A stretch of 64,000 nucleotides of DNA from sequence record MZ574432.2; one strand, 5' to 3'. Under the pieces are notes generated by a model. It was given only the letters and a program-made list of their open reading frames with translations. It was not told the origin of the DNA and searched no databases. A program made the translations under genes and the position numbers. This document shows, piece by piece, positions 1 through 64,000 of this stretch (position 1 is the stretch's first letter; each line of letters begins with the position of its first letter).

Positions 1-63
1 CTCAACCACGCCAAGAAGAACCGCACCCGCTACGGCAGCCGCAAGATCACCAAGCATACCTGA
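1..63 (+). CDS. 3' end of a gene truncated by the window edge
   Basis: Open frame LNHAKKNRTRYGSRKITKHT ending in TGA at 61-63, overlapping the next ATG (TGATG coupling). Confidence 0.6.
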   Translation, partial: LNHAKKNRTRYGSRKITKHT

Positions 64-503
64 TGAGCACCCTGGCCTACAAAGACGGCGTCCTGGCCGC
101 AGACACTCGCGTCACCGACGGAGGTGTCATTGTCGGCTCGGTGTCCAAAATCCGCCGTGTCGGACCGGTCCTGATCGCTGGCTGCGGGGACCTGCTGGAC
201 TTGGAACGTTTCCACGTCTGGGTGAAGGCGGGCCTGGAGGATGGCTTTGCAGTGGAAGACAGTGAGTGCTGGTTGATCGCACCGGGCCACCCGTTTCTGG
301 TCTTCGAGGCCACGGGCTTTCTGAGCCTGGAGGCGCCGTTTCATGCGGCGGGCTCGGGCGGCAAGTTCGCGCGCGGCGCCCTGTCGATGGGCGCAGATGC
401 GGTTGAGGCGATCCGATGCGCTCAGCAGCACGACACCCTAAGCGGTGGCCCCATCGACGTCCTCTACCTCGACGGCCGCCCCAGTCAACGGCTGGCCATC
501 TGA
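63..503 (+). CDS. HslV/proteasome-beta-like Ntn-hydrolase peptidase
   Basis: Starts MSTLAYKDGVLAADTR and contains AAGSGGKFARGAL and D..SGG, like threonine-nucleophile Ntn hydrolases; paralogue at 49971. Confidence 0.7.
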   Translation: MSTLAYKDGVLAADTRVTDGGVIVGSVSKIRRVGPVLIAGCGDLLDLERFHVWVKAGLEDGFAVEDSECWLIAPGHPFLVFEATGFLSLEAPFHAAGSGGKFARGALSMGADAVEAIRCAQQHDTLSGGPIDVLYLDGRPSQRLAI

Positions 504-622
504 CTTTGCGGCCTGTGGGCTGCGTTAACCATGTTTGTTTACCCTCTTCGCCGCGTTAACCTTAACAAAATCCCAGGTAGTACCCGGTATGGCCGGTACT
601 ACCGGCGGTAATACCGGAGAAA

Positions 623-1159
623 ATGCCCGTGCTTCGCTATCTGAGCGCCCTTTTCGACCACATCGTCCACTACAAGCTCGCCCCCGCCCACCTGAAGGTG
701 GAGAACCAGTACGCCCTGGAGCGCCTCAAGGCCGTCGACCGCGAGATCGCCGCTGGCCGCTATGAGGGCGCCGACCTCTATGGCTCGCGCTCCTGGACCT
801 TCTGGCGCCTGAGCCCCACCGAGCGGCTCAAGCGCGCCAACAAGGCCATCGAAGGCCGCTATGGCCGCTTCCACGCCGGCGTCAATCTGGCCGCCCCGAT
901 CACCCCGGCCCGCCCTGACGCGCGCGATCGCCGCGTCCTGGGTCACAACGCCGCCTATGACGCCGATCTGGTCCTGGGCTTTCACGATGCGCGTGAGGCC
1001 GTCGATGTCGCCCCCGCCCACATCGAGCGCTATCCACGCTACAGCGAACTGCCCGCGTCCCTGCCGGCCCACCTCGACAAGGACAGCTTCCTGGACTCCC
1101 ATCCAGCCGACACCGGCGGGGACCCGTTCGCCTTGGCCTCGGGGACCCTGGCCAAATAG
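623..1159 (+). CDS. hypothetical protein (178 aa)
   Basis: ORF with GGAG Shine-Dalgarno (SD) upstream and phage-like codon usage. Confidence 0.75.
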   Translation: MPVLRYLSALFDHIVHYKLAPAHLKVENQYALERLKAVDREIAAGRYEGADLYGSRSWTFWRLSPTERLKRANKAIEGRYGRFHAGVNLAAPITPARPDARDRRVLGHNAAYDADLVLGFHDAREAVDVAPAHIERYPRYSELPASLPAHLDKDSFLDSHPADTGGDPFALASGTLAK

Positions 1160-1219
1160 CGTCAGGGACCCTGGCCAAATCACGTCGGGGACCCTGGCCC
1201 AAACCGGTCAGGGACCCTG
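1141..1219. repeat. four ~23-bp-period direct repeats GGGACCCTGGCCAAA
   Basis: Copies begin near 1142, 1165, 1188 and 1210 (the last is degenerate). Confidence 0.85.
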
Positions 1220-1243
1220 CGACTTTTCGTTTCCAAGGCCGCC

Positions 1244-1381
1244 ATGAATTACCTGCCCATCCTCGCCTTCTGCGCCACCCTGATCGTCCTGACCCTGGTC
1301 TGCGCCTCCTTGCGCCTGTTCCGCGCCCAGGGCGATCTGCACACGCTCGCCCACGATCTGGCCGGCCTACCCCGGTCATAG
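1244..1381 (+). CDS. small membrane protein (45 aa)
   Basis: Manual translation MNYLPILAFCATLIVLTLVCASLRLFRAQG...; hydrophobic N-terminal half. Confidence 0.55.
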   Translation: MNYLPILAFCATLIVLTLVCASLRLFRAQGDLHTLAHDLAGLPRS

Positions 1382-1455
1382 TTCAGGGCAATCATGACAG
1401 GGTTTGATTTCATTGAGGAATTTCGGCCGCTGTCATCTTTCAGAGTGTTTCACGC

Positions 1456-1596
1456 ATGCCCCGCGCCCTCGAAATCCACCCATTTTGGGCGAAATCGCTC
1501 GATCTCCTGATCTGGACCATCGCCTGGATCATGCTGGCCAAGGACGAGGTGCTCGGACCACCCACCAAGAGGCCGTGGTTGTCAAGACCCGCCTGA
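1456..1596 (+). CDS. small putative membrane protein (46 aa)
   Basis: Manual translation MPRALEIHPFWAKSLDLLIWTIAWIMLAKDEVLGPP... Confidence 0.4.
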   Translation: MPRALEIHPFWAKSLDLLIWTIAWIMLAKDEVLGPPTKRPWLSRPA

Positions 1597-1987
1597 AATC
1601 GTGTCATAGATGGGCGGATTCGTGACAGAGTGGGCGAAAATAAACCCAAAAAGCCTACCAAGGCCCTGAAATCACAGCGAGAATCCTATTCTCCGCCGTT
1701 TCTGCGGCGATTGGGCCGCCTATTCGCCGCATGTCGCCCCCGATGGCGCCGTACCGCAGCGCTTGACACGCCATTCGCCGCCGATTAGACGAAAGGCTCG
1801 GGACCGGCGAGGGGATGTCCACCCTCTCGCGCAGGACCTGCCCTGGAGCTAGGCTTAAGCCGCCTTCTAGCCTCGCGCTCCAGGGGACCTCGTCGAGCGG
1901 CAGGCCCCCATGCAGAGCCGCTCGACCCTGACGCCCGCCCTGGCCGCCCCCCGCGCGCCTCGGCGGGCGTCTTGCATTTGGGACCTT

Positions 1988-2230
1988 AACTTGACGTCGG
2001 ATCATTTCCCCCAGGCGCCGGGCCGGCCGATGTCGACGATCCTCGACATTGACAGGTGTCACCGATCGTCGACTTGACGTCGGATCATTTCGCCCAGACT
2101 TGACGCAAGCGCATTTTGCCGGGCGACTTGACGCGAGCGCATTTTTCAAATTTGACGCGAACGCATTTCGAATTTGACGCGCAAGCATTTCGTTTCCAAA
2201 CTTGACTTGACGTCATTTCATTTCTTGACC
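1988..2230. repeat. iteron-like direct repeats (C/T)TTGACG...CATTT
   Basis: About seven copies, e.g. CTTGACGTCGGATCATTT (twice), CTTGACGCAAGCGCATTT, CTTGACGCGAGCGCATTT, TTTGACGCGAACGCATTT, TTTGACGCGCAAGCATTT. Confidence 0.75.
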
Positions 2231-2251
2231 TGACCGCGTTCCGATTCCCCT

Positions 2252-2527
2252 GGTTAACGAAGAAGGTTAACGGCCGGTTAACCATTGGGCCGTTAGGGTT
2301 AATTTTTAGGGTTAACACCCATGGTAAACAAACATGGTTAACGCGCCTTAAGGTTAACCGTTAGGGTTAATGCGCGTTAAGGTTAACGCCCTTAGGGTAA
2401 AGGGGCCGTTAGGGTTAACGCCCAGGCCCGCAGCGTTAAGGTTAACCCCGCCAGGGCGCGCGTTAGGGTTAATCCCGAGGCCCTGAGGCGTTAAGGTTAA
2501 CGAAAAGGGCCAAAAATTAGGGTTAAG
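2252..2527. promoter_or_regulatory. dense array of TTA(A/G)GGTTAA motifs (CtrA-like boxes and half-sites)
   Basis: More than 10 copies; includes TTAA-CGGCCGG-TTAA and TTAACCAT half-sites. Confidence 0.75.
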
Positions 2528-2842
2528 ACGCGGAAAATCGCCCAAAATCCACGATTTTGGGGTCAAAATGGCCATTTTTAGCGGTTTTTCGGCCGATTTT
2601 GGGCCTTCTAGCCCGTTTTTGGGTTAATTTCGGCGAGTCGCCCGGTTTTGGGTGTGCCCTGAGCGGCGGCGCGCGACCTGTCGTGATCCCAGGTCGCGCG
2701 CGGGTCAATGCAGGAGCCAGAGCAGGAACGCCAGCGTCAGCAGTGACCATCCGTTCAAAAGCTTCAGGCGCTCGCCTCCTTGGTTGCCGTGGCCGCTCGC
2801 CACGTTCAGACCCTAGCGCATAAGAAAAGTGTTGCCAAGCCC

Positions 2843-2882
2843 AACAATGCAGTTGACAGCATAATTCTGCTATGCGACAAAG
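2843..2882 (+). promoter_or_regulatory. early-type promoter motif TTGAC-N1-2-GCAT-N9-ATGCGAC (first copy)
   Basis: GTTGACAGCATAATTCTGCTATGCGACAA, followed by GAGGAG and a start codon. Confidence 0.75.
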
Positions 2883-2908
2883 GCTCATCGAAACGAGGAG
2901 CCGCCCAC

Positions 2909-3049
2909 ATGTGGGAAGTCAAGACCTTCAAGACCCGCCTCGCCAAGGAGGCCTGGATCGCCCGCAATGAGGCGCGTTACCAGATCGTCGAGATCGTGGT
3001 CGCCAACGCCTACGGCGTCGAATTCAAGCCCCTGCGACGCATCGGCTAG
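2909..3049 (+). CDS. early hypothetical protein (46 aa)
   Basis: MWEVKTFKTRLAKEAW...; GAGGAG SD. Confidence 0.75.
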   Translation: MWEVKTFKTRLAKEAWIARNEARYQIVEIVVANAYGVEFKPLRRIG

Positions 3050-3067
3050 ACACGAAAGGAAAGCCCC

Positions 3068-3259
3068 ATGATTCCGCCCGAGGTCCTCAACCCGCGCGAC
3101 TACTGGACCCCCATCGCCACGCGTCAGAAAGCCGAGGCCCTCGCCGAACGCTACGCGGTGGACGACTACGAGGCGCCCGGAACCTACACCGTCGAAGAAA
3201 AGGGCGCGGCCTTCGCCATCGCCTATTACGAAGACGGCGAATTCATCGCCTACGTCTAG
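3068..3259 (+). CDS. early hypothetical protein (63 aa)
   Basis: AAGGA SD; followed by a terminator. Confidence 0.75.
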   Translation: MIPPEVLNPRDYWTPIATRQKAEALAERYAVDDYEAPGTYTVEEKGAAFAIAYYEDGEFIAYV

Positions 3260-3265
3260 GCCAGA

Positions 3266-3446
3266 CCCGGCGCCCCCTCCCCAGGGCGCCGGGTTTTTCC
3301 TGGCGCCCAGCCGTTAAGGTTAACCCGGCGTTAAGGTTAACGCCCCATTAGGGTTAACGCCGCGTTAGGGTTAATCGGCCATTAACCCTCCAGGCGAAAA
3401 TAGTGCAAGAAAGCGGTTGACTGCATATCAGGCCTATGCGACAAGA
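3266..3446 (+). promoter_or_regulatory. cassette control element: terminator + four tandem CtrA-like boxes + early promoter
   Basis: CCCGGCGCCC..GGGCGCCGGG-T5 hairpin; TTAA-N7-TTA(A/G) four times at 17-bp period (3312-3386); GCAAGAAAGCGGTTGACTGCAT..TATGCGAC. Confidence 0.8.
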
Positions 3447-3472
3447 GGGCGTCCCCAACGAGGAGGCCTCTC

Positions 3473-4108
3473 ATGGCTCTGCCGGAACACCTTTTCATCG
3501 CCGATCACGGCGACCTCTACGATACCCGCGTCGAAGGCTGGAGCGCCAAGGCGCCCCTGCGCCGCGCCTATCGCGTCGCCCTGCCCAAAATCGAGAGCAT
3601 GGGCCACGTCAAGGCCGCGCTGCGCTATGGCGACACGACTGACCTGGGCGGCTATCCGCTCTACTTCGTCACGCGCGATGGCGCGGCGCTGTCGTTCGAG
3701 AGCGCCCGCAAGATGCTCTATCAGATCGCGCTCGACTTCCAAGCCGACGCCTCGACCGGCTGGCGCATCGCCGCCGTCCAGATCAACTATGAGGACGGCG
3801 ACTTGCGTTGCGATCATAGTGGCGAGCGCATCCCCTGCGCCTACAATGACCCCGAAGTCATGGCCTGGGCGAGCGGCTCCAACGTGTCGGGCTTCATGCC
3901 GGACAACGAGCCTTCCCATCATGCGACCTGGGAAGAGGCCCGCGACGCGCTCAAGCAAGACATCGAATTCGCGCGCGAGGCCTGCGAGGAGGGGAGCGAG
4001 GAGGACGGCCAATTCGCCCACGTCCTCGACGTCCTGGCCACGCTCCAAGAGGGCGCGGAATTCAACTACGGCGCCAACGGTTACCGTTGGTGGGTCGAAA
4101 AGCTCTAG
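3473..4108 (+). CDS. early hypothetical protein (211 aa)
   Basis: GAGGAGG SD; GGYPLYF and CDHSGERIPCAY motifs typical of conserved phage hypothetical proteins. Confidence 0.8.
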   Translation: MALPEHLFIADHGDLYDTRVEGWSAKAPLRRAYRVALPKIESMGHVKAALRYGDTTDLGGYPLYFVTRDGAALSFESARKMLYQIALDFQADASTGWRIAAVQINYEDGDLRCDHSGERIPCAYNDPEVMAWASGSNVSGFMPDNEPSHHATWEEARDALKQDIEFAREACEEGSEEDGQFAHVLDVLATLQEGAEFNYGANGYRWWVEKL

Positions 4109-4122
4109 CGAAAGGAACGCCC

Positions 4123-4269
4123 ATGTTCATCCTGATTGTCGGCAATCCCGTCGATGGCTACGCCTATTATGGTCCCTTCCATGACCATGACGATGCGACC
4201 AACTATGCCGAGAACACCGGCACGGAAGGAAACCCTTGGTGGGTCGCGCCGCTTGAAGAGGCCGAGTAA
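4123..4269 (+). CDS. early hypothetical protein (48 aa)
   Basis: MFILIVGNPVDGYAYYGPF; AAGGA SD. Confidence 0.75.
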   Translation: MFILIVGNPVDGYAYYGPFHDHDDATNYAENTGTEGNPWWVAPLEEAE

Positions 4270-4306
4270 CCCCGCGATCTAAACCCCCTTTAAGAGGAGA
4301 CCGCCC

Positions 4307-4609
4307 ATGGGCGCCGACTGTTTTGTGACCACCGCCAAGGGCAAGAACGCCAAGGAAGCGTTTCGCGACGCCGTGGACGAAGCCCAGTATAAATATGGCC
4401 ATGGTGGCTATACCGGAACCATCGCCGAAAAGCACGAATTCGCCATGGACAAGGGTTTCAAGCCCGACCCCGCGAGCGAAAAGACGGTGATCGAGCAAGC
4501 CCAAGACTACGCCTGGACCAAGGTCGAGGACGAAGACAAATATGGGCCTGCCGTGTGCCTGGACCTGGGCGAAGGTCAATTCCTGTTCTACGGCGTCGCC
4601 AAATGCTAG
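4307..4609 (+). CDS. early hypothetical protein (100 aa)
   Basis: GAGGAG SD; YGHGGYTGTIAEK motif. Confidence 0.8.
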   Translation: MGADCFVTTAKGKNAKEAFRDAVDEAQYKYGHGGYTGTIAEKHEFAMDKGFKPDPASEKTVIEQAQDYAWTKVEDEDKYGPAVCLDLGEGQFLFYGVAKC

Positions 4610-4614
4610 GCGAG

Positions 4615-4763
4615 TCCAGGCCTTCGCGGCCTGGGCTTTGCCCTCCCGCCGGCGTTAACCTTAACGCGGCATTAGGGTTAACGCCGGCCGCCCAGGCTGT
4701 TAACCACCTTGCGAAAATAGTGCAAGAAAGCTGTTGACTGCATCAAAGCCCCATGCGACAAGA
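4615..4763 (+). promoter_or_regulatory. cassette control element (terminator, CtrA-like palindrome, promoter)
   Basis: GTTAACCTTAAC-GCGGC-ATTAGGGTTAAC; GCAAGAAAGCTGTTGACTGCAT..CATGCGAC. Confidence 0.8.
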
Positions 4764-4787
4764 GGTCATCGAAACGGGAGACACCCC

Positions 4788-5339
4788 ATGACCGACAAGA
4801 CCACCGACCTGCTCTATCCGCAAACCCTGCTGGCCCAGAACCTGCCGGGTCGCCCCGGCATGCTGCCGGCCTGGATCGTGCTGCGCGACATGGGGCCGAA
4901 ATCCCATCACCGCTACGTCACCCATATGCGGCTCGAATATCCGGCCATTGACGAGGCCGGCCCGAAATACGGCTTTGACCATGGCCATTATTTCGCCGAC
5001 CTGCGCGAGGCGATCGAAGACTATAGCCAGCGCTGCGCCGATAAGGTCATGAGCGCCATGCGCCAAGCCTACGACGTACCGCGCGCGCCGGACAAGCCGC
5101 GCACCGTGACCCTGCCGCTGGGCGTGGTCCAGGCCGCCTATGGCCTGATCGACGGCAACACCTTCGACCTCAACGCCGCCACCGAGGACAAGGACTTGGT
5201 GAACGCCACCGAGGAGGCGCTTCGCGAGGCCCTGGGCTCCGATCGCTTTTTCCGCGATGTCGAAGCCGCCTCCAAGGCGCTCGCCGACGCCTACCGCGCC
5301 GCCAATCAACCGCCGGCCGAGGAGACCGCCCATGGCTGA
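4788..5339 (+). CDS. early hypothetical protein (183 aa)
   Basis: Start reassigned to MTDKTT after the conserved leader AACGGGAGACACCCC. Confidence 0.8.
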   Translation: MTDKTTDLLYPQTLLAQNLPGRPGMLPAWIVLRDMGPKSHHRYVTHMRLEYPAIDEAGPKYGFDHGHYFADLREAIEDYSQRCADKVMSAMRQAYDVPRAPDKPRTVTLPLGVVQAAYGLIDGNTFDLNAATEDKDLVNATEEALREALGSDRFFRDVEAASKALADAYRAANQPPAEETAHG

Positions 5340-5847
5340 TTATGAGGCCTATGTGGTCTTGGACAAGCGCCGTCGCCATGTGGCGACGGTGACGTTCAAA
5401 TTCACCGAAAGCCAAGTGACGGCCACCGTCGTCACGCCGTGGTCGGCGCCGGAGTCCCTGGCGCGCATCGCCAAGGTCAAGGGCTGGGTGATCGATCAAA
5501 ACCGGCTCATCGATCCTGCGACCGGCAAGGCCGTGGCCTATGTCTCCAAGGTCCAGGAGCAGACCGGCAAGGCCGGCGGCTACGGCTACGACAAGCGCGC
5601 CGCCTCGCTCGCCGGCCTCTATGTCGATGGCCACGAGATGGGCGACCATTCGTCCAGCCTCGGCGCCCCGAAAAAGCCCAAAGGCGCCGACCTCTACCCG
5701 GCCGACTTCACCCCGCCCAAGGGCTACCGGCTGGCCAACTACCAGAGCGCCACCGAGACCAAGGAAGCCGGCTATATGTCGTGTTTCCGCGAGCAAGGGC
5801 TGAACTACCTGACCGCCCTGGGCTACGACGTTATCCAGGCGCTCTAA
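5332..5847 (+). CDS. early hypothetical protein (171 aa)
   Basis: Start MADYEAY with GAGGAG SD; GKAGGYGYDK motif. Confidence 0.8.
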   Translation: MADYEAYVVLDKRRRHVATVTFKFTESQVTATVVTPWSAPESLARIAKVKGWVIDQNRLIDPATGKAVAYVSKVQEQTGKAGGYGYDKRAASLAGLYVDGHEMGDHSSSLGAPKKPKGADLYPADFTPPKGYRLANYQSATETKEAGYMSCFREQGLNYLTALGYDVIQAL

Positions 5848-5852
5848 GGCGA

Positions 5853-6016
5853 AGGCCCGCCACACCGGCGGGCTTTCTGCTGGCCCTAGGCGTTAACCTT
5901 AACCGGGCGTTAGGGTTAACGGGGCGTAAACAAACATGGTTAACGCGGCCCATGGTCAGCCCAGGCGAAAAGGTGCAAGAAAGCTGTTGACAGCATTTCG
6001 ACCCCATGCGACAAGG
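5853..6016 (+). promoter_or_regulatory. cassette control element (terminator, CtrA-like palindrome, promoter)
   Basis: GCCCGCC..GGCGGGC-TTT; GTTAACCTTAACCGGGCGTTAGGGTTAAC; ATGGTTAA half-site; promoter motif. Confidence 0.8.
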
Positions 6017-6062
6017 GGGCTCCAAACAACGCCAACGCCCCAAGCGGGCAGGGAGACACCCC

Positions 6063-6644
6063 ATGGCCCTGGTCACCGAATCCTTCGCCGTCGACATCGA
6101 CTGCACCCGCGCCCTGACCCCTGCCGAGCGGCGCGGTCTGGCCGCCGCCATCGCCCATCTGCTGGCCATCAACATCGATAAGGTCGAGCCCGAGCCGGGC
6201 GGCTACCTGACCGCCAATATCGGCCGCGTTCGCCCGGCCGGCATGACCGGCGAGGCCGGCCGCGAGGCGCGGATCAGGACCGAGGCCCTGACCAGCCTCG
6301 ACCATGACGCCCCGGTCGCCCTGACCCTGGAGTGTGGCGGCAGCGTCGATGTCATCGCCCGCTTCTACACCATGGCCGACGCCGAAACCTACCTCAACGA
6401 AAACCCGGAAATCGACCCGGTGTCGCTGAACCTGGGCTGCTACGGCATCGACGCCCCCTATGGCGTGGCCAGCGACGCCGACGCTGATAAGCTGCTCTAC
6501 GACCTGGGCTATCGCCTGCACGCCACGGCCGGCGGCTCCTGGACCTTCACCGACCCGAAGGGCTATCTCTGGGACGGCGGCGCCAAGCGTGAGGCCGTGG
6601 TCATGATCGCCCTGGCGCAAGCCGCCCAAATCGAGGAGGCGTAA
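6063..6644 (+). CDS. early hypothetical protein (193 aa)
   Basis: Start MALVTESF after GGGAGACACCCC. Confidence 0.8.
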   Translation: MALVTESFAVDIDCTRALTPAERRGLAAAIAHLLAINIDKVEPEPGGYLTANIGRVRPAGMTGEAGREARIRTEALTSLDHDAPVALTLECGGSVDVIARFYTMADAETYLNENPEIDPVSLNLGCYGIDAPYGVASDADADKLLYDLGYRLHATAGGSWTFTDPKGYLWDGGAKREAVVMIALAQAAQIEEA

Positions 6645-6649
6645 ACGCC

Positions 6650-7075
6650 ATGACCCGCTATTCGATCATGGTCGAGGTCCAGACCCTCGCCGACAGCGAA
6701 ACCCAGGCCCGCAAGGACGTTGAATTCGCCATCATTGAGGGCCGGTTCCCCGAGCACATGAATTGGATGGTTCGCCAGAGCGCCCCTTGCGCCGGCGAGA
6801 CCGTCCAGGCCGATGACACCCCCACCCGCTGGGCGACCTTTGTCGGTCAAGCCTGGGTCCAGGGCCACAGCATGGAGGTGGACGACGCGCGCGTGCGCTA
6901 CGGGATCACCGACGCCGAATTCAACGCCAATGGCGGCGATGAGCCCGCCGACTTCGACGCCCTGGCCCAAGCCGCCCGCGCCCCGCAATGGGTCAAGGAC
7001 TGGTCAGGCCCGTTCGACGTCTATATTTCCGACATCGAGGACGGGGAAGACCCCGAGGAAGTGCGCCAGCTATGA
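6650..7075 (+). CDS. early hypothetical protein (141 aa)
   Basis: GAGGAGG SD. Confidence 0.8.
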   Translation: MTRYSIMVEVQTLADSETQARKDVEFAIIEGRFPEHMNWMVRQSAPCAGETVQADDTPTRWATFVGQAWVQGHSMEVDDARVRYGITDAEFNANGGDEPADFDALAQAARAPQWVKDWSGPFDVYISDIEDGEDPEEVRQL

Positions 7076-7623
7076 AACGCCGCCACAGCCTTTATTTGCT
7101 GGTGATCAACACCGGCCCCCTGGTGATCCTCCAGGCGCCGGCCGATTTCCTGCGCTGGGACATCCACCGCGCCGCCATCCTGCGCATGATGCGCCGTGAC
7201 CATGGCGTCAAGGCCAAGGACGTTCACGCCATCGAAGGCCTCGCCGGCTCGCCCTACGGCGCCGACGATGACCGCGAGGCCCTGGGCAAGCTCAAGGAAA
7301 CCTTCGCGGGCCTGCGCCACGGCTTCGCCGCCTTCCACCTCTACACCTGGGACGGCAAGGACTATCAGCCCTTGCGCGAGCCCCTGACGCGCCCGCAAGG
7401 CCTTGTTCGCCTCCTAGGCCCCTATCCGCCGCCGAGCGGCGTCTATGGGCCGCACGCGCGCAAGACCGCCTCCCACGTCTATCAGGTCTTCAACGCCGAT
7501 GGCGTCAAGCTGGTGGGCGGCTCGTTCGGCCCCGATCCTGACGCGGCCCTGGCCTATGCCCGCGCCCAAGCCGCCGCCAAGGGCTACCCTGACCCGGCGG
7601 TCGAGATCGTCACCCCGAATTAA
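7072..7623 (+). CDS. early hypothetical protein (183 aa)
   Basis: ATGA overlap with the upstream stop; MKRRHSLYLL. Confidence 0.75.
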   Translation: MKRRHSLYLLVINTGPLVILQAPADFLRWDIHRAAILRMMRRDHGVKAKDVHAIEGLAGSPYGADDDREALGKLKETFAGLRHGFAAFHLYTWDGKDYQPLREPLTRPQGLVRLLGPYPPPSGVYGPHARKTASHVYQVFNADGVKLVGGSFGPDPDAALAYARAQAAAKGYPDPAVEIVTPN

Positions 7624-7666
7624 ATGCAAGAAAACTGTTGACAGCCTTTCGGGGCCATGCGAGAAC
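7624..7666 (+). promoter_or_regulatory. early promoter motif without a CtrA-like box
   Basis: GCAAGAAAACTGTTGACAGCCT..CATGCGAG. Confidence 0.7.
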
Positions 7667-7738
7667 AAGGCTCAAGACGAGACAAGAGACAGCCAAGAGG
7701 AGGACATCATGAAGTAGCGACAATCTGGAGCACACCTC

Positions 7739-8197
7739 ATGAATGTATTCGTCCGCGACGATCTTTTTCAAACCGATCTCGACGAGTGTGGTGACCCGCT
7801 TCTGGGTCGCGTCTTCTACGTCGTTGTCGAGGATCAGAACGGCGCCCGCATCGCCCACGATCGTTGTTTCTACGATCACCGGCGCGTCACCGATGAGGAT
7901 GGCTTCGCCTTCTGGCAAGCCCTCTCTTACGAAGACGTCGCCGCCGAGGAAGCCAAGGCGAAAGCCCTGGCCGCCAAGATCGAGAGCCATCTGGCGCGGG
8001 GCGGCGCCCTGGACCCCGAGCACTGGCGAGACATCGACCCGTGCTATGGCTCCAAGGCCTATGCCGATCTCGACCGGTTCGGCTACTTCCTGGCCAAGGA
8101 ACGGGCCGCCGACCGCGATCGAGGCGAGAACGTCCCTGACAGCCCTTGGGACGGCATCGCCGCCATGGTCGATGGCCCCAACTGGTTCGACCGCTGA
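7739..8197 (+). CDS. early hypothetical protein (152 aa)
   Basis: GGAG SD; DPCYGS.AY motif; preceded by an in-frame ATG-AAG-TAG mini-ORF. Confidence 0.8.
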   Translation: MNVFVRDDLFQTDLDECGDPLLGRVFYVVVEDQNGARIAHDRCFYDHRRVTDEDGFAFWQALSYEDVAAEEAKAKALAAKIESHLARGGALDPEHWRDIDPCYGSKAYADLDRFGYFLAKERAADRDRGENVPDSPWDGIAAMVDGPNWFDR

Positions 8198-8203
8198 TCT
8201 TAA

Positions 8204-8343
8204 GGCCTCGCCACCCGGCGGGGCCTTTTGACCACCGCCTGGGCGTTAACCTTAACCGCCCGTTAGGGTTAACCCCGTCGCGCCCGGCGTTAACCCTGTG
8301 GCGCAAGAAAGCTGTTGACAGCATATCAGCCCCATGCGACAAG
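8204..8343 (+). promoter_or_regulatory. cassette control element
   Basis: Hairpin + T4; GTTAACCTTAACCGCCCGTTAGGGTTAAC; promoter motif. Confidence 0.8.
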
Positions 8344-8370
8344 AGCCCATCACAACGAAGGAGGTCGCCC

Positions 8371-9048
8371 ATGGGCGCCGGCATTTCAAAGACCGCACTG
8401 AACGCCCGCGTTCGGCGCCGCCTGCAAAACTTCGCCCACGCCAACGGTGGGACCTACGCCAAATATCAGGCCCAAGGCGTCAAGGACGGCCTGCCCTGGA
8501 CCAAGGGCGTCAACGTACTTCGCGCCTCCAATGGCGAGACCTTTGGCCTTGACTGCATCGTCATCGGTCAGGGCGAGGCCGCCCGCCCCTACGGCTTTTC
8601 CGACCTCGATAGCGCGATCCTGGCCTATCGCCTGGACGAGGCCGAAACCGGCGCGGCGATCTTCGCGGGCCAGCGCGGCGATTACAAGCGCTTGATCGGC
8701 CGGCGTAGCCCGTTCATCCAGACCTGGGGCTTTGACTATTGCCTCGCCCTGGAGTTGGACGACGGCGGGTTTACGCTCTTTCGCCCGAACGGGACCATGC
8801 TTCCCTTCCGGGGCGAGGCCGCCGACAGTTGGGCGCGTGAGCTTTGGGTTCTGTTGCCCAAGGTCTACCGCCGCCACGACGAGCGCAAGCCGCTCTATCG
8901 CAGCGAGGCGATCGCCCAAGCCCAGGCCCTGGACCTGTGGGCCAGCCAGTTCGCCGACGAGGATTGGACCACCGCCGGGGATGACTGGCGCGGCAAGCCC
9001 GACCACTACAAAGGCCCCCGCAACCTGCCCCACGGCGACCCGCTCTAG
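8371..9048 (+). CDS. early hypothetical protein (225 aa)
   Basis: Start MGAGISK with AAGGAGG SD. Confidence 0.8.
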   Translation: MGAGISKTALNARVRRRLQNFAHANGGTYAKYQAQGVKDGLPWTKGVNVLRASNGETFGLDCIVIGQGEAARPYGFSDLDSAILAYRLDEAETGAAIFAGQRGDYKRLIGRRSPFIQTWGFDYCLALELDDGGFTLFRPNGTMLPFRGEAADSWARELWVLLPKVYRRHDERKPLYRSEAIAQAQALDLWASQFADEDWTTAGDDWRGKPDHYKGPRNLPHGDPL

Positions 9049-9097
9049 CCAGAGGATCACCCAGGCCCCGCGCCTGGGTTCGATCCTTGCCGCGTCC

Positions 9098-9177
9098 GTT
9101 AACCCTAACACGGCGTTAAGGTTGACAAAAATAAATGCAAGAAAGCTGTTGACAGCATCGAAGCCACATGCGACAAG
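9098..9177 (+). promoter_or_regulatory. cassette control element
   Basis: GTTAACCCTAACACGGCGTTAAGGTTGAC; promoter motif. Confidence 0.8.
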
Positions 9178-9202
9178 AGGTCATCGAAACGGGAGACACC
9201 CC

Positions 9203-9703
9203 ATGAACGACCAATATCCGCCCCTGACCGATGGCCAGCAAGCGGCCCTGGTCGCCTTCGCCGACCAGCATGGCGGCCTGGGCGAGGCCTGGAAGGAAGC
9301 CCTCGGCGACGCCTGGAGGACGTGCAGCGAGCCCGAGGCCCTCAAGGCCGACCTGCGAACCATCCGCAACACCTATGGCCCCTCCTGGCTCTATGATGAA
9401 TATGCCTGGGGCTGGCGCCCGACCCTGCCGGAGTGGGAGCGCGCCGGGCGCTGGACCGACACCCCGCCGCAGCCGACGCCGGGCAAGGCCCGCTGGAGCG
9501 CGTCGTTCGACCCGCCGGCCATCGGCGAGCGCGTCCGGGTGACCACCAACGGCCTGGGCTGGGCGAGGGTCACCGGCTACTTCGTCGAAGGCGACTGGCT
9601 GGGCGTGATCGTCAAGCTTGAAGCCCCGGCCGACTGGTATGTCAAGCAGAACGGCGGCAACGTCCCCGGCCACAGCTTCGGAACCGAAATCGCCCTGGAT
9701 TAA
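9203..9703 (+). CDS. early hypothetical protein (166 aa)
   Basis: Start MNDQYPPL after the conserved leader AACGGGAGACACCCC. Confidence 0.8.
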   Translation: MNDQYPPLTDGQQAALVAFADQHGGLGEAWKEALGDAWRTCSEPEALKADLRTIRNTYGPSWLYDEYAWGWRPTLPEWERAGRWTDTPPQPTPGKARWSASFDPPAIGERVRVTTNGLGWARVTGYFVEGDWLGVIVKLEAPADWYVKQNGGNVPGHSFGTEIALD

Positions 9704-9770
9704 CCATCTGGGACTAGCCTGGGCGGCCCTGGCTGGGAAACCAGCCGGGGCGCAAGGCCGCCGGCCGGCG

Positions 9771-9890
9771 TTAAGGTTAACCTCTCTCGCCCGGCAGTTA
9801 AGGTTAAACCCGCCGCCCAGGCCGTTAACCAAGGCGCCCAAGAAAGTGCAAGAAAGCTGTTGACAAGCATCTAGGCCACATGCGACAAGA
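9771..9890 (+). promoter_or_regulatory. cassette control element
   Basis: GTTAAGGTTAAC twice plus promoter motif. Confidence 0.75.
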
Positions 9891-9914
9891 GGGCATCACA
9901 ACGGGAGACACCCC

Positions 9915-10769
9915 ATGACCACCGCCCCGCGCCTGTTCGCCGATCTCGACGACCTCGCCAAGACCACCTATGTCGTCCGCATCGTCGACAACGGCGGCGA
10001 GAGCGCCGACCGTTACACGATCGTCACCGCCGACGGCGACTATTACGCCTACAGCGCCAACCCCGGCCATCCCCAAGGCGTGGGCCTGTCGGGCGAAGGC
10101 ATCGACCCCCAAGTGCTGGCCACCTGGGTTGAGCGCGGCGAGGCCGTGGACCTCACCCTAGGCGAGCTTCCCGAGGCCGCCGCAAGGTGCCTGCTGGGCT
10201 CGCTGAACCAGTCTTTCGAGGACTTCCTGAAAGCCGTCGAGGACGGCGCCCGCGACGCCGTGGCCCCGACTCGCGAAAAGGCCTCGATCCATGACGGCTC
10301 TTACGACTCGTTCGGCAAGGGCCTCTATCGGGTCGGTGAGGCCCTGGCCATCCGCCGCGACGGCGACGACGCGGGCGACGATCTAGGCCCCTACATGACC
10401 GCCGTCGAGGCGGTCAAGAACACCCTCCCCGATGAATACGCCTTCGCCGGCGAGGAATATCTGTCGCCCCGCGACATGACCTTGACCGAGCCGGTCGCCA
10501 AGCCGCTGGCCCTGGTCCACGCCCTGGAGGCCATTCGTGACTATGAATATCAGCGCGACAACCCCGGCTCGTTCTTCGACGGCCTCAACGAGGACGACAC
10601 TGACGCGGGCCTGGGGACCGATCGCCGTATCGCCTACCTCAACGCCGTGACCAGTGATGCGCGCATCGTGTCGCGGATCGGCGAGGCCGACGCCCTGGCC
10701 CTGGCCCATGAGTGCCTCGCCGAACTGTGGACCCTCGCCCAAGAGCGTTGGGAAGAGGCCAAGGCCTAA
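9915..10769 (+). CDS. early hypothetical protein (284 aa)
   Basis: Conserved leader; DNGGESADRYT motif. Confidence 0.85.
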   Translation: MTTAPRLFADLDDLAKTTYVVRIVDNGGESADRYTIVTADGDYYAYSANPGHPQGVGLSGEGIDPQVLATWVERGEAVDLTLGELPEAAARCLLGSLNQSFEDFLKAVEDGARDAVAPTREKASIHDGSYDSFGKGLYRVGEALAIRRDGDDAGDDLGPYMTAVEAVKNTLPDEYAFAGEEYLSPRDMTLTEPVAKPLALVHALEAIRDYEYQRDNPGSFFDGLNEDDTDAGLGTDRRIAYLNAVTSDARIVSRIGEADALALAHECLAELWTLAQERWEEAKA

Positions 10770-10782
10770 GACTCCTGCATCG

Positions 10783-10925
10783 CCCCGGCCTCATCGCCGG
10801 GGCGTCTTTTTGACCACCGCCTGGGGTTAACCCTAACGCGACGTTAAGGTTAACCCCGGCGGCCCAGGCCTTAACCATCTTTTCCCGCAAGAAAGCTGTT
10901 GACGGCATGGCATGGACATGCGATG
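10783..10925 (+). promoter_or_regulatory. cassette control element
   Basis: Hairpin + T5; GTTAACCCTAACGCGACGTTAAGGTTAAC; promoter motif. Confidence 0.8.
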
Positions 10926-10957
10926 TCACAGAAACACCGAACGGGAGACACCCCCTC

Positions 10958-11992
10958 ATGACCACCTATCGGACGACCACCCGCCCCGACCGCCTGACGC
11001 AGATGGCGTTTTTCTCGTTCGACGCCCTGCGCTCGGACTCGCCCTTCGCCGTCAAGCCCGCCTGTGGCAAGGCGCCGCGCGAGCGCGCCCTGGAGGACTT
11101 CGACCCGGCCGTGATGTTCACCATCAAGCCGCGCGATCGCGGCGACGGCTACACCGCCCATGCCAATTTCGGCGGCTCTGAGGTGTCGTGGATCAGCATC
11201 GCCGGCTATGGCCTCACCGAGGAGGCCGCCCGCGCTGATCTCCTCGCCCGGTTCATCGCCGATCGCAACGGCGAGGGCAAATATGGCCCTCATGAGCCGC
11301 TGCATGGCTATGCCTGGACCAGCCAACTGGCGCCGTACTGGGATTTGCTGGAGCGTGAGGCGGCCATTCGCCAGCCCTTCGCCCGCACTCTCTATCTGGG
11401 CAAGCTCAAGTCGGGCCGCCCCAATCCCAAGGGCTTTGACGTGTTCGTCGATGTCACATGGACCGGCGAGCGCCTGACGCTGTCGGGCGTCATTGGCCCC
11501 AAGGCTAACGGCAATTCCTGGGGCGGCTGTGGCCAGATCATCGACAGTCTGGAGCGCAAGGCCTTCCTCGAATTCGCCCCGTCCTGGCATTATGACAGCG
11601 CCCTGACGGGCCTTGTGCAGGCCTGGACGCGCTGGCATTTGAACGACCTTCGCGCCGGCTCGCCGGCTCAGGAAAAGCACCTGCGCCACTATCAGGCCAA
11701 GCTCAACATTGAGCAGGCCATGACCGCCGGCGCCCATCATCTGGACGCCACCCGCGCCGAACTGGCGCGCGTGGGCCTGGAGCCTGACCCCTACCACCGC
11801 CACGGCGTCGGCTCCAAGGCCTACAGCTACGGCAGCGGCTGGCTGAAAGAGGAGGTTCCAACCCACGTTCTGGACTTCCTGCGCAACCTACCCGCCCCAT
11901 CAAACAAAGCCCCTGGAGGTAATCGCATGGCCCTAAACACCGCCGGCCTCGTCGCCCGTCTGCGCGAGGTTCTCGCCGCCGCCCGTCCCTGA
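10958..11992 (+). CDS. early hypothetical protein (~344 aa; C-terminus probably affected by a frameshift)
   Basis: WHLNDL and YGSGWL motifs of a widespread phage family; reads into a second SD-preceded ATG at 11927. Confidence 0.75.
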   Translation: MTTYRTTTRPDRLTQMAFFSFDALRSDSPFAVKPACGKAPRERALEDFDPAVMFTIKPRDRGDGYTAHANFGGSEVSWISIAGYGLTEEAARADLLARFIADRNGEGKYGPHEPLHGYAWTSQLAPYWDLLEREAAIRQPFARTLYLGKLKSGRPNPKGFDVFVDVTWTGERLTLSGVIGPKANGNSWGGCGQIIDSLERKAFLEFAPSWHYDSALTGLVQAWTRWHLNDLRAGSPAQEKHLRHYQAKLNIEQAMTAGAHHLDATRAELARVGLEPDPYHRHGVGSKAYSYGSGWLKEEVPTHVLDFLRNLPAPSNKAPGGNRMALNTAGLVARLREVLAAARP

Positions 11993-12321
11993 CCGAATGG
12001 GCCAAGGGGCGCGGTCTACAGCATCAAAACGTGTCCGCCGTGGCGCGTGGCGACACCGTGCCGCAAACCTCGATCGCCACGGCCCTGGGCTTGCGCCGGG
12101 TGACCATCCAAGCCTATCTGGCGCCCAGTGAAGCCCTGCCCCTGCTTCCGCCGGGCTGGGAAGAGGTGCAGCCCGGATCGGCGACCCCGGTCGGCTGGAC
12201 CCCTCGCGACAAGGCCGCCCAACCCATCCCGCAAAGCGGTTCGGCCGATCGCGCCGCCCGCGCCCGCGCCATCCGCCTGGAGCGGCTGCGAAACGAAAAA
12301 GAAATGCGAGAAAGCCGTTGA
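11927..12321 (+). pseudogene. frameshifted XRE/Cro-like helix-turn-helix gene
   Basis: GGAGGT SD + MALNTAGLVARLREVLAAA, continuing in the -1 frame as SLTEWAKGRGLQHQNVSAVARGDTVPQTSIATALGLRRV. Confidence 0.55.
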
Positions 12322-12346
12322 CAGCATAACAAGGCCATGCGACAAA
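12305..12346 (+). promoter_or_regulatory. early promoter motif without a CtrA-like box
   Basis: GCGAGAAAGCCGTTGACAGCAT..CATGCGAC. Confidence 0.7.
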
Positions 12347-12371
12347 GCCTCATCAACTGAGGAGCGCCGCC

Positions 12372-12590
12372 ATGGCCTATGCTCAAGCCTTCGTCGTCAA
12401 CGCCTACATCAACGCTCATGTCGAGGAAATCGCCTATAGCGCCATGATGGAAGACCGCGCCGCCGAGGAACTCGACGGCCTGGACTTTGGCGACCGCTGT
12501 TACTACGGCGACCGCGCTTATACGGAACAAAGGATGCTGGAGCGCTACGCCCTGGCCGCCGCTGATCTTCACCCCATCCTCTACGCCTGA
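12372..12590 (+). CDS. early hypothetical protein (72 aa)
   Basis: GAGGAG SD. Confidence 0.75.
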   Translation: MAYAQAFVVNAYINAHVEEIAYSAMMEDRAAEELDGLDFGDRCYYGDRAYTEQRMLERYALAAADLHPILYA

Positions 12591-12604
12591 AAGGAGGGCG
12601 TTCC

Positions 12605-12997
12605 ATGGCTAAGAAAAAGCTTCCGACGCCAAACCCGTATCGCCGCTACAGCGTCGAGGGCCTGGACGCGGCGACGAAGGCCGCCCGCCGTCCTTCGCGC
12701 GCCTGCATCCGCCATCACGTGGAAGAGGCCGCCAAGCGCCGCGCCGACGCCCTGGCCGCCCTGGCCAGCAAGACCCGCGTTTCGCGCGCCTCGACGATGA
12801 GCCTCCAGATGTGGCAAGAGGCCGCCACCGTCTCGCTCCACATCCTGGCGCGCAAGGCCCTGGAATACCATCGCATGAGAGCGTTCGCCGTCTCCAGCGG
12901 CGGCGGCTCCTACGCCCCGAGCGGCTGGCCTCTCGACCGCCACGCCCGCGACCAATGGGCCGCCCTCAACCCTCAAGCTTTCAGCGAGGCCGCATGA
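12605..12997 (+). CDS. early basic hypothetical protein (130 aa)
   Basis: AAGGAGG SD. Confidence 0.75.
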   Translation: MAKKKLPTPNPYRRYSVEGLDAATKAARRPSRACIRHHVEEAAKRRADALAALASKTRVSRASTMSLQMWQEAATVSLHILARKALEYHRMRAFAVSSGGGSYAPSGWPLDRHARDQWAALNPQAFSEAA

Positions 12998-13206
12998 CCC
13001 TGACCTATCGCACCGACTACACGCCCGACGACGGCAAGACCATCGAGGTCAGCGACCCGATGACGCGTGAGCAGGCCATGCGGCAAGCCGCCTACCTGTC
13101 GCGCACCTACGGGACCGCCTACGCCATCGCCAGCGACGGCAAACGCGACACCGGCCAAAGGGTCTATCAAGACGGCCGGTTCGCCTACCAAGACGACAAG
13201 TTCTAA
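12994..13206 (+). CDS. early hypothetical protein (70 aa)
   Basis: ATGA overlap; MTLTYRTDY. Confidence 0.75.
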   Translation: MTLTYRTDYTPDDGKTIEVSDPMTREQAMRQAAYLSRTYGTAYAIASDGKRDTGQRVYQDGRFAYQDDKF

Positions 13207-13209
13207 GGA

Positions 13210-13351
13210 AGGGCCTGGAGCGATCCGGGCCTTTTCATCGCCGGCCGGCGTTAACCCTAACGCGGCGTTAAGGTTAACCCTGGGACGCGGGGCGTAAACC
13301 AAGGAAAATGCAAGAAAGCTGTTGACACGCATCGAAGGACCATGCGACAAA
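13210..13351 (+). promoter_or_regulatory. cassette control element
   Basis: AGGGCC..GGGCCTTTT terminator; GTTAACCCTAACGCGGCGTTAAGGTTAAC; promoter motif. Confidence 0.8.
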
Positions 13352-13376
13352 GGCTCACCAACAACGGAGAGCCCCG

Positions 13377-13934
13377 ATGCTCGACCACCCGCTGATCGTC
13401 ACCGCCCTGGCCAATCTTCGCGAAGGCCCCGGCATGACCAATTCCGCCGATCGTCAGACCAAGGTCACGAGTCATCAACTGACCACGGCGATCATGCTCA
13501 AGGCCGCCGACCAGATCGCCCAAGCCCTGGGCGACCTCACCCCGCCGCCCTGCCTGGGCTATTTCCTCGCCAACGAGTTTGATCGCCTGGGAGACACCTG
13601 GGGCGACTTCATGACCGCCTTCGACGAAGGTCAGGCCCTTGCGGATGCTGACGAGGTGCTGGCGTGGTATCGCCGCACCGTCCGCGACGATCCCGAGGGC
13701 TACGCCGAGCGCATGGACGGCGCCTTGCCCAACGCCGCCACCCGAGCCCAGATCGAATCCGACTACGCCGCCGCCAAGGCCGGCGGCCGGTTCATCGTGG
13801 TTCACGGCAAGACCGGCTCGCAGTACGGCGACCGCCTGTCGCAACGCTTCGCCACCTACGAGGCGGCCGAAGAAGCCTGCGCCCCCTACCGCAAGCCCGG
13901 AACCTGGGCTTATGTCGATGAGGCCGCCTCGTGA
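13377..13934 (+). CDS. early hypothetical protein (185 aa)
   Basis: GGAG SD. Confidence 0.8.
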
Positions 13935-14332
13935 CCAAGTTCGAGCGCCTGGACGGCTTCACGCAAGCCTTCATTTCGTCGATGGTGACGGGCAAGCCCT
14001 ACGGCTTCGCCGACCTGTCGCCCGACGCCCTGGCCCGCATCATCGCCGATTGCGAGGCCTTCCAATGCGGGCGCCTGGACAAGCCCGCCCGCATGGTCTT
14101 TGGCCGCACGCCGCCGGCCACCACCGCCGTCATGGCCGTGGTCCGGGGCTCCCTGTGCTGGCACGCCGGCCGGCACTTCTGGTTGTCGCGCCAAGGCCTG
14201 CCCGACGGCTTCGACCAGAGCGAGGCCTTCGCCGGGACCTGGGCGCCGCTGCTGCACAAGCTGGCCCTGACCTTCCCGCCCCTCACCGTTCACCAAGACG
14301 CCCAAGGCGTCGTCACCGTCTCGGAGGCCTGA
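13931..14332 (+). CDS. early hypothetical protein (133 aa), paralogue of 22365/23794
   Basis: Shares [26 protein letters not shown] with FTRQYI..MIEDCATFQ..AGHDFWLTRNG. Confidence 0.75.
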
Positions 14333-14334
14333 CC

Positions 14335-14970
14335 GTGGACCGCATCGAATCCGCCACCCGCGCCGTGGACACCTTCGTAGGCGCCACGTGCGCCCCCGCC
14401 TCCATGTTCGGGCATCTGCGAGACGACGACGCCCGCGACGGCGCGCTCTGCGAACTGCTGCGCAATCTGCGCCACTTCGCCGACACCTACGGCCTGGACT
14501 TCGCCGCCCTGGACGCCCGCGCCGGCCGGCTCTACGAGGGCGACACCGCCCAACTCGGGACCCTCGTTCTCGACGAGTCGGCCTGGAGCGCCTACGGCGA
14601 CACCCTGGACACGCGCCGCGCGGCGATCGCCGCCGCCCTGCTGGCCAAGGACCACGCCGAACCGTCCGCCAGCCGCGAGGAGGCCGAAACCGAGGCCATG
14701 ACCGATCACGCCGCCGTCGTCGGAACCGTGATCCGGGTAAACGACATCACCGGCTATTACGGCGAGACCGGGCAAGAGGACTTGCGCCCCCATGACGGCG
14801 CCCCGCCCTTCGCCGTCGTCGTCATGCCCTCGCCGCGCGATGATGTCATCTACTGGAATGACGAGCATCTGGACGCGCGATGGAACGTCGAGCCCGCGCC
14901 GGGCGAAACCCGCCTCTATGGCCTGCGCTCGCTCTGGGTCTTTGGCCGCTCTTTCGTCGTGGAGGGCTGA
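14335..14970 (+). CDS. early hypothetical protein (211 aa)
   Basis: GTG start after GGAGG. Confidence 0.75.
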   Translation: MDRIESATRAVDTFVGATCAPASMFGHLRDDDARDGALCELLRNLRHFADTYGLDFAALDARAGRLYEGDTAQLGTLVLDESAWSAYGDTLDTRRAAIAAALLAKDHAEPSASREEAETEAMTDHAAVVGTVIRVNDITGYYGETGQEDLRPHDGAPPFAVVVMPSPRDDVIYWNDEHLDARWNVEPAPGETRLYGLRSLWVFGRSFVVEG

Positions 14971-14972
14971 TC

Positions 14973-15116
14973 ATGACCAGCCTGCAACGCGCCGGCTACG
15001 AGGCCCAGCGCGCTGGCGTCAAGTGGTGGCACAACCCGCACCCGTCGGGCTCCCCCGCCGCCTATCAATGGGACGAGGGCCACACCTTCGCCCGCCGTTC
15101 GATCACCCCCGTCTAG
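14973..15116 (+). CDS. Rmf/CrpP-like small protein (47 aa), copy 1
   Basis: GYEAQRAG..NPHP..QWDEG pattern resembles the RMF GY.AG..G..CPY..W..GW pattern. Confidence 0.55.
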   Translation: MTSLQRAGYEAQRAGVKWWHNPHPSGSPAAYQWDEGHTFARRSITPV

Positions 15117-15128
15117 GAAAGGCCACCC

Positions 15129-15425
15129 ATGACCGAAGAACCGATTCGCCTGCGGGCCGAGCCCGCCAACATGACCACCGTCGCCGTGGGCGGGGTGCTG
15201 CTGTACTTCTCATATCTGACCCTGGTGGGCTTCCGCTGCCCGCGCCTGGGGACCGTCGTCAACCCCGAGGGCCGGGCCAAGTCCAAGACCACCGCCGCCC
15301 ACATGACCCACTTTGGCCTCAACGCGCCGGGAACGGGTCAATGCAGCACTGAAGAAGACTTTCAGACCCTGGCCATGGGCGCGGTCATGGGTTCGAGCGG
15401 CCCTGATCACCTGTTGCTCAACTAA
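15129..15425 (+). CDS. hypothetical protein (98 aa), copy 1
   Basis: ORF with SD. Confidence 0.75.
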   Translation: MTEEPIRLRAEPANMTTVAVGGVLLYFSYLTLVGFRCPRLGTVVNPEGRAKSKTTAAHMTHFGLNAPGTGQCSTEEDFQTLAMGAVMGSSGPDHLLLN

Positions 15426-15426
15426 C

Positions 15427-15570
15427 ATGACCAGCCTGCAACGCGCCGGCTACGAGGCCCAGCGCGCTGGCGTCAAGTGGTGGCACAACCCGCACCCGTC
15501 GGGCTCCCCCGCCGCCTATCAATGGGACGAGGGCCACACCTTCGCCCGCCGTTCGATCACCCCCGTCTAG
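15427..15570 (+). CDS. Rmf/CrpP-like small protein, copy 2
   Basis: Identical to 14973-15116. Confidence 0.55.
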   Translation: MTSLQRAGYEAQRAGVKWWHNPHPSGSPAAYQWDEGHTFARRSITPV

Positions 15571-15582
15571 GAAAGGCCACCC

Positions 15583-15879
15583 ATGACCGAAGAACCGATT
15601 CGCCTGCGGGCCGAGCCCGCCAACATGACCACCGTCGCCGTGGGCGGGGTGCTGCTGTACTTCTCATATCTGACCCTGGTGGGCTTCCGCTGCCCGCGCC
15701 TGGGGACCGTCGTCAACCCCGAGGGCCGGGCCAAGTCCAAGACCACCGCCGCCCACATGACCCACTTTGGCCTCAACGCGCCGGGAACGGGTCAATGCAG
15801 CACTGAAGAAGACTTTCAGACCCTGGCCATGGGCGCGGTCATGGGTTCGAGCGGCCCTGATCACCTGTTGCTCAACTAA
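15583..15879 (+). CDS. hypothetical protein (98 aa), copy 2
   Basis: Identical to 15129-15425. Confidence 0.75.
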   Translation: MTEEPIRLRAEPANMTTVAVGGVLLYFSYLTLVGFRCPRLGTVVNPEGRAKSKTTAAHMTHFGLNAPGTGQCSTEEDFQTLAMGAVMGSSGPDHLLLN

Positions 15880-16062
15880 AGACCGCTCCAAGGTCTTGGG
15901 CTGTCATCTTCCCGTTAGACTATGACAGCCCAGCCCCGCGAACACTTCCCAACACTCGAAAACACAACCCTGTGTAGAAAGCGATTCCAAGTAATGCGTT
16001 TGATCGAAGGCGGCGGCTTCCTGGCTTTGTGCTTCCTGCTGTGGCTGCTGCACTGAGAAAAC

Positions 16063-16105
16063 TGCAAGAAGGCTGTTGACAGCATCGAGAGCCCATGCGA
16101 CAAAG
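16063..16105 (+). promoter_or_regulatory. early promoter motif
   Basis: GCAAGAAGGCTGTTGACAGCAT..CATGCGAC. Confidence 0.75.
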
Positions 16106-16131
16106 GCCCATCGCAACCGGAGACCGCCGCG

Positions 16132-16398
16132 ATGGCCACCGACTACGACGATTACGGGCAAGACGCCTACGACAATTACGAAGGCTCTGTCATTGACGAG
16201 GCTTTCGAGCGCAACGCCGAAGACGCCTATGAGGACGACCTGGGCGCCGAAGACCCCGACCTCGAATTCCCCGACGAGGAGGACGACGAGGCCGACCTTC
16301 GCCGGGCCGAAGGGCTCATGCCCTGGGCCACCCCCGAGGGCGTGGAGCCGGGGCAGTTCCCCCGCCGCGCCTACGACGACGACGAAATCCCGTTCTAG
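16132..16398 (+). CDS. highly acidic protein ending in an SSB C-terminal-like motif (DDDEIPF)
   Basis: About one third Asp/Glu; C-terminus YDDDEIPF. Confidence 0.8.
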   Translation: MATDYDDYGQDAYDNYEGSVIDEAFERNAEDAYEDDLGAEDPDLEFPDEEDDEADLRRAEGLMPWATPEGVEPGQFPRRAYDDDEIPF

Positions 16399-16403
16399 CG
16401 GGG

Positions 16404-16572
16404 AGGGCCTGGAGCGATCCGGGCCTTTTTCGCGCCGGCCAGCGTTAACCTTAACGCGCGCTTAAGGTTAACCCCGCCCGGACCGTTTTTCGTTTTGGCT
16501 GTCGGGCGGGATTTCGTTTTGTCTGTCGAGTGCAAGAAAGCTGTTGACACGCATCGCAGCCCCATGCGACAA
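16404..16572 (+). promoter_or_regulatory. cassette control element
   Basis: Terminator with the same core as that at 13210 (GGGCCTGGAGCGATCCGGGCCTTTT); GTTAACCTTAACGCGCGCTTAAGGTTAAC; promoter motif. Confidence 0.8.
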
Positions 16573-16600
16573 AGGCTCATCACCAACGGAGGCCTTTTTC

Positions 16601-16900
16601 ATGGCCAGCTACGAGATCACCATTTCGGTTGACGTGTCGGTCGAGGACATCGAACTCCTTTACGCCGCCGCCCTGGCCCGCGCCAAGCAAGAGGGTCAAC
16701 CCGACGACAACGCCGTCGCCCTGCTGACCAATAGCGACCCGCTGGGCCGCCCTGACGTGCCGTCCTGCCTCATGATGCTGTTCGATCCGGGCGTGAGCCC
16801 TGACGGCACCTCGATCAACAACACCGCCGCCAAGCGCGCGGAGTACGACGAGGACGAGGACATGGACGCCTACGAGGAATCCCTGGAGGACGACAAGTGA
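16601..16900 (+). CDS. early hypothetical protein (99 aa, acidic tail)
   Basis: Start MASYEIT after GGAGG. Confidence 0.8.
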   Translation: MASYEITISVDVSVEDIELLYAAALARAKQEGQPDDNAVALLTNSDPLGRPDVPSCLMMLFDPGVSPDGTSINNTAAKRAEYDEDEDMDAYEESLEDDK

Positions 16901-17352
16901 GCTATTCCGGCCCCATCACCATCAGCCAAGGTCTGCGCTGGCGCCTCGATAGCTACGGCAACGGCGCGGCCTATGCGCTCTATGACCTGTCGGCCGGCGC
17001 CAGCGTCTGGATCGACGGCGACGACGCCACCACCTTCCGCGAGGCCCTCGACACGGTCGAAGCGCAACGCCCGCAAGACGAGCCTGACGAAATCCTGGGT
17101 CATCTCTGGGACGAGCACGACTATGGCGCCGCCGCCACGGTGCAGGTTGTCGTCGTGCGCCGGGTGATCCGTGAAGACACCGTCATCGCCTTGCGCCCTG
17201 GCGAGACCGAAGCGCAAGCCAAGGAACGGGCCATCTTCAATCAATCCTCCCTCAAGTGGGATACCTACGACTGCGAATATAGCGCCGACCCCGTCACCAC
17301 CGAGCCGGCGGCCGAATACGACTATCTGCGCCAACTGCCCGGCGCCATCTAA
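16897..17352 (+). CDS. early hypothetical protein (151 aa)
   Basis: GTGA overlap. Confidence 0.75.
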   Translation: MSYSGPITISQGLRWRLDSYGNGAAYALYDLSAGASVWIDGDDATTFREALDTVEAQRPQDEPDEILGHLWDEHDYGAAATVQVVVVRRVIREDTVIALRPGETEAQAKERAIFNQSSLKWDTYDCEYSADPVTTEPAAEYDYLRQLPGAI

Positions 17353-17399
17353 GGCCCTGGCCCGCCCTGACCCGGCGGGCCTTTCTTTCGCCGATCGCC

Positions 17400-17480
17400 G
17401 TTAACCCTAACCGCCCGTTAAGGTTAACGCCAAAGAAACTACAAGAAAGCTGTTGACACGCATAGCGGCCCTATGCGAGA
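17400..17480 (+). promoter_or_regulatory. cassette control element
   Basis: GTTAACCCTAACCGCCCGTTAAGGTTAAC; promoter motif. Confidence 0.8.
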
Positions 17481-17517
17481 ACGTCCCTGCCGCATCGGCG
17501 GCCTGGAGACCTATGCC

Positions 17518-18096
17518 ATGACCCGCGATTTCGTTCCGCACGTCATCACCGCCCGCACCATCGACGGCGCCTGCTATTTCATCGGCGGCCAGTCCTATGG
17601 CGATCACCTGGGCCACGCCCGCGTCATGACCAAGGATGACGCCGAACGCCGCGTCGGCGCCCTCCAGCGCCTGGAGCGCGCCAGCGCCGCGACCCGCCGC
17701 GCCAACGACCCCCATGAGGACGACTTTTCGGGCGTCTATGGCCTCGCCGTCGTGGCCACGACCTGGGAAGCCCTGGACAAGGCCGCCGAGGCGGTCAAGA
17801 CCTGGGAAGAGGCCGACCTTGCCGCCGAGGAGGCTCACGACGCCCTTTATGACGACTATGACCCGAACGAGGGCATGAGCGCCGAGGAGATCGCCGCCGA
17901 AAGCGCGTGGTGGCGCGAGCAGATGGCCAAGGACCAGCCTTTCGCCCCTGGCCAGTCGGTGACCATCACCGATGAGCTTCACCCCGACCACGGCGCCAGC
18001 GCCCGCGTCGTCGAAGCCGAGCAATCGGGCTATCTGGTGCTTGCCCTGGGCGAGCGCCTGACCTGGGGCTTGGCCAAGGGCGTGGCCGCCGCCTAA
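17518..18096 (+). CDS. early hypothetical protein (192 aa)
   Basis: Start MTRDFVP after GGAG. Confidence 0.75.
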   Translation: MTRDFVPHVITARTIDGACYFIGGQSYGDHLGHARVMTKDDAERRVGALQRLERASAATRRANDPHEDDFSGVYGLAVVATTWEALDKAAEAVKTWEEADLAAEEAHDALYDDYDPNEGMSAEEIAAESAWWREQMAKDQPFAPGQSVTITDELHPDHGASARVVEAEQSGYLVLALGERLTWGLAKGVAAA

Positions 18097-18098
18097 AG

Positions 18099-18128
18099 AA
18101 AAAGGCCCTGGCGAGCGCCGGGGCCTTT
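18099..18128. terminator. bidirectional intrinsic terminator
   Basis: AAAAAGGCCC..GGGCCTTT between convergent genes. Confidence 0.7.
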
Positions 18129-18167
18129 CGATCGTAAGCTGTGATTAACCCTAACGCCGCCTTAAGG

Positions 18168-18404
18168 TTAATCCTTGGCCGAGCGACGATGCGGGTTCGA
18201 GCGAAGCCATGTGTCGGCTTCGGTGCGGGTCGAGAACGGCGCCCCGCCAATGCCCGTGGTTCCGTCATCCCATTGGATCGTCCAGCCGACCTGAATGACT
18301 TCCCAGTCCTGGGAGACGCCGAACGGGATCGTAGCATGGATAGGGATACGGTTATGGGGCGGGCGCTTGAGTTGGCGCACCCGCGCCGGGATCACTTGCG
18401 GCAT
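18168..18404 (-). CDS. hypothetical protein (78 aa) inverted relative to the array
   Basis: AGGA SD on the minus strand; WEVIQVGWTIQWDDG composition looks like a real protein; own canonical promoter. Confidence 0.6.
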   Translation of the reverse strand: MPQVIPARVRQLKRPPHNRIPIHATIPFGVSQDWEVIQVGWTIQWDDGTTGIGGAPFSTRTEADTWLRSNPHRRSAKD

Positions 18405-18446
18405 TGGGATTTCCTGTAGGTCAAGCGGAGGCTTGGGCCATCGAGG

Positions 18447-18474
18447 AAAGTACCACGCCGCCGGCCCATGTCAA
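18447..18474 (-). promoter_or_regulatory. canonical sigma70-type promoter for the inverted gene
   Basis: Reverse complement reads TTGACA-N16-TACTTT with a TG extended -10. Confidence 0.6.
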
Positions 18475-18510
18475 GAACGGCGACACGGGTCAAGAAACGC
18501 GGCTCAAGGC

Positions 18511-18551
18511 ACAAGAAAGCTGTTGACACGCATCGCGCCGCCATGCGACAA
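18511..18551 (+). promoter_or_regulatory. early promoter motif
   Basis: ACAAGAAAGCTGTTGACACGCAT..CATGCGAC. Confidence 0.75.
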
Positions 18552-18578
18552 AGGCTCATCACAACAGGGACACCCGCC

Positions 18579-19022
18579 ATGAACCTCGAAGACTGGTTTT
18601 ACCCTTCCTCCGACATCTCCAACTCTGACCAGACCATCGACTCCCGCGACGTCATCAAGCGGGTCGATGAACTGCAAGCCGCTTTCGATGACGCCGAGAT
18701 CGATCCTGATCAGGTGCTCGCCGACGACGAGCTAGACCTGGGCAAGGACGCCGAGGAAATCCGCGACGCCGCCCAAGAGCTTAAGGCGCTCAAGGACTTC
18801 GCCGAGGAGGGCGAGAACTACGCCGCCGACTGGACGAGCGGCGAAACCCTGATCCGAGAAAGCTATTTCGTCGAGTACGCCGAGGAGCTTTGCAAGGACA
18901 TCGGCGTCCTGCCCGACAACATCCCCGGCTATCTGGCCATCGACTGGGAAAAGACCGCCAACAACATCAAGGCCGATTACTCCGAAATCGAGTTTGACGG
19001 CGTCACCTATCTGGTCCGCTAA
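18579..19022 (+). CDS. ArdA-like antirestriction (DNA-mimic) protein
   Basis: Acidic; C-terminal LIRESYF.EYAEEL..DIG..IDWEK..DYSEIEFDGVTY resembles phage ArdA-like proteins. Confidence 0.65.
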   Translation: MNLEDWFYPSSDISNSDQTIDSRDVIKRVDELQAAFDDAEIDPDQVLADDELDLGKDAEEIRDAAQELKALKDFAEEGENYAADWTSGETLIRESYFVEYAEELCKDIGVLPDNIPGYLAIDWEKTANNIKADYSEIEFDGVTYLVR

Positions 19023-19071
19023 GGCGAGCGGCCGGCGTCCCCTGGGCGCCGGCCTTTCCCTGGCCACGATC

Positions 19072-19308
19072 GGTTAATCTTAACGCCTGGGACCAGACGG
19101 TTAAGGTTAACGCAAGGCCGTGGCGAGGGAACGTCAAGGCCGCGAGCTAGGATTACTCGCGAATGGCTTAGCCGGCGTCCAGCCGGCGGCGCCTTCGACC
19201 ACCGCGAGGCGGCCTTGACCCTGACAGTCTCGCCCAAGCGCCGCGCCATGTCAACCGCTTTCTTATGTGCAAGAAACCTGTTGACAGCATGTCCGACCCA
19301 TGCGAGAA
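19072..19308 (+). promoter_or_regulatory. CtrA-like boxes (19072-19112) and early promoter (19268-19308)
   Basis: GGTTAATCTTAAC and GGTTAAGGTTAAC; promoter motif about 155 bp downstream. Confidence 0.7.
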
Positions 19309-19336
19309 AGCCTCATCATTCACTGGGAACGACCCC

Positions 19337-19996
19337 ATGCCCCGCACCGTCACCAAACAGGTCTACAAGTTCACCGAACTGAGCGACAAGGCCAAAGCCA
19401 AGGCCGTCGAGTGGTATCGCGAGCTTGAGATGCAAGAAACCGGCTGGTGGGATTACGTCTTTGAAGAGGCCGACCGCATCGCCGACGCCTTCGGGATCAC
19501 GCTCAATCGCAGCGAAGCCGGCAAGCCCATGTCCGGCCCCGACATCCTGTTCAGCGGCTTCTACAGCCAAGGCGACGGCGCCTGTTTCCAAGGCCGCTAC
19601 GCCAGCCCCCAAATCCCGGCCGTGGAGGGCTTCGCCGCCCTCGGGATCGAAGACGACAACCTCAAGGCCCTCGCCGTGCGCCTGGACGCTCTGAGCGCCA
19701 AGACCGGCGGACGCCTGACGACCGTGGTTCGCCACAGCGGCCACTACTATCACGAGTATTGCACAAACTTCGAAACCGAACTGACCGACCCTGAAGACGG
19801 TTCGGACTTCGACCCCTACGCCTATGACGTGGAGGATGAAAAGGAACTGGTCGACATCATGCGCCGGTTCATGAAGTGGATTTATCGTCAGCTTGAAGAG
19901 GCCGATGAGGCCCGCCTGTCTGACGAGACGATCACCGAAGCCCTCGCCGACTCCGACTACGAGTTTGAGGCCAGCGGCGCGCCGACCAGAGACTAG
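19337..19996 (+). CDS. conserved acidic phage protein (219 aa)
   Basis: VYKFTELSDKAKAKA and FSGFYSQGDGA motifs. Confidence 0.8.
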   Translation: MPRTVTKQVYKFTELSDKAKAKAVEWYRELEMQETGWWDYVFEEADRIADAFGITLNRSEAGKPMSGPDILFSGFYSQGDGACFQGRYASPQIPAVEGFAALGIEDDNLKALAVRLDALSAKTGGRLTTVVRHSGHYYHEYCTNFETELTDPEDGSDFDPYAYDVEDEKELVDIMRRFMKWIYRQLEEADEARLSDETITEALADSDYEFEASGAPTRD

Positions 19997-20036
19997 GCCA
20001 AGACGGCGCCCGGCCCTCCCGCCGGGCGCCGATCGT

Positions 20037-20161
20037 GGTTAACGCCGTGTCGGGTTTTTGTAACCTTAACGCCCTGTTAAGGTTAACGAAAAAGGCCCTT
20101 TCCGTTAACCACGAATAATGCGAGAAAGCTGTTGACACGCATCGCAGCCCCATGCGACAAA
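20037..20161 (+). promoter_or_regulatory. cassette control element
   Basis: TAACCTTAACGCCCTGTTAAGGTTAAC; promoter motif. Confidence 0.8.
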
Positions 20162-20186
20162 GGGCCATCGCAACGGGAGACACCCC

Positions 20187-20474
20187 ATGACGAAACAAGC
20201 CCCAAAGCGCCGCAAGCGCTACCCGCCCAAGAGCGACGCGGCCAAGGCCCGCGCCGCCGCCAAGAGCAAGGCGTTTTTCGCCCGCCACGCCCTCAAGGCC
20301 ACCGAGGCGGCTATCGCCGCCATGGCGGCGGGCGATCAAAAGGCTGTCCAACGCCACGCCAAGGACGCCCGGCGCCTCAATCGCTGGATGTGCCACAAGC
20401 GCGACATCGCCGCCGCCTTCAAGGCCGTGTTCGACATCCGCGCCGCCGCTCAAGCCCTGCGAGCCGCCGCATGA
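20187..20474 (+). CDS. basic early protein (95 aa)
   Basis: Conserved leader; rich in K/R/A. Confidence 0.75.
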   Translation: MTKQAPKRRKRYPPKSDAAKARAAAKSKAFFARHALKATEAAIAAMAAGDQKAVQRHAKDARRLNRWMCHKRDIAAAFKAVFDIRAAAQALRAAA

Positions 20475-20686
20475 TCCGCCGCCCCGCCCTCATGACCTGC
20501 ATCGCCGGCGCCGCCCTCATCCTGTCGGGCATGGCCGTTTCGGCCGCCAGCGCCCCGGAAAAGCGGGTTCTCGTTGGTCAATACTGCGACGGCGACCCCG
20601 TGCGCCTCTATGGCCTGGAGGACGGCGAGGAAGCCGCCCAAGCCTGCGCCATCGTCGAGGTCCACGCCCTGCCGAAAGGACTCTGA
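20471..20686 (+). CDS. small secreted/periplasmic protein (71 aa)
   Basis: Signal-peptide-like N-terminus ending in ASA; two Cys. Confidence 0.65.
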   Translation: MIRRPALMTCIAGAALILSGMAVSAASAPEKRVLVGQYCDGDPVRLYGLEDGEEAAQACAIVEVHALPKGL

Positions 20687-20688
20687 CC

Positions 20689-21147
20689 ATGCCCGGACAT
20701 CCCGCCTTCGATCTTGACGAGCGCGAAGCCGCCGCCGTCATTGCCGGCCTGCGCCTGCTGCAACGCATCGGCGTGCCGGTCGAGCTAGAAGACGTCGCCA
20801 CCAACGGCGGCGCCTTCGACGTGCTCGATGACACCGCCATCGACGCGCTCTGCGAGCGCATCAATCTGGACCTGACCACCACGCCGCCGCCCGTGCTGAT
20901 CGAGAGCCGCGAGGAGCCGGTTCGCGTCGAGGACCTCAAGGGCGGCATGATGTGCGACCTTGAGGGCGACATGTTCGCCGACAACGCCGGCCGTTACCCT
21001 GAGTTCGAGTTCGCCTATGCCGTCGTTGTCGAGGTGCAGGTCAACCCGAAGGGCGAGCCGCCTGGAACCGTGATCGTCGAGTTCGACAAGATCACCGTGG
21101 CCTTTCCCATCGGCCACACCCTGCCGACCATCAAGGACCCGCAATAA
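20689..21147 (+). CDS. early hypothetical protein (152 aa)
   Basis: AAGGA SD. Confidence 0.75.
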   Translation: MPGHPAFDLDEREAAAVIAGLRLLQRIGVPVELEDVATNGGAFDVLDDTAIDALCERINLDLTTTPPPVLIESREEPVRVEDLKGGMMCDLEGDMFADNAGRYPEFEFAYAVVVEVQVNPKGEPPGTVIVEFDKITVAFPIGHTLPTIKDPQ

Positions 21148-21149
21148 AA

Positions 21150-21190
21150 CGCAAGAAAGCTGTTGACAGCATAATCAGGCTATGCGAGAA
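21150..21190 (+). promoter_or_regulatory. early promoter motif without a CtrA-like box
   Basis: GCAAGAAAGCTGTTGACAGCAT..TATGCGAG. Confidence 0.75.
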
Positions 21191-21228
21191 AGGATCGTCA
21201 AAGGCGATCCCGCCTCGTGGAGACACCC

Positions 21229-21573
21229 ATGAAACTGGTCAAGTCCAACATCATCGACAACCACCGCATGACGGCGCTGCGCAACTGCATCACCGTCGCC
21301 ATCGAGCGCTTTCAAGAGCACGTCGATGAGATGAAGCCGGCCGCCGAGCAATACGAGGCCGCCGACGACGCGGGCAAGAAGGCCCTGGAAGCGGCCACGC
21401 CCATGGTTCACCCCCGCGTCTATCGCCAGCTTTCCGACCAGTTCGAGGGCCAGATCGAAGAAGCCCGCAAGCTGCTGGACTGGCTGGACGGCGACGCCTA
21501 CCAAGACGCCTCGGGCGAGTTCCCCGAAGGCACCGATTTCGTCGTCGTCGCCGGCCTCGTCCGCGACTACTGA
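21229..21573 (+). CDS. early hypothetical protein (114 aa)
   Basis: Start MKLVKSN after GGAGACACCC. Confidence 0.75.
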   Translation: MKLVKSNIIDNHRMTALRNCITVAIERFQEHVDEMKPAAEQYEAADDAGKKALEAATPMVHPRVYRQLSDQFEGQIEEARKLLDWLDGDAYQDASGEFPEGTDFVVVAGLVRDY

Positions 21574-21581
21574 CCAAGCCA

Positions 21582-21722
21582 AGGCCCGCCTCACCGGCGG
21601 GCCTTTTTCTCGCCAGCCCACGTTAACCTTAACGCCGCGTTAGGGTTAACGGCGGGCCGGTTTTCGTTAACCAAAGAAAATGCAAGAAACCTGTTGACTG
21701 ACATCTTGGTCCTATGCGACAA
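21582..21722 (+). promoter_or_regulatory. cassette control element
   Basis: GGCCCGCC..GGCGGGCC-T5; GTTAACCTTAACGCCGCGTTAGGGTTAAC; promoter motif. Confidence 0.8.
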
Positions 21723-21749
21723 AGGCTCATCACCAACGGGAACGCTCCC

Positions 21750-22148
21750 ATGACCCAAGACCTGACCACCGAAGAACGCAACGCCAAGCGCGCCGAAATG
21801 GCCGATCACTGGCGCGAGCAACTCAAGGTCGCCCAGGCTCGCCTTGACATGACCGTGCTGGTCGGCAAGGGCTTTATCTGCGCCCTGGAACGCGATCAAT
21901 CGATGGCGATCCGCGCCGATGGTCCCGACCGCTATCGCCTGTGGCCGGTGTCGGCGCACCTGACCCACCTCCTCCACTTCACCAAGCTTGACGCCATGCG
22001 GACCGCCGCCCATTGGAACGCGGGCCTCCCCGACGACAAGCAAGACCTGCGAGTGAGCGCCATCCACTACCGCGACGCGCTCAAAACCTTCGTGGAAGTG
22101 GCCAAGTCGCAAATCGCCTGGATCGAAGGCGGCTGCAAGGCGGCCTGA
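21750..22148 (+). CDS. early hypothetical protein (132 aa), copy 1
   Basis: Start MTQDLTTEE. Confidence 0.8.
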   Translation: MTQDLTTEERNAKRAEMADHWREQLKVAQARLDMTVLVGKGFICALERDQSMAIRADGPDRYRLWPVSAHLTHLLHFTKLDAMRTAAHWNAGLPDDKQDLRVSAIHYRDALKTFVEVAKSQIAWIEGGCKAA

Positions 22149-22177
22149 TCTTGACGCCCTCCGGCTCCGGCCGGAGG

Positions 22178-22336
22178 GTTAATTTTTGGCCAGCCTGCAT
22201 TAACCTTAACGCGCAACCGTTCTCAGGTTAACCTTAACGTGAAAACGGTTGCAGGTTAACCTTAACCCCGCCTGCCCAGGCCTTAACCAAACCACGTGAG
22301 AAAACTGTTGACTCGCATCTAGGCCCCATGCGACAA
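22178..22336 (+). promoter_or_regulatory. cassette control element with multiple TTAACCTTAAC motifs
   Basis: Three (A/G)TTAACCTTAAC copies plus promoter motif; repeated at 23607-23765. Confidence 0.75.
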
Positions 22337-22364
22337 GGTGACATCGACAACCGGAGGCCCTTCC

Positions 22365-23021
22365 ATGGCCAGCCCTGAAGACATCGCCACCGTCCAAGCC
22401 GCCGCCGTCTCTTTCGACCTGGAAGCGTGGGAAGCGGAAAAAGGCGAGTATGCCGAGGCTCATTGGCGGTATCTGAACCCCGCCTTTGAAATCGAGACCT
22501 ATTCGCACATGTTCAGCCAAGCCGAACGCGACGCCGCGCGCCGTCTCATCGAAGAATATGAGACCGCCCAGACCGATCATCAAGGCACCTATGTTGACGA
22601 AAGCGCCGCGCTCATCGCCAGCGCCGACGCCTTCACCCGCCAATATATCGCCAGCGCGGTTTGGACCGGCGTCGAGTTGCCCTATGGCGACGACCGCGCC
22701 GACAGCGGCGGCGCCTATGACCTCGAAGAGGATTCGATCATCCCCGCCACGCTGCGCGACATGATCGAAGATTGCGCCACCTTCCAACGCGACAACGCCG
22801 ACACCCTGGCCAAGGCCTATGAGTCGGACGTGTATATTCAAGGCGAGCGCTACAACGCCAGCAACGCGGGGCACGATTTTTGGCTGACCCGCAACGGCCA
22901 TGGCGCGGGCTTTTGGGATCGCGGCCTAGAAGAGGTCGGCGAGGCCCTGACCAAGGCCTGCAAGGCGTTCGGGGAATACTATCTCGCCATGAGCGACAAC
23001 GGCGAAATCTCCAAGATGTGA
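22365..23021 (+). CDS. conserved phage protein (218 aa), copy 1
   Basis: AGHDFWLTRNGHGAGFWDR motif. Confidence 0.8.
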   Translation: MASPEDIATVQAAAVSFDLEAWEAEKGEYAEAHWRYLNPAFEIETYSHMFSQAERDAARRLIEEYETAQTDHQGTYVDESAALIASADAFTRQYIASAVWTGVELPYGDDRADSGGAYDLEEDSIIPATLRDMIEDCATFQRDNADTLAKAYESDVYIQGERYNASNAGHDFWLTRNGHGAGFWDRGLEEVGEALTKACKAFGEYYLAMSDNGEISKM

Positions 23022-23178
23022 CGATCAAGGCCCGCGCTTGACGCGGGCCTTTTTCTGCCCCGTCCGGGTTAACCTTAACGCCGGGCGACTTTCCGTTAAC
23101 CGAAGAAAATGCAAGAAACCTGTTGACTCGCATCTTGGTCCTATGCGACAAAGGCTCATCACCAACGGGAACGCTCCC

Positions 23179-23577
23179 ATGACCCAAGACCTGACCACCG
23201 AAGAACGCAACGCCAAGCGCGCCGAAATGGCCGATCACTGGCGCGAGCAACTCAAGGTCGCCCAGGCTCGCCTTGACATGACCGTGCTGGTCGGCAAGGG
23301 CTTTATCTGCGCCCTGGAACGCGATCAATCGATGGCGATCCGCGCCGATGGTCCCGACCGCTATCGCCTGTGGCCGGTGTCGGCGCACCTGACCCACCTC
23401 CTCCACTTCACCAAGCTTGACGCCATGCGGACCGCCGCCCATTGGAACGCGGGCCTCCCCGACGACAAGCAAGACCTGCGAGTGAGCGCCATCCACTACC
23501 GCGACGCGCTCAAAACCTTCGTGGAAGTGGCCAAGTCGCAAATCGCCTGGATCGAAGGCGGCTGCAAGGCGGCCTGA
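23179..23577 (+). CDS. early hypothetical protein (132 aa), copy 2
   Basis: Identical to 21750-22148. Confidence 0.8.
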   Translation: MTQDLTTEERNAKRAEMADHWREQLKVAQARLDMTVLVGKGFICALERDQSMAIRADGPDRYRLWPVSAHLTHLLHFTKLDAMRTAAHWNAGLPDDKQDLRVSAIHYRDALKTFVEVAKSQIAWIEGGCKAA

Positions 23578-23793
23578 TCTTGACGCCCTCCGGCTCCGGC
23601 CGGAGGGTTAATTTTTGGCCAGCCTGCATTAACCTTAACGCGCAACCGTTCTCAGGTTAACCTTAACGTGAAAACGGTTGCAGGTTAACCTTAACCCCGC
23701 CTGCCCAGGCCTTAACCAAACCACGTGAGAAAACTGTTGACTCGCATCTAGGCCCCATGCGACAAGGTGACATCGACAACCGGAGGCCCTTCC

Positions 23794-24450
23794 ATGGCCA
23801 GCCCTGAAGACATCGCCACCGTCCAAGCCGCCGCCGTCTCTTTCGACCTGGAAGCGTGGGAAGCGGAAAAAGGCGAGTATGCCGAGGCTCATTGGCGGTA
23901 TCTGAACCCCGCCTTTGAAATCGAGACCTATTCGCACATGTTCAGCCAAGCCGAACGCGACGCCGCGCGCCGTCTCATCGAAGAATATGAGACCGCCCAG
24001 ACCGATCATCAAGGCACCTATGTTGACGAAAGCGCCGCGCTCATCGCCAGCGCCGACGCCTTCACCCGCCAATATATCGCCAGCGCGGTTTGGACCGGCG
24101 TCGAGTTGCCCTATGGCGACGACCGCGCCGACAGCGGCGGCGCCTATGACCTCGAAGAGGATTCGATCATCCCCGCCACGCTGCGCGACATGATCGAAGA
24201 TTGCGCCACCTTCCAACGCGACAACGCCGACACCCTGGCCAAGGCCTATGAGTCGGACGTGTATATTCAAGGCGAGCGCTACAACGCCAGCAACGCGGGG
24301 CACGATTTTTGGCTGACCCGCAACGGCCATGGCGCGGGCTTTTGGGATCGCGGCCTAGAAGAGGTCGGCGAGGCCCTGACCAAGGCCTGCAAGGCGTTCG
24401 GGGAATACTATCTCGCCATGAGCGACAACGGCGAAATCTCCAAGATGTGA
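23794..24450 (+). CDS. conserved phage protein (218 aa), copy 2
   Basis: Identical to 22365-23021. Confidence 0.8.
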   Translation: MASPEDIATVQAAAVSFDLEAWEAEKGEYAEAHWRYLNPAFEIETYSHMFSQAERDAARRLIEEYETAQTDHQGTYVDESAALIASADAFTRQYIASAVWTGVELPYGDDRADSGGAYDLEEDSIIPATLRDMIEDCATFQRDNADTLAKAYESDVYIQGERYNASNAGHDFWLTRNGHGAGFWDRGLEEVGEALTKACKAFGEYYLAMSDNGEISKM

Positions 24451-24454
24451 CGAT

Positions 24455-24579
24455 CAAGGCCCGCGCTTGACGCGGGCCTTTTTCTGCCCCGTCCGGGTTA
24501 ACCTTAACGCCGGGCGACTTTCCGTTAACCGAAGAAAATGCAAGAAACCTGTTGACTCGCATCTTCGTTATATGCGAAC
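24455..24579 (+). promoter_or_regulatory. cassette control element
   Basis: GGCCCGCG..CGCGGGCC-T5; GGTTAACCTTAAC; promoter variant TTGACTCGCAT..TATGCGAAC. Confidence 0.75.
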
Positions 24580-24610
24580 TTGACGACATCGGAAATCAAG
24601 GAACGCCGAC

Positions 24611-24985
24611 ATGGCTAAGACCGAAACCGTCGACCTCGCCCTGGTCATGCTCGATGAGAGCAAGGCCGCCAAGGGCGCCCCCCGCGCCTTCACGTTCGGC
24701 GAAGTCCGCGAGGCCTTCACCGACGCGCACGCCTTGACGTTGCTCCAAGCGCGCTTGCGCCAGATCAACGAAAACGAGTGCAACGGCTATCGCGACGAAA
24801 CCGCCGAACGCCTGGACGCTCGCCGCGAGGAGCGCGCTAAGGCCGCCGTCGTCGAGATCGCCAAGCGCTACGGCCTGACCTTCCATTTCAACGGCGATCC
24901 GCGCGGGTCGGCGCTGAAGCTGAAGACGCCTCACACCGGCCGTTATAACGGCTTTGGCGGCCGTGAGGATGGTTGGGCCGTCTAG
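24611..24985 (+). CDS. conserved phage protein (124 aa)
   Basis: ENECNG and NGDPRG motifs. Confidence 0.8.
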   Translation: MAKTETVDLALVMLDESKAAKGAPRAFTFGEVREAFTDAHALTLLQARLRQINENECNGYRDETAERLDARREERAKAAVVEIAKRYGLTFHFNGDPRGSALKLKTPHTGRYNGFGGREDGWAV

Positions 24986-25053
24986 GCCCAACTTGACGCC
25001 GCTCCACCCCCTGTAACGCGTCCCCTTCCACCCCTAGGCCTTGGAGACACACA

Positions 25054-25263
25054 ATGGCCCGCACTGCCGATCACACCACCGCCGACCGTACCCGCGCCCC
25101 TCGCGACCTCGCGCCGTGGGAACTCGACGCCGAACGCCGCCGCGCGCGCAAGGCTTCCAAGTCCTGGCGCGCCGAACGCAAGGGCGTGCGCTCGATGGGC
25201 GACTATGCCCAGGGCGACGACATGCGCACCCTCGCCGATGGGGCCGATTTCTACCCGAACTAG
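25054..25263 (+). CDS. early hypothetical protein (69 aa)
   Basis: GGAG SD. Confidence 0.7.
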   Translation: MARTADHTTADRTRAPRDLAPWELDAERRRARKASKSWRAERKGVRSMGDYAQGDDMRTLADGADFYPN

Positions 25264-25365
25264 GGCGCGCCCTGGCCAGCGAAAAAAAGTGCCGTCAACG
25301 CAAGAAAGGCGTTGACGGCATAATCGCTATATGCGACAAAGGCTCATCGGCAACGGAGACACGCC

Positions 25366-25560
25366 ATGACCTTCCACCACAACCTGATGAGCAAGCTGGA
25401 CGCGGCCCAAATGGCGGGCGAAATGACCTACGCCCAACACGCCGACATGCGCGCCACGCTGCGGGCCTCCAACATGCGCGGTCAAGTCTTCACCTCGATG
25501 GATGAACTGCGCAAGGCCTGCAAGGGCGCCGGTCGCGACTTCCAAGGCCGGTTCGCCTAA
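25366..25560 (+). CDS. gene A (64 aa), copy 1
   Basis: MTFHHNLMSK; GGAG SD. Confidence 0.8.
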   Translation: MTFHHNLMSKLDAAQMAGEMTYAQHADMRATLRASNMRGQVFTSMDELRKACKGAGRDFQGRFA

Positions 25561-25580
25561 GACCCCCTCCCCTGAGAGGC

Positions 25581-25766
25581 CCGCCCTAGAGGCGGGCTTT
25601 TTCTTGGCCGTTAGCCTCTCGTTAAGGTTAATCCCCAGGCCCTCTGGGGTTAACCTTAACGCGGCGTTAAGGTTAACCCCGGCGGCCCAGGCCTTAACCA
25701 TGGCAAGGAAAAAAGATCGCTTTCCTGCGAGAAAGCTGTTGACCGCATAAAGGCAATATGCGACAA
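25581..25766 (+). promoter_or_regulatory. terminator + CtrA-like boxes + promoter (recurs in each 885-bp unit)
   Basis: GCCCGCC..GGCGGGC-T5; perfect GGGGTTAACCTTAAC-GCGGC-GTTAAGGTTAACCCC palindrome; promoter motif. Confidence 0.85.
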
Positions 25767-25790
25767 AGGGTCATCAACGGAGCTAGTCCA

Positions 25791-25961
25791 ATGTCCTTCC
25801 GCCTCGCCCTTACCGAAGACGCCCGCTTCACCGCCGCCCGTGGCGCGGTCCGCACCGTCCGCGAGCAAGCCCGCCCGGCGCCGCACAAGGACATTGACGG
25901 CAAGGCCCTGCTGGCGCCCGCCTCGGCGCTGGACCGCATCCGCGCCGTTCTCGGGAACTGA
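25791..25961 (+). CDS. gene B (56 aa), copy 1
   Basis: Start MSFRLAL after GGAG. Confidence 0.7.
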   Translation: MSFRLALTEDARFTAARGAVRTVREQARPAPHKDIDGKALLAPASALDRIRAVLGN

Positions 25962-25964
25962 GTC

Positions 25965-26156
25965 ATGAAGGTCATCGCGCACTATGCCAACGGCCTGCAA
26001 CGGGTCATCCCCTGCGAGACCTCGCAAGAGGCTGTGGCCGCGATCAAGGCGGCTCTGACCTATGATCGCGCCGCCAAGTTCACGCTTGACAAGCGCCTTG
26101 CCTCGGCGATCCCGACCCGCGCCGCCTCCGAACGGGTTTGGCTGTTGAGCGCGTGA
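25965..26156 (+). CDS. gene C (63 aa), copy 1
   Basis: ORF directly after gene B. Confidence 0.7.
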   Translation: MKVIAHYANGLQRVIPCETSQEAVAAIKAALTYDRAAKFTLDKRLASAIPTRAASERVWLLSA

Positions 26157-26250
26157 GGGCGATCGAAAAAAGATCGCCTCACCGCAAAAAACCTGTTGAC
26201 TCGCATAAGGCCCCTATGCGATAAAAGGTCATCGGCAACGGAGACACGCC

Positions 26251-26445
26251 ATGACCTTCCACCACAACCTGATGAGCAAGCTGGACGCGGCCCAAATGGC
26301 GGGCGAAATGACCTACGCCCAACACGCCGACATGCGCGCCACGCTGCGGGCCTCCAACATGCGCGGTCAAGTCTTCACCTCGATGGATGAACTGCGCAAG
26401 GCCTGCAAGGGCGCCGGTCGCGACTTCCAAGGCCGGTTCGCCTAA
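26251..26445 (+). CDS. gene A, copy 2
   Basis: Identical translation. Confidence 0.8.
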   Translation: MTFHHNLMSKLDAAQMAGEMTYAQHADMRATLRASNMRGQVFTSMDELRKACKGAGRDFQGRFA

Positions 26446-26674
26446 GACCCCTCCCCTGAGAGGCCCGCCCTAGAGGCGGGCTTTTTCTTGGCCGTTAGCC
26501 TCTCGTTAAGGTTAATCCCCAGGCCCTCTGGGGTTAACCTTAACGCGGCGTTAAGGTTAACCCCGGCGGCCCAGGCCTTAACCATGGCAAGGAAAAAAGA
26601 TCGCTTTCCTGCGAGAAAGCTGTTGACCGCATAAAGGCAATATGCGACAAAGGGTCATCAACGGAGCTAGTCCA

Positions 26675-26845
26675 ATGTCCTTCCGCCTCGCCCTTACCGA
26701 AGACGCCCGCTTCACCGCCGCCCGTGGCGCGGTCCGCACCGTCCGCGAGCAAGCCCGCCCGGCGCCGCACAAGGACATTGACGGCAAGGCCCTGCTGGCG
26801 CCCGCCTCGGCGCTGGACCGCATCCGCGCCGTTCTCGGGAACTGA
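26675..26845 (+). CDS. gene B, copy 2
   Basis: Identical translation. Confidence 0.7.
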   Translation: MSFRLALTEDARFTAARGAVRTVREQARPAPHKDIDGKALLAPASALDRIRAVLGN

Positions 26846-26848
26846 GTC

Positions 26849-27040
26849 ATGAAGGTCATCGCGCACTATGCCAACGGCCTGCAACGGGTCATCCCCTGCG
26901 AGACCTCGCAAGAGGCTGTGGCCGCGATCAAGGCGGCTCTGACCTATGATCGCGCCGCCAAGTTCACGCTTGACAAGCGCCTTGCCTCGGCGATCCCGAC
27001 CCGCGCCGCCTCCGAACGGGTTTGGCTGTTGAGCGCGTGA
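26849..27040 (+). CDS. gene C, copy 2
   Basis: Identical translation. Confidence 0.7.
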   Translation: MKVIAHYANGLQRVIPCETSQEAVAAIKAALTYDRAAKFTLDKRLASAIPTRAASERVWLLSA

Positions 27041-27134
27041 GGGCGATCGAAAAAAGATCGCCTCACCGCAAAAAACCTGTTGACTCGCATAAGGCCCCTA
27101 TGCGATAAAAGGTCATCGGCAACGGAGACACGCC

Positions 27135-27329
27135 ATGACCTTCCACCACAACCTGATGAGCAAGCTGGACGCGGCCCAAATGGCGGGCGAAATGACCTAC
27201 GCCCAACACGCCGACATGCGCGCCACGCTGCGGGCCTCCAACATGCGCGGTCAAGTCTTCACCTCGATGGATGAACTGCGCAAGGCCTGCAAGGGCGCCG
27301 GTCGCGACTTCCAAGGCCGGTTCGCCTAA
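27135..27329 (+). CDS. gene A, copy 3
   Basis: Identical translation. Confidence 0.8.
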   Translation: MTFHHNLMSKLDAAQMAGEMTYAQHADMRATLRASNMRGQVFTSMDELRKACKGAGRDFQGRFA

Positions 27330-27559
27330 GACCCCCTCCCCTGAGAGGCCCGCCCTAGAGGCGGGCTTTTTCTTGGCCGTTAGCCTCTCGTTAAGGTTAA
27401 TCCCCAGGCCCTCTGGGGTTAACCTTAACGCGGCGTTAAGGTTAACCCCGGCGGCCCAGGCCTTAACCATGGCAAGGAAAAAAGATCGCTTTCCTGCGAG
27501 AAAGCTGTTGACCGCATAAAGGCAATATGCGACAAAGGGTCATCAACGGAGCTAGTCCA

Positions 27560-27730
27560 ATGTCCTTCCGCCTCGCCCTTACCGAAGACGCCCGCTTCAC
27601 CGCCGCCCGTGGCGCGGTCCGCACCGTCCGCGAGCAAGCCCGCCCGGCGCCGCACAAGGACATTGACGGCAAGGCCCTGCTGGCGCCCGCCTCGGCGCTG
27701 GACCGCATCCGCGCCGTTCTCGGGAACTGA
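27560..27730 (+). CDS. gene B, copy 3
   Basis: Identical translation. Confidence 0.7.
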   Translation: MSFRLALTEDARFTAARGAVRTVREQARPAPHKDIDGKALLAPASALDRIRAVLGN

Positions 27731-27733
27731 GTC

Positions 27734-27925
27734 ATGAAGGTCATCGCGCACTATGCCAACGGCCTGCAACGGGTCATCCCCTGCGAGACCTCGCAAGAGG
27801 CTGTGGCCGCGATCAAGGCGGCTCTGACCTATGATCGCGCCGCCAAGTTCACGCTTGACAAGCGCCTTGCCTCGGCGATCCCGACCCGCGCCGCCTCCGA
27901 ACGGGTTTGGCTGTTGAGCGCGTGA
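27734..27925 (+). CDS. gene C, copy 3
   Basis: Identical translation. Confidence 0.7.
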   Translation: MKVIAHYANGLQRVIPCETSQEAVAAIKAALTYDRAAKFTLDKRLASAIPTRAASERVWLLSA

Positions 27926-28019
27926 GGGCGATCGAAAAAAGATCGCCTCACCGCAAAAAACCTGTTGACTCGCATAAGGCCCCTATGCGATAAAAGGTCA
28001 TCGGCAACGGAGACACGCC

Positions 28020-28214
28020 ATGACCTTCCACCACAACCTGATGAGCAAGCTGGACGCGGCCCAAATGGCGGGCGAAATGACCTACGCCCAACACGCCGAC
28101 ATGCGCGCCACGCTGCGGGCCTCCAACATGCGCGGTCAAGTCTTCACCTCGATGGATGAACTGCGCAAGGCCTGCAAGGGCGCCGGTCGCGACTTCCAAG
28201 GCCGGTTCGCCTAA
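28020..28214 (+). CDS. gene A, copy 4
   Basis: Identical translation. Confidence 0.8.
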   Translation: MTFHHNLMSKLDAAQMAGEMTYAQHADMRATLRASNMRGQVFTSMDELRKACKGAGRDFQGRFA

Positions 28215-28444
28215 GACCCCCTCCCCTGAGAGGCCCGCCCTAGAGGCGGGCTTTTTCTTGGCCGTTAGCCTCTCGTTAAGGTTAATCCCCAGGCCCTCTG
28301 GGGTTAACCTTAACGCGGCGTTAAGGTTAACCCCGGCGGCCCAGGCCTTAACCATGGCAAGGAAAAAAGATCGCTTTCCTGCGAGAAAGCTGTTGACCGC
28401 ATAAAGGCAATATGCGACAAAGGGTCATCAACGGAGCTAGTCCA

Positions 28445-28615
28445 ATGTCCTTCCGCCTCGCCCTTACCGAAGACGCCCGCTTCACCGCCGCCCGTGGCGC
28501 GGTCCGCACCGTCCGCGAGCAAGCCCGCCCGGCGCCGCACAAGGACATTGACGGCAAGGCCCTGCTGGCGCCCGCCTCGGCGCTGGACCGCATCCGCGCC
28601 GTTCTCGGGAACTGA
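28445..28615 (+). CDS. gene B, copy 4
   Basis: Identical translation. Confidence 0.7.
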   Translation: MSFRLALTEDARFTAARGAVRTVREQARPAPHKDIDGKALLAPASALDRIRAVLGN

Positions 28616-28618
28616 GTC

Positions 28619-28810
28619 ATGAAGGTCATCGCGCACTATGCCAACGGCCTGCAACGGGTCATCCCCTGCGAGACCTCGCAAGAGGCTGTGGCCGCGATCA
28701 AGGCGGCTCTGACCTATGATCGCGCCGCCAAGTTCACGCTTGACAAGCGCCTTGCCTCGGCGATCCCGACCCGCGCCGCCTCCGAACGGGTTTGGCTGTT
28801 GAGCGCGTGA
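28619..28810 (+). CDS. gene C, copy 4
   Basis: Identical translation. Confidence 0.7.
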   Translation: MKVIAHYANGLQRVIPCETSQEAVAAIKAALTYDRAAKFTLDKRLASAIPTRAASERVWLLSA

Positions 28811-28904
28811 GGGCGATCGAAAAAAGATCGCCTCACCGCAAAAAACCTGTTGACTCGCATAAGGCCCCTATGCGATAAAAGGTCATCGGCAACGGAGACA
28901 CGCC

Positions 28905-29099
28905 ATGACCTTCCACCACAACCTGATGAGCAAGCTGGACGCGGCCCAAATGGCGGGCGAAATGACCTACGCCCAACACGCCGACATGCGCGCCACGCTG
29001 CGGGCCTCCAACATGCGCGGTCAAGTCTTCACCTCGATGGATGAACTGCGCAAGGCCTGCAAGGGCGCCGGTCGCGACTTCCAAGGCCGGTTCGCCTAA
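28905..29099 (+). CDS. gene A, copy 5
   Basis: Identical translation. Confidence 0.8.
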   Translation: MTFHHNLMSKLDAAQMAGEMTYAQHADMRATLRASNMRGQVFTSMDELRKACKGAGRDFQGRFA

Positions 29100-29329
29100 G
29101 ACCCCCTCCCCTGAGAGGCCCGCCCTAGAGGCGGGCTTTTTCTTGGCCGTTAGCCTCTCGTTAAGGTTAATCCCCAGGCCCTCTGGGGTTAACCTTAACG
29201 CGGCGTTAAGGTTAACCCCGGCGGCCCAGGCCTTAACCATGGCAAGGAAAAAAGATCGCTTTCCTGCGAGAAAGCTGTTGACCGCATAAAGGCAATATGC
29301 GACAAAGGGTCATCAACGGAGCTAGTCCA

Positions 29330-29500
29330 ATGTCCTTCCGCCTCGCCCTTACCGAAGACGCCCGCTTCACCGCCGCCCGTGGCGCGGTCCGCACCGTCCG
29401 CGAGCAAGCCCGCCCGGCGCCGCACAAGGACATTGACGGCAAGGCCCTGCTGGCGCCCGCCTCGGCGCTGGACCGCATCCGCGCCGTTCTCGGGAACTGA
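29330..29500 (+). CDS. gene B, copy 5
   Basis: Identical translation. Confidence 0.7.
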   Translation: MSFRLALTEDARFTAARGAVRTVREQARPAPHKDIDGKALLAPASALDRIRAVLGN

Positions 29501-29503
29501 GTC

Positions 29504-29695
29504 ATGAAGGTCATCGCGCACTATGCCAACGGCCTGCAACGGGTCATCCCCTGCGAGACCTCGCAAGAGGCTGTGGCCGCGATCAAGGCGGCTCTGACCT
29601 ATGATCGCGCCGCCAAGTTCACGCTTGACAAGCGCCTTGCCTCGGCGATCCCGACCCGCGCCGCCTCCGAACGGGTTTGGCTGTTGAGCGCGTGA
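29504..29695 (+). CDS. gene C, copy 5
   Basis: Identical translation. Confidence 0.7.
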   Translation: MKVIAHYANGLQRVIPCETSQEAVAAIKAALTYDRAAKFTLDKRLASAIPTRAASERVWLLSA

Positions 29696-29789
29696 GGGCG
29701 ATCGAAAAAAGATCGCCTCACCGCAAAAAACCTGTTGACTCGCATAAGGCCCCTATGCGATAAAAGGTCATCGGCAACGGAGACACGCC

Positions 29790-29984
29790 ATGACCTTCCA
29801 CCACACCATGATGAGCAAGCTGGACGCGGCGATGATGTCGGGCGAACTGACCTACGCGCAACACAGCGACATGCGCGCGGCCCTCCGCGCCGCCAACATG
29901 AGCGGCCAAGTCTTCACCTCGATGAACGAGCTTCGCGCCGCTTGCAAGGGCGCGGGTCGCGACTTCCAAGGCCGGTTCGCTTAA
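29790..29984 (+). CDS. gene A' (64 aa), diverged paralogue of gene A
   Basis: MTFHHTMMSKLDAAMMSGELT.. versus MTFHHNLMSKLDAAQMAGEMT.. Confidence 0.8.
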   Translation: MTFHHTMMSKLDAAMMSGELTYAQHSDMRAALRAANMSGQVFTSMNELRAACKGAGRDFQGRFA

Positions 29985-30008
29985 GAGCCGGCAACCTTAC
30001 TGACCAGA

Positions 30009-30034
30009 GCCCGCCCTTCGAGGCGGGCTTTTTC
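30009..30034 (+). terminator. intrinsic terminator ending the early array
   Basis: AGCCCGCC-CTTCGA-GGCGGGCT-TTTT. Confidence 0.8.
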
Positions 30035-30039
30035 GTGCG

Positions 30040-30540
30040 CGCCGCTAAGGGAGGCTCCAAGGCCGGCGCCCAGGCCGGTATGACCATAAGAAGGTTCCAA
30101 GAAAGTATGGCCCTACCCAAAGGGTCCAGGGACCCAAGGCCGGGGTTTGTTGCATTTCTGCAACAGGCCCCTCAGGCGCCTCTGAATCACATTGAAAAAT
30201 CCAGATACCAAAGGTCTCTGAAAATCGAAGGCCCTGTTTTTCCGGCCGGCGATCGCCTAAATCCAGGACCCCTGTCTCTAAAAATTTTATAAAAAATTCA
30301 AGCACTTGGAAAGGGGTCCCTGTTTTCCGGCAGGGTAAAAATAATTCTCAAGTACCACTTCTAAAAATTTTTTATAAAAATGCAGCTTTAGGTAAAGTAC
30401 CCCTATAAGTTGCATATCCGGCCATTTGCCGGACATTTGCCGGACATGTCCAGCGCGCACCAGTATCAATGAATTCAAAGGCTTAGGTGAAAAGCTGGAC
30501 ATTTGCCGGACATCATCCGGCCAAATCCGGCCAGAGCCCC
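30040..30540. other. AT-rich non-coding boundary with short repeats
   Basis: A/T tracts TCTAAAAATTTT..ATAAAAA twice, CCCTGTTTTCCGGC twice, GGACATTTGCC repeats. Confidence 0.65.
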
Positions 30541-30546
30541 ACAACC

Positions 30547-30879
30547 TTAGCGGATGACACCCGAGGTCATCAGGTCCTGGCAGGCGTCTTCGACCGGCGG
30601 CGCGGCGGTATAGGCCTGGGTGTGATCGCGCATCGACAGCGCCGGCAGGGCGTCCAGATAGAGGCGATTGAACCGCGCGGCCTTGAGCATGTAGTCCTGG
30701 GTGAGCGCCGCGCGCCCGACAGTGCCGGCTGGCGCCTCGCAGACCTTGAGCGCTGCGTCCATCCACTGGCGCTGGGCCAGATTGAGCGCCTCGATCTGGC
30801 GATTGTGACGATCCCACGGCGTGGCCAGTATCACGACCACGACGATGACGCCAAAGAGGATCACGGAAAGGCGCATCAT
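30547..30879 (-). CDS. membrane-anchored hypothetical protein (~110 aa)
   Basis: N-terminal hydrophobic helix; ATGA coupling. Confidence 0.7.
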   Translation of the reverse strand: MMRLSVILFGVIVVVVILATPWDRHNRQIEALNLAQRQWMDAALKVCEAPAGTVGRAALTQDYMLKAARFNRLYLDALPALSMRDHTQAYTAAPPVEDACQDLMTSGVIR

Positions 30880-31100
30880 CGGTGTCTCATCCAATCGAGC
30901 AGCGGCGGCAGGAAGCCGTCATAGAAGGCAAAGACCATCAGCACCAGGAACACCAGCCACAGCACGATCCCGGCGATGTCGGCCAGCAGGTTGGGCTCCT
31001 CGCCCATCGGCTCCCAGCCGGTGCCGTCGCACTCGCCCATCTGGCAGAGGATGCAGTCCTCGTGGTGGTGGTAGAGGACCTTGTCAGGCTTGGACGCCAT
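30876..31100 (-). CDS. small Cys-containing membrane protein (74 aa)
   Basis: CILC..CDG motif followed by a transmembrane helix. Confidence 0.7.
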   Translation of the reverse strand: MASKPDKVLYHHHEDCILCQMGECDGTGWEPMGEEPNLLADIAGIVLWLVFLVLMVFAFYDGFLPPLLDWMRHR

Positions 31101-31317
31101 CGTCGTCCTCGTCGTCGGGGTTTTCCTCGTCATAGACGCAGTCGGGGCAGGTCAGGTCGCCGTCCATGTTCACCCGCCAGCCATTGACCTCCAGTTCGGT
31201 CTTGGCCTCTTCCAGCGACAGGGTCAGCGGCCCGCCCGCGCGGAAGGCCTCCACCGGCTCGCTCTCGGTCTTGCACTTGTCGCACGACACGTCGACCATG
31301 GCTCGATCAAACCCCAT
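31084..31317 (-). CDS. small zinc-ribbon protein (77 aa)
   Basis: CDKC..CPDC. Confidence 0.65.
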   Translation of the reverse strand: MGFDRAMVDVSCDKCKTESEPVEAFRAGGPLTLSLEEAKTELEVNGWRVNMDGDLTCPDCVYDEENPDDEDDDGVQA

Positions 31318-31888
31318 GGGCCTCACTCCTCTCACTTTCGGCAAGGTGCGCCAGCACCGTCGGATACCGCTTGGCCATCTCGGCGGCGAACGACTTGGCG
31401 TCGATGCGCCCATCGGGCGTGGCGCGCCCGGCCGCCAGCTTGTCGAGCCGCTCGATCAGCGCGTAGGCGCTCGCCTCGCAGCCGTTATAGTAGGCTTCCA
31501 TCATCCCGATCAGCGAGTCCAACTCCGAGATCACCTCGTCGAGGACGCTGGCCTTGACCACCACCATGCGCTCGGCGCGGAACGCGGCTTCCTGCGCCTC
31601 GGCCTGCTTGCGCGCCCGGCGCTCCTCGTTGACGGCATGACACACCCGGTCGATCGCCTTGTCAAAGCCGGTGACCTCGGGATGCGACGAGCGCACGTGA
31701 TCGCGCAGCGGGGCAAACAGGCGATGGTAGTGATAGCCGTCGCGCTTCCAGGTCTTCTCGCAGAACGGGCAGAACATGCGCCCGCCGCCGGCCATGGCGC
31801 TGAGCGCGGTGATCGTGCCGGTCGCCATCGACGGCGGCGCCTTCAGCATCGCCTGGGCGTGGCGCTGGTAGTCGCAGGCCTCAAACAT
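31307..31888 (-). CDS. zinc-finger-containing hypothetical protein (193 aa)
   Basis: CPFC..H..H motif. Confidence 0.75.
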   Translation of the reverse strand: MFEACDYQRHAQAMLKAPPSMATGTITALSAMAGGGRMFCPFCEKTWKRDGYHYHRLFAPLRDHVRSSHPEVTGFDKAIDRVCHAVNEERRARKQAEAQEAAFRAERMVVVKASVLDEVISELDSLIGMMEAYYNGCEASAYALIERLDKLAAGRATPDGRIDAKSFAAEMAKRYPTVLAHLAESERSEAHGV

Positions 31889-32597
31889 CGCGGCGCTCCC
31901 AGGTGGCGATGACCTCGCGCACCAGGGCGTGCAGCACGTGGCGGCGATTGCGGTCCATGAAGAGGTATTGGCGTTCGGCCGCGTCCTGGGCCGGCATCGG
32001 GCCTAGCAAGAGGTTCTGGCGCGTGACGACGTCATTGCCGAACACGAAGTCGGACTTGGCCTCGGCCAGTTGCGCCTGGGCCGCCGCGACCTGGGTCGTC
32101 TCATCGGCGCCGGCCGTGGTCTTGAAGCCCACCGCGATCACGTCGGGACGGTGGTTCTTGATCTTGCCCAGGAGCTTGGTCGCCGGCGTCAGCCGCATGG
32201 TCTGCTCGCCGTGACGGCTTTTCAGGCGCTCGGCGTGAGACCCTGACGGCGTCGGCTGCCCATCCTCCAGGATCGTGCCGTTGTAGTCGCACAAGGCCAC
32301 GTTCATGATCACCACGGCGGTGGCCGGATCATCCAGGATCGCTTCGAGCCGGTAGTTGACGTCGCGGTTGGTGATCAGCGTGCTTCTGTGGTCGGCCATC
32401 TTGGTCAGGTGCAGCTTGACCTCCGGCTGCCCAGGCAGGATGAACCCCTCGACCGGGTGGCGCGTCTGGGGCAGGTAGAGATTGAAGAGAGCCGTCAGAT
32501 CACGCGCCGTTCCGCCAAACGCCCGCGCCGCCAGCGACAGGTGACTGCGCACGTCGCTGAAGGTGCCGCCGCCCAGGATGTGGATGTTGCCGCGCAT
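31881..32597 (-). CDS. CoaB-like phosphopantothenate-cysteine ligase (DFP C-terminal domain)
   Basis: ILGGGT..VR, NVALCDY, VGFKTT and FGNDV motifs match CoaB/PPCS. Confidence 0.75.
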   Translation of the reverse strand: MRGNIHILGGGTFSDVRSHLSLAARAFGGTARDLTALFNLYLPQTRHPVEGFILPGQPEVKLHLTKMADHRSTLITNRDVNYRLEAILDDPATAVVIMNVALCDYNGTILEDGQPTPSGSHAERLKSRHGEQTMRLTPATKLLGKIKNHRPDVIAVGFKTTAGADETTQVAAAQAQLAEAKSDFVFGNDVVTRQNLLLGPMPAQDAAERQYLFMDRNRRHVLHALVREVIATWERRDV

Positions 32598-32601
32598 GAT
32601 C

Positions 32602-32781
32602 TCAGACCCATTCCGCATAGAGGATGTTGCCGGGGCAGTCTGCCCCATCGCCGCCTTTGTGCCGGCGCGGGAACCGTTCGCTGCCATCGCCCACATGGCG
32701 GCCTTCACGCGGCAGCCGACCCGCCGACAGCTTGCCGCAGACGACGCACTTGAACCGCGTGGGCTGGCCGGCCTCAGTCAA
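32602..32781 (-). CDS. small zinc-finger protein (59 aa)
   Basis: Manual translation from TTG: MTEAGQPTRFKCVVCGK..RH..DCPG; fills the gap with a coupled start. Confidence 0.55.
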   Translation of the reverse strand: MTEAGQPTRFKCVVCGKLSAGRLPREGRHVGDGSERFPRRHKGGDGADCPGNILYAEWV

Positions 32782-33217
32782 GTCGATCCACGATGCTCAC
32801 GCCATGGAACATCGCCGTCGGATAGACCTTGGCCATGTACTGGCCGTGCAGGTCCTCCTCGATCTCCTCGGTCAGGACCTTGGCCACCTCCAGGTCGGCG
32901 CTGGCCTGCCGCCCGCGCAGCAGCGCGATCGTCACCCGGATCAGCGCGCGCAGCAGCAGAGCGTGACGATCTCTCGACCCGGCCGCGTCGAGCAGCAATT
33001 CCATGCCTTCCAGTCGCATGGCGGCGCGGTACGACGTCTCATAGTAGGGGCGCGAGCCCTCGGCTGGCGCGATCGTATCGAGCAGCATCACGAACGTCGA
33101 AGGCGTGGCGTTGTCGCTCGTCCCGAGCAAGAGCTTCCAGGCGCGCGCGACGCGGTCGATCAGGTCGACGACCGGCGCAAGGCGGATCGGATCATGACCT
33201 TCGATAGCATCGATCAT
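32774..33217 (-). CDS. hypothetical protein (147 aa)
   Basis: Coupled ORF in the operon. Confidence 0.75.
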   Translation of the reverse strand: MIDAIEGHDPIRLAPVVDLIDRVARAWKLLLGTSDNATPSTFVMLLDTIAPAEGSRPYYETSYRAAMRLEGMELLLDAAGSRDRHALLLRALIRVTIALLRGRQASADLEVAKVLTEEIEEDLHGQYMAKVYPTAMFHGVSIVDRLD

Positions 33218-33681
33218 GCCGCACCCGCCTTCTCGGTGCTCAGCGGCAGCACGACCTCACCACACGGGGCCTCGGCCGGCGCATCCACGGGTGGGAAGAC
33301 CGACAGGTCCACATAGGTCCAGGTCTTGATCCACCAGCACCAGCACAGGCGCCCGTGAGGCTTGGGACGGTCGCGGTTGGGCGCCACCTCATCGCTGAGC
33401 CCGTAGAGTTTCTTCAGTTCATGGCGGATGGCTCTGGCCAGCGTCTCGGGCGCGACGGCCTCGGCGGTCCAGGGCACGGCGACCAGATCGATGTCGCGCT
33501 CGCGGCTGCCATGCACCGCCAGGGCATAGCCCAGCTTCCGCGCCTCACGCCGCAGCGGGCGGATCAGGCGGCGCGCCAGGGCCTTGACCTTCTTGGGGTC
33601 GGCCGCGTCGGTGGAGTAGCCCCCATTGTGGACCTTGATCGGCTCGACCGACTTGTCGGGCGACTTCTTCTTCATGCTCAC
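33214..33681 (-). CDS. minimal nucleotidyltransferase-like protein
   Basis: VHGS..RDIDLVAVPW (GS + DxD) motif. Confidence 0.6.
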   Translation of the reverse strand: MSMKKKSPDKSVEPIKVHNGGYSTDAADPKKVKALARRLIRPLRREARKLGYALAVHGSRERDIDLVAVPWTAEAVAPETLARAIRHELKKLYGLSDEVAPNRDRPKPHGRLCWCWWIKTWTYVDLSVFPPVDAPAEAPCGEVVLPLSTEKAGAA

Positions 33682-34097
33682 TTCCAGGCATCCTTCGGCA
33701 GCAGCGGGCGCAGGATGCGGCTGATCGTCGAGGTGGCGGCATACAGCAGGTCCCGCACGCCGCTGGGATTGTTGTCGCCGGCAAAGCGGCTCTCACGCAC
33801 GACCTGATCGCTGTATTCGAGATTGCCCAGCGCGCGATGCAGGTCCTTGACCTGATAGGCCGGCAGCGTCACGGTCACCGCGCCGTCACGGGGCATGTCG
33901 CTGATCGCGTCGAAGACCCGGTCGACCCACTGGGCGAACCGCGCCGCCGTCTCAGCGTCCGTGAACGACACGGACTTGACGAACATGCGGTTGAGCAACG
34001 CCAAGTCCTCATTCTCCTCGATCAGCTTCGACAGGCGCACCAGATGCGTCACGGGCTCGATCTCGTCGATGGAGGCCCAGGTCGTGTACTCGGTCAT
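33678..34097 (-). CDS. hypothetical protein (139 aa)
   Basis: Coupled ORF. Confidence 0.75.
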   Translation of the reverse strand: MTEYTTWASIDEIEPVTHLVRLSKLIEENEDLALLNRMFVKSVSFTDAETAARFAQWVDRVFDAISDMPRDGAVTVTLPAYQVKDLHRALGNLEYSDQVVRESRFAGDNNPSGVRDLLYAATSTISRILRPLLPKDAWK

Positions 34098-34345
34098 CAG
34101 TAGCTCTGTTTTCTGTCCCGAGGCGTGAACTGCCCCGGATTGAGATCAGCGTTCGGCTCGCGCTTGATCGACAGCAGGCGCGAGCCGTCATCGGCCTCAT
34201 GCCAGTCGTCAAGATCGCCAGCGTCCAGCCGCGCGCGGGCCTCGGCCTCCGAGGTCGCCTCGACATACTGGATGATCTCGCGGCGCACGGCCACGCGGTA
34301 GGCGTACTGCTTGATCAGCTTGGGCGCCGGCTCAGTCCTGCTCAC
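34097..34345 (-). CDS. hypothetical protein (82 aa)
   Basis: Coupled ORF with GTG start. Confidence 0.7.
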   Translation of the reverse strand: MSRTEPAPKLIKQYAYRVAVRREIIQYVEATSEAEARARLDAGDLDDWHEADDGSRLLSIKREPNADLNPGQFTPRDRKQSY

Positions 34346-34719
34346 GTGTCCTGGTCCCCTGACTTGAGGCCATGCAGGCGGGTCATCAGGTTGGCCGCGA
34401 GCAGTTCCGGGAACAGCTTTGGATGATTCCAGCGGGTATCAGGCGGGAACAGCACCAGTTTCTCGCCGCTGAGATAGGTGAAGACCCGATCGACGATCTC
34501 GATCATCAGCGACTTCATCTCTTCGTCCGAGATGCGGCTAAGATCGTTCCAGGCGATCTCGCCATAGGGCGAGACCACCTTCACGTCGCTGTAATCGCCC
34601 GTCTTGGAGGACGGGAAGATACCGGCGTGGAGGTCTTCTAGCTGCGTGTTGCGCACGCAGTTGAGCACCAGCGACAGGACGTCGAGTTCATCGGCGTTCC
34701 AGCCGTCATAGAGGCCCAT
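34342..34719 (-). CDS. hypothetical protein (125 aa)
   Basis: Coupled ORF; SRISDEEMKSLM motif. Confidence 0.75.
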   Translation of the reverse strand: MGLYDGWNADELDVLSLVLNCVRNTQLEDLHAGIFPSSKTGDYSDVKVVSPYGEIAWNDLSRISDEEMKSLMIEIVDRVFTYLSGEKLVLFPPDTRWNHPKLFPELLAANLMTRLHGLKSGDQDT

Positions 34720-34964
34720 CAGTAGTCCCTCGGCGGATCATAGGCGCGCTGGTTGTGCATGATCACCGCCTCGTCCATGAACTCGTCGACGAGATCGGCG
34801 AACGCCTCGGCCGACTCCCTGGTCGGGAACGTCGTGGCCAGCGCCAGCCCGTGGCGGAAGCGCTCGGTCTCGATGGGCGTCAGCCGCACGTACCAGATCA
34901 GGCGTTGCAGAGCCGGATCGACGTCCGAATAGACCAGGGTCCAGTCGCTCTCACGATGTTGCAT
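34719..34964 (-). CDS. hypothetical protein (81 aa)
   Basis: Coupled ORF. Confidence 0.7.
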   Translation of the reverse strand: MQHRESDWTLVYSDVDPALQRLIWYVRLTPIETERFRHGLALATTFPTRESAEAFADLVDEFMDEAVIMHNQRAYDPPRDY

Positions 34965-35535
34965 TATAGACCTGCTTGAGCGTCCTGCGGCGGGGGAAGT
35001 GCGGGGTCAGGAACCAGCCGACCTCGTGATCGCCCGGCCGGGAGAACCCCGGAACGATGACGAAGCGGGCCTCGCCGCCGATCACGTCCCAGTCGCCCAC
35101 GTGCTCGGGCTTGACCCCGCGCCCAGGCACGATGCGCACCTGGGCCACGGCGCGGAAGAGGAGGTAGTGGCTGCGCGGCAGGGTGATGCGCAGGTCCGCC
35201 GGCCCCACCTCGGGATCGAACCCAAACAGCATGTCGACGCCAGGATAGTGCTGATCCAGCGTCTCGCCGCGCACCAGTTCCAGCACCACCGCGCCCAGGT
35301 CGTCGCGCCCGTCGGACAGCACGTACCAGTAGCTGGAGTAGATGTGCGGGATCGTCGGGTCGTCGAACACCTGGGCGATGACCATCACCCCGTCTTCGAG
35401 GATGGTGTTGATCTCGCCCAGCGTCGTCGTGCCGATGATGTCGCCCAGGGCGCCGACGTCATCGTCGCCGTGCGGGAACGTCAGCACGAGGTTGACTTCG
35501 TCCTCGGGATTGCCCTTCAGGTGTCGCATCACCAC
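34951..35535 (-). CDS. hypothetical protein (~194 aa)
   Basis: ORF in the operon. Confidence 0.75.
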   Translation of the reverse strand: MVMRHLKGNPEDEVNLVLTFPHGDDDVGALGDIIGTTTLGEINTILEDGVMVIAQVFDDPTIPHIYSSYWYVLSDGRDDLGAVVLELVRGETLDQHYPGVDMLFGFDPEVGPADLRITLPRSHYLLFRAVAQVRIVPGRGVKPEHVGDWDVIGGEARFVIVPGFSRPGDHEVGWFLTPHFPRRRTLKQVYNATS

Positions 35536-35795
35536 GCCTCGCCGTACCAGCCGCCATGATCCTCGTCGGCCGGCGGGCGATAGTCCAGCAGCAGCGTCAA
35601 TTCGTCATCGGCGTAGGGGTGGATGTACCAGTCGCCCCAGTAGTCCTCGCCCAGGTCATAGTCATGCCCTTCCCAGACTTCCAGCTTCCCCTCGGCGATC
35701 GCCGCATGGAAGTCGGCGGCCGGCAGCGTCACGCGCGTGTCGTCCAGGCCGATGTGGTCGGCAAAGCGCAGATGGGCTGTGATGGTCTCGGACAT
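35529..35795 (-). CDS. acidic hypothetical protein (88 aa)
   Basis: ORF in the operon. Confidence 0.7.
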   Translation of the reverse strand: MSETITAHLRFADHIGLDDTRVTLPAADFHAAIAEGKLEVWEGHDYDLGEDYWGDWYIHPYADDELTLLLDYRPPADEDHGGWYGEAW

Positions 35796-35804
35796 GGATG
35801 GCGC

Positions 35805-36137
35805 CTAGCGAGCGACGGGCGCGGCGATCACCGGCCGGCGGTGCGTCGGCGTCCAGCCTTCGGGCTTGGGCGCGCCGTAGTCCACCGAGCAGTCGCCGGT
35901 GAGTTCCTGGGTGCGGCCCGAGGTCTGGCTGGTGTAGTAGAAGCCATCGCTCTCGCCGTGCTTGGACACCTTGCCGGTGGAGAAGTCGTCGACCGTGATG
36001 TACCCGCCGCTGAAGCAGGTGATCCGCGCGGGCTTGCCGTAGTTGCTGAAGCTGTAGTCGGCTTCGGCTTGGGTGCAGGCCGACAGGGCCGCAAGGCTCA
36101 GCGCCGAGGCGCCGGCGATCAACAGGGTCTTGAGCAT
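35805..36137 (-). CDS. lipoprotein (110 aa)
   Basis: Signal peptide with lipobox LSA-C; GAGGA SD. Confidence 0.8.
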   Translation of the reverse strand: MLKTLLIAGASALSLAALSACTQAEADYSFSNYGKPARITCFSGGYITVDDFSTGKVSKHGESDGFYYTSQTSGRTQELTGDCSVDYGAPKPEGWTPTHRRPVIAAPVAR

Positions 36138-36149
36138 GGTGTCCTCGTG

Positions 36150-36198
36150 CTGTGATGTTGCATGACACCTACGGCGTCACCATGTCACTGTCAACAGC
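36150..36198 (-). promoter_or_regulatory. putative promoter for the lipoprotein operon
   Basis: Reverse complement GCTGTTGACAGTGACATGG.. upstream of the SD. Confidence 0.45.
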
Positions 36199-36199
36199 A

Positions 36200-36436
36200 T
36201 TATGGCGCCAGCACCAGCCCCGCTTCCATCCAGGCGTCATCGACCTCGCCGTTCACCGCCACCGGCTCGTTGAGATAGATGATCCGCACCACTGGATCGT
36301 CGACCAGTCGCCGCCGCCGGCCGTCAAAGGCCAAGCGCTGGAACGGCGAGGCGCCCTCGACGATCCGCGTCGTCCCGGCCGGCCATTCGGGATGGGTGAC
36401 GACGTCGCCGGTGTTAAGGGAATGGGGCTCAGCCAT
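36200..36436 (-). CDS. hypothetical protein (78 aa)
   Basis: ORF in the operon. Confidence 0.7.
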   Translation of the reverse strand: MAEPHSLNTGDVVTHPEWPAGTTRIVEGASPFQRLAFDGRRRRLVDDPVVRIIYLNEPVAVNGEVDDAWMEAGLVLAP

Positions 36437-36439
36437 GGG

Positions 36440-36736
36440 TCACCACATCGAGCGCTCGGGATCGAAGTCTCGCGTCAGCGCATGCACCGACATCGATTCC
36501 ACCACCGCGTCGTCCCAGCGGAACATGCCGATGACGTCCTTGAACACCTCGGTGATCTCGATGGTCCACACGCCGGCCGGCAGGTCATCCTCGTCCCTGG
36601 ACCGGAAGGTCAGGACATCGCCCTTGCGCAGGGTCAGCGCGTCGCCGCGCGTCCAGTTGTCGCTCCAGACCTTGTGGACCGTGTCCCCGTGGCCGATGTG
36701 GAACTGGATGTTGATCTGCTTGTCGCTCATGCGCAC
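36440..36736 (-). CDS. hypothetical protein (98 aa), ALTLRKG family
   Basis: Shares a motif with 36727, 37566 and 38199. Confidence 0.7.
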   Translation of the reverse strand: MRMSDKQINIQFHIGHGDTVHKVWSDNWTRGDALTLRKGDVLTFRSRDEDDLPAGVWTIEITEVFKDVIGMFRWDDAVVESMSVHALTRDFDPERSMW

Positions 36737-37023
36737 ATCTCGTCTTCGGGATCGTAGCCGATCAGCGTTGCGAACACCTCAAGGTGCCAGAGCGCGGCGG
36801 CGGCGGGGTGATCGAAATCGTCGGCGACCTTGATCACCGAGATCAGGTGGAGGAGATGGCGCCCGGCGGGCAAATTATCGACCCCGTGGACGAACACCTG
36901 CTTGAGGTAGTCGCCGCCTTTGAGCGACAGCGCCAGATCGGTCGGCCAGCGCCCGGAGATCACCGTGGCCACGGGATCGCCTTCACCATCGCGGATGATC
37001 AGCTTGACAGTACAGGTGCTCAC
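36727..37023 (-). CDS. hypothetical protein (98 aa), ALSLKGG family
   Basis: Coupled ORF. Confidence 0.7.
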   Translation of the reverse strand: MSTCTVKLIIRDGEGDPVATVISGRWPTDLALSLKGGDYLKQVFVHGVDNLPAGRHLLHLISVIKVADDFDHPAAAALWHLEVFATLIGYDPEDEMCA

Positions 37024-37295
37024 GGTCGGTTTCCTCTCAACTCTTCGCGCCGCGCCTGGGCGACAAGATCGCAGGCGGTCCCGTGGATTTGCTCCAGCAC
37101 CGCCAAACTGACCTGCGCCTCGGCGATACCATCTGTGATCCGGCTAATCTCCTCGAAGAAGCGAGGATCATCAGGGTTCAGCATCAACTCGCAGTAGCGC
37201 AGCGACAGGTTCTCGATGTGCTGGCGGATCGCCACCTTCTTGGAACCGATCGACGCGGCGACACGACTGCGCTCCGCCAGCGACACGCTAGTCAT
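37020..37295 (-). CDS. helical hypothetical protein (91 aa)
   Basis: Start MTSVSLAE. Confidence 0.7.
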   Translation of the reverse strand: MTSVSLAERSRVAASIGSKKVAIRQHIENLSLRYCELMLNPDDPRFFEEISRITDGIAEAQVSLAVLEQIHGTACDLVAQARREELRGNRP

Positions 37296-37566
37296 GCGGC
37301 GGCGCCCACAGATCGTTGTTGACCGCTTCGGCGCCGCGCAGCACCTCCCGCAGGAGCGCCTCATCCGAGATCGCCGAGCGCAGGTCCGCGCCCATGGTCG
37401 CCATGAGACAAGCGACCGCCATTGGCGAGCTACCCTTGGCCTTGAGCATGCGCAGACCGATCGCCTTGGACAGCGACTTCACCCGCCCCTCGGCGGCGCG
37501 AAGCTGCGAGCGCAAGGTCGCGACCAGTTCGGAGGCCTCGCGCTGCTCGTCGGTCATCTCGATCAT
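37288..37566 (-). CDS. hypothetical protein (92 aa)
   Basis: Coupled ORF. Confidence 0.7.
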   Translation of the reverse strand: MIEMTDEQREASELVATLRSQLRAAEGRVKSLSKAIGLRMLKAKGSSPMAVACLMATMGADLRSAISDEALLREVLRGAEAVNNDLWAPPHD

Positions 37567-37796
37567 CAGCCCTGCTTTCCCATCGGCGTCACGTCCGCGC
37601 GGATGTCGCTGACCACGATGCCGGCCGGCGCGCCGTGCTGCTCGACCGTCTCGATGTCGCGCACCACCTGACCGACCACCCAGAAGGCGCCGGCCTGCTT
37701 GAAGGTCGAGCCCTCCTCGATCGTCAGGGCCGCCTCCTGCTGGGTGTGGAACGACGCCACGCGCGTGCCTTCGTGCCAGAACTCAACCCGCGTCAT
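37566..37796 (-). CDS. hypothetical protein (76 aa)
   Basis: Start MTRVEFW. Confidence 0.7.
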   Translation of the reverse strand: MTRVEFWHEGTRVASFHTQQEAALTIEEGSTFKQAGAFWVVGQVVRDIETVEQHGAPAGIVVSDIRADVTPMGKQG

Positions 37797-38202
37797 GCGC
37801 CGCCTTTCGTTCAGCCCGCAGCCGCTCCATGGTCGAGGCGACAAGCTCGCGGTCGAGCCAGATCACCATGCCGAACTTGTCCAGGCCCCTGTCGAACGAG
37901 ATGGTGTTCTCCGTCTCGAACGACACGATCGTCGAGCCCCGCGAGGCGCTCCAGTCCAGGTCGCGCACGCAGGTGTCCAGCGGCTGGAAGCCGATCGCCG
38001 CATCGCCCACGGCGTTGAGCAGCGTCGTCATCGTGATCGGACCCTTCGGGGCCGGCACGACATCGTCGACGATCGACATCAGGAAGAGAGCTTCCTTGGC
38101 CTCGTCCATCGCGACCTGGAGCGTCGGGCTCCAGGCCTCGCCGGACTTGACGGCGCTGGCCAGCATCGCCAGGGCCGCGCCGATCTTGGCGCTGTGGCTC
38201 AT
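37783..38202 (-). CDS. hypothetical protein (139 aa)
   Basis: Coupled ORF. Confidence 0.75.
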   Translation of the reverse strand: MSHSAKIGAALAMLASAVKSGEAWSPTLQVAMDEAKEALFLMSIVDDVVPAPKGPITMTTLLNAVGDAAIGFQPLDTCVRDLDWSASRGSTIVSFETENTISFDRGLDKFGMVIWLDRELVASTMERLRAERKAAHDAG

Positions 38203-38534
38203 TCCGTAGGGTCTCCCGGCCGATGGGTGATCAGCACCTTGATGTCGACCGAACTGACGAAGCCTTCCCAGCCCTTTTGTCCATTCTTGGTTTCGAACGG
38301 CGTCGTGATGACGGTCTTAGCCAGATCGATGATGCGACCGACATAGCCGCCGGCCTCCAGCCGATGGCCATCAAAGTCCCCGCCCATGGCGTGGAAGCTG
38401 ATCTCCTCGCCGATGCGCAGCGACAGAGCATGGCCCTCAGGCATCGGCCCCAGGCTGTACTCGGTCGGCCACAGCTTCACACCCCTGGTCGGGTAGTGAA
38501 GCTCGGCAAAGACCATCATGGTGTCCTTGGCCAT
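38199..38534 (-). CDS. hypothetical protein (111 aa), ALSLRIG family
   Basis: Start MAKDTMM. Confidence 0.7.
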   Translation of the reverse strand: MAKDTMMVFAELHYPTRGVKLWPTEYSLGPMPEGHALSLRIGEEISFHAMGGDFDGHRLEAGGYVGRIIDLAKTVITTPFETKNGQKGWEGFVSSVDIKVLITHRPGDPTE

Positions 38535-38535
38535 G

Positions 38536-39291
38536 TCAGCCCCCGTTGGCGATCTGCGACGCCAGCTTGCCGTCGAAACGGCCGGCATGATGCGTCTTCA
38601 GGTACGCCATGATCTCGCCGATCTTGGCGTCGGCCTTGGCCGCCTTGAACGCAGCGATCACGCCACGCAGTTCGTCCTCGGTCAGCGGCGTCGGCGCGGC
38701 CGGCAGATAAGTGCCCAGGAGCGCGGCTTCCATCAGCGCCTTTTCGGCGCCGGCCTTGTCGCCGCGCTTCTCCAGGGCGATGGCCGAGGCCTGCGCGCCC
38801 TTGTAGAAGTTGCGCACGACCTCGATCACCTCCTCGTCGGTCGGGTCTTCCTTGGCCTTCTGGGCCAGATCATACAGCGCCTGCTCCAGACGACCCAGCG
38901 GCCAGCCCTCGGCTTCGGCCTGCTGCTCGGCGGCGGCGATCGCGCTGCCCTCCATGGCGGCGAACTCGTCGTTGACGACGTTGATGGCGTCAAGCACCAC
39001 CTGCTCGCCCCGGCCGGCATAGTCGGCCTGCACCTTTTCCAGGGCGGCGGCGCGCAGCGGCTTGAAGAAGGCGATCGTGTCCTTGCGGGCTTGTTCGAGT
39101 TGACCCAGCGGCCACTTCTCGACCTCGGCCTGCTTGCGGATGGGCTTGGCGCCCTCATTGTACTTGGTCGCCGCGACCGAGTTGGTCAGTTCCGAAAGCA
39201 GCAGCGACAGCAGCGTGGCCTCGGCCACCCGCGCGGGTTTTTCGGACTTGGCGCTGGCGAGGTCGGCGCGGATTACATTGATGAGGCTCAT
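38536..39291 (-). CDS. GatB/YqeY-domain protein with a large internal insertion
   Basis: MSL..IRADL..A N-terminus and TDEEVIEVV..E..LL..YLP..LTEDEL..IGEIM..L...GRFDGK C-terminus. Confidence 0.8.
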   Translation of the reverse strand: MSLINVIRADLASAKSEKPARVAEATLLSLLLSELTNSVAATKYNEGAKPIRKQAEVEKWPLGQLEQARKDTIAFFKPLRAAALEKVQADYAGRGEQVVLDAINVVNDEFAAMEGSAIAAAEQQAEAEGWPLGRLEQALYDLAQKAKEDPTDEEVIEVVRNFYKGAQASAIALEKRGDKAGAEKALMEAALLGTYLPAAPTPLTEDELRGVIAAFKAAKADAKIGEIMAYLKTHHAGRFDGKLASQIANGG

Positions 39292-39534
39292 GAAAACTCC
39301 CGATTGCGGGACGCAGTAGGCCCCAACTTAAAATAGAATACGCGCGCCGCCTTCATCATTCTCGGCGGCGCGCTGGCTCTGATCGGCCGGATTGGCTCCG
39401 GTGGGCGAAAGACTACTTCATGACCGCCTCCTGGGTGGCTCTGTAGCCGCGCCCTCGTCGTTATGGAGCGCAGCCTGGATCAAGATGACGGAACCTCTAC
39501 CGATCCGAGCAGGGTGTCAACAGAAAAATCGCGG

Positions 39535-39572
39535 TGACGTAATTCTTGACACGTGTCGTTAACCATGTCACA
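39535..39572 (+). promoter_or_regulatory. late/middle-type promoter motif with a CtrA half-site
   Basis: TGACGTAATTCTTGACACGTGTCGTTAACCATGTCA. Confidence 0.65.
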
Positions 39573-39706
39573 CCGGCCTCACGGTCGAGCCGCATCCCGC
39601 GACCCGATCGTTCTTTCGTCATCGGCCTTGGGCGGGGCCAGTAAAGCCGGATCAGCATGCCGGCCTGAATACCCCGCCTCTTTTTTCAGACCGCGAACCG
39701 ACCAAT

Positions 39707-41515
39707 ATGGCTGGCCAATCCGCCAACTCCGTCAATATCGAACGCGTCTCGCGCGCCGTGTCCAACACGACGAACGCGATCGTCCACCCGGAGTACCAGT
39801 ATTGGCTGCCCGACTGGGTCAAGCTACGCGACACCCTGGCTGGCCAGCGCGTCGTCAAGTCCAAGGGCGAGGCCTACCTGCCCCGGAACCTCGGCGCTGA
39901 AGCCCTGGAATACAAGGCCTATCTCGACGGCGCAATCTTCTTCAACATGGTCGATCAGACCCTGAACGGCATGACCGGTCAGGTCTTCCGGCGCGCGCCG
40001 GTGATCCGCAACCTGCCCGAAAAGCTCCAGGACAAGATCATCCACCTGGGCCAGGACGGCTCCAGCCATGTCGCCTTCACCAAGACCGTCGTGCGCGAAG
40101 TCTGCGCCATGGGCCGCTACGGCGTCCTTGTCGACGCGCCCAAGACCTCCGGCGACAGCTACGCCGTCGGCTACCGCGCCGAGGACATCCTGGACTGGAC
40201 CATCGAGAGCATCGGTGGCGTCCAGCGTCTGACCCGCGTGCTGCTGCGTGAATTCAAGCGCGTCCAATCGACCCTGACCGGCCGCGCCAAGGTGCGCAGC
40301 GGCGGCCAGACCTACCAGTACGAGACCGTCTACCGCGAACTGGTCCTGGAATTCGTCGACGGCCGCTGGACCTACTTCCAGAACATCTACGACAAGGGCG
40401 GCCCCCAGGGCGTGCCGACCGACATCATCCGTCCGGTCATCAACGGCAACCCGCTGACGGCGATCCCGTTCGTCTTCTTCGGCCCGACGGGCAACACGCC
40501 CGACTGCGAAAAGCCGCCGCTGATCGACATCGCCGAACTGAACCTGTCGCACTACGAAGACTATGCCGACTTCCAGCACGGCAAGAAGTACACCTCCCTG
40601 CCGATCTACGTCGTGCCGGGCGGCAGCGAAGGCGGCGCCGACGAGTACAAGATCGGTCCCAACACCATTTGGGAAGTGCCGATCAACTCCAAGCCCGAAA
40701 TCCTGGAGTACAAGGGTGACGGCCTGAAGACCCAGGCCAACGCCCTGTCGACCAAGGAGCGCCAGATCGCCGCGATCGGCGGCCGGCTGCTGCCGGGCAT
40801 GGGGCAGGGCATCTCGGAGTCGAGCGAGCAGGCGACCATGCGCGGCGCCTCCGAGCAGTCGATCCTGCTCAACGTCATCCTGTCCGTCCAGGACGGCATG
40901 TCGCTGGTCCTGCGCTACTGGGCCGCGTGGCGCGACGTGCCCATGGCCACCACCGCCCAGGTCCGCTACGTCATCAATTCCAACTTCCTGGTCGGTCACG
41001 TCGACGCCCGCGTGCTGCGCGCCCTACAGATGCTGTGGGAAGCCGGCCTCGTGCCGATCGAGGTGCTGTTCGACAACCTGCGCGACCTGGAGGTCCTGTC
41101 CGACGACTGGACCCTGGAGATGTTCATCGAGCGCATGCAGGACCCGACCGCCTTCGTCAACAACCCCGACGCCCAGGCCAAGACGCGCGGCTACGCCAGC
41201 CGCAAGCAGGAACTGGACGAGGCCGCCCGCAAGATCGAGCAAGGCCAGCAGGACCGCGCCCTGGACATCCAGGAAGAGAGCATCGACGGCCTGGACGACG
41301 GCGACGTGCTGCGCAAGCGCGAGGACCAGCAGATGGACTTCGAGCGCCAGCAGCACGAGGACCAGATGCAGTTCCAGTACGACAAGCTGGCCTCCGACGA
41401 GGCCCTGGCCAAGCAGAAACTGGCGACCCAGAAGGCGATCGCGGCCAAGGCCGCCCAACGCCCGGCCGTCCCGGCGCAACAACCCAGCCGGCCGCCGGCC
41501 GGTGGTCAAACCTAA
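39707..41515 (+). CDS. portal protein (DUF4055-type)
   Basis: 602 aa; HPEY..W..LRD..G..K..YLP N-terminus, IPFVF and PPLIDIAELNLSHY motifs; positioned upstream of the head genes. Confidence 0.85.
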   Translation: MAGQSANSVNIERVSRAVSNTTNAIVHPEYQYWLPDWVKLRDTLAGQRVVKSKGEAYLPRNLGAEALEYKAYLDGAIFFNMVDQTLNGMTGQVFRRAPVIRNLPEKLQDKIIHLGQDGSSHVAFTKTVVREVCAMGRYGVLVDAPKTSGDSYAVGYRAEDILDWTIESIGGVQRLTRVLLREFKRVQSTLTGRAKVRSGGQTYQYETVYRELVLEFVDGRWTYFQNIYDKGGPQGVPTDIIRPVINGNPLTAIPFVFFGPTGNTPDCEKPPLIDIAELNLSHYEDYADFQHGKKYTSLPIYVVPGGSEGGADEYKIGPNTIWEVPINSKPEILEYKGDGLKTQANALSTKERQIAAIGGRLLPGMGQGISESSEQATMRGASEQSILLNVILSVQDGMSLVLRYWAAWRDVPMATTAQVRYVINSNFLVGHVDARVLRALQMLWEAGLVPIEVLFDNLRDLEVLSDDWTLEMFIERMQDPTAFVNNPDAQAKTRGYASRKQELDEAARKIEQGQQDRALDIQEESIDGLDDGDVLRKREDQQMDFERQQHEDQMQFQYDKLASDEALAKQKLATQKAIAAKAAQRPAVPAQQPSRPPAGGQT

Positions 41516-41533
41516 GCTAGATCAGACAGTTCC

Positions 41534-41698
41534 ATGACTACCCCGCGTTACGAGTCCTACGAAGACTTCGTCCATGACCTGGACCAGTCCGGCCATCTCT
41601 CCGACGATCCCTTCGGGATCGATCTGGACATCGGGGCGCTCGACGACGCTGACCTCGAACTGCTGATCCCCACCGCCAAGAAGAAGAAGGCGACCTGA
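41534..41698 (+). CDS. small acidic protein (54 aa)
   Basis: Manual translation MTTPRYESYEDF.. Confidence 0.65.
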   Translation: MTTPRYESYEDFVHDLDQSGHLSDDPFGIDLDIGALDDADLELLIPTAKKKKAT

Positions 41699-41700
41699 TC

Positions 41701-41835
41701 ATGAGCACCACCACCGACGCCCTGGGCGCCAAGGCCGAGACCGCCATCGGCAAGGCCGCCGCCTGGGTCCAGGCCCACACCACCATGGTGCTGGTCTTCA
41801 TCCTCGGCTTCGCCGCCGGCGTCCTGTTCGTCTGA
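41701..41835 (+). CDS. small membrane protein (44 aa)
   Basis: C-terminal VLVFILGFAAGVLFV. Confidence 0.65.
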   Translation: MSTTTDALGAKAETAIGKAAAWVQAHTTMVLVFILGFAAGVLFV

Positions 41836-42010
41836 TCCCGACGCGGTCCCTGAAACGATAGGGGACCTCTGGCCGCGCCCTTTTGAAAAACGCCCGCGCG
41901 GGGGGCGAGCCTGAGACCCTCCACCGTCTCCAGCCCTGGCTGCTTTTGAAACCTGATCGGTCGCCAGGGCGCCGGCCAGACCAACAATCCCACCCGACGG
42001 GAACATTCCG

Positions 42011-42247
42011 ATGACCTTCCATTACGACGCGCTCGACGAGTGCGTGAACTCGTGCGCGCCGGCTCCGACGATCTCGGTGGTGCGCGGCCTCTTCATCGAC
42101 GACGGTGACAAGGCCCTGGGCAGCCCGCGCTTTGTCGCCTCCGAGGCTGGCCGCTTCATCGACATCACCACGCCGGCCTTCGAAGGCGTGCTGCATGAGG
42201 ACGAGGCCTATCCGCTGCTCAAGCAACTGACGGCGGTGCTCCTGTGA
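42011..42247 (+). CDS. hypothetical protein (78 aa)
   Basis: ORF. Confidence 0.7.
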   Translation: MTFHYDALDECVNSCAPAPTISVVRGLFIDDGDKALGSPRFVASEAGRFIDITTPAFEGVLHEDEAYPLLKQLTAVLL

Positions 42248-42453
42248 GCCCCTTCATCACCCTGACCCTGGCGGTTGAATACGACGACGTCGAGGTGACG
42301 CTGAACGCCATCATGGTCGAGGCCTTCTTCGCCAGCGCCAGCATCGCGGGCGTCACCGAGGTCCGCACCACGAGCGGCAAGGGCTACAACGTCCGTGAGA
42401 CCTACGAGGTCGTCAAGGAGCGCGTGGCCGCCGGCCTGCGCTGGGAGGCGTAA
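42244..42453 (+). CDS. FlbD/SwrD (PF06289)-like small protein 1
   Basis: FITLT..LN..VE..T.V....G..Y.V.E..E.V pattern. Confidence 0.55.
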   Translation: MSPFITLTLAVEYDDVEVTLNAIMVEAFFASASIAGVTEVRTTSGKGYNVRETYEVVKERVAAGLRWEA

Positions 42454-42459
42454 AGCCCC

Positions 42460-42717
42460 ATGTTCGTCAAGCTCACCCACGCCCATGGCAGCGAGGCCAC
42501 CGAGGACCTCTACGTCAACCCGCTCAACATCATCGCGATCCGAGCCGACGGCGCCAACGCCCGGCTCTACGCGACCGATGGCGGCCTTTATCCGGTCGCC
42601 GAGAGCGCCGGCGACGTGGCCGAGGTCTTCGCCCAGGCGCTCGACACCAACCGTGAAAGCAACGACGCCATGCAGACGCTGCTGTCGCTGTTCGTCCAGA
42701 GGAGCCCCGCGTCGTGA
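42460..42717 (+). CDS. FlbD/SwrD-like small protein 2
   Basis: MFVKLT..YVNP..I..I..G..Y.V.ES...V. Confidence 0.6.
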   Translation: MFVKLTHAHGSEATEDLYVNPLNIIAIRADGANARLYATDGGLYPVAESAGDVAEVFAQALDTNRESNDAMQTLLSLFVQRSPAS

Positions 42718-43052
42718 TCATCCTGCATCGCAAGCACCCGGTCGGCGGCGGCCAGTTCACCATCCAGCGCATCGCCATTCGACCGAGCGCCCTGGACTTG
42801 ATCATCGAGACCGCCCCCGACGCCCCGGCCACCATCGAAGTCAGCGGCGACCGCTATGACGTCGTCGAGACCTTCGAGCAGATCACCGGCCTGATCGGCT
42901 GCTGGAAGCACAGCGACATCCTGATCAGGGGTCACGCCCTGGCCAAGGGCGAATCGCTCCAGGACTTCCATCTGGCCGGCATCGAGTACGAGCCCGGCGC
43001 CGCTGAGAAGCACGAAGAGATGGTTCTGGTCTTGAACCCCTGGACCGAATGA
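42714..43052 (+). CDS. FlbD/SwrD-like small protein 3
   Basis: MIILHR..I.P..I.ET..TI.VSG..Y.V.ET.EQI. Confidence 0.55.
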   Translation: MIILHRKHPVGGGQFTIQRIAIRPSALDLIIETAPDAPATIEVSGDRYDVVETFEQITGLIGCWKHSDILIRGHALAKGESLQDFHLAGIEYEPGAAEKHEEMVLVLNPWTE

Positions 43053-43324
43053 TCGTCGTTCACTGCCATTTCGCGCCCAACGAGGCGATCTTCCTCCACC
43101 CCGAGCGGATCACCAAGTTGCACAAGCCCTCGACCACGCAACTGTGGGTCGAAGGCTATGAGTGCTGCCTTCAGATCAAGGAGACCCCCGAACAGGTCGC
43201 CAAGCTCTGCGCGGCCTGGGCCGATCGCTGGCGGTGGGAAGACTTCAACAACGCAACCGCCAACTACGCCGTCTTCGACAAGGAAGCCGGCGTGGTGGTC
43301 TTCAACTTCAGCGAAAGACCCTGA
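43049..43324 (+). CDS. FlbD/SwrD-like small protein 4
   Basis: IFLHPERI..T.L.V.G..I.ET.EQV. Confidence 0.5.
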   Translation: MIVVHCHFAPNEAIFLHPERITKLHKPSTTQLWVEGYECCLQIKETPEQVAKLCAAWADRWRWEDFNNATANYAVFDKEAGVVVFNFSERP

Positions 43325-43572
43325 TGAGCAAGCACACCGACAGCCTCATGGCTGACTGCCAGAAGCTGGTCGCCCTGACCGAGAAGATCACCGAGGCCTC
43401 CGACGGCCTGCGCGACCTGATCGTCCAGATTCCGAGGAGCCGCGAGGGCGCCCTGGCCCTGACCAAGCTCGACGAGTTGGACTACTGGGCCGGCCGCGCC
43501 ATGCGCGAAATCCTCGAACCGATCCTGGGCGAGCTTCAGGAAGCCGGCCTCGTCAAGATCACCGAAGCCTAA
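43324..43572 (+). CDS. Acb2/Tad1-like helical-hairpin protein (candidate anti-defence)
   Basis: SREGALALTKLDELDYWAGRAM motif. Confidence 0.55.
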   Translation: MSKHTDSLMADCQKLVALTEKITEASDGLRDLIVQIPRSREGALALTKLDELDYWAGRAMREILEPILGELQEAGLVKITEA

Positions 43573-43631
43573 CTGGCCACATTTGGCCAGTTAGCCCCGG
43601 TTCTCCCTCACATCTGGCCACATTTGGCCAC
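43570..43631. repeat. two copies of the palindrome CTGGCCA-CATT-TGGCCA(G/C)
   Basis: First copy has a 10-bp stem (43570-43593); second copy at 43614-43631. Confidence 0.8.
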
Positions 43632-43656
43632 TTAAGCCTAAGCCAAAGACCACGCT

Positions 43657-44481
43657 ATGACCCTCACCTACACCAAGGCGCTCGTCTGCGCCGCTGAGCA
43701 CGCGCTTGCCGAAGCCATGGCCACCAAGGCCATCTATCCCGGCAACGAGCACATGACCGCCGCCATGGGCGAGGAGTTTGGCGAGGTCTGTCAGGCCCTC
43801 CTCGACGCCAGCCGCGCCCCCAAGAGCGAGACCGCCCAGGCCAAGGTCTACGCCGAGGCCATGCAACTGGCCGCCATGGCCCTGCGCATCGCCATCGAAG
43901 GCAGCGCCGAATTCCCCTATGCCTTCAAGGACGACTACGCCGCCGCCTTCAAGCCGACGACGTCCAAGAAGTCCGCGCCGGCCGACAAGCCCAAGAAGGT
44001 CAAGGAGCAGGACAAGGCCCAGGCCGACGCCGAGGCCCTGAAGAAACTCTTCGACGAACTGCGCCGGTTCGAACAGGTCAAGAAGACCGAGCCCTGGGAA
44101 TATGACATCCGCTATGGCGCCGCACCAGCGCCCCGCGCCATGTGGGCCGGAGGTGGCTCGGGCACGCCGGGCGTCGGCCTGGGCGTCAGCAGCCAAGGCG
44201 CTGCGAGCGGAGGCCACTGCGTTGGTGGCGCGGGCGGAGCCTACAGCTACAACGGCGCCGCCGAAACCGACCGACTGGTCGCCGAGACCCTGGCCAAGGC
44301 TAAGGCAGCCGCCGCCGTCAGCAAGAAGATCGCCGCCAAGACCGACGGAGCCTTGACCGTCGACAAGGACCCCGCCCCGCCGACGGGTGACGACGCCCTG
44401 TCGGCCACGCTCGACATCATCGGCGGCCTTTTCGGCGCGATCGCCGACAACATCCCCGATCTGGACATCGACTTCTCGTGA
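43657..44481 (+). CDS. MazG-like nucleotide pyrophosphohydrolase domain + low-complexity C-terminus
   Basis: EEFGEV..EAMQLAAMALR motif. Confidence 0.65.
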   Translation: MTLTYTKALVCAAEHALAEAMATKAIYPGNEHMTAAMGEEFGEVCQALLDASRAPKSETAQAKVYAEAMQLAAMALRIAIEGSAEFPYAFKDDYAAAFKPTTSKKSAPADKPKKVKEQDKAQADAEALKKLFDELRRFEQVKKTEPWEYDIRYGAAPAPRAMWAGGGSGTPGVGLGVSSQGAASGGHCVGGAGGAYSYNGAAETDRLVAETLAKAKAAAAVSKKIAAKTDGALTVDKDPAPPTGDDALSATLDIIGGLFGAIADNIPDLDIDFS

Positions 44482-44654
44482 CCGAGCGCCCCACCATCCA
44501 AGTCCTGGCCATGCACGAGGACGAGCACGCCGTCTTCGTCCCCACGCCCGAGCAGGCCGCCGCGATCGCCAACGGCTCCTTGCGCATCGGCATCATCCGC
44601 TACGCGCCCAACCCCGACTATGTGCCGCCCGCCGGCCAGGACGCCGCCCCGTGA
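44478..44654 (+). CDS. hypothetical protein (58 aa)
   Basis: GTGA-coupled at both ends. Confidence 0.6.
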   Translation: MTERPTIQVLAMHEDEHAVFVPTPEQAAAIANGSLRIGIIRYAPNPDYVPPAGQDAAP

Positions 44655-45970
44655 TCTCCATCACCATCGACAAGATCGCCCAGGAGCTTTCCCTGGACGA
44701 GACCGCCTCGGTCCCCGCCCGCTTCCTGGCCAACGCCATCCTGCTGCGCGCGATCGAGGACGACGACCTGCGCGCCGAGCATGAAGCGCTCGAACGCGTC
44801 GTCGAGAGCCTGCGCGACAAGCTCGAAGACGCCGAGCGCAAGATCGATCGCGCTTTCGAAACCGGCCGCGACGCGGTCATGGTCACCACCCAGATCGAGC
44901 GCGCCAAGCAGCGCGAACTGCTCGACGAGATCGGCGACCTGAAAGCCAAGCTCGTCGTCGGCGATCCCGACCTGATCGCCAAGCTGCGTCGCGACATCCG
45001 CGACTACCAGACCCGCGAAACCCGCGCCGACACCAAGCTGGCCGAGTTCCGCGACAACAACATCGGCCTCTTGAAGGACCGCGAGGCGCTCGTCGAGGAA
45101 AACGACGCCCTGGTCGAGGAACTGAGGCTCGCCGACGAAGCGCGTGGCGCGGCCGAGGAACTGAGCCATGGTCTCTTGGCGCGCGCCCGCGCCGCCGAGG
45201 ACGCCCACGATGCGCTCCAGGAGGCGCTGAAGAAGGCGCAAGGCGAGATCGCCACCGCCAGGGTCCGCTACGACGACCTGCTCAAGTCCAGGGCCAACCT
45301 CCAGAGCCGCGTCGACAACGCCCTCCAGGCCCAGGAAGACGGCGAGCGCGAGCGCCGCATCATGCTGGCCAATCAGCGTGACATCGAAGCGCGCATGAAC
45401 CAGTACAAGCGCGTCGCCGAGAAGCTCGAACAGACCGCCGACGTGGCCTATGTCGACAAGCTGATCCGCGAGAACGAAAAGCTCACCGCGCGCGACCGCG
45501 AACTGTCCACGACCCTGTTCGACCGCGATCGCACCATCGCCGAACTCAAGGCCCGGCTCAACGAGCCCGAAAATCGCCCCGCCAAGGACCTGATCGACAC
45601 GATCAACGCCCAGGCCAAGCGAATGGGCGAGCTTGAGGCCAAGCTGGCCCGTGGCGATGGCTTCGAGGCCGCCAGCATCGAGCGCACCACCGCCGAGGTC
45701 CCCGTCCTGGTCGCCTGCGAGAGCGAAGTCGACCTCCTGAGCCTGCGCAACAGCTTCTGGCGCACCTCCCTGGCCGGCCATCTGGTCTTCCGCGTCATCG
45801 GCCACGACGAAGTGCCCGATCACCCGCTCGGCGGCATCATCGTCATGCCCGAGCAGGCCAAGCGCCTCAAGCGCGCCGCCGCCAAGGGCCAGGACCGCAA
45901 CGAATGGCTGGCCAAGGCCCAAGCCCAACTCGTCGACGGCGCCGTGCAAGTCACGATCGCCAAGAACTAG
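44651..45970 (+). CDS. long coiled-coil protein (439 aa)
   Basis: Heptad-rich in E/R/A/L; GTGA coupling. Confidence 0.8.
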   Translation: MISITIDKIAQELSLDETASVPARFLANAILLRAIEDDDLRAEHEALERVVESLRDKLEDAERKIDRAFETGRDAVMVTTQIERAKQRELLDEIGDLKAKLVVGDPDLIAKLRRDIRDYQTRETRADTKLAEFRDNNIGLLKDREALVEENDALVEELRLADEARGAAEELSHGLLARARAAEDAHDALQEALKKAQGEIATARVRYDDLLKSRANLQSRVDNALQAQEDGERERRIMLANQRDIEARMNQYKRVAEKLEQTADVAYVDKLIRENEKLTARDRELSTTLFDRDRTIAELKARLNEPENRPAKDLIDTINAQAKRMGELEAKLARGDGFEAASIERTTAEVPVLVACESEVDLLSLRNSFWRTSLAGHLVFRVIGHDEVPDHPLGGIIVMPEQAKRLKRAAAKGQDRNEWLAKAQAQLVDGAVQVTIAKN

Positions 45971-45985
45971 AAAAGAAAGACGCCG

Positions 45986-46186
45986 ATGACCTCTCCGACC
46001 CTCTCCCTGACCGTCTCGGGCGCCCGCAGCGCCGGCAAGACCGTCCTGATCCGCAAGATCGCCCAGTTCCTGCGCGAGCAGGGCTACACCGTCGACACCG
46101 AGCGCCTGCCGCGTGGGACCGACTACGCCTTCGACGGCGTCAAGGCCGACGGCCGCGCCGTCACCCTGTTCGAAGGCGGCCTCTGA
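45986..46186 (+). CDS. small protein with a P-loop-like motif (66 aa)
   Basis: GARSAGKT. Confidence 0.65.
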   Translation: MTSPTLSLTVSGARSAGKTVLIRKIAQFLREQGYTVDTERLPRGTDYAFDGVKADGRAVTLFEGGL

Positions 46187-46536
46187 TGGGACGCTATCGC
46201 AAGACCACGGTGATCGATGCGGTCCAGTACATCGCCGGCGAGACCCTGCCCGACGGCGTCCACGTTTCTCCCGACGGCGTGGCCTTCCTGATCACCCTCC
46301 AGGGCTCGACCATCGTCTATTCGGGCGACTGGGTCTGCACCGGGCCGGGCGATCAGCAGTGGGTGGTGCGCAAGGCCGTCTTCGCCGCCAACTACGAGCA
46401 AGTTCCCGACGAGCCGGCCGCCGGCGTCCCCATCGACGAGGTCCGCGACGACCTGCGTTACGCCGATCCGCTCGCCTGGGCGATCGCCAACCGTCCTGGC
46501 CTGATCATCGGCCGCGACCCCATTCCGCACGGCTGA
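46186..46536 (+). CDS. PGDYG-like domain protein (116 aa)
   Basis: Y.K...I.AVQ..GDWV..GPG..W.V....F...YE pattern. Confidence 0.65.
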   Translation: MGRYRKTTVIDAVQYIAGETLPDGVHVSPDGVAFLITLQGSTIVYSGDWVCTGPGDQQWVVRKAVFAANYEQVPDEPAAGVPIDEVRDDLRYADPLAWAIANRPGLIIGRDPIPHG

Positions 46537-46539
46537 TCC

Positions 46540-46932
46540 ATGACCCTTCCCGACCCGACCAATGTCGGCCAGATGCAGATCACCGCTGCCCTGGAAGGCT
46601 ATAACCCCAACGACCACTATCCGCCCAAGGGCACGCCCAACACCTGCCTGATCCTGGCCCTGACGTGCGACAACTTCACCGTCCTGGGACACACCGGCCG
46701 CTATCTGCATGCCATGATCAACTGCGCCGGCTTCAACGGCGAGGAACTGGGCCTGGAGAACGTCCCCGACGAGCCCGGCTACTGGGTCTGCGAGAACGGC
46801 GACGTCAACGCCGGCACCGACAGCTTCACCGGCGAGGGCTATGCGGAGATGTATGGCGATTGGCGTCGCGCCCGCCTGAGCGACTTTGCGCGCTTTGAGG
46901 TCGACATGCCGCTGGACCTCTCGGAGGCCTGA
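46540..46932 (+). CDS. hypothetical protein (130 aa)
   Basis: ORF in the operon. Confidence 0.75.
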   Translation: MTLPDPTNVGQMQITAALEGYNPNDHYPPKGTPNTCLILALTCDNFTVLGHTGRYLHAMINCAGFNGEELGLENVPDEPGYWVCENGDVNAGTDSFTGEGYAEMYGDWRRARLSDFARFEVDMPLDLSEA

Positions 46933-47201
46933 TGGGCTACGCCTACCGCTATCGCACCACCCGCGCGATCCCGCAACGCAAGCCCTCCTCGGCCAACTTC
47001 CATCGCTACAAGCCCCAGGCGAGCAAGCCGCCGGCCGCCAAGCTGAGCGTGACCAAACCTCCGATGCGGCCCAAGCGCCCCAGCCCCGTCATCGAAGGCG
47101 GCTTGAACCTGTCGCCGGTCTGGACCCGCATCGCCGAGATCGCCGGCTCCGCCCTGGGCGGCTGGCTGGGCGTCTGGGCCTATCACGCGGTGTTTGGATG
47201 A
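46932..47201 (+). CDS. basic protein with a C-terminal transmembrane helix (89 aa)
   Basis: Coupled ORF. Confidence 0.65.
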   Translation: MGYAYRYRTTRAIPQRKPSSANFHRYKPQASKPPAAKLSVTKPPMRPKRPSPVIEGGLNLSPVWTRIAEIAGSALGGWLGVWAYHAVFG

Positions 47202-47512
47202 GCAGCTATTCCGACTACGCCGCCTATCGCGAGAAGGAATTGCGGCTGGCCAAGCTGGTCGGCGGTGAAAGCGAACTGAGGCGCCTGCTCCAGGAGGGTC
47301 GCCGCATAGGCCCTGGCGCCATTCTTCGCCGCGATCCCTACACCCACAAATACCACTACGCCCATCCTGGCTCCTCGGTCCAGAAGCCGGCCAAGCCCCG
47401 AGGCCTGTCGGTCGCCAAGCCTCCCGCTCCCAAGCCACCCGCGCCCCAACCGCCGCCTCGGCGAACCTTTCTGCAATCACTACGGGAATTCCTCCTCTAT
47501 CTCTCCACCTAA
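47198..47512 (+). CDS. basic, Pro-rich protein (104 aa)
   Basis: ATGA coupling; followed by AAAGCCGCC-TTCG-GGCGGCTTTTT. Confidence 0.65.
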   Translation: MSSYSDYAAYREKELRLAKLVGGESELRRLLQEGRRIGPGAILRRDPYTHKYHYAHPGSSVQKPAKPRGLSVAKPPAPKPPAPQPPPRRTFLQSLREFLLYLST

Positions 47513-47537
47513 AGCCGCCTTCGGGCGGCTTTTTCGT
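47511..47537 (+). terminator. intrinsic terminator
   Basis: AAAGCCGCC-TTCG-GGCGGCTTTTT. Confidence 0.8.
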
Positions 47538-47617
47538 GACGCGTCCATTTTCTTGGTGCTGTTTTTCTTGACGCATGACGTGATCCATGACACGACATGG
47601 TTAATCACGAGGTTCAC

Positions 47618-48331
47618 ATGAACGCCCTCCTCTCCCAAGACGAAATCGACGGCCTCTTCGACGACGAACCGGCCGTCTACACCCTCACCGGCGTCACTCA
47701 CGTGCCGACCCTCAAGCCGGGCGTCTACCAGACCGGCTACGAGACCACCGCCAACATGAACTACGCCCCCGGCGTCTCCCAGACCGAGATCAGCACCCTG
47801 ACCGTGCCGGGCATCCACACCACCGCCCGCTATCTGAGCGCCACGGTCCCGACCGACGCGCTGCTGCATGGCGTCGGCGACACCATGGTCGGCGCGCCGA
47901 TCTTCTCGGACGTGTTCGTCATCGACGAGGCGGCGCCGCTGCTGTCGCGCGATCTGGTCGCCAGCCTGGGCCTGGAAGGCTACTATGGCGACATCGCTCC
48001 GCTGCAAGCCCCCGGCCCTGGCCGCGTGATCGATGGCGGCGACGTCACCTTCACCGTCAACACCTTCTCCTGGCCCAAGGCCGCGCCCCTGGCCGGCGAC
48101 CTGGACGATGAGGAGGAATTCTTCCTCGACGAAAGCCCCGACGGCTTTAGCTGGTGCCTGATCCCCGACGCCAAGCGCACCGCCTGGAACGCCTTCTGCG
48201 CCGGCTTCGAAGCCACTGCCTTCGACGATCCCGATGATCCGCCGTCGGCGCATCTGCCCGACTGGGTCAAGGTCATTGAAGGCCACCCGCGCTGGACCGT
48301 CTTCAAGCGCCCCCGCCAGAAGTTCTCGTAA
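47618..48331 (+). CDS. hypothetical protein with an N-terminal FliM-like motif (237 aa)
   Basis: GAGG SD; begins MNALLSQDEIDGLF. Confidence 0.75.
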   Translation: MNALLSQDEIDGLFDDEPAVYTLTGVTHVPTLKPGVYQTGYETTANMNYAPGVSQTEISTLTVPGIHTTARYLSATVPTDALLHGVGDTMVGAPIFSDVFVIDEAAPLLSRDLVASLGLEGYYGDIAPLQAPGPGRVIDGGDVTFTVNTFSWPKAAPLAGDLDDEEEFFLDESPDGFSWCLIPDAKRTAWNAFCAGFEATAFDDPDDPPSAHLPDWVKVIEGHPRWTVFKRPRQKFS

Positions 48332-48353
48332 CCCCCGCGTCCGAGTAGCCGAC

Positions 48354-48635
48354 ATGACCACGACCGCCAAGACCGTCGATCAGTTCGCCGCCAACGAGCG
48401 TGAAAAGATCGCCGACCAACTCAACCCCTTCGCCCGCGAGCGCTTCCTGGCCGGAAAGCTGCCGCTGGACGTCATCGAATACCGTGGCGAGGGCGTGCGC
48501 TCGATGGAACGCGCCATCGCCGCCAAGCGCCGCAACGGCCAGAGCGTCACCAAGGACGAACTGGAAGAACTGGCCTTCGTCAAGAAGTGGACGGCCGATC
48601 CGATCATCGTCATCCCCACCGATCTGGCGGCCTGA
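48354..48635 (+). CDS. hypothetical protein (93 aa)
   Basis: Start MTTTAKT. Confidence 0.7.
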   Translation: MTTTAKTVDQFAANEREKIADQLNPFARERFLAGKLPLDVIEYRGEGVRSMERAIAAKRRNGQSVTKDELEELAFVKKWTADPIIVIPTDLAA

Positions 48636-48853
48636 TGATCCCGTACGATCTTCGCCAGCAGCATGACGAGTGGGGCAACAGCCCCGCCCTGCTGTCGGCC
48701 GAGGATCGTGCGGCCCTCGACCTCGGCGCCTGGAAGCGGGCGGGTCATGAAACCCTCTGCCAGACCTGCGACCGCCCCTACTGGAAACACCCCGAGGTCA
48801 TCGGCGCCCTGTGGCTCCATCGCCTCTGCGACAACACCCTGGTGAAGCTATGA
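48635..48853 (+). CDS. small Cys/His protein (72 aa)
   Basis: CQTC..H..LC motif. Confidence 0.7.
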   Translation: MIPYDLRQQHDEWGNSPALLSAEDRAALDLGAWKRAGHETLCQTCDRPYWKHPEVIGALWLHRLCDNTLVKL

Positions 48854-49098
48854 GCAAGATCAACGGCCCCTTCTGGGCCATCACCTACAAGACCGAGAGC
48901 GGCGACGAGGGCTTCTACGGCGTCTTCAACGAGGAGCCGACCGACGAGCACTTCATGGCCATCGCCATGGAGGACTTTCCCGACGAGGTGATCGAGGAAG
49001 AGAACGACGAGGGCGAGACCATCCGCAGCCTCTACATCTACTTCCGCGCCCACGAGATCGAGAGCATCGTCGATCTGCCCGAACCGGTGGAGGTCTGA
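48850..49098 (+). CDS. acidic protein (82 aa)
   Basis: ATGA coupling. Confidence 0.7.
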   Translation: MSKINGPFWAITYKTESGDEGFYGVFNEEPTDEHFMAIAMEDFPDEVIEEENDEGETIRSLYIYFRAHEIESIVDLPEPVEV

Positions 49099-49100
49099 TC

Positions 49101-49406
49101 ATGGCCCTCATCCAAGCCTCCGAGGCCCTGCGACTGGTGGCCGGAACCACCGCCGACGAACTGCTCGAAAAGCTGAACGCCGAGATCACCAGCGCCGCCA
49201 AGGCCGGCCGCCGCGCGATCACCATCGGCCAGAGCTTGGTCCGCCAGACCCTGATCGACGATCACGTCAACGGCAAGAGCAAGCCCGGCGATCTGCTGGT
49301 GGTGATCGAAAACCGCCTCAACGCCGCCGGCTACACCCTGACCAAGAACAAGGGCTACTCCGATCCGCGCGAGTACCAGTCGCCCTACCTGTCCGTGACG
49401 TGGTGA
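49101..49406 (+). CDS. hypothetical protein (101 aa)
   Basis: GGAGG SD. Confidence 0.75.
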   Translation: MALIQASEALRLVAGTTADELLEKLNAEITSAAKAGRRAITIGQSLVRQTLIDDHVNGKSKPGDLLVVIENRLNAAGYTLTKNKGYSDPREYQSPYLSVTW

Positions 49407-49678
49407 GCATCATGCCCGAGCAAGCCATCATCTGTCTCGACGACGAGGCCCTCGACCAGGAGATCGCCGCCGCCGCCCAGGTGGAGACCTGCCCCTTCTG
49501 CTGCTCGACGCGCATCGAGGCGCCGATGGAAGGACACCCGTCCGGCTACGGCGCGATGATGCAGACCGGTCCGACCGTCTGCTTCGATTGCGAGGCCTAC
49601 GAGATGTCGCACTGGCGCGACTATCCCGAGGCCACGCCCGAGGAGAAGCAAAAGGGCTGGATCAGGGGCACGGTCTGA
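49400..49678 (+). CDS. zinc-ribbon protein (~92 aa)
   Basis: CPFC..CFDC. Confidence 0.7.
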   Translation: MVSIMPEQAIICLDDEALDQEIAAAAQVETCPFCCSTRIEAPMEGHPSGYGAMMQTGPTVCFDCEAYEMSHWRDYPEATPEEKQKGWIRGTV

Positions 49679-49950
49679 TGAGCGCGCCGCTGATGATCGA
49701 ATACAGCAACGCCCAGACGGGCTTGCGTGGCTTCATCTCGCCCGAGCATGTCATCCAGGCCTTCTGGAGCAACGGCCGGCGCTACATCGTCCTGGCCCAC
49801 GACAAGTCGGCCATGGAGATCGACCAAGCCCCTGACGTGATCGCCGCCCTACGGCGCGTCGCTCTGCGGGGGACGGGCGGGCAGCCTCAAGACTACGCGG
49901 TTCGTTGGGACGGCCGCGCTGGAAACATCCGGTTCGTCGGCCCTCAGTAG
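49678..49950 (+). CDS. hypothetical protein (90 aa)
   Basis: TGATG coupling. Confidence 0.7.
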   Translation: MSAPLMIEYSNAQTGLRGFISPEHVIQAFWSNGRRYIVLAHDKSAMEIDQAPDVIAALRRVALRGTGGQPQDYAVRWDGRAGNIRFVGPQ

Positions 49951-49970
49951 CTTTTTCGGAGTACCCTCGC

Positions 49971-50402
49971 GTGACCACCATCGTCTTCAAGGACGGCGTC
50001 GTCGCCGCTGACCGTCTCGTGACGGAACGCGGCGCCAGCCTTGGCTACAAGACCAAGATCGTCAAGAAAGGTGGGGCGATCGCGGCGGGCGCGGGCTCCT
50101 CTATCGTCTGCCGCCAGTTCACCGACTGGTTCCTGGCCGGCATGCGAGGCAACCCGCCGGCCATGCGCACCGATCCACAGCGCCCGGCCTCCGAGTGCGT
50201 CATCTATTTCGGCAAGGACCGCTTCGTCACCTTCGATGGTGACGGCGTCAGCGAAATCTTCGCCGACCACCACACCCTGGGCTCGGGGGCTCCGTTCGCG
50301 CGGGGCGCCCTGGCCGCCGGCGCTGATCCGCGTCGCGCCGTGGAGATCGCCATGCAGTTTGATCTCTACAGCGGCGGCGCGATCGACGTCCTTTCCCTCT
50401 GA
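49971..50402 (+). CDS. HslV/proteasome-beta-like Ntn-hydrolase peptidase
   Basis: GTG start giving (M)TTIVFKDGVVAAD; LGSGAPFARGAL; D.YSGG. Confidence 0.75.
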   Translation: MTTIVFKDGVVAADRLVTERGASLGYKTKIVKKGGAIAAGAGSSIVCRQFTDWFLAGMRGNPPAMRTDPQRPASECVIYFGKDRFVTFDGDGVSEIFADHHTLGSGAPFARGALAAGADPRRAVEIAMQFDLYSGGAIDVLSL

Positions 50403-50411
50403 GCCAAGCCC

Positions 50412-51200
50412 ATGTCCTCCTGCATCGTCTGCCGTCCCAAGCCCAAGGACGGAAAACCCGTCCCCAAGCTGAAGGCCTACAAGGTCCTGGAGGTCGACGA
50501 ACACACTGGTGGGATCGTCTTCGCCGCGCACCACGCCGTCGCCCGCCGGGCCGGCGCCAACGAATGGGGTGACGGCGAATGGGACTATGTCGAGTGCAGC
50601 CGCGCGCCGCAGTTCGACGCCATCGGTCCCGAGGGCATGAACGATCTGGTGCTGTGGCGCGATGGCTGGTGGTTTGAGTGCCACTGCGGCGCGCGGATCG
50701 ACGACAGCTTCCCCAAGCGGTCCAGCGACATGGTCTGGGACCCCGCAGAAGGGGACTTCGTCCAGCGCAAGCATCCGCTCAAGCGCCTCTACTGCGCGCC
50801 GGCCAGGGACGAGCCGGTCCTGCACAAGGGCTCGCTCTATTGCGACCCCTGGTGCGTGTTGACGCGCAAGGACTTCATGCTCCAGCGCGCCCAGGAAGCC
50901 CGTCTGGCCCTGACCATGGCGCGCCTGACGGGCAAGCTCGAAGGCTGCACCCACCTGTCGGGCCGCGCCTACCACGAGACCCTGTACGACGAGGACGAAG
51001 AGTTCATCGATCGCTATGGCCGCCCGCGCCGCCGGCGTCGGGAAGTCAAGGTCTACGAGGTCACGTTCAGATTTCCGGGGTCCAAGTTCAACGGCTCCTG
51101 GAAGCACACCGATCCGACCAAGGTCTATGTCAGCAAGACCGACATTGAGGCTTGGCACAAGTTCGAGGAGACGCGCCGTGCCGCGAGTTCAACTGGATGA
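50412..51200 (+). CDS. Cys-rich hypothetical protein (262 aa)
   Basis: WWFEC.CG and YCDPWC motifs. Confidence 0.75.
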   Translation: MSSCIVCRPKPKDGKPVPKLKAYKVLEVDEHTGGIVFAAHHAVARRAGANEWGDGEWDYVECSRAPQFDAIGPEGMNDLVLWRDGWWFECHCGARIDDSFPKRSSDMVWDPAEGDFVQRKHPLKRLYCAPARDEPVLHKGSLYCDPWCVLTRKDFMLQRAQEARLALTMARLTGKLEGCTHLSGRAYHETLYDEDEEFIDRYGRPRRRRREVKVYEVTFRFPGSKFNGSWKHTDPTKVYVSKTDIEAWHKFEETRRAASSTG

Positions 51201-51789
51201 CTATGACGACGAAGAAGACGACCTGAGCTACGGCGGCGCGGTCCGCCCGCTCAAGCCCAAGTTCTCCAAGATCAAGGACGGCTCCAAGCGCCGCAACTAC
51301 GAGAAGTACGTCAAGCGCGAATTCGAGATCAAGAACATCGCTCCGATCTGCATCGAGTGCGGCTCCCTGGCCAAGCTCACCAGTGGCGCGATCGCCTTCC
51401 CCCGCCGACCCGAGTTCCACCGCGAGCAGGCCTATCTCTGCGACTGCGGCGCACGGGTCCGCTGCCACCCCGGCACCACCATCGCCCAAGGCTTCCCGGC
51501 CAAGCACCGGGTCTCCGAGGCGCGCTGGAGCGCCCACAACGCCTTCGACGCCCTGTGGCGCGATGGTCCCTTCACCCGGTTCCTGAACGCCCGCTCTCGC
51601 GCCTATGCGTGGCTGGCCGAGGAACTGGAGATGGACATCGAAGACTGCCACTTCGGCATGTTCGATCTCAACACCTGCCGCCGGGCGACCACCCTGTGTG
51701 AGACCCTGGCCCGAACCGGAACCGTGTCATGGCCGATTGGCGCCGCACCCGCTACGTCGACGACATCCTCAAGCGCCTGGAGACCATGA
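51178..51789 (+). CDS. DUF3268-like zinc-finger protein
   Basis: CIECG..YLCDCGA.V.CHPGT..AH.AFD.LW..AY.WLA..CH.GMFD pattern; GTG start after GAGGAG. Confidence 0.75.
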   Translation: MPRVQLDDYDDEEDDLSYGGAVRPLKPKFSKIKDGSKRRNYEKYVKREFEIKNIAPICIECGSLAKLTSGAIAFPRRPEFHREQAYLCDCGARVRCHPGTTIAQGFPAKHRVSEARWSAHNAFDALWRDGPFTRFLNARSRAYAWLAEELEMDIEDCHFGMFDLNTCRRATTLCETLARTGTVSWPIGAAPATSTTSSSAWRP

Positions 51790-51929
51790 CCATCCGCGAG
51801 ATCGCCGAGGCGATCGACGATCTCGAAGTCAAGGTCGAGGACCTGGAGTCCGAGGTCGTCCGGCAGGCCAACGAGATCGACGACTACCACTACCAGACGT
51901 CGATGGGAGACAGCGATGCGTCGGACTGA
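51729..51929 (+). CDS. small coiled-coil protein (66 aa)
   Basis: ORF. Confidence 0.6.
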   Translation: MADWRRTRYVDDILKRLETMTIREIAEAIDDLEVKVEDLESEVVRQANEIDDYHYQTSMGDSDASD

Positions 51930-52242
51930 CCGCGAGATCAAACCCACCGACCTCTTCCCGTCGGCGTTCACCGGCGGCCTCAACCGCTACCTGCCGATCA
52001 GCATGGCCTCCTACGACTATGACGGGCCAGCGCCCGACGAAGCCGTGGTCAAGGTCGAGCGCGAGCAGCACTACAAGATCAAGGTCTGGATCGACGACCT
52101 CGTCGACAAGACCAACGATGTCATCTGGGTCCGATGCCTGGGTGATCAGGTCCTTCAGGACCATCCATGGCTTCTGCTGCGTTTCACCAACCACGCACAC
52201 CGAAGCAAATTCCTCAACGATTTCAAGGAGTACCTCTGTTGA
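51916..52242 (+). CDS. hypothetical protein (108 aa)
   Basis: GGGAG SD. Confidence 0.7.
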   Translation: MRRTDREIKPTDLFPSAFTGGLNRYLPISMASYDYDGPAPDEAVVKVEREQHYKIKVWIDDLVDKTNDVIWVRCLGDQVLQDHPWLLLRFTNHAHRSKFLNDFKEYLC

Positions 52243-52439
52243 GCAAGATCATCTCTTTCCAGGACGTGACCAACGAACTGGGCAACCGCATTTCGCTGAA
52301 GGTGCTGTTGAACGACGACGCCACCCTGACGATCGAGATCACCGGTCCCGACAGCCAGTCGACCAACACCCTGACGCCGACCGAGTTCAAGGCCCTGGCC
52401 GGCGTGCTGCGCACCGCCCTGCCCAGCATCACCTTCTAG
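52239..52439 (+). CDS. hypothetical protein (66 aa)
   Basis: TTG start after AAGGAG, TTGA overlap. Confidence 0.65.
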   Translation: MSKIISFQDVTNELGNRISLKVLLNDDATLTIEITGPDSQSTNTLTPTEFKALAGVLRTALPSITF

Positions 52440-52451
52440 GGCGCTCCAGCC

Positions 52452-52967
52452 ATGACGTCGCAGATCAGCACTGAACGGATCGCTCAGATCATGCGCGAGC
52501 AGACCCTGCGGCGTCTGGCCTTGGAAAACCCCTGCCGTCCGTGTGGCGCCCTTGGTCGTGTCAAGATCGACGACACCGAGGACGCCGACGGCTACTACGA
52601 GACCAAGGACTGCGAGCACTGCAAGGGCCGAGGCTGGTTCAAAAAGACGCTGGACGAGGTCATGGCCATGCGCTTTGGCCCCGAGTGGCCGACCCGCCTG
52701 ACCCTAGAGCAGAAGCTTCGGGCCTTGGAGAACCGCTTCTACAACCGAGCGACCTGGGAGCCCAAACCCGGCGATCTCTACACCACCAGCCGCGCCGATT
52801 TGGAGCTTTACGAGGTCGTCGATGTTGCCGACGGACATATTTGCACACGCTACCGGACGCAACCGGACGGGGCGATCTCGCGGTGGCCGGCGGAAGAGTT
52901 CCTCGCCGAGCACACCTTCGGACACGCAAGGACCCACGTACCCAATTGGGTCATCGCCTTTTCCTAG
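52452..52967 (+). CDS. zinc-finger-containing hypothetical protein (171 aa)
   Basis: DnaJ-like CxxCxxxG twice. Confidence 0.7.
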   Translation: MTSQISTERIAQIMREQTLRRLALENPCRPCGALGRVKIDDTEDADGYYETKDCEHCKGRGWFKKTLDEVMAMRFGPEWPTRLTLEQKLRALENRFYNRATWEPKPGDLYTTSRADLELYEVVDVADGHICTRYRTQPDGAISRWPAEEFLAEHTFGHARTHVPNWVIAFS

Positions 52968-53475
52968 GGGACAGCATCGCGTCTGGCCGGGCAAGTTTGC
53001 CCCGTTCGAGCGCGGCTGCTGCCGCTGGTGCGGCGCCACTATCCTGCGGGCCGACGGCACGGTCAACCGGCGCAAGCAGTTTTGCGATCGCCACTGCGTC
53101 AACGAGTTCCTGCTGCGGACCGATCCGCAGCGCTGGCGGCGCAACTGCTACAAGGAGTCGATGGGCATCTGCCATCGGTGCAGCGAGGTCTTCGACTATT
53201 ACGAGGACGACGGATGGGAGGCCGATCACATCGTGCCCCTCTACCACGCCCACCGGATCGGCGACTGGACCGCCTGGGACCCCGAGAACCTCCAGCTTCT
53301 CTGCATCCCCTGTCACAAGGACAAGACGCAGGAAGACTACGACACCTACGGCCGGCCCTGGCTGGACGAAAGCCCCGACGTGCTGCCCACCAGCGACCAG
53401 CCGCACCCGGATGATCTGCCTGACTTCGGCGAAGAAGACGAAATCGACTTCGACGCCGATGAAATCCCATTCTAA
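52822..53475 (+). CDS. HNH endonuclease (start uncertain) with an SSB-Ct-like tail
   Basis: C..C..ADHIVPL..ENLQLLC..CH..KT; ends DFDADEIPF. Confidence 0.8.
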   Translation: MLPTDIFAHATGRNRTGRSRGGRRKSSSPSTPSDTQGPTYPIGSSPFPRGQHRVWPGKFAPFERGCCRWCGATILRADGTVNRRKQFCDRHCVNEFLLRTDPQRWRRNCYKESMGICHRCSEVFDYYEDDGWEADHIVPLYHAHRIGDWTAWDPENLQLLCIPCHKDKTQEDYDTYGRPWLDESPDVLPTSDQPHPDDLPDFGEEDEIDFDADEIPF

Positions 53476-53491
53476 GACAAAGACTTAAGCT

Positions 53492-54376
53492 ATGATCATC
53501 GACCGCTTGCAAAAGGACGGCCTGATTGCGCCGCCCAAGTGGCTGCCGGCCAACACCCACTACCTGACCCAGATGGGCTCGATCGCCTATGCGGTCCACA
53601 CGCCCGAGAGCGACATCGACGTGGTGGGCTTCGCCATCCCGGCCAAGACCGAGGTCTTCCCGCATCTGGCCGGCCACATCGAAGGCTTCGGCGCGCCGCG
53701 CAACCCGTTCTCGTCCTGGGCGCAGCATCACGTCCAGCCGCCGGGCGGCCAGGAATACGACTTCACCGTCTACTCGATCATCAAGTTCTTCCAGCTTTGC
53801 CTGGAGAACAACCCCAACATGATCGACACCCTGTTCACCCCGCGCCGCTGCGTGCTGCACGCCTCCAACATCGGCAACTACGTGCTGGAGAACCGGCGCC
53901 TGTTCCTGCACAAGGGAAGCTGCCGCAAGTTCCGGGGCTATGCCTTCTCGCAACTGGCCAAGATCAGGTCCAAGACCGCCTCCCAGAACCCCAAGCGCCA
54001 AGCCTCGATCGACGCCCACGGCTACGACGTCAAGTTCGCCTATCACGTCGTGCGGCTGGCGCTCGAAGCCGAGCAAATCCTGACCGAGCACGACCTGAAC
54101 CTGGAGGCCAACGCCCCCATCCTGCGCGACATCCGCGCCGGCAACTGGTCGCTGGATCACCTGGAAAAGTGGTTCGAGGTCAAGGAGATCGCCCTGGAGG
54201 AACTGCTGGGCAAGTCCGACCTGCGCGCCACGCCCGACGAGGACGCCATCCGCACGGTCCTGCTCAACGCCCTGGAGATGCACTACGGCACCATCTCCCA
54301 GGCGATCGCGCGCGAGACCAATGTCGAGCGGGTCCTGAGCGAGATGCGGGCGGTCATCGACCGGCACGCCGCATGA
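53492..54376 (+). CDS. Pol-beta superfamily nucleotidyltransferase (PF10127/RlaP-like)
   Basis: GS.AY....ESDIDVVG, NPNMIDTLF and K.AYHVVRL motifs. Confidence 0.8.
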   Translation: MIIDRLQKDGLIAPPKWLPANTHYLTQMGSIAYAVHTPESDIDVVGFAIPAKTEVFPHLAGHIEGFGAPRNPFSSWAQHHVQPPGGQEYDFTVYSIIKFFQLCLENNPNMIDTLFTPRRCVLHASNIGNYVLENRRLFLHKGSCRKFRGYAFSQLAKIRSKTASQNPKRQASIDAHGYDVKFAYHVVRLALEAEQILTEHDLNLEANAPILRDIRAGNWSLDHLEKWFEVKEIALEELLGKSDLRATPDEDAIRTVLLNALEMHYGTISQAIARETNVERVLSEMRAVIDRHAA

Positions 54377-54954
54377 GCGCCATCCCCACCTCCAAGCGCG
54401 ACATCGTCGACGCCATCCTCGCGGACATCCCGGCCTGGATGGCGCCGGCCATGACCGCCCAGTTCGGTGACGACCCCGAGGATGGTCCGATCGTCGACCA
54501 CACCGCCCCGTCCAGCCTGCGCAAGCTGCTGGAGGAGACCGTGCCCTTCGCCGCCGTCGAGGAGAGCGAGTTCTGGTATCGGATCGGTGTCGTCCACGGC
54601 GTCCTGGCCCACGGCTCTGGCCGCTTTGACTGGCCGGCCGCCTTCGAGGAGGCCAAGCTGATCATGAAGGCGCGACGCGGCGACATCCCGCCCGAGCGTG
54701 TCCAGAACCGCACCTATACCCACCCCGACTGGTACACCGGCGACTGCCCCCACTTGGCGCCCTACCGCACGGCCGGCGGCTACGACGGCGCGGTCCTGCC
54801 GCGCTATCCGCTGCGCTACGGCAGCGCCGAGGTCGAGGTCTGCAACGCCTGTGAGGCCTACCGCCTCAACGTCCACAGCCCCAAGCAGTGGTGGAAGGGA
54901 CCGTACCTCGAAAAATACCGCCAAGCCATGCAGGACATAGAAGACGAATGTTAA
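54373..54954 (+). CDS. hypothetical protein (193 aa)
   Basis: ATGA coupling; C-terminal CPH..CNAC. Confidence 0.7.
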   Translation: MSAIPTSKRDIVDAILADIPAWMAPAMTAQFGDDPEDGPIVDHTAPSSLRKLLEETVPFAAVEESEFWYRIGVVHGVLAHGSGRFDWPAAFEEAKLIMKARRGDIPPERVQNRTYTHPDWYTGDCPHLAPYRTAGGYDGAVLPRYPLRYGSAEVEVCNACEAYRLNVHSPKQWWKGPYLEKYRQAMQDIEDEC

Positions 54955-55346
54955 GCGCCGCCGAATCCCGCATCGAAATCCTTGAAGAAGACCTGGAGCA
55001 GACCAAAGAAGCCCTGTCCATAACCAAGGTCTGGCTCACCGAGGACAAGCAGCGTTTCGCCGACCTGTCCAAGGACTTTGACCGGCTGGTCGAGCAGGAC
55101 GCCCTCAAGGCGGCCGAAATCCGCGATCAGGAAGCCCAGATCGAGGCCCTGACCGAGGCGCTGCAACAGGCCGAAGACGCCCGCGACAACTGGCAGGAAG
55201 CCTATCAGGACGTCGCCACGCGCCTGGAGGACATCGCCGACTATCTGCGTGAGCATCTGCCGATCGGGCACCTTCAGCGAAAGGCCAAGCAGATCAACGC
55301 CGTCCTGGCGCTGTTCGCCGCCGACGACCCCCTCACCGAAATCTAA
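54948..55346 (+). CDS. coiled-coil protein (132 aa)
   Basis: Start MLSAAESRI. Confidence 0.7.
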   Translation: MLSAAESRIEILEEDLEQTKEALSITKVWLTEDKQRFADLSKDFDRLVEQDALKAAEIRDQEAQIEALTEALQQAEDARDNWQEAYQDVATRLEDIADYLREHLPIGHLQRKAKQINAVLALFAADDPLTEI

Positions 55347-55363
55347 CCGACGAAAGACCTTCT

Positions 55364-55822
55364 ATGCCCATCCTTACCTACGGCTCGCTTCCCGAGGTTC
55401 CCGAAGCGCTCCGCTCGATCGCCAAGTCCTGCGCCTTCCCCGTCGGCGGCTATCAGGTCGAAGTCGTCCCCGCGCTGCGACTGGACGAATTCCGTGAGGC
55501 CAACATCGCCATCACCAAGGAAAATCACACCCTCAAGACCGAGAACGCCGCGCTCAAGCTGATCGACGAGGCCGCCGAGTCCGTCGCCGCCAAGCTGCGC
55601 GAGGTCCAGAACGCCTTTGAGATCGCCTGCGCCGAACGCGACACCTACAAGGCCGCCTGCAAGGAACACCAGGACACGGCCAACGAGGCCCTGAGCGAAG
55701 TGGCGCTGCTGGCCGAGTTCATCCGCGCGCGCATCGGCCTTCAGGGCCTGCGCCAGGAAGCCGCCGCCATCGACATGGTCCACGACATCGTCATCGACAT
55801 CACCGGCGAGGACGACCAGTGA
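55364..55822 (+). CDS. paralogue of the scaffold N-terminal domain (152 aa)
   Basis: MPI...L..VPEALRS.AK..V.VVP...L.EFR..NI..TK.N, shared with 56638. Confidence 0.7.
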   Translation: MPILTYGSLPEVPEALRSIAKSCAFPVGGYQVEVVPALRLDEFREANIAITKENHTLKTENAALKLIDEAAESVAAKLREVQNAFEIACAERDTYKAACKEHQDTANEALSEVALLAEFIRARIGLQGLRQEAAAIDMVHDIVIDITGEDDQ

Positions 55823-56223
55823 CTAGCATCCTCTACGCCACCAAGGCCGACGTTCCCGTCGAACTGAGCGCCTACGCCAAGCCCTACCGCGATGAGCAGC
55901 ATTTCGGCGCCGCCGTCATCACCACTGAGGGCTTGGCCGTCGAGGTGGTCGCCAAGGCCGAGTACGATGCGACCAAGGCCGCGCTCGATCTGCTGGACAG
56001 CGCCTATGGCGCCCTGGCGGCCGATCACAAGGCCCTCACCGCCGAGCGCGCCCGCCTGATCTACCAGAACGAGCAGATGAGCGCTGAGCATGCTCGCCTG
56101 ACGGCCCAGGCCGAGGAGCGCGCCCTGCTCAAGGCCTTCGTCCTCGACCACATCGCCGAGAGCGACATCGAAGATCGCATCCTCGACCTCAAGGCGGTCC
56201 GGGACGTCGTCTTCCGTCACTGA
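55819..56223 (+). CDS. distant scaffold-N-like coiled-coil protein (134 aa)
   Basis: DVPVELSAYAK..VEVV pattern. Confidence 0.65.
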   Translation: MTSILYATKADVPVELSAYAKPYRDEQHFGAAVITTEGLAVEVVAKAEYDATKAALDLLDSAYGALAADHKALTAERARLIYQNEQMSAEHARLTAQAEERALLKAFVLDHIAESDIEDRILDLKAVRDVVFRH

Positions 56224-56248
56224 TTTCGCTTAAAATACAAACGATTAG

Positions 56249-56283
56249 GCCCGCCATGACCGACATCATGGCGGGCCTTTTCT
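56249..56283 (+). terminator. intrinsic terminator
   Basis: GGCCCGCCATGA..TCATGGCGGGCC-TTTT. Confidence 0.8.
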
Positions 56284-56462
56284 GTCGTCATGGGCCTTGG
56301 GAGACACCAACGGCGGAGGACCTGCGGAGACACCCGGAGCCCTCCGCCGCTTCGCGTCCAGAGGCCGGCGGGGCCTGTGATCTGAACGCCCCCGAAGAGT
56401 GCCGAAAAACATTTCCGTCGTCAACTCAACAAAAAGCTTGACAGACGCGAGAAATGGCGCCG

Positions 56463-56500
56463 TGACGCAATTCTTGACATTAGGAATGTTTTCCTATACG
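56463..56500 (+). promoter_or_regulatory. late-type promoter motif upstream of the scaffold gene
   Basis: TGACGCAATTCTTGACA, matching 39535 and 62927. Confidence 0.6.
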
Positions 56501-56637
56501 TTGCGCCACATCCCGACAACCGGTGGTGGCTACCGAAAGCCACAGCCTACAAGTGTGTCTTAGCTCGACTGCACGAGACGGGTCGTCACGCGCGCTCCCC
56601 AGGGTGGGGAAGCCCAACCGAGAAAGTCTAAAGTTTC

Positions 56638-57456
56638 ATGCCCATCATTTCGTTCGAGGACCTGAACGCGGTCCCGGAAGCCCTTCGCTCCTTCGCCAAG
56701 ACCGAGGAAGCCACGGGTAAGGTTACCGTCAACGTCGTTCCCGAGGTCAAGCTGTCGGAGTTCCGTGACAAGAACATCGAACTGACCAAGAGCAACGAAG
56801 ACCTGAACGCCCGAGTCACCATGCTTGCTGGCATCGTCGGTGAAGACCCCGACAAGTTCAAGCAAGAGATCGAAGACATGCGCGCCGTGCGGCAGCGCGT
56901 CGCCGACGGTGAACTGCGTGAAGGCCGGCAGATCGAAGAAGCGATCGCCAAGCGGACCGAGGAGATGCGCAAGGGCTACACCGACCAACTCGCCTCCGAG
57001 AGCCGTGAAAAGGCCCTCTGGAAGCAGAAGTGGGAACAGGAGAACAACAAGTACAAGGAACAGATCGTCGTCGGCGCGATCAAGGATGCGTGTATGGACC
57101 CCGCCCTGGGCGTGGTCACGTCGGCCATCGGCGACATCACGCAGCGCGCCAAGTCGGTCTTCCGGGTTTCGGACGACGGTCGTCTGACGGCCTACAACGG
57201 CGAAGCGGTCATCTACGGCGGCGACGGCACCTCGTCGATCACGCCGAAGGACTGGGTCGTCAAGCTGAAGGACGAAGCCGACTACTTCTTCAAGGGCAGC
57301 CACGGTGGTGGCGCCGGCGGTGAAGGCGGGCGTAGCTCGTCGACCGACAAGAAGGTCGCCGGCAAGTACACGCCCGAGCAGTGGGCCAAGATGGACGCTC
57401 GCGCCCGTCTCGCCGCCGCCAACGGTCAAGACCCCAACGCCGCGTTGGGCTTCTAA
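56638..57456 (+). CDS. capsid scaffolding protein
   Basis: Coiled coil followed by YFFKGSHGGGAG; immediately upstream of the capsid gene. Confidence 0.75.
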   Translation: MPIISFEDLNAVPEALRSFAKTEEATGKVTVNVVPEVKLSEFRDKNIELTKSNEDLNARVTMLAGIVGEDPDKFKQEIEDMRAVRQRVADGELREGRQIEEAIAKRTEEMRKGYTDQLASESREKALWKQKWEQENNKYKEQIVVGAIKDACMDPALGVVTSAIGDITQRAKSVFRVSDDGRLTAYNGEAVIYGGDGTSSITPKDWVVKLKDEADYFFKGSHGGGAGGEGGRSSSTDKKVAGKYTPEQWAKMDARARLAAANGQDPNAALGF

Positions 57457-57655
57457 GAACTACCCGGTTGCAGGCCCGCGCGGTGATCCGCTGCGGGCCG
57501 CACCACCCACGAGTTTCGTACGCGGCTCTCACGACCTCAAGTCGGAGGGCTGTATGCGCAAAGAATACCCTCGGTGTCGCTGACGGCCGAGGGGCGATCC
57601 GAGGCGGGGGCCGTCTCTCAACTGTCAGTATTTTTCACCAAGAGGAGCTAGCCCA

Positions 57656-58591
57656 ATGGCTGCTTTGACCCTTCTGCAAGCCGCCGAAATGGCGAACGGC
57701 CGCGACGAAGTTAAGCGCGGCGCCATCATCGAACTGTTCGCGGAGCCCGATCTGCTGCGCGTCCTGCCGTTCATGAACGTGACCGGCTCGGCCTACTCGT
57801 ACATCCAAGAAGGCCAACTGCCCGGCGTCGCCTTCCGTGGTATCAACGAGTCGTACACGACCACGACCGGCGTCGTCAACCCCCAGACCGAACGCCTGCG
57901 CATCGCCGGCGGCGACCTGGACGTCGACAAGTCGCTGATCAAGACCCACGGCGCCGACGTTCGCGGCACCCAGGAAGCCATGAAGGTCAAGGCTCTGGCC
58001 CTGTACCTCGCTGGCAAGATCGTCAACGGCGACAGCGAAGCCGATCCGCGTGAGTTCGACGGCCTGCGCAAGCGCATCGTCGGCGACCAACTGATCGCGG
58101 CCGGCGCTTCGGCCGGTGGTGACGCCCTGAGCCTGACGGTGCTGGACACCGCCATCGACCAAGTCGACGGCGCGACCCACATCATCATGTCGAAGAAGAT
58201 GCGTAACCGTCTGAACGCGGCCTCGCGTCAGACCGGCGTCGCGGGCTTCATCACCTGGGACAAGAACGAGTTCGGCACCCGCATCGCGTTCTACAACGAC
58301 CTGCCGATCCTCGTCACCGACTACGACGACAAGAACCAGCAAGTCATCGCCTTCAACGAAGCCTGCCCTGGCGGCGGCGCTACGGTCGGCACCTCGATCT
58401 ACGTCGTGAACATCTCGGAAGCCGGCGTCGTCGGTCTCCAGAACGGCGTGATGGACGTCACCGACCTGGGCGAAGTCCAAGACAAGCCGGTGCTCCGCAC
58501 CCGCGTCGAGTGGCTGATCTCGCTCGCCGTCCTGAACGGCCGCGCTGCGGCCCGTATCTGGGGCATCAAGGACGCGGCGGTGGTGGCCTAA
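57656..58591 (+). CDS. major capsid protein (HK97-fold, phiCbK-like)
   Basis: 311 aa; GAGGAG SD; LPGVAFRGINE and GGDLDVDK motifs; highly biased codons; terminator downstream. Confidence 0.9.
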   Translation: MAALTLLQAAEMANGRDEVKRGAIIELFAEPDLLRVLPFMNVTGSAYSYIQEGQLPGVAFRGINESYTTTTGVVNPQTERLRIAGGDLDVDKSLIKTHGADVRGTQEAMKVKALALYLAGKIVNGDSEADPREFDGLRKRIVGDQLIAAGASAGGDALSLTVLDTAIDQVDGATHIIMSKKMRNRLNAASRQTGVAGFITWDKNEFGTRIAFYNDLPILVTDYDDKNQQVIAFNEACPGGGATVGTSIYVVNISEAGVVGLQNGVMDVTDLGEVQDKPVLRTRVEWLISLAVLNGRAAARIWGIKDAAVVA

Positions 58592-58626
58592 CGGTCACCC
58601 CCACCTACTCCTTCTAGGATTGTGAT

Positions 58627-58676
58627 GGGAGGGCTTCGGCCCTCCCTCCCACCGTCCACCTTCAACCTCTTTTTCT
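58627..58676 (+). terminator. hairpin after the major capsid gene
   Basis: GGGAGGGC-TTCG-GCCCTCCC, with a T-run about 25 nt downstream. Confidence 0.55.
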
Positions 58677-58691
58677 AGGGAAGCTCCTGAT

Positions 58692-59132
58692 ATGGAATCC
58701 GCCGTCCGTCACCAATACGACGCCCTGCTCGCGCTGCAAGCCATCGGCTCGGCCGCTGTCACCGCCACCGCCGTCGGCAGCAACAAGATCAGCCTGCAAC
58801 GCCTGACCGCCGGTCGCGGCGACCTCAATGGCCGCTACGGCCAAGGCGCCTTCGACGTGGTTGTCTACGTCTCGGCTCTCGACGCCACCTCGGGCAACGA
58901 GACCTACGAACTCCAGTTCGTGACCTACGACGCCGCTGGCGCCAACGAGACCGTCATCGAGAAGGCCACGATCACGTCGGCCCAGGTCGGTGAAGTCCTG
59001 GAATTCAAGTTCCAGCCGATCACCATCGCCAAGCTCGATGCCGACGCCGCCCAGTTCGGCGTCAAGATGGTTCTCGCCGGCACCACGCCGTCGGTCACCT
59101 ACTACGCCTTCGCCTCGCAGGACACCCACTAA
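58692..59132 (+). CDS. putative capsid decoration/minor head protein (146 aa)
   Basis: Beta-rich; directly after the major capsid gene. Confidence 0.65.
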   Translation: MESAVRHQYDALLALQAIGSAAVTATAVGSNKISLQRLTAGRGDLNGRYGQGAFDVVVYVSALDATSGNETYELQFVTYDAAGANETVIEKATITSAQVGEVLEFKFQPITIAKLDADAAQFGVKMVLAGTTPSVTYYAFASQDTH

Positions 59133-59250
59133 CACTGGGTCCCTGCCCGAGAGGGCATCGACGATCAAGAAGCCGCCAGCCAAAAACTGGCGGCTTTTTG
59201 CTGCCTGAACTCCGCCGCCCATAGCCTCCAAGCTATAGTGGCATCAGGCA

Positions 59251-59324
59251 TTTATGCTCTTTAGGACATAAATCTGGTTTATGCTCTTTAGGACATAAAT
59301 CTGGTTTATGCCCTTTCGGGCATA
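59251..59324. repeat. 27-bp tandem repeat of AT-rich hairpins (2.7 copies)
   Basis: TTTATGCTCTTTAGGACATAAATCTGG twice, then TTTATGCCCTTTCGGGCATA. Confidence 0.85.
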
Positions 59325-59373
59325 TCGTGACGCCGATCCTGTCATGTGACACGCATGCTATCTTAATGCAGCG

Positions 59374-59403
59374 TTTCTTGACATGCGTCGTTAACCATGT
59401 CAT
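59374..59403 (+). promoter_or_regulatory. late/middle-type promoter motif with a CtrA half-site
   Basis: TTCTTGACATGCGTCGTTAACCATGTCA, near-identical to 39543. Confidence 0.65.
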
Positions 59404-59483
59404 CAAGGACGCCTCTTCTCGCACGCCTTTGTGGCGTTGCGTCGGCCCGTTGGTGGCCCACCCTCCTCCACATTGAGAGCCCC

Positions 59484-59903
59484 ATGACGATCCCTTACGT
59501 TACCGTCTACACGCCGGACGGCGATGCCGAGACCCACAGCCGCCTGAACGCCGTCGATCTGGTCCGCAACAACGGCTATACCTACAAGCCCGGCCGCGCC
59601 TACACCCCGGTCGAGTCCGCGCCCTACGCCCAGCACGCCGCCCCCAACACGCCCGAGCCGGCTCATGCCGTCCTGGCCTCGGTCGGCAGCGGTTCGGCCA
59701 TCGGCGCGATGGACGCCGCCCCCGTCGCGTTCAACGCCCCGGCCGCCGCTGTCGCCACCCCGGCTCCGACCGAAATCTTCGACGCCGGCAAGGAAGCCGA
59801 AGCGCCGGTGATCGCCACCGAGAGCAAGCCGGCCGTGCGCCGTGGCCGTCCCTCGAAGGCCCAACTGGAAGCTGAAGCCGCCGCCGCCGCTGGCGACGAA
59901 TAA
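59484..59903 (+). CDS. putative virion protein (139 aa), Ala/Pro-rich
   Basis: Start MTIPYVTV. Confidence 0.7.
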   Translation: MTIPYVTVYTPDGDAETHSRLNAVDLVRNNGYTYKPGRAYTPVESAPYAQHAAPNTPEPAHAVLASVGSGSAIGAMDAAPVAFNAPAAAVATPAPTEIFDAGKEAEAPVIATESKPAVRRGRPSKAQLEAEAAAAAGDE

Positions 59904-60008
59904 TCCCTGGGCCTTGGCCGGAAGAGTACCCGGCTAGGCCGCGTTCCCAAGATCAAAGCCCGCCGACTACTCGGCGGGCTTTGTCGTATCTCAGCAGGAC
60001 AACCTTAA

Positions 60009-60299
60009 ATGGACACTCGCATCCTTCTGCTCGGCCCGACCGACAAGCAGACCCTGGTCGAAGGCGCGGCCAATACCTTCGAGGCCCAGCGCCCCTATTC
60101 GTCGGTGGTCATCCACAGCGATCGCAACCTCTATGTGCGCACCGGCGGCGGCGACGCCACCCCCGCTGATTTCTACTGGCTCAAGGACGCCTACCTGACC
60201 CTGGCGTCCGACGAGGGCATGGAAATCTCCGTGCTGGTGGCGGCCGACCAGGACAGCGGCGGCGTGGTGCGTTTCACTCAGGCAGGCGTGGCGGGCTAA
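60009..60299 (+). CDS. putative virion protein (96 aa)
   Basis: ORF in the structural block. Confidence 0.7.
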   Translation: MDTRILLLGPTDKQTLVEGAANTFEAQRPYSSVVIHSDRNLYVRTGGGDATPADFYWLKDAYLTLASDEGMEISVLVAADQDSGGVVRFTQAGVAG

Positions 60300-60306
60300 C
60301 CCACGG

Positions 60307-60702
60307 ATGCCATCGCTTTCCTACCCGGTCCACGCCAAGCTTTTCAACTGGATGAAGGGCGCAAGCTTCGGCGCTGCGCCCACCTCGCTCAAGGTCGGTC
60401 TTCTGACCGCTCCGCCCAATCCCGACGGCACCGGCATCGTTGAACCCGTCGGTGGCGGTTATGCCCGCCAGACCCTCGTCCTGGGCGCGATCGCCGTCGC
60501 CGACGGCATTTCCACCGCCAAGAACGACAACGCCGTGATCTTCGGCGCCGCCACCGTGCAGTGGCCGGCGGTCACCCACCTGGGTGTCTTCGGCAGTGAC
60601 GGCACGCTCCTCTTCTATGGCCCCCTGGCGGCCTCGCGCGTCTGCACGGTCGGCGACAGCATCGCCTTTGGCATCGGGGCGATCCAACTGCGTCTGCGGT
60701 GA
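60307..60702 (+). CDS. virion structural protein (tail-fibre-associated type), paralogue of 63144
   Basis: EP..GGYARQ..F...T..W..VTH.G.F..G.LLFYG motif. Confidence 0.75.
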   Translation: MPSLSYPVHAKLFNWMKGASFGAAPTSLKVGLLTAPPNPDGTGIVEPVGGGYARQTLVLGAIAVADGISTAKNDNAVIFGAATVQWPAVTHLGVFGSDGTLLFYGPLAASRVCTVGDSIAFGIGAIQLRLR

Positions 60703-61178
60703 CGGTCCTTTCCGTCAAATACACCGGCAACGGTGGCGCCATACCGGACCAGCCCCTGGCGCGTCCGGTATTGCTGCTTCAGGTCTCTGCCGACCTGATC
60801 ATGGACACCACCGGCTGGGCCGGCACGTCCTGGACCCTCGACAGCGGCGCTGTGCTGTTTTCGGATACCTCCGGGTCGGTCTGGGAACGCGCCGCTTACG
60901 GTGGCTGGGCCAGCCTCTACGCGGGCCTGCAACCCAACGACGCCTTCTGCGACGACGTCATCGCCGTCATTGATGATCCGGCCAGCGCCGTCGTCTTCGA
61001 GGTAGGCGCGATCGACGAATCGATCGAGCCGATCCTTGATCTCCCCAAGCTCCTGGCCATCACCGAGGCCCAGGTCGCAGAACTCGAAGCCGCGTTCCAA
61101 CGCGCCGGCATCGATCCCGACACCCCTGACGTCCCCGACGACGTCGACTTCGTCCTTATCTTCAACGCCGGTCTCTAG
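60699..61178 (+). CDS. putative virion protein (159 aa)
   Basis: GTGA coupling; ends like 61185 (FN.GL). Confidence 0.7.
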   Translation: MTVLSVKYTGNGGAIPDQPLARPVLLLQVSADLIMDTTGWAGTSWTLDSGAVLFSDTSGSVWERAAYGGWASLYAGLQPNDAFCDDVIAVIDDPASAVVFEVGAIDESIEPILDLPKLLAITEAQVAELEAAFQRAGIDPDTPDVPDDVDFVLIFNAGL

Positions 61179-61184
61179 GAACCC

Positions 61185-61691
61185 ATGGCAACTCTCGTCA
61201 CACGCATTTCCGATCTCGCCAGCCGCATCTCGGCCGAGATCAAAGCCCTTCGCACCCTGGTCAACGGCAACGCCGCCGATCTCTCGGCTCTGACGACCAC
61301 CGACAAGTCCAGCCTTGTCGCCGCCCTCAACGAACTGCGCACCTACACCGCCTCGGTCATCGACGACACCGCCACCTCGGCGGCGACGGCCAAGACGTGG
61401 TCGGCCAGCAAGATCACTGGCCAGATCAACGCCGCCGTCAGCGCCCTGGTCAATGGCTCGCCCGGCGCGCTCGACACGCTGAAGGAACTGGCCGACGCCC
61501 TGGGCAACGACCCCAACTTCGCCGCCACCCTGACCACGGCCCTGGGCAACCGCGTCCGTGTCGACGCGGCCCAGACCTTCACCGCCCCGCAGATGACCCA
61601 GGCGCGCGCCAACATCGACGCGGCCCAGGCCAGCGCCATCGGTGATCCCGACACCAACTTCGTCGCCGTCTTCAACACCGGCCTGACCTGA
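61185..61691 (+). CDS. fibre/head-filament-like virion protein (168 aa)
   Basis: ALDTLKELADALGNDPNFA motif typical of phage fibres. Confidence 0.75.
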   Translation: MATLVTRISDLASRISAEIKALRTLVNGNAADLSALTTTDKSSLVAALNELRTYTASVIDDTATSAATAKTWSASKITGQINAAVSALVNGSPGALDTLKELADALGNDPNFAATLTTALGNRVRVDAAQTFTAPQMTQARANIDAAQASAIGDPDTNFVAVFNTGLT

Positions 61692-61695
61692 TCCC

Positions 61696-62106
61696 ATGAC
61701 CCTGGCGGCCCGGATTAGCGCCCTCGCCGGCGCGGTCCGCGACAAGCTCAACTCCATGACCCCGCGTCTCCTGCCCGCTGGCGGGAGCGTGGGTCAGGTG
61801 CTGACCAAGACCGCAGGGACAGACTACGCCGCTGGGTGGGCAGGCCCCGCGCCCGCCACGCCAGCGACGGTCACCGTGCCCTTCCCGCCCCGCTACGAGT
61901 GGGAAGAAGCCGTGGCCAACACCAGCCTCACCGGAGCCGAGGTTCTGGCGGTCTGGCTGGCGCCTACGACGTCGAGCGACGAGAACGAAAGCGATATGCT
62001 CGATCTCGTCACCCTGACGGCCCAGGCCAGCGCCGGCGTCGTCACCTTCAAGCTCTCTTTTTCCGAACCCACGAGCGGCCCCATCAAGCTGCTCTACAAA
62101 TCCTGA
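61696..62106 (+). CDS. putative fibre-associated virion protein (136 aa)
   Basis: LPAGG..GQVL.K...TDY...W motif. Confidence 0.7.
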   Translation: MTLAARISALAGAVRDKLNSMTPRLLPAGGSVGQVLTKTAGTDYAAGWAGPAPATPATVTVPFPPRYEWEEAVANTSLTGAEVLAVWLAPTTSSDENESDMLDLVTLTAQASAGVVTFKLSFSEPTSGPIKLLYKS

Positions 62107-62109
62107 TCC

Positions 62110-62850
62110 ATGGCGCGCCTTTCCAAAGACCAGTCCGCTGGCACCCTGCATCCTCGCGAGAACTACGTCGCCAATGGCACGCTCGGCAGCGTCAACGCCG
62201 AGATCGTCCTGGAGACCCACGGCAATTCCACCGTCACCCTGGACCTGCGCGGCACCTTCAACCTGACCGTCGAGCTTCAAGGCTCGGTGGACCTGATCAA
62301 CTGGGTGGCCCTGCCCACCCTGCCGCTGATGGAAAACAGCGGCCTGTCGATGAACATCGCCGGCTCCACGCCCGGTAGCTGGATGGCGCGGTGCGCCGGC
62401 TTCCAGCGGCTGAAGGCCAAGGTGACCGGCTACACCTCGGGCGCGGCGACCGCGACCATGGTGGCGTCCACGGCCCCCTTCGGCCTGGGCGCGGAGCCCA
62501 CGACCCCCAACATCGTCACCGCCACGGGCTCGGCCGGCGCGGCGGTCACCCTGACCCTGCCGACCGCAGCGCCCCTGACCCACCACATCACCTTCATCTC
62601 GATCACGCGCTTTGCCGCCGTCGCGCTCACCGCCAACGGCGCGCCCTCGATCGTGACGACGACCAACCTTCCTGGCGGCTTGGCCTACAGCCTGCCGCGC
62701 GAGGCCGCCGCCCTGGGCTCGGCGTTCAGCATGCGCGAGGACTACTCCAACGCCTTGCGCGCCTCCGACGTTGGACCCACCACCATCGTCCTGCCGGCCA
62801 CGACCGGTGTCATCTGGCGTGTCACGGTCGGCTACTACAACGCCCCCTGA
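62110..62850 (+). CDS. putative virion protein (246 aa), Thr/Ala-rich beta protein
   Basis: Composition and position in the structural block. Confidence 0.7.
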   Translation: MARLSKDQSAGTLHPRENYVANGTLGSVNAEIVLETHGNSTVTLDLRGTFNLTVELQGSVDLINWVALPTLPLMENSGLSMNIAGSTPGSWMARCAGFQRLKAKVTGYTSGAATATMVASTAPFGLGAEPTTPNIVTATGSAGAAVTLTLPTAAPLTHHITFISITRFAAVALTANGAPSIVTTTNLPGGLAYSLPREAAALGSAFSMREDYSNALRASDVGPTTIVLPATTGVIWRVTVGYYNAP

Positions 62851-62926
62851 TCGCCACAGGCCTTCTAAACCGCTGCAAACCGTCAACGCCAAGGCCCTGG
62901 TCTCGGTGACGCGAACCCTTGCGCGA

Positions 62927-62972
62927 TGACGCAATCCTTGACACGCGGCACATCTTGTGGCACATGTCAAGA
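62927..62972 (+). promoter_or_regulatory. late-type promoter motif
   Basis: TGACGCAATCCTTGACA..TGTCAAG. Confidence 0.55.
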
Positions 62973-63005
62973 TCATTTTCCCCCCAAAAATTTGGAGAGC
63001 GCCCC

Positions 63006-63122
63006 ATGCGTCGTCCCATCGTGCTTCGCGACGGTTTCAGCGGCCTGGGTGACGGGGGCGGCGGCTGCATCGGCGATGGCGGCAGCGAAGGCCTCACCGG
63101 GGACGGCGGCACCCAGATTTAA
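63006..63122 (+). CDS. small Gly/Asp-rich peptide (38 aa)
   Basis: GGAG SD; MRRPIVLRDGFSGLGDGGGG.. Confidence 0.45.
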   Translation: MRRPIVLRDGFSGLGDGGGGCIGDGGSEGLTGDGGTQI

Positions 63123-63143
63123 CCTTAACCAGCGGACCTCCTC

Positions 63144-63515
63144 GTGCCGAATTTCACCTACCTCATTCATGACGAACTGGTCGATCGCCTCGCAGGCGCC
63201 AAGGCCGGCGTCCTGACGGGTGCGCCAAACCCGGACGGCACGGGCGTGTTCGAGCCCAGCGTCGCCGACGGCTACGCGCGCCAGGACTTCGTGTTCAACG
63301 TCACCAAGTCCCAGGGCGTCACCACCATCTCCAATAGCCAGCCCCTCGTCTTCGGCCCGGCGCTGAACCAATGGCTGGCGGTCACCTATTTTGGCCTGTT
63401 CGACGGCGTGTCGGGCGACCTGCTGCTCTATGGCCGCCTGCGCTCCACGCGCGTGGCCAATGCCGGCGACTCCCTCTCGTTCCAGGTGGATGCGATCAAC
63501 ATCGGACTGCGCTAG
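63144..63515 (+). CDS. virion structural protein, paralogue of 60307
   Basis: Same EP..GYARQ..W..VT.FG.FD..G.LL.YG pattern. Confidence 0.75.
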   Translation: MPNFTYLIHDELVDRLAGAKAGVLTGAPNPDGTGVFEPSVADGYARQDFVFNVTKSQGVTTISNSQPLVFGPALNQWLAVTYFGLFDGVSGDLLLYGRLRSTRVANAGDSLSFQVDAINIGLR

Positions 63516-63518
63516 TCC

Positions 63519-64000
63519 GTGGCCGTCGCGCAGCTTCAATCCAATGCCAAGCTGGAAGTTGTGGTCGACGCCAATCTGGCCGTCTTCCTCGACAATCCGG
63601 CTGATGGCGACAGCGAACTGCGCTGCAACACCTTCGACATGTGGTTGGAGGTGGGCGAGGACATCAACATCCGCCACGCCCAGCCGCTGGTGTTTGGCAC
63701 CCAGCCCGAGGACGAAGGTCCCACGGCCGGCGTCCTGGAAGCCTGCGATGTGGAGACCTTCTGCGGGCCTTGCGGCACGGGTGGGTCGACGGGCGGCGGC
63801 GGCGGCGAGTTCGACGGCACGGGCTTTGACATCGTCCTTGGTCCGGTCGCCCAGCAGGGTGATGGCTCCTGGGATGGCGCTGCGCCCCTGAACGACAGCA
63901 CGCCGGTTTCGGAGGCTATCGATCGCCTCAACGAAATCCTCGGCCGGCTGGTGCCCAGCGCGCCGCCGGAATTCCCCAACGGGACCCTGTCGGTGTCCAA
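63519..64000 (+). CDS. 5' part of a virion protein truncated by the window edge
   Basis: Manual translation from GTG is open to the end (..SEAIDRLNEILGRLVPSAPPEFPN..). Confidence 0.65.
   Translation, partial: MAVAQLQSNAKLEVVVDANLAVFLDNPADGDSELRCNTFDMWLEVGEDINIRHAQPLVFGTQPEDEGPTAGVLEACDVETFCGPCGTGGSTGGGGGEFDGTGFDIVLGPVAQQGDGSWDGAAPLNDSTPVSEAIDRLNEILGRLVPSAPPEFPNGTLSVS

Follow-up and report, generated by a model that had tools for sequence, protein, structure and literature searches.

A FliM_N-type peptide at the N-terminus of gp106, an accessory protein of Caulobacter phage BL47, as a possible docking site for CheY-family receivers

The protein gp106 of the giant Caulobacter phage BL47 opens with a peptide that resembles the segment by which the flagellar switch protein FliM binds CheY. 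On sequence grounds gp106 appears to be a modular accessory protein, made of an N-terminal 11-residue peptide of the FliM_N type, an acidic middle and a C-terminal domain. The single most likely specific mechanism, ahead of the view that the peptide is a generic helix, is that the peptide docks CheY-family receivers at their FliM-binding face, and that gp106 works as a decoy or as an adaptor. We assign to this reading a probability of about 0.4. Binding to CheY or Cle proteins, an effect on the motor and a benefit to the phage are points that we infer.

The window, meaning the whole stretch of DNA that was analysed, spans bases 1-64000 of the BL47 record (MZ574432.2), and its coordinates equal those of the record (megablast, 100% identity). 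BL47 belongs to the genus Bertelyvirus within the Dolichocephalovirinae, and its host is C. vibrioides CB15. Six further Bertelyvirus records are identical across the gp106 region according to megablast, and the gp106 sequence is the same in 7 records of the genus. The translation opens with MNALLSQDEIDGLFDD. Profile scans of gp106 and its orthologues identified no Pfam, NCBIfam or meaningful PHROG family, Pfam having been searched for gp106 with E up to 10. The sole match in the PHROG scan was at chance level (E 0.72), and no structural PHROG or Pfam family was found. Residues 1-30, searched with phmmer against PDB sequences, gave no match, a query of this length falling short of what the HMMER filters require. 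Paralogues of gp106 in BL47 were sought and rejected, as tblastn identified a single site per genome. Within its syntenic block gp106 is the most divergent gene, at 36-42% identity vs 50-93% for most of its neighbours. The features of the locus are collected in Table 1.

Table 1. Sequence features of the gp106 locus, in coordinates of the window.
Feature	Position	Strand	Remarks
Intrinsic-terminator-like hairpin and T-run	47511-47534	+	G+C-rich; RNAfold -18.8 kcal/mol; closes the gp103-gp105 unit
Promoter-like block	47568-47604	+	-35-like TTGACG at 47568-47573, CATG-containing elements, ATGGTTAA at 47597-47604
Shine-Dalgarno-like GAGG	47609-47612	+	5 nt 5' of the ATG; same distance in 5/5 orthologous loci
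CcrBL47_gp106	47618-48331	+	237 aa, acidic, pI 4.2; annotated as hypothetical protein
FliM_N-like motif LLSQDEIDGLF	47627-47659	+	residues 4-14; 7/8 fixed positions of LSQxEIDxLL
Middle region, Gly/Pro/Thr/Ser/Ala-rich	47666-48100	+	residues 17-161, ~145 aa, no confident fold
Conserved C-terminal alpha/beta domain	48101-48328	+	residues ~162-237; family-defining module, ~70 residues

The FliM-like peptide and the anatomy of gp106

The initial annotation had described the N-terminus as FliM-like, with the sequence LLSQDEIDGLF, and the translation of the open reading frame agrees, with 7/8 fixed consensus positions matched. The consensus used is the CheY-binding motif of FliM, LSQxEIDxLL (PMC5677366). 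The deviation concerns the eighth fixed position, the last residue of the motif, which is Leu in FliM and Phe in gp106, a conservative change. The FliM of the Caulobacter host likewise scores 7/8 against the same consensus. In C. crescentus, CleD together with c-di-GMP binds a FliM peptide that includes ILNQDEIDSLL, and CleA binds an N-terminal fragment of FliM (residues 2-65). Replacement of the Ile-Asp pair (I57/D58) in Caulobacter FliM abolishes the binding of both CleA and CleD, and the same pair is needed for motor reversals. Altogether, five Cle proteins of the large CheY-like family of Caulobacter bind the N-terminal site of FliM (PMC5677366). For E. coli, the FliM peptide has been described, and its D12 forms a salt bridge with K119 of CheY (10.1101/781468). 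Residues I10-D11 of gp106 align with I57-D58 of Caulobacter FliM, and D11 aligns with D12 of the E. coli protein.

The likeness between the two proteins is sharply confined. In a BLASTP comparison of gp106 with the Caulobacter FliM frame L162, no meaningful segment emerged besides the motif, which ranked first with 7/11 identical and 9/11 positive residues, and an E value of 0.096 that holds for a single comparison. The FliM middle domain PF02154 (Pfam, E up to 10) and the C-terminal FliMN_C/SpoA domain PF01052 (Pfam) were not found in gp106. Both domains are carried by the Caulobacter FliM frames L162 and L079, which score 248 and 243 bits with PF02154. Thus gp106 is no FliM homologue, the likeness being limited to a docking-type peptide. 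The motif is located 4 residues from the N-terminus, as in Salmonella and E. coli FliM, and acidic residues come next. The Salmonella FliM chain in the PDB has the N-terminus of the E. coli protein, and aligns there with Caulobacter FliM.

Besides the matched positions, gp106 shares with the FliM_N peptide the Ile-Asp pair, the flanking leucines and an acidic stretch that follows, which low-confidence modelling suggests may be flexible, as well as the near-N-terminal position, which is true of enterobacterial FliM. The two differ in that the remaining protein is unrelated, and binding by gp106 is a prediction drawn from its sequence. Host FliM departs further from gp106, as it carries Asn in place of Ser, and its motif resides tens of residues into the protein (residues 52-61 in the numbering of PMC5677366).

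AlphaFold2 modelling of full-length gp106 from 4 sequences yielded a mean pLDDT of 37.6, too low for the model to be relied upon, with a low-confidence helix at residues 7-13, no confident structure over residues 12-165 (pLDDT ~20-30) and a small alpha/beta domain at the C-terminus. Gly, Pro, Thr, Ser and Ala make up 48% of residues 21-160. The middle region is largely unalignable among orthologues, with short conserved islands, as for example ALLHG at 81-85 and the block 134-143. In turn, the C-terminal domain contains residues that are invariant or near-invariant in five orthologues, and is found by itself in two stand-alone proteins (P0006 and P0007) of 58 and 63 aa. The alignment of seven sequences of this domain (A3) has 10 invariant columns, including F, D, W, R, W, P, H-P and V-F. 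Modelled alone with the seven sequences, the domain reaches a mean pLDDT of 73.8 and a pTM of 0.63, which makes the model usable; it had no significant fold match in the PDB and in BFVD, the best E values being 1.5 and 0.12, respectively. As most invariant columns are found there, and the domain occurs as an independent protein, it represents the conserved core of the family.

Upstream signals, start codon and genomic setting

The gene had also been said to follow a terminator and promoter region of its own, and both a terminator-like hairpin and a promoter-like block are indeed present upstream (Table 1). The stop codon of gp105 (47510-47512) overlaps the hairpin, and equivalent hairpins precede the orthologues in the Logan contig L002 and in phage CcrSC (L003). 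A simple terminator scan overlooked the BL47 hairpin, because part of the T-run is absorbed into the stem. The octamer ATGGTTAA at the 3' edge of the promoter-like block is the reverse complement of the SciP/CtrA half-site octamer TTAACCAT. As published, TTAACCAT makes up the core of the SciP motif and one half of a CtrA box (PMC4083442). The window contains 14 copies of the octamer vs 0.25 expected.

The block, the GAGG and its spacing to the ATG are kept in 5/5 orthologous loci, namely BL47, the Logan contigs L002 and L063, CcrSC (L003) and CcrBL9 (L004). Over the 60 nt that precede the gene, BL47 and L002 are identical at 55/60 positions. The block can also be recognised in L063, CcrSC and CcrBL9, in spite of proteins only 36-42% identical. 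An in-frame ATG at 47597 was considered as the start of gp106 and rejected. Since this codon sits inside the conserved promoter block, and its frame is broken in CcrSC and CcrBL9, the start is placed at 47618, with the motif at residues 5-14. A true start located 3' of the motif is similarly contradicted, as conserved block, ribosome binding site and ATG fix 47618 in the five loci.

The same promoter architecture has been identified at 39546, 5' of the portal gene, and at 59378, 3' of the capsid genes. With up to 2 mismatches allowed, the first 100 kb contain no further site of this kind. The shared architecture suggests that gp106 is co-regulated with the head genes. The gene heads a run of small conserved genes located between the portal gene gp089 and the scaffold/capsid genes gp126-128. 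According to one view, which we regard as unlikely, gp106 belongs to the head as a morphogenetic or internal protein, is made along with portal and capsid proteins, and has a targeting or processed segment as its N-terminus. The position of the gene and the promoter architecture that it shares with the portal and capsid sites fit this view, as do the acidic character of the protein and the lack of a confident fold in most of it, and the presence in the same block of gp113, an HslV-family peptidase (phrog_1040, E 1e-31). Yet no structural family could be assigned to gp106 in PHROG or Pfam, the intervening block hosts plainly non-structural genes, among which the nucleotidyltransferase gene gp121, and the scaffold is already accounted for by gp126 (phrog_206, E 6e-36). 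Because it includes the gp113 peptidase and the gp121 nucleotidyltransferase, the run headed by gp106 is an accessory block lodged inside the head region, and not a structural set.

Conservation and specificity of the motif

Relatives of gp106 were sought in 5.8 billion clustered proteins, in 1.84 billion representatives by profile, in IMG/VR and in JGI metagenomes. The profile search of the 1.84 billion representatives (E up to 1e-3) retrieved 6 proteins, P0001 (gp106 itself), P0002, P0004, P0005, P0006 and P0007. In IMG/VR only the CcrSC and CcrBL9 orthologues were found, and no gp106 orthologue was found in the JGI metagenomes. Beyond gp106, the family thus includes P0002 (Logan, 36% identity), P0003 and P0004 (CcrSC and CcrBL9), P0005 (Logan) and the short P0006 and P0007. 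Orthology is backed by synteny with gp107-gp115.

The motif is unevenly distributed in this set, and the homologues uphold the initial annotation in part. The BL47 group has the full motif (7/8) and P0002 most of it (6/8); the score drops to 3/8 in CcrSC and CcrBL9, and the motif is absent (score 0) in P0005. P0002 carries Thr for Ser, and His at the last hydrophobic position, Leu in the consensus; its N-terminus is identical to that of gp106 at 14/16 residues vs 36% identity overall. The CcrSC and CcrBL9 proteins keep I-D-x-L plus F, and have basic residues at positions that are neutral or acidic in FliM. P0005 is syntenic and lies behind the same promoter block, but its N-terminus is unrelated. 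The N-termini of four orthologues have only M1, I10, D11 and L13 in common. CcrSC and CcrBL9 share the host strain CB15 with BL47. Since both infect this strain with a score of 3/8, the full motif is dispensable for infection of CB15, and because it is partial in these two phages and missing in P0005, it does not represent the conserved function of the family.

BL47 and L002 were compared at the DNA level as well. Codons 1-16 are identical at 44/48 nt (92%, like the upstream 60 nt), and identity is 47-65% in the rest of the gene. Synonymous changes at codons for identical residues are 1/14 in codons 1-16 vs 20/71 elsewhere. The likeness of the two N-termini could therefore be the result of a DNA-level constraint or of recombination, instead of selection on the peptide. 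In its strongest form, which seems to us very improbable, this explanation holds that promoter, 5'UTR and the first 48 nt of the coding sequence make up a single block, regulatory or recombining, and that the peptide encoded in it is incidental. The abrupt fall of identity past codon 16 is compatible with such a block, as is the presence in it of an octamer like the SciP/CtrA half-site, strongly over-represented in the window. Against it, the upstream block is kept in L063, CcrSC and CcrBL9 next to different first codons, which makes it independent of this coding sequence, and both non-synonymous differences of L002 (S to T, F to H) concern positions at which the motif is more tolerant.

A six-frame translation of the 64-kb window contains the motif a single time, and the same is true of its core EID.L[LFIMV]. 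The chance expectation is roughly 6e-10 per residue, an approximate figure worked out by hand from typical amino-acid frequencies, and an N-terminal match is expected in about 1e-7 of viral proteins, again a rough estimate, derived from the IMG/VR control. A chance origin of the motif is unlikely for this phage, but possible across all the phages scanned.

Specificity was evaluated by degenerate DNA-pattern scans of bacterial genomes, for the host-type motif, and of IMG/VR viral contigs. In alphaproteobacterial genomes, the matches listed amount to at least 120 loci, all of which are FliM-like, with the motif in a single sequence context. Wherever the frame could be followed to its end, the motif precedes another 313-339 residues; two loci have been confirmed with Pfam. 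The alphaproteobacterial FliMs listed have the motif tens of residues into the protein, and always have Asn where the phage has Ser, and S-L-L-G-F where the phage has G-L-F-D. A recent capture of host fliM DNA was considered and rejected, as nucleotide identity is 26/39 and is explained by the shared residues alone. Given the Asn and S-L-L-G-F of the FliMs listed, and no extra identity at the DNA level, the phage motif has not been copied from the host.

In viral proteins the motif is not specific to FliM. The pattern L[ST]QDEIDxL was found in IMG/VR at 58 places, in ~37 unrelated contexts, and mostly inside proteins. One match is a genuine FliM (L056; Pfam FliM). Two phage lysozymes (L013 and L052; Pfam Phage_lysozyme) match the consensus in full (8/8) within an internal helix, and a portal protein of the SU10 type (L010) has the motif at its N-terminus. 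Ser-x-x-Glu is a common helix cap. The motif is a favourable start for a helix, and it arises independently of CheY binding. A general enrichment of N-terminal copies in viral proteins was looked for and rejected, as their number is chance-like once internal Met codons are allowed for. Isolated copies, either N-terminal or flanked by linkers, in three viral contigs (L012, L053 and L011) may hint at a recurrence of mimicry.

These data bear on the main rival of docking, to which we give a probability only slightly lower. This explanation states that the resemblance to FliM is a coincidence, the N-terminus being a generic capped amphipathic acidic helix that contacts another partner (a phage protein, another host protein, or the C-terminal domain of gp106 itself), and that function resides in the C-terminal domain, the CheY family being uninvolved. 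Family invariants do cluster in that domain, which is also a stand-alone protein; few N-terminal residues are invariant in four orthologues, and the fifth has no helix there. Equal or better matches to the FliM consensus are found in lysozymes, in a portal protein and in many viral proteins, and the full motif is missing from CcrSC and CcrBL9, two phages of the same host. What this explanation leaves unaccounted for is an N-terminal 7/8 match in which all charged and hydrophobic contact positions are represented, estimated to occur by chance in ~1 per 1e7 proteins, in a phage from a flagellum-dependent subfamily, and followed by an acidic, putatively flexible linker as in FliM.

Proposed docking at CheY-family receivers

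Several features favour docking. The motif is matched at 7/8 positions and has the Ile-Asp pair, and the likeness to FliM is confined to the peptide. Its near-terminal position, ahead of an acidic region with no confident fold, is the usual setting of docking peptides. The start codon is secure, the host-type motif is FliM-only among the matches listed, and the chance rate is ~1e-7. P0002 has retained the N-terminus in spite of its low overall identity. The host has a large CheY-like family with five Cles, and related phages are flagello- and pilitropic. Docking is in turn disfavoured because the motif is partial or absent in CcrSC, CcrBL9 and P0005, and His replaces the last hydrophobic residue in P0002; because the motif is not unique to FliM in viruses, and N-terminal conservation may be a matter of DNA; and because the phage motif was not copied from host FliM.

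In the model proposed, the N-terminal peptide would form a short helix packed against the alpha4-beta5-alpha5 face of CheY-family receivers in their activated state. Its partners would be CheY~P or c-di-GMP-bound CleA-E, engaged at the surface that otherwise contacts FliM. Receivers would be either titrated from the flagellar switch, or tethered to a partner of the C-terminal domain. The outcome would be an altered motor bias, and altered motor-linked surface signalling, in infected cells. The phage could plausibly gain control over the motility or the development of the infected cell, or the exclusion of further phage. Related phiCbK-like phages are flagello- and pilitropic (PMC9437464), and by analogy BL47 would adsorb via the rotating flagellum and polar pili. 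A more extended version of the model is put forward tentatively. According to it, residues 1-14 mimic the flagellar switch motif and dock CheYs and Cles, by which motor bias, surface sensing or swarmer development are rewired, and the C-terminal domain is a second binding module that makes gp106 an adaptor, not a simple decoy. More speculatively, the same residues might also engage further single-domain receivers, those of the cell-cycle circuit of Caulobacter.

Phage proteins directed at surface organelles are not without precedent. The Pseudomonas phage proteins Tip and Aqs1 reportedly block the type IV pilus ATPase PilB. Like the role proposed for gp106, theirs is that of a small accessory protein which interferes with the apparatus used by the phage for adsorption, and could prevent superinfection. 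They differ from gp106 in that pilus assembly is targeted via folded domains, and no relation exists in sequence or fold. Among eukaryotic viruses, the imitation of short motifs of the host ranks as a major strategy; to our knowledge it is hardly documented in phages. Our literature search identified no phage protein reported to target the CheY-FliM interface.

Host regulatory circuits are exploited by phages of this type. PhiCbK-like and other pili- and flagellotropic alphaproteobacterial phages use host CtrA sites (Mascolo et al. 2022, PMC9437464). BL47 resembles them, as the promoter block of gp106 carries the TTAACCAT half-site and the window is strongly enriched in it. The signal described in PMC9437464 consists of dense TTAA-N7-TTAA arrays in the terminal repeat regions, whereas gp106 has one half-site, close to the ribosome binding site and in the head region. 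This putative site would link the expression of phage genes to the regulator that controls the genes for flagellum, pilus and chemotaxis.

In Caulobacter, an unusually large set of CheY-like proteins converges on the N-terminus of FliM, where swimming, surface attachment and holdfast production are controlled (PMC5677366). A phage decoy acting at the CheY-FliM interface is plausible and testable, and only some of the related phages appear to have kept the peptide. Should the resemblance be coincidental, gp106 would still define an ORFan family, small and evolving fast, whose C-terminal domain is new. If docking is true, gp106 would be a natural, phage-evolved competitor at the FliM site, and flagellotropic phages would manipulate motor signalling after entry. 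The peptide would also provide a 14-residue probe to sort which CheY and Cle proteins use the FliM site.

A SciP/CtrA-like octamer and a tandem repeat

The octamer TTAACCAT occurs 14 times in the 64-kb window of Caulobacter phage BL47, against 0.25 copies expected. The sequence is half a CtrA box and also forms the core of the SciP motif as published (PMC4083442). Near the left end GGTTAA/GTTAAC repeats form dense clusters, and several copies of the octamer lie inside them; the richness of the terminal regions of phiCbK-like phages in CtrA sites has already been published (PMC9437464). Because five copies follow one another at a spacing of ~885 bp, the interval at ~25,600-29,300 is read as a tandem repeat having a unit of roughly 885 bp. 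The gene gp106, which encodes a hypothetical protein with a FliM_N-like motif, has a start coordinate some 4.9-5.5 kb higher in BL47 than in the six remaining Bertelyvirus records. The repeat may contribute to this offset, although the differences in total size are larger.

Features in the BL47 window and in viral contigs
Feature	Position	Strand	Remarks
TTAACCAT, left part of window	525, 2278, 2334(-), 5936(-), 9700, 10871		
TTAACCAT, repeat area	25694-29233		5 copies, starts 25694, 26578, 27463, 28348, 29233
TTAACCAT, at head-region promoter-like sites	39559, 47597(-), 59391		
GGTTAA/GTTAAC clusters with TTAACCAT, examples	2230-2400, 5890-5950, 10830-10880		
Promoter-like site before portal gene	39546-39570	+	
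Promoter-like site before gp106	47568-47592	+	
Promoter-like site after capsid genes	59378-59402	+	
gp108, small protein	48635-48853		just downstream of gp106
gp111, small protein	49412-49678		just downstream of gp106
gp113, annotated hypothetical	49971-50402	+	HslV-family peptidase PHROG phrog_1040, E 1.3e-31
L056, genuine FliM N-terminal region	200-874	+	Pfam FliM, E 8.5e-15
L053 small ORF, 107 aa	5415-5735	+	viral contig; family unassigned
L011 small ORF, 79 aa	11725-11961	+	viral contig; family unassigned
L012 ORF, 150 aa	6364-6813	-	IMGVR_UViG_3300006226_001703, 86.6 kb, about 35% GC

Promoter-like sites and genes downstream of gp106

The three promoter-like sites of the head region share one architecture; over the initial 100 kb of the BL47 genome, no other site with two or fewer mismatches was found. 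The site preceding gp106 is kept in four other phage lineages. The three may represent a putative class of head-region promoters.

Past gp106, the accessory block that stretches from the portal to the scaffold genes hosts gp113, conserved at 67-86% in all four related loci. The PHROG match marks its product as a proteasome-like peptidase, which could be a prohead or a regulatory protease. The gp108 and gp111 proteins are much better conserved than gp106 (gp108 shows 74-93% identity across lineages), and may act jointly with it. Paired Cys motifs, seen by eye in both small proteins, suggest zinc ribbons.

FliM-type motifs in contigs classed as viral

A genuine FliM N-terminal region resides in a 305.8-kb contig classed as viral (IMGVR_UViG_3300009093_000034), which is either a misclassified bacterial contig, or a very large phage carrying a flagellar switch gene. 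The ORFs of L053 and L011 carry LSQDEID-x-L at the extreme N-terminus, without the final hydrophobic residue. The L012 ORF, which is without a FliM domain, matches the FliM-type motif at 8/8 positions at about residue 31; after the motif come a Gly/Pro/Asp linker, then a stretch rich in Lys and a tail that resembles a coiled coil. The product of this ORF is possibly a second viral protein with a linker-flanked FliM_N-like peptide.
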